Shown in pieces: positions 1-31,393 of a DNA stretch of 31,393 bases. Origin of the DNA: Macrostomum lignano (lineage: Eukaryota); contig NIVC01004920.1 of NCBI GenBank assembly GCA_002269645.1, forward strand, positions 1 to 31,393. Direction: 5' to 3'. The notes beneath the pieces are model-generated. The model saw only the letters and a list, made by a program, of their open reading frames with translations. It did no database searches and had not been told where the DNA came from. Each line of letters starts with the position of its first letter. Position 1 is the stretch's first letter. Both the position numbers and the translations under genes were made by a program.

Positions 1-128
1 TTTCTTATCCTACAGACGGAGAACCAAGCTGTAACTGCACTCTGAGTAACTACTGAGTGATTTAAACTATTTCGGGATTTTACAATGAAGAGCGTCGCTA
101 TTGGACTTGAGCTGAGAGAGATGGGTGG

Positions 129-922
129 CACTGTTTAGAGTGAGGGTACTGTTTAGTGAGGTCACTGTTTAGTGAGGTCACTGTTTAGTGAGGTCACTGT
201 TAGTGAAGTCACTGTTTAGTCAAGGTCACTGTTTAGTGAGGTCACTGTTTAGTGAGGTCACTGTTTAGTGAGGTCACTGTTTAGTGAGGTCACTGTTTAG
301 TGAAGTCACTGTTTAGTCAAGGTCACTGTTTAGTGAGGTCACTGTTTAGTGAGGTCACTGTTTAGTGAGGTCACTGTTTAGTGAGGTCACTGTTTAGTGA
401 AGTCACTGTTTAGTGAGGTCACTGTTTAGTGAGGTCACTATTTAGTGAGGTCACTGTTTAGTGAAGTCACTGTTTAGTCAAGGTCACTGTTTAGTGAGGT
501 CACTGTTTAGTGAGGTCACTGTTTAGTGAGGTCACTGTTTACTGGGGTCACTGTTTAGAGTGAGGTCACTGTTTAGGGAGGTCACTGTTTAAAGGGAGGT
601 AACTGTTTGAGTGAGGTCACTGTTTAGTGAGGTCACTGTTTAGTGAGGTCACTGTTTAGTGAGGTCACTATTTAGTGAGGTCACTGTTTAGTGAAGTCAC
701 TGTTTAGTGAGGTCACTGTTTAGTGAGGTCACTGTTTACTGGGGTCACTGTTTAGAGTGAGGTCACTGTTTAGGGAGGTCACTGTTTAAAGGGAGGTAAC
801 TGTTTTGAGTGAGGTCACTGTTTAGTGAGGTCACTGTTTAGTGAGGTCACTGTTTAGGGAGGTCACTGTTTAGTGAGGTCACTGTTTAGTGAGGTCACTG
901 TTTAGGGAGGTCACTGTTTAGT
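129..922. repeat. 16-bp minisatellite (GTCACTGTTTAGTGAG)n, about 49 copies
   Basis: Directly visible tandem unit with recurring variants (GAAGTC, GTCAAGGTC, GGGAGG). Confidence 0.97.
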
Positions 923-1764
923 TTACTGTTGTGCACTGTGTTAGATGCCTTGTTCGTTCACTGATCATTCTAATCAAAGTCGCTAAGGGCGGTAAACTAA
1001 AGTAATATTTCATTTTCACTTAAAACTTAAAAAATTGCCTTAAAAATAACTTAAGAAGTTAGTGCCTTATAGTTAAGAAGGTCAAGAGTTCATTCAAGAA
1101 GCAAGTAATTCTTTTAAATATCAGATTGAACAATCAAAGCAGAGTGAATTTACAACGTGGTGGCACATTTATTTTGGTTTGCATCGAGAGCATGTTTACA
1201 GATTACATCGCAGTCAAGGTTTTGATATCCACTCACAAGAGTTCTTCCAACGTGCCAACGGACCTTAGTAATAAGGGACCATTTTAAAACAAACAAAGTA
1301 ATTAAGAGCGCCTATACCTCGCGAATGCATAGCAATGTACACTGACAGGGAATGTACATCTCCAGTCCTCATATGGCTAGTGATATGTACAGCTTGTGTG
1401 TACGCTGGCTGGGGGGTACGAGTAGTCAAACCAACCCCCCAACCCTTCCAGTTCCTGTTCAGCCAATGAGAGCTCGCGAATCAGAATGCACGTAGAGAGC
1501 CTCCTCGAACAGAGTCGTAAAATTTTATTTACTTCATTTGTTTCACTGCCGTGGACCGGTTGTGGGTGCCAGTCTATAATTAGCCGCGACAACGTGCCCA
1601 GGGCTGCCTACCCTCCCGCCTAACCCTGTGAATCTGCTTTCCGCTCCGCAAGACTTTCATCGACTCTCTCTAATCAGTCAGCTGATAAGAAAGAAGAATT
1701 GACTTTAAATACAAGCTGAACTCGACTCAACTATACAGCCTATAGTTAGAGCAGAGTTTTGATT

Positions 1765-1890
1765 ATGGCAAAGCAAATTTTAACCAAACAGATTTTGCTT
1801 GTAGTCTTACTAAGCTTGCTGATACCCAGCAGCTGGGAAGCCCTGACACTACCTTGGAGACTACAGCTCAAACCCTTGATCCCACACTGA
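1765..1890 (+). other. Short ATG-initiated ORF encoding a signal-peptide-like N-terminus (MAKQILTKQILLVVLLSLLIPSSWEA...), out of frame with the GPCR ORF
   Basis: ATG at 1765; basic n-region, hydrophobic h-region, SSWEA c-region; stop TGA 1888-1890; one base out of phase with ORF 1854..3107. Confidence 0.55.
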
Positions 1891-3074
1891 CTCGGCCTGC
1901 TGCTGCTGCTGACTCAAATAGGCTCCTGCTCAGAGACATCAGCGGCAGCCTCGAGGTGCCGACCAGGTGCTATTCTGACTCCAGCCAGTGCCAGGTCTAC
2001 GGCGACTGCTGCCAGTCTGCGGCAGAAATCCCGGATCCCGTCTCGCACAGATCCGCCCGATTCACCTGCCTGCCAATTGAGCCGCTCAGGCCTGACGGGG
2101 AGGCGTCTGATGCGGCCCGCGCCACCGACTGCTGCCAGCTGCAGAGGCCAGCGGCTCTGGCCGTGTCTGCCTGCCCAGCCGCCTCCAGCGGCTCCATCAA
2201 CGATGCTGTCGCTGCGGCTGCAGCTGCCGCCGCCGATCCCAGAGATGTCGAAGCGTGCGGCAACTTCAACACCGATGAAGGCTTCCGCCGGTTGACTCTG
2301 TCATCGATCCCCGTGTTCGGTCCCGACGGCGTGCTGTACCGCAGCGTCCACTGTCTCCGCTGCCACCGGCCACCGCTGTCAGAACCCATCAGTCAGGACA
2401 GGTTCCTGACTAACCTGACAGTCCGCTGCCAGAATCCAGAGGATTACGTCGGCAGAAATGCCAGCGCCTGGCAGGGCGAGCTGATGCGGCTGCTGCTGAG
2501 CGGGGGCAGCCTACCCAGGCGCTGCCACCTGGCGTTCCGGGTTCAGGAGCGGCTGGTGCACCGCTGCTACGCGGGGCTGCCGCAACTGCACACAGCCGGC
2601 GGTGAGAAGTCGCCCAGCGGGGACTGCCTCACCGGCGGCACCAGCTATGCGTTCTCGGCGGCGCAGTGTCGGGTCTACCGCAATTCCGCCTGCGCCAAGG
2701 ATCCGGCCGACGGCGAGCCGCAACTCCAGCCTGACTGGCTGCGCTCCCAGTGCGCCGGCGGCAGCTCCGGAATCCTCACTCAGTCCAATCGCGAGTCGTT
2801 CAGCGTCCGGCCGAGGCCCAGCCTGTTGGACTCCGTGTTCAACTTCAATTTGGATCCGAGACTGCTGGCCGGTCAACTGGCTGCAATGTCCACCGAGTCG
2901 CCGGCTGCTGACGGTCAGCTGCGAGATAGCAAGAACGAGTCCAGTTCTGGCGACAGCCCCGGCAACGTCACGGAGGAGGCTGCGTCGGGGCGAGGAGGAC
3001 CTGCGTCGGCTGCTGGCTTGGCTGATTGGACCGACTGGGCTACAATGGCGGCTCAGGCAGCCTCGGCCGTTGCG
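1854..3074 (+). CDS. Orphan GPCR exon 1: SMB-like motif, Cys-rich ectodomain, start of TM1
   Basis: RCYSDSSQCQVYGDCC resembles the SMB core CxCDxxCxxxGDCC; two related motifs PVFGPDGVLYRSVHCLRCH and VYRNSACA; N-glycosylation sequons NLT/NAS/NVT; phase-0 donor GCG|GTTGGT at 3074/3075. True start uncertain (track start is TTG). Confidence 0.8.
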
Positions 3075-3163
3075 GTTGGTGTCACTGTGGGATCCTCATG
3101 CCCTTGAACTTCCCAGATCCCAAGCCTTTCTGCAAATGCGAGTATCCGTGCTCTGACCCAATC

Positions 3164-3314
3164 CTGTAAACTTCTGAGCAATCAGTCTGTAAACTCCTGA
3201 GAAATCAGTCTGTAAACTTCTGAGAAATCAGTCTGTAAACTTCTGAGAAATCAGTCTGTAAACTCCTGAGAAATCAGTCTGTAAACTCCTGAGAAATCAG
3301 TCTGTAACTTCTCA
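3164..3314. repeat. 23-bp tandem repeat (CTGTAAACTCCTGAGAAATCAGT), about 6.5 copies, in the GPCR intron (3075-3370)
   Basis: Directly visible. Confidence 0.95.
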
Positions 3315-3370
3315 GATCTGAAGTGCAGTGCATGTCCTGCGAACCCTACCCAATATCCTACCCAACGCAG

Positions 3371-4327
3371 GCCCTCAGCCTCACCTGCCTGTACCTGAGC
3401 CGCCGCCGTCTGCGCAATCGCTCCGGCCTCCTCTTAGTGTCGCACGCGCTCAGCCTGGCCGCGGTGAACATTCTCTCCCTCGTCGAGGCCGCCATCGCCG
3501 CGGCCTCCTCCGGCGATGTCAGCGGCTCGCCCTGGACCTGCCTGCTGGCCCTGTTCTGCATGGACGCCGGGTTCACCTGGGCTGGCCTGTTCGGCGTTGA
3601 CCTGCTGCGCACCCTCACCAACCTGCTGGCCAGGCCGTCAGCGCCATCCAGGCGCTACGCCCGGTTCGCCGCCGTCGGCTGGGGCCTCCCGGCTGTCCCC
3701 GCCGCCGTGGCCGCCGGCCTGCACTTTGGCGACAGTCCCGCCCTGTTTGACGCCAAGTCCTGCGGCCTGCCGGAGACCTCGGCAACGACGGCTGTGGCGG
3801 CGGCCTGCCGGGTTGGCCTGGCCTTCGCGCCCTGGGCCCTGGCGCTGGCCTTCAATGTCGCCTGCCTGATCGGCGTGGCCGCCTGCCTCGGACGGGCCGC
3901 CAGCCAGGCCCCGGCGTTCGAGCACCGATCGACCGGCGGTGGCCGATGGTCGAAGCGCCTCAACGGCCGGGCGCGCCGGACGCTCCGCAGGACGATGCTG
4001 ACCGCCGGCCGGGTCTCTGCAGTGCTCGGCGTGGCCTGGCTGCCCTACTGCTGCCTCATCCTGGCCGGATTCGACGACCCGGCATCCGGGGTGTACATCG
4101 CTGCCAGGCTGCTCACCGACCTGCACGGCTGCCTGCTGCTGGCGGCCTTCGCCCGGCTCAGGCACTGCCGCCGGCTGGCTACTCAGCTTAGCGGCTGCAA
4201 GTGGCGGCACAGCGCCGCAGGCTCCTCCCTGGGCTCGTCATCCAAGTCCTCCTCCGCCGCGGCCTCCAAAGGTCGAAGCACTTCCTCGACTGCGGCCGGC
4301 GTGTCGGGTGGCGCGTCATCTCGGTGA
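3371..4327 (+). CDS. Orphan GPCR exon 2: class B-like (secretin/adhesion/Methuselah-type) 7TM domain and Ser-rich tail
   Basis: Acceptor ACGCAG|GCC, phase 0, completes TM1 (QAASAVA|ALSLTCLYL); ICL1 RRLRNRSG; TM3 with top Cys and AGFTWAGLFGVD; TM4 GWGLP; ECL2 Cys; TM5 P..N; TM6 LGVAW; TM7 LHG; stop TGA 4325-4327. Confidence 0.88.
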   Translation, partial: ALSLTCLYLSRRRLRNRSGLLLVSHALSLAAVNILSLVEAAIAAASSGDVSGSPWTCLLALFCMDAGFTWAGLFGVDLLRTLTNLLARPSAPSRRYARFAAVGWGLPAVPAAVAAGLHFGDSPALFDAKSCGLPETSATTAVAAACRVGLAFAPWALALAFNVACLIGVAACLGRAASQAPAFEHRSTGGGRWSKRLNGRARRTLRRTMLTAGRVSAVLGVAWLPYCCLILAGFDDPASGVYIAARLLTDLHGCLLLAAFARLRHCRRLATQLSGCKWRHSAAGSSLGSSSKSSSAAASKGRSTSSTAAGVSGGASSR

Positions 4328-5339
4328 CTGCTAGGGAATCGTCTGAATGGTTTCTAATAGCAAAATACGTGTAATTTGCAAGACTTCTCGACAATGTGAA
4401 AATTTGAGCATGTGAAACGCTCTGGTCTATGGCAATTGAAGTGAAATTGTCGAGTTGTCTATGGCTTCTATCAAGGAGTTCTATAATTATTAGCATCTGG
4501 AGTGGAAACGAGTTTTCCACTTTTACCTCATGAGTCATGAGGCCTGGCTCCATGCGGTAAAAATTATCTAACAATTTGCGTGGCCTCGTGAGGTAAAAGT
4601 GCAAAACTTGTTTCCACCCCAGATTCTAATTATAGAACTCCTTGGCTTCTATGAATGAAGATAACCACACAACTTTCAAGCAATGACCTGCCGGGAAATT
4701 TGAGCCATAGACATTTCGAACGAATGTCAAGATTATGAATTTTAATGTTGCCAAGAGTCCCATCGACCTTTGATTTCCAAATGACCTTGGAGCACAAAAC
4801 TGAAGAGCAAATGTTTGGATTTAGACAAATGCGATACTGAATGCTCTTAGGACTTGCAATCTTGCTATTAGTATTAGTCAAGGCATCAGTCTGCTTTCAC
4901 AAGCTCGAAATCATCGCCCGAAAGTCGTTTTATTTTTTTCAAAGACATTGACGAAAAACAAGTGAAGTATGCTTCACTAGAGTTTAAACTTATGTGTACC
5001 TTTCCCAGTCACCGAGGGATCTTGATCCCACTCCTCTGTATTCATTATGGACTGAACTCCGAATCTCCTCTCCCGATGAAAACTAATGTCAGTCTAATGT
5101 CTAATGTCAGTCTGAGGCGTTAGATTGATTATCTGCGACTCTGGGGCGATAGAAGTAACTCTAAGGCCGTGGAGTCTTATCGAGTTGCTATTTCGCATTT
5201 CTAACAACTCTATTTAGCCTACTTGAGTTAGTAGAAAGTTAAGCGCCAACACGTGATGCGCTCGTTAAGAAAAAGTCACATTTAGAGTCGCCCAGAGTCA
5301 CCAGTGAGTTCACTCTTAGCGATTCTTGCCTCGGTAGTT

Positions 5340-7509
5340 TACAAATAGATCAATTAAAAAACTGGAGTTAAACAAAACACGGTCAAGCGTCAAACCGACA
5401 TTTCATATGGAGCATTTTTTAATTAATTAGCTATTTTTTGCGATGCTGTTGCAGCATCTATCAAACACACAAAACTTCTTTCAGCCGGCAGGGCGACAAG
5501 ATAATATATTTTTTCGAACTGTGGCTGGCTGGGTGGCTGGTCGAAACAAGAAGCAACACAATTAAAACACAAAACGGGCACGAGAGGCGGAGCGCTGATT
5601 AAACAAAGATTAGGTAGCGCTGGGTTCTACTAATAGTAATATAGTAATAAGTATAGGGTTTTTCGGCTATAAACTCGGTTCGATCCTCAAAAAACAATAC
5701 GCGATTACGGTGAGACAGGCGGACAGGAAAATCGATAAAAATGGGTTGCAAATTATAATTAATTATTAGATATTATATATTTCATTTATTATAGTTAATT
5801 TCCGGCCATATAGCTAACAAATATAATATTAATAATAAATATTTCTAAGCGCATAGCATATAGCATCATCATTATTGACAGGCTGGGCTGGGCTGTGGGA
5901 CTCCGGGATCTCAGTTAATATCGCTTAGTAGCATATTGTGCACGTGTTCGTTTTAATAATAATATTACTGGCAGAGAAAAAGAGTGAGAATTGAAGCTGC
6001 TAAACAATAATCAGAGCTTGAAAACATACGGCTGTGTAACTATGGTAGGCAAAGCATAATTAGCTTAGCAATCAATAATATAATAAAGAACTAAAGCTGC
6101 AGACAGTTAAATGTAAAAAGATTTCTATTGTCAGGCTGGGGGGCACTGAGGCGGGAGAGCGGCGGGGGCCAGTGGCTAACTACCAAACAAAAGCGCAATC
6201 GTTAGCAGAGACAAATTAAGACAGAAAAGAGCGCAGATGAAATCCTTTATCCATTGAATTTCGAGACGAGAAAAAACACATACTGTTAAAAAGCTAACAA
6301 AACTAATGTATAAATAGATTAGTAATACTTATTAATACACAACAGTCGCTAGACATCTGAAACCAGAAAAACCAGGTCGAGCGGAAAAGTTCAAACGAAA
6401 GTTGGTTAGGATTAAAAAAAACACTTAAAAAACGGAGCTCCAATGACCGACAAGAAGCAGCCTTCTTATCTGAGCTGGTGCGGCACTTTATATAATTAAC
6501 TATTATTATTCTAGCTAAGCCTTCGCTATGAAAAAATCATTAATAAATTTGACAGTTGGCTAGCAAAATTTCTACTAAACACCTTCATTATTAGCAAAGG
6601 GAACAGGAAAAAAATTGAAGGCGCAAAACACGCGCCAGCCTACTAGCAGTAGTTTAGCAAACAATCCGGCAGGTGTATAGAATAATGCAATTATAAAATA
6701 TTTATTGGTGCCAAATGTGAATCTTGTAAAAGTTGGGCCGCAACTGTCTTATTATTATTTTTAATGAATAAAGCCGAGTAACAGCAAACCGCGGAACAGG
6801 CAAGCAATTTTTTTGCTTTTTTTTCTGCTAACGAATAACTCTCGATAGCTGCGGCTCGGTTTGTCGGTCGTGTTCAGCGAAGTTACACTCGAAAAAGTCG
6901 ATATTAATTAAGCTAGGATTGTCTCAGAGACTGTGTAACCTGCTCCACCAGACACAGGCGCCGACGCCTTGCAGCAGAAATCAAGTTTAAAAAAATTTTA
7001 ACTTTCCATAATTTTGTCAGAAACGGACAAACAAAGTAGGCAAGGTTACAGACTCGCGTAATAATAATTAACAATATTTTTCATACTAGAAATAGAAATA
7101 TGTAGTTAAGCTCGCGGCAGATTAACTTAGAGTAACTTACAAAACATATGTAAAGATAACGGATTAAACAGCAGACTACTGTAAGTAAGTAGCATACAAA
7201 GCGGTTTATCCTTTAAATTTGCGATTTTAAACCCAACAGAGGAGGAGAAAAAGAACAGAAGCTGATGAAGCGGGTGAGAGCGAATCATCAGTGTGTGATT
7301 ATTAGTGCATTTATTGCAATGACGGCGGCTTGGTTCGCGAAAATGGCATATTATATAAAAATATAAGAGTTTTATTAATTAATTGTTAATAAATGTATTA
7401 GCATAGCATAGATTTATATGCAGAGTACAGGCCTTGCGTGTCACTGTGTCCGTACGAATTCGTTTACTCACACATGAATCAGAATTCATAATTTATTAAC
7501 TGCCAAACT
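5340..7509 (-). other. Probable long U-rich 3' UTR of beta-spectrin (distal boundary approximate)
   Basis: Follows the stop codon; A-rich on + (U-rich in the mRNA sense); candidate AATAAA on - strand at 7371-7376, 5785-5790 and 4929-4934. Confidence 0.5.
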
Positions 7510-26637
<19,128 letters not shown>

Positions 26638-28143
26638 GGCAGTTTAAACCTGCAACATTGGCCGGGTTTGCAGAGTGCCTAATGCAGAAAGCTTCAGCTT
26701 CTTAGTATGAATCTGCGCAGCACACACACAGCAAATAAGACGGCTTCTGTCACTAAGGCTGTACAAATTTGGCATTAGCTAATAGATATGTTGAAAACAT
26801 TGCAAAGCAATAGAATGTGTGTGAAATGGCCCAGATTATTACCAGTGGCTTGTTTATAGAGAATCTAGACTAGAAAAAAACGAGATAGGCTAATAATTTA
26901 ACACTGTGAACTTTGACTCATTACTATCTAACATAGCTAGCTAACCATGAAATTATGCAAAAACAAAAACAATTAGCAATACAATAACTAAAACTCGTCA
27001 CAGTTTGTTTCTAAAACTATTGTATTCTAATATCTAAGTAATAAAATAAATTATATCAATTTAGATAAATTACATCAAAGTGAATTGAAAACTAGCTATA
27101 ATTTGTATACCATAAAGATTAACATATCATGAATGTATTACTGATACTTTCAAACTTAAGCTTCATTTCAATCTAGGCAAGAATTAATAATAAACTAATA
27201 TAAAATAGGTCTTTATCATACATGCACAAAACCCAGCCAATCTGGTTGGCTAGAGAGAGGCCTAGCCAAGGTAAGTTGTAAAAATGCCCCAACAAAAAAA
27301 TAAAAGTAATACTAATTAGATGATAAGACATTTAGTTTAATTATAATATTATAATAATGGCTACTCAGATGGTTTTCAGAGGTAAATCACATTTTGGTCT
27401 AAAAGTAAGTTGCATAGCCAGTGCAAATTAGTCCAGTTGCACATTCATGGTCTTTATGGCTTTATGAACTTTAAGGCTTAGGGTTAGTTATAACTTAGTG
27501 GTTAGAGTTTGATTCTTGACCCATTTAGAACAATTTGTGGCCTTGATCAGAACACTTGACTCTGCCATTGCTTTAGTTCACTTAGCTATAAAATGGGTGA
27601 CAGCATTAGCTGAGATAATTGAGGGTGTATATAGTGACCCCCAGTCCTTAGACTGAACAGCCATATGTAGCTTTCAGATGTGCCACACAATAACTATAGC
27701 TGAGCTATTGGTTGCACATTTGCCTATTAGGGCGGATGCAATCAATTATTATATTATATTATTATTAAAATTTTAGTCAATAAAATCAATCTTTATTAAG
27801 AACCTTTCTACCTAAAAAATCCTTATTACTTGATAGATATTTATTAACCTTTTAGTTGAAGAATTTTCCAAAATACATGGAATAAATCAACCAAATCTTG
27901 AATAGGTCTCTATGTCTCTATTCAAGTTTAGGTTGATAATAAAAGCAATCTATAAAGAATCTTCCAAGTTCCAACCCTAAAGCCTAGCTATTCTTTATTC
28001 CCTAATGGTTGGCTTTAAACAATATATACTTTAGTTGAAGCTATACAAAAATGAAGCTTAAATTAAAACTAAAACTACTGAAAAGCCTTTTTTAAAATAA
28101 AATTATGATCTTATAAAAATTGCAACTAATTTATATATCAACC

Positions 28144-28475
28144 CATATATGCCCAACACCCGTCCAACCTGTCTGAACCAGATGGGTGAAATGGCCACTA
28201 GCCAAGGTAAGTCACAAATTTGAAAATGCAAAAAATGAAAAATTGGGGGAAGAAAGAAAGGAGAGAAAGAGAAAAGGAAAAGAAAGGAAGGAAAAAAGAG
28301 AGGGGAAAGATGAAAGAGAAAGAAAAGAAAAGAGAAAAAGGCAAGAAAAGTCATAAACAAAGTGAAAACTAAGTTGCAATTGGAGGAACTAAGTTGCAAT
28401 CAAGAAGAACTAAGTTGCTAATCTGGACAAACCTTGAAGTTGCACCAGATGGGTGAAATTTTGAGGTTGGGCATG
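28144..28475. mobile_element. hAT-like MITE (332 bp) with 8-bp TSD TATCAACC
   Basis: TSD at 28136-28143 and 28476-28483; termini C(ATAT)ATGCCCAAC ... GTTGGGCATG; subterminal AAGTTGC repeats; purine-rich core. An 8-bp TSD is typical of hAT. Confidence 0.7.
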
Positions 28476-28548
28476 TATCAACCTGAATTTAAAAAAGTCC
28501 ATTATCTAATAGATAGTATTACAATAGTTTGCTTAGCAGCTAGACAGC

Positions 28549-29169
28549 TATTGGCAAAATGTCTTATAGAGAAATAAGACAAAATTGAGTTGCTTAGGCA
28601 TATTTTATAGCAATATATATATAAACCAAATGAGACATTTAAACAAAATCATGTATTGCTAACTACAAGGCATAGAAGTGGAAAAATCATGTATTTAGGT
28701 GTTGCATTGGATTATAAATAGAACTATAATTTTGTCAAAATTCATGGAACTATAAACTTGGTCATCTATTAAAAATTACTAACTGCTAATGTCCAACCTA
28801 ATATAATAAAATTGAAGCTTGAATATGATTTGCTAATATAGTACAATAATAACTAAAGTATATTATAATACTAGAAAGTCTACTTAGGCATGATTAAAAT
28901 ATATATAAGCTATCTATATACTAAAAATGGTTTGTATAAGCTAAAACTAATACATTAACAAAGTCAAATCTTAGATCATAACATTATTGAAAAATTTTGG
29001 TTACATCTAAAAAAGCTATCTATATTTATAGACCTTAGAATCCAGATAAGTTAAAAAGGTTCCATATTAAAGAATAGGAAAATTCTTGCAATGATACAAT
29101 CAATTGATTGACAGTTATAGAATTCAACAACAAGCTATTATTGTGACTAAAGATTGAGTTACAAAGTAT
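28549..29169 (+). pseudogene. Fossil Tc1-family (DD34E) transposase, catalytic domain, with stops and frameshifts
   Basis: Manual translation across frameshifts: YWQNVL*RNKTK.ELLRH (WxNVLWSDETKIELFGH); KPNETF..TTRHRSGKIMYLG (PTVKHGGGSIMVWG); FVKIHGTIN..Y*KLL..NVQP..KLKL; *YNNN.KYI (QxDNDPKHT); QS..DHNIIEKFWLHLKK (QSPDLNxIExxW); KE*E; LIDSYR..QAII..K..VTKY. Confidence 0.85.
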
Positions 29170-29857
29170 TTAGCTATTGTCAAAAATTGCCAATGAACAA
29201 GTCAATAATTTGTTTACTAGTAGTTTTCTTGTTTTTGCTCAATTGTTTCTTCAACTATACAATACTTTTGCTAACAATGAAAAAATTTTGACATTATAAT
29301 GACTATCCTTATTGAATAAAACCAAAGAAAAATTACATAGGCCTATATTAAAATAAATAAATGCAATTTTTGTGAAAACTTAATTAGGATTTATATATGC
29401 ACAACTACTGGCAACCTAGCTAATCTGGCTACAATAAATTGTAGTAGACCAAGGGTAAGTTGCAAAAGTACCTATCTGAAAAATATAGATAATTGTACTA
29501 ATTAGATAATGACTCTTAATAAGGCATTTAGCCTAAAAAGACAGTCATAGTTATTCTTGCCATTTTGCCAAAATTGTATTGGTTTTTGCTATATGGTTTT
29601 TTCATAGATAAGTTGCACTTTTAATAAAAAAATAAGTAAAAGAAAAGAAAAAATGCAATTAGCCTATACCAAAGATAAGTAAAAAACTATAGTGATTTGG
29701 GCTATTGTTTTTATCTATTATTAGTCTTAGCAGATAAAACTACTTTTTTATCAAGAAATAGGAAGCAGTTCCTAGTTCTATAGTCTTAGGCTAATGGGAT
29801 TGACTTAAATAAGTTTTAAAATATTTTTTAAAGGTTGTATAAATGGTATCTTATATA

Positions 29858-30838
29858 CGAGGGGTGTCCAAAAAGTAGTGATACTTTTAACTGTAGCTCT
29901 TGTTCTATAGCTTCCTGTGATTTAAAATTTTATGAACTGATAGCGGCAAATCTCTTCTACAGACTGCTTTTTGAATTTTTAAAATTGATACCAGAGAACA
30001 AAAGTTATACCCACAAAAGTAAAAGTACCTGTACCATAGAGTTACACAAACTATATCAAAATTTATGATAGTCGACTTCTGCACTTATTCATTAAGAAGG
30101 CATCAATAAATGTCTTGTTTAAGCAATACCAAAGCCCAATTGCAAAATGATGCTCACTGTGACTGACTGAAATTTGTCTATGGACAGAATCATGTGCAGA
30201 AAAAAAAGCATTAAATTCATTACTTTACTTGCAAACAGAGGAGCTTGCATTTTGCAACTGATTTCATTGCCCATACTCGACAACACACATGGATGTGCAC
30301 TCAGTTGTTGCTCAGCAAAGTACTATCTTCACTCTTTGGGGTGCTGGCCATAGTGCCTCAGAAATTCACGCAAAACTTTGCTCTGCGCATGGATCCTCTG
30401 TGGTCAGCAAAATGACAGTTTATCGATGGATGGAACAGTTCAGCAAGGAAGGACTGACCTGGCAGATCAGCATTGGACGGGGTGGCCATACGTTCATTGA
30501 CCTGATGTACTGGCAGACTCCATTCTGAATCTTCTTGACGAGGACTCCGAATGACCATTAGAGAGATCGCTGACAGGTTGGACAAGCCGAAATCAACAAT
30601 TCATCAAAGCTTACTCGGCATGGATCTCGTGAAGCTCAGCCTATAATTTGTGTAACTCTATGATACAGGTACTGTTACTTTCATGGGTATAACTTTTGTT
30701 CTCTGGTATCAATTTTTAAAATTCAAAAAGCAGTCTGTAGAAGAGATTTGCCGCTATCAATTCATAAAATTTTAAATCACAGGAAGCTATAGAACAAGAG
30801 CTACGGTTAAAAGTATCACCACTTTTGGACACCCCTTG
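29858..30838 (+). mobile_element. Non-autonomous mariner element (981 bp), TA TSD, about 197-bp TIRs
   Basis: TA|CGAGGGGTGTCC ... GGACACCCCTTG|TA; TIRs at 29858-30055 and 30642-30838, about 94% identical by manual alignment. Confidence 0.92.
30289..30641 (+). pseudogene. Mariner transposase N-terminal (two-HTH) fragment, frameshifted, catalytic domain absent
   Basis: GHSASEIHAKLCSAHG..VSKMTVYRWMEQF (HTH1); after frameshifts and a stop, MTIREIADRLDKPKSTIH (HTH2); then runs into the right TIR. Confidence 0.85.
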
Positions 30839-31393
30839 TATTTGAAATAAGTCCTACATTATACTTTCTATAATAATAAAATATATATATATTTGTATAT
30901 TTTATAATATAATATAAAGCATAATATCAAATTTATATAACAAAATCTAAACTATATACTAAATTCTCTATAGCTATATTATATATATAAACATATAATA
31001 TATATATATATATTATTTGTCAAGGGTTAGTAAAATGGATGTACAACTCTTTACTATATCTAGATACCTAGACCCCTGCAACTAAGTCAAGTGTAAGTTA
31101 TGCCTATATTATTATTATATTTTAATATAGATCTTTAATGCATCTTTAATTCTTTAGTTTTTATATTTAACCTAAATTAAAAGTCTAATATAGACTATAT
31201 ATTTGATACATAGGCACAAAAGGGTGTAAGACCAAGACCACATATACTAAGACTGCTATACTTTAGGAGCTAAGGGAGGAATTTAGTTCAATATGTTATT
31301 AGATAGTGCTAAAAAAGATAAATATGGTAGGAAAGCCAATAGGTAGGCTGCGAGAGGTTTTCAACCAACTTTGGTAAAGTCAATAATGACGAA

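What the first reader, a model, noticed from the sequence alone, without database searches (positions are those of the whole stretch)
28549..29169. RIP-like C:G>T:A hypermutation of a fossil Tc1 transposase in an animal sequence
Seen: a decayed Tc1 catalytic domain whose length and motif order are preserved. Inferred against the generic Tc1 consensus, using only codon positions fixed by conserved residues, I count 17 C:G>T:A transitions. Examples: W TGG>TAG (28567, 29075), D GAT>AAT (28573, 28845), E GAG>AAG (28576), G GGx>AGx (28596, 28674, 28677), P CCA>CTA (28659), M ATG>ATA (28752), Q CAR>TAR (28770, 28839), D GAC>AAC (28851), H CAT>TAT (28859), T ACT>ATT (28862). Twelve of the 17 are in CpA/TpG context and only one is in CpG; both strands are hit. 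A few other changes (e.g. W>L at 28695) do not fit. Established: CpA>TpA hypermutation of repeats is the signature of fungal repeat-induced point mutation; animal TE decay is usually CpG-driven. Inference: this may reflect repeat-directed non-CpG methylation/deamination or a deaminase-based TE defence. The alternative is old age plus genome-wide AT-biased mutation.
Basis: partly seen in the sequence, partly recalled or inferred. Interest (0 to 1): 0.75.

Follow-up and report, generated by a model that had tools for sequence, protein, structure and literature searches.

The report
Decayed Tc1 transposon in CpG-free island
A dead Tc1 transposon in the flatworm Macrostomum lignano lies in a roughly 5.7 kb AT-rich transposon graveyard that has lost nearly all its CpG sites, which fits methylation-driven decay plus ordinary AT-biased mutation and not a fungal-style RIP process.

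Summary
The window is animal DNA. It matches Macrostomum lignano contig NIVC01004026.1, upstream of the beta-spectrin gene. The Tc1 fossil is real: the frame-joined translation of 28489-29169 hits only the Sleeping Beauty catalytic domain in the PDB (E=1e-8). The excess of C:G>T:A transitions is also real: 41 codons are explainable that way, against 17.6 by permutation.

The RIP-like, CpA-centred reading fails. The fossil lies in a discrete island (26742 to about 32400). Its core has 4 CpG in 3116 bp, where 65 are expected, while the flanking intergenic and intron DNA has CpG o/e of about 1. RIP indices equal the local background (TpA/ApT 1.09, substrate index 1.22, composite -0.13). Simulated CpA-targeted mutation is rejected. 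The best fit is CpG about 10x plus near-uniform non-CpG C>T.

A young mariner MITE inside the island lost 4 of 8 ancestral CpGs at about 3% other divergence. A mutation spectrum from intron minisatellites predicts an equilibrium GC of 0.26-0.30, matching the island's 0.28.

Most likely this is island-targeted CpG methylation and deamination plus ordinary AT-biased decay. M. lignano is reported to keep DNMT1 and DNMT3. An extra non-CpG component is only suggestive (P about 0.01-0.06).

The parts
26742..31393 (.). AT-rich, CpG-depleted transposon island. It starts about 100 bp upstream of the beta-spectrin start codon and runs about 1 kb past the window end.
   Evidence: GC is 0.20-0.37 per 200 bp, and the core 26742-29857 has 4 CpG against 65.3 expected. 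The extension is read from L001 (NIVC01004026.1). Normal CpG density returns at about 32700 in window-equivalent coordinates.
28489..29169 (+). Fossil Tc1-like (DD34E-type) transposase catalytic domain. Reading segments: 28489-28647, 28647-29015, 29015-29086, 29086-29169.
   Evidence: Sleeping Beauty SB100X is the only PDB hit, E=1e-8, residues 33-230. Codon table. Pfam DDE_3 was not detected.
28573..28575 (+). First catalytic Asp of the DDE triad, now AAT (Asn)
   Evidence: Aligned to the D of WSDE in SB100X.
28845..28847 (+). Second catalytic Asp, now AAT (Asn). The preceding base is C, so this is a CpG>CpA change.
   Evidence: Aligned to the first D of the DNDPKH motif.
28989..28991 (+). 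Catalytic Glu, retained as GAA. It lies 48 codons after the second Asp: 35 as in SB plus a 13-codon TA-rich insertion.
   Evidence: Aligned to the E of NPIENLW.
29857..30840 (+). Younger, internally deleted mariner-like element (MITE) inserted in the island. It has TA target duplications and roughly 200-nt terminal inverted repeats (29857-30055 and 30642-30840).
   Evidence: Inverted repeats I1 and I4, 95% complementary. Arm alignment. It holds 17 CpG against 37 expected.
30289..30640 (+). Remnant of the mariner transposase N-terminal HTH, carrying frameshifts
   Evidence: Pfam HTH_48 (Mos1 transposase HTH), E=4e-8.
28174..28459 (+). Polypurine and short-repeat segment bracketed by 19-nt direct repeats (28174-28192 and 28441-28459), lying just 5' of the Tc1 fossil
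   Evidence: Repeat families D11, D18 and D20. TRF rows at 28248-28423.
25990..26637 (-). First coding exon (CH domain) of beta-spectrin, the unmethylated-looking neighbour used as context
   Evidence: Pfam CH domain, E=6.7e-32. The queried part of this exon is 100% identical over the 60% it shares with M. lignano PAA48890.1. CpG o/e is 0.89 at 26001-26500.

Best explanation
The interval is the catalytic half of an old, dead Tc1-family DNA transposon. It sits in a roughly 5.7 kb transposon graveyard immediately upstream of the beta-spectrin gene of the flatworm Macrostomum lignano.

Shown:
- The island has been driven to about 28% GC and almost no CpG.
- The adjacent gene, its introns and the distal flank keep CpG at the expected frequency.
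- CpG sites in a young mariner MITE inside the island decay roughly ten times faster per cytosine than other C/G sites.
- CpGs in intron minisatellites of similar age do not decay faster.

Inferred mechanism: the island, but not the gene body, is methylated at CpG in the germline by the DNMT1/DNMT3 system this species is reported to retain. Spontaneous deamination of 5-methylcytosine then gives C>T on either strand. This removes CpG, produces TpG/CpA, and after a second hit produces TpA.

The Tc1 is roughly 20 times older than the MITE by non-CpG decay. It is not fungal-type RIP.
For: - Organism and locus: the queried CH-domain sequence is 100% identical, over the 60% of it that aligns, to M. 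lignano PAA48890.1. The window is co-linear with NIVC01004026.1, with 1 mismatch in the island.
- Island-specific CpG loss: 4 observed against 65.3 expected in 26742-29857 (P=3e-23). CpG o/e is 1.04 in intergenic 4500-7500, 1.10 in the distal flank and 0.64 in two spectrin intron segments. CA/TG o/e is not depleted at 1.04.
- MITE arms: 4 of 8 ancestral CpGs are lost, including a CA/TG pair at 30014-15 that marks one ancestral CG hit on opposite strands. Only 4 transitions occurred at 116 other C/G sites.
- Intron arrays lost 20 of 153 CpGs at the same non-CpG divergence (Fisher P=0.018).
- Simulations: CpG-only mutation cannot reach GC 0.28. CpA-dominated models are rejected. CpG x10 plus near-uniform non-CpG, with CpA at most 2-3x, fits best.
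- The baseline spectrum from 11 intron arrays gives GC>AT/AT>GC = 2.4-2.9 and an equilibrium GC of 0.26-0.30, which equals the island's GC.
- Literature: M. lignano retains DNMT1 and DNMT3 and has low overall 5mC. The genomic pattern is undescribed (PMC11292947, PMC9246332, PMC10658182).
Against: - No methylation data for this locus were available, so 5mC is inferred from mutation patterns only.
- At 53 family-conserved Tc1 columns, G/C-fixed sites were lost about 6 times more often than A/T-fixed sites (22/53 against 46/53 retained, P=1.8e-6). The array baseline is about 2. After allowing for CpG, the excess remains at P of about 0.01-0.06. Some additional non-CpG C>T pressure is therefore not excluded.
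- CpA-type sites were hit in 11 of 16 cases against 10 of 26 for CpC-type sites (P=0.11).
- The ancestor was approximated by a fish Tc1 (SB100X), and the conserved columns were chosen from my memory of Tc1 motifs.
- The MITE sample is tiny (8 CpGs).
- Minisatellite variants are an imperfect proxy for the neutral spectrum, because of array homogenisation.
- This is one locus only.
Confidence: 0.6

Rival explanations
1. A broader repeat- or island-directed cytosine hypermutation acts at non-CpG sites as well as CpG sites, with CpG far above CpA and CpA at or above CpT/CpC. It could work through CpH methylation by DNMT3, DNMT-catalysed deamination, or an AID/APOBEC-like DNA deaminase. That would be RIP-like in logic though not in sequence context.
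For: - G/C against A/T loss asymmetry of about 6:1 at conserved Tc1 columns, against about 2:1 in the local baseline. It is still P of about 0.01-0.06 after a CpG correction.
- CpA-type sites mutated in 69% of cases against 38% for CpC-type sites.
- Models with a 2-3x CpA preference fit as well as or better than uniform models for two of three ancestor proxies.
- The left boundary of the island is sharp, under 300 bp.
Against: - The CpA against CpC difference is not significant (P=0.11 over all columns, 0.42 over conserved columns).
- Island RIP indices equal the background.
- The island's GC equals the equilibrium of the baseline spectrum, so no extra process is required.
- There is no strand bias or clustering of the kind single-strand deaminases leave.
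- The MITE arms show only 4 non-CpG transitions in 116 C/G sites, with no CpA bias.
Confidence: 0.15
2. Age plus genome-wide AT-biased mutation only. The island is simply the oldest unconstrained DNA in the locus. Its CpG loss is a relic of an earlier period of genome-wide methylation or of another non-targeted cause, and the CpG-normal neighbours are younger or constrained.
For: - The baseline spectrum predicts GC 0.26-0.30.
- C:G>T:A is already the largest class in the baseline, at 34-41% of changes.
- Much of the intron DNA consists of young minisatellites.
Against: - The young MITE lost half of its CpGs after inserting, at only about 3% other divergence. Intron arrays of similar divergence did not. 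CpG hypermutability is therefore recent and local.
- Non-array intergenic DNA at 4500-7500 (38% GC, no ORFs of 60 aa or more in 4900-7500) keeps CpG o/e at 1.04.
Confidence: 0.15
3. The AT-rich, CpG-poor state is largely ancestral to the elements (an AT-rich Tc1 lineage, or decay before arrival). On this view many 'mutations' inferred against a GC-richer fish consensus never happened here.
For: - The MITE's roughly 200-nt arms are 29% GC yet 95% identical to each other, so an element can be natively AT-rich.
- SB100X is a distant proxy: 51 of 196 residues are identical.
Against: - There are 16 in-frame stops, several at W (TGG>TAG/TAA) and Q codons.
- Both catalytic Asp codons now read AAT.
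- G/C-specific loss appears at residues invariant across the family. These cannot be features of a functional ancestor.
Confidence: 0.08

Closest known systems
Methylation-driven CpG decay of transposable elements (as in vertebrate Alu/L1 and plant TEs, and the TE methylation seen in some invertebrates)
   Same: Near-complete loss of CpG, with CpG o/e of about 0.06. TpG/CpA are not depleted. Both strands are affected. CpG hypermutability is roughly ten-fold. The effect is confined to repeats. DNMT1 and DNMT3 are reported in the species.
   Different: Here the adjacent gene body and introns look unmethylated (CpG o/e of about 1). Most invertebrates show the opposite, with gene-body methylation. 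5mC at the locus was not measured.
Fungal repeat-induced point mutation (Neurospora-type RIP)
   Same: C:G>T:A transitions on both strands. Stop codons are created in a transposase. An AT-rich block with a sharp boundary sits next to normal genes.
   Different: RIP prefers CpA, which raises TpA/ApT and depletes CpA+TpG. Here the indices are 1.09 and 1.22, the same as background, and CpG rather than CpA is eliminated. Dependence on duplication could not be tested. No RID-type enzyme is known in animals (own knowledge).
Basidiomycete RIP-like hypermutation at CpG-containing targets (Horns et al. 2012, PMC3318451)
   Same: C>T hypermutation of TEs centred on CpG-containing sites rather than on CpA.
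   Different: That pattern is specific to TpCpG (from my memory of the paper) and occurs in fungi. Here every CpG is gone whatever its 5' base, and a gradual rate model explains both the old and the young element.
APOBEC/AID-type editing of retroelements in vertebrates
   Same: An enzyme-driven C>T/G>A load on mobile elements.
   Different: That editing is strand-coordinated, acting on cDNA, with TpC/CpC or WRC context (own knowledge). Here the element is a cut-and-paste DNA transposon, both strands are equally hit, and CpG is the main target.

Membership tests
Tc1/mariner superfamily, Tc1-like (DD34E) transposase | Sequence homology to the DDE catalytic domain | tested here: met
   Sleeping Beauty SB100X is the only PDB hit, E=1e-8, covering chain residues 33-230. 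Pfam DDE_3 was not detected, because the copy is too decayed.
Tc1/mariner superfamily, Tc1-like (DD34E) transposase | D, D, E triad in order with Tc1 spacing | tested here: met
   D>N at 28573, D>N at 28845, E retained at 28989. The D-D distance is 272 nt, against 91 codons in SB. The D-E distance is 48 codons, which is 35 plus a 13-codon insertion.
Tc1/mariner superfamily, Tc1-like (DD34E) transposase | Terminal inverted repeats with TA target duplication, and an N-terminal paired-like DNA-binding domain | tested here: inconclusive
   Only a weak 22-nt inverted pair was found (28500-28521 with 29490-29511, 77%). No N-terminal domain was recognisable by eye in 27250-28500.
Fungal RIP | CpA>TpA bias: high TpA/ApT, low (CpA+TpG)/(ApC+GpT), positive composite index | tested here: not met
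   Island values are 1.09, 1.22 and -0.13. The finding interval gives 1.01, 1.29 and -0.28. Background is 0.94-1.06 and 1.04-1.37. CpA-dominated simulations are rejected.
Fungal RIP | Acts only on duplicated sequence | not testable with these tools
   No other copies of the family could be fetched. The only extra locus is the same locus. An R/Y-coded self-comparison found no hidden duplicates within the island.
Fungal RIP | Almost exclusively C:G>T:A transitions | tested here: inconclusive
   At conserved columns there were 21 such transitions, 10 G/C transversions and 7 A/T changes. That is an enrichment (55% against 34-41% in the baseline), but the changes are not exclusive.
Methylation-driven CpG decay of TEs | Strong CpG deficit without CpA/TpG deficit, limited to the repeat region | tested here: met
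   CpG o/e is 0.06-0.08 in the island, against 1.04-1.10 in the flanking intergenic DNA and 0.64 in two intron segments. CA/TG o/e is 1.04.
Methylation-driven CpG decay of TEs | CpG transitions several-fold faster than other C/G transitions in the same element | tested here: met
   MITE arms lost 4 of 8 CpGs, against 4 transitions at 116 other C/G sites. Intron arrays lost 20 of 153. The sample is small.
Methylation-driven CpG decay of TEs | DNMT1/DNMT3 present, and 5mC present at the locus | not testable with these tools
   The presence of DNMT1 and DNMT3 and low global 5mC is taken from reviews citing Wasik et al. 2015. The primary paper is not held. No methylome data were accessible.
AID/APOBEC-type DNA editing | Strand-coordinated mutation with a TpC, CpC or WRC 5' context | tested here: not met
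   G>A at 16 of 41 sites and C>T at 5 of 12 (P=1.0). TC/GA o/e is mildly low at 0.79, against 0.85-0.99 in background, which is not diagnostic.

The most novel reading that the evidence does not exclude
Macrostomum lignano has an active, repeat- or island-directed cytosine-to-thymine mutagenic defence. It would be mediated by a DNMT or a deaminase, hit CpG most strongly and non-CpG cytosines to a lesser degree, and be paired with a TE-only methylome that spares gene bodies. That would be a functional analogue of fungal RIP/MIP in a bilaterian.
Probability: 0.1. Interest if true: 0.8.

Novelty: new member of a known kind. Interest (0 to 1): 0.3.

Why it matters
If the inference holds, this locus is sequence-level evidence that a free-living flatworm methylates transposon islands rather than gene bodies. 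That differs from the usual invertebrate pattern. [quoted passage not shown]

It also gives a cheap genome-wide predictor of methylated regions in this regeneration model: CpG-free, roughly 28% GC islands. As a claim of RIP in animals it does not stand. Decay of methylated repeats at CpG is well known elsewhere.

Tried and rejected
- Fetching other copies of the Tc1 or mariner families for a consensus failed.
  - The spectrin-repeat exon gave one weak hit.
  - The CH domain identified the species.
  - The mariner HTH query found nothing.
- L001 was hoped to be a paralogue that would give polarised differences. It is the same locus, with 1 mismatch in the island.
- An R/Y-coded (transition-blind) self-comparison of the island found only the polypurine tract and the MITE arms.
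- Pfam did not recognise the Tc1 fossil.
- ORF lists for the flanks showed no obvious TE ORFs.
- A three-copy alignment of a ~110-nt repeated stretch (aligned windows starting 27215, 28150, 29400) was only 66% identical, too diverged to polarise changes.
- I considered and rejected a fungal origin, which the sharp AT/GC boundary had suggested. The spectrin and GPCR genes and the M. lignano match rule it out.
- The primary paper on M. lignano methylation (Wasik et al. 2015) is not held.

Full report
**What the window is**

The minus strand carries a beta-spectrin gene. Its CH-domain exon lies at 25990-26637, with spectrin-repeat exons down to about 8000. A 7tm_2-type receptor gene lies at 1854-4327.

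The CH-domain query is 100% identical, over the 60% of it that aligns, to Macrostomum lignano protein PAA48890.1. The window is co-linear with contig NIVC01004026.1 of assembly GCA_002269645.1, fetched as L001. So this is an animal sequence, from a free-living flatworm.

L001 is the same locus, with 1 mismatch across the AT-rich block. It extends the sequence 4.9 kb beyond the window end.

**The observation**

A Tc1 catalytic-domain remnant is present.
- Joining four reading segments (28489-28647, 28647-29015, 29015-29086, 29086-29169) gives a 228-codon pseudo-protein with 16 stops.
- Its only hit among 177,635 PDB sequences is the Sleeping Beauty SB100X catalytic domain, E=1e-8. The alignment runs from chain residue 33 to the C-terminal TKY.
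- An earlier, shorter hand-joined version covering the first 112 residues already gave E=0.003. Pfam did not detect it.
- The catalytic D, D and E map to 28573 (AAT), 28845 (AAT) and 28989 (GAA). The spacing is Tc1-like apart from a 39-nt TA-rich insertion.

- Eleven of the 15 listed coordinates came out directly as C:G>T:A transitions in my alignment.
- 28596 is out of frame, because GGC is retained at 28597.
- 28770 aligns to a variable position.

**Is there a C:G>T:A excess?**

Yes. Of 145 codons that differ from SB100X, 41 can be derived from a codon of the SB residue by C>T or G>A alone. Permuting the SB residues among those positions gives 17.6 +/- 3.7 (P<0.0005). The other classes:

| Class | Observed | Expected by permutation |
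|---|---|---|
| GC>AT transversions | 24 | 22.0 |
| AT>GC transitions | 3 | 2.7 |
| A<>T / C<>G transversions | 37 | 35.1 |
| AT>GC transversions | 12 | 4.7 |

At 53 columns that I regard as conserved across Tc1 transposases (chosen from memory), amino-acid-fixed sites fared as follows:

| Site type | Retained | Transitions | Transversions |
|---|---|---|---|
| G/C-fixed | 22 | 21 | 10 |
| A/T-fixed | 46 | 2 | 5 |

The Fisher test gives P=1.8e-6. Both strands are hit alike: G>A at 16 of 41 sites and C>T at 5 of 12.

**Is the context RIP-like?**

No.
- The finding interval has no CpG where 9.4 are expected.
- With within-codon ancestral contexts, the inferred transitions split CpA 10, CpG 8, CpC 6, CpT 6 and unknown 20. 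The 'CpA' majority (27 of 50) appears only when present-day neighbours are used.
- Three SB Arg positions now read TAT and two read CAA, as expected if CGN was hit on one or both strands. No CGN survives.
- Per site at risk, CpA-type positions were mutated in 11 of 16 cases and CpC-type in 10 of 26. The difference is not significant (P=0.11; P=0.42 on conserved columns).
- For the island without the MITE, TpA/ApT is 1.09 and (CpA+TpG)/(ApC+GpT) is 1.22, so the composite index is -0.13. Neighbouring non-coding DNA gives 0.94-1.06 and 1.04-1.37. From my knowledge of the standard RIP criteria, these values fail all three indices.

**What is actually unusual**

The fossil lies in a discrete island.
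- GC falls from 0.55 to below 0.3 within about 300 bp at 26650-26950.
- From 26742 to 29857 there are 4 CpGs, against 65.3 expected (P=3e-23).
- The island continues past the window end to about 32400, with small CpG-bearing patches. Normal CpG density then returns.
- In contrast, CpG o/e is 1.04 in the intergenic DNA at 4500-7500 (38% GC), 1.10 in the distal flank, 0.64 in two intron segments and about 0.9 in exons.
- A high GpC o/e (1.3-2.0) is shared by the island and most of the flanking non-coding DNA, the distal flank excepted (1.09). It is therefore not an island feature.

**A young element dates the process**

A mariner-like MITE sits inside the island at 29857-30840. It has TA duplications, roughly 200-nt inverted arms and an HTH_48 remnant at E=4e-8.
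- Its arms differ at 10 positions within the repeat.
- Four ancestral CpGs times two arms give 8 CpG sites, and 4 of these are lost. One is a CA against TG pair at 30014-15, which marks a single ancestral CG deaminated on opposite strands.
- Only 4 transitions occurred at 116 other C/G sites.
- Per cytosine this is roughly ten-fold CpG hypermutability.

**A local baseline**

I used variants against the consensus unit in 11 intron and intergenic minisatellite arrays of the same window (5.9 kb) as a polarised mutation sample.
- In the arrays, CpG transitions are about 2x non-CpG by occurrence (20 of 306 against 76 of 2490). They are not elevated when counted as distinct events.
- There is no CpA preference: CpA 2.8%, CpC 3.5%, CpT 3.0%.
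- CpG loss is 20 of 153 in the arrays against 4 of 8 in the MITE at similar non-CpG divergence (P=0.018).
- The spectrum is AT-biased, with GC>AT/AT>GC = 2.4-2.9. That gives an equilibrium GC of 0.26-0.30, which matches the island's 0.28.

**Simulations**

I started from three local ancestor proxies and applied C>T on both strands until GC reached 0.283.
- CpG-only mutation stalls at GC 0.36-0.50.
- A Neurospora-like CpA model predicts CpG o/e of 1.4-2.3, CA/TG of 0.07-0.34 and TpA/ApT of 1.4-1.6. The observed values are 0.08, 1.04 and 1.09.
- Equal CpG and CpA targeting is also rejected.
- The best fits are CpG x10 with uniform or mildly CpA-biased (2-3x at most) non-CpG mutation.

**Interpretation**

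The simplest model is one gradual process, with k(CpG) about 10 times k(other C). It explains both elements:
- the MITE, with half of its CpGs gone at about 3% other change;
- the Tc1, with all CpGs gone and about half of its other G/C sites changed, making it roughly 20-fold older.

CpG-specific hypermutability confined to the island is most simply explained by germline 5mC. M. lignano is reported to retain DNMT1 and DNMT3 and to have low global 5mC of undescribed distribution (PMC11292947, PMC9246332, PMC10658182).

The non-CpG transitions are largely what the local AT-biased spectrum predicts. There is a residual: G/C sites in the Tc1 were lost about 6 times as often as A/T sites, against about 2 in the baseline. 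After allowing 20% of the sites to be CpG, this gives P of about 0.01-0.06, depending on the assumed ratio. I regard this as suggestive only. It rests on a distant proxy ancestor, on hand-picked columns and on an imperfect baseline.

**Limits**

This is one locus. There are no methylation data and no family consensus. All three word-indexed protein searches are spent, and the mariner query found nothing. The MITE sample is small.

**Verdict**

The fossil and the C:G>T:A excess are real. The RIP-like CpA reading is not supported. The notable feature is an island-limited loss of CpG next to a CpG-normal gene, which points to TE-island methylation in this flatworm.

Noticed in passing
window 29857-30840: Mariner-like MITE with roughly 200-nt terminal inverted repeats (95% identical), TA target duplications and an internal Mos1-type HTH remnant. 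The arms are 29% GC while the interior is 43% GC, so the arms were AT-rich before insertion.
   Followed up: partly
window 129-922, 8573-9441, 11108-11616, 13337-13781, 14653-14978, 17035-17533, 18270-18843, 19825-20576, 22388-23223, 25585-25987: The spectrin introns and the flanks are packed with minisatellite arrays (periods 13-107 nt, 5-49 copies). Several of them create long spurious ORFs. I used them as a local mutation-spectrum baseline.
   Followed up: partly
window 28174-28459: A 19-nt direct repeat (TGMACCAGATGGGTGAAAT) brackets a polypurine tract and 2.7 copies of AACTAAGTTGCAAT-type units just 5' of the Tc1 fossil. It may be an insertion or a slippage duplication that replaced the transposase N-terminal half.
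   Followed up: no
aligned windows 27215-27345, 28150-28262, 29400-29530 (45-60-nt core starting 27262, 28198, 29448): Three direct-orientation copies of a ~110-nt repeated stretch containing CTAGCCAAGGTAAGTTGCAAAA (66% mean identity). They may be ends of an unidentified short element.
   Followed up: partly
window 5501-7500 and the island: GpC o/e of 1.3-2.0 in AT-rich non-coding DNA both inside and outside the island. This looks like a property of the local non-coding DNA and has no explanation so far.
   Followed up: no
window 1854-4327 (+): Two long ORFs at 65-74% GC. The second has a weak secretin-family 7TM match (E=9e-8). Together they probably form a GPCR gene with a Cys-rich ectodomain that Pfam does not recognise.
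   Followed up: no
window 25585-25987 against L001 10393-11087: Nearly all substitutions between the window and NIVC01004026.1 lie outside the island, and the two alignment blocks overlap at the 32-nt minisatellite just downstream of the first spectrin exon, which matches at many alternative registers. The two sequences also differ by many short gaps. These are probably differences between assemblies or haplotypes.
   Followed up: partly
L001 extension, window-equivalent 31657-31736 and 32024-32086: Small clusters of 5-6 CpGs sit inside the otherwise CpG-free island. They may be younger insertions or protected sites.
   Followed up: no
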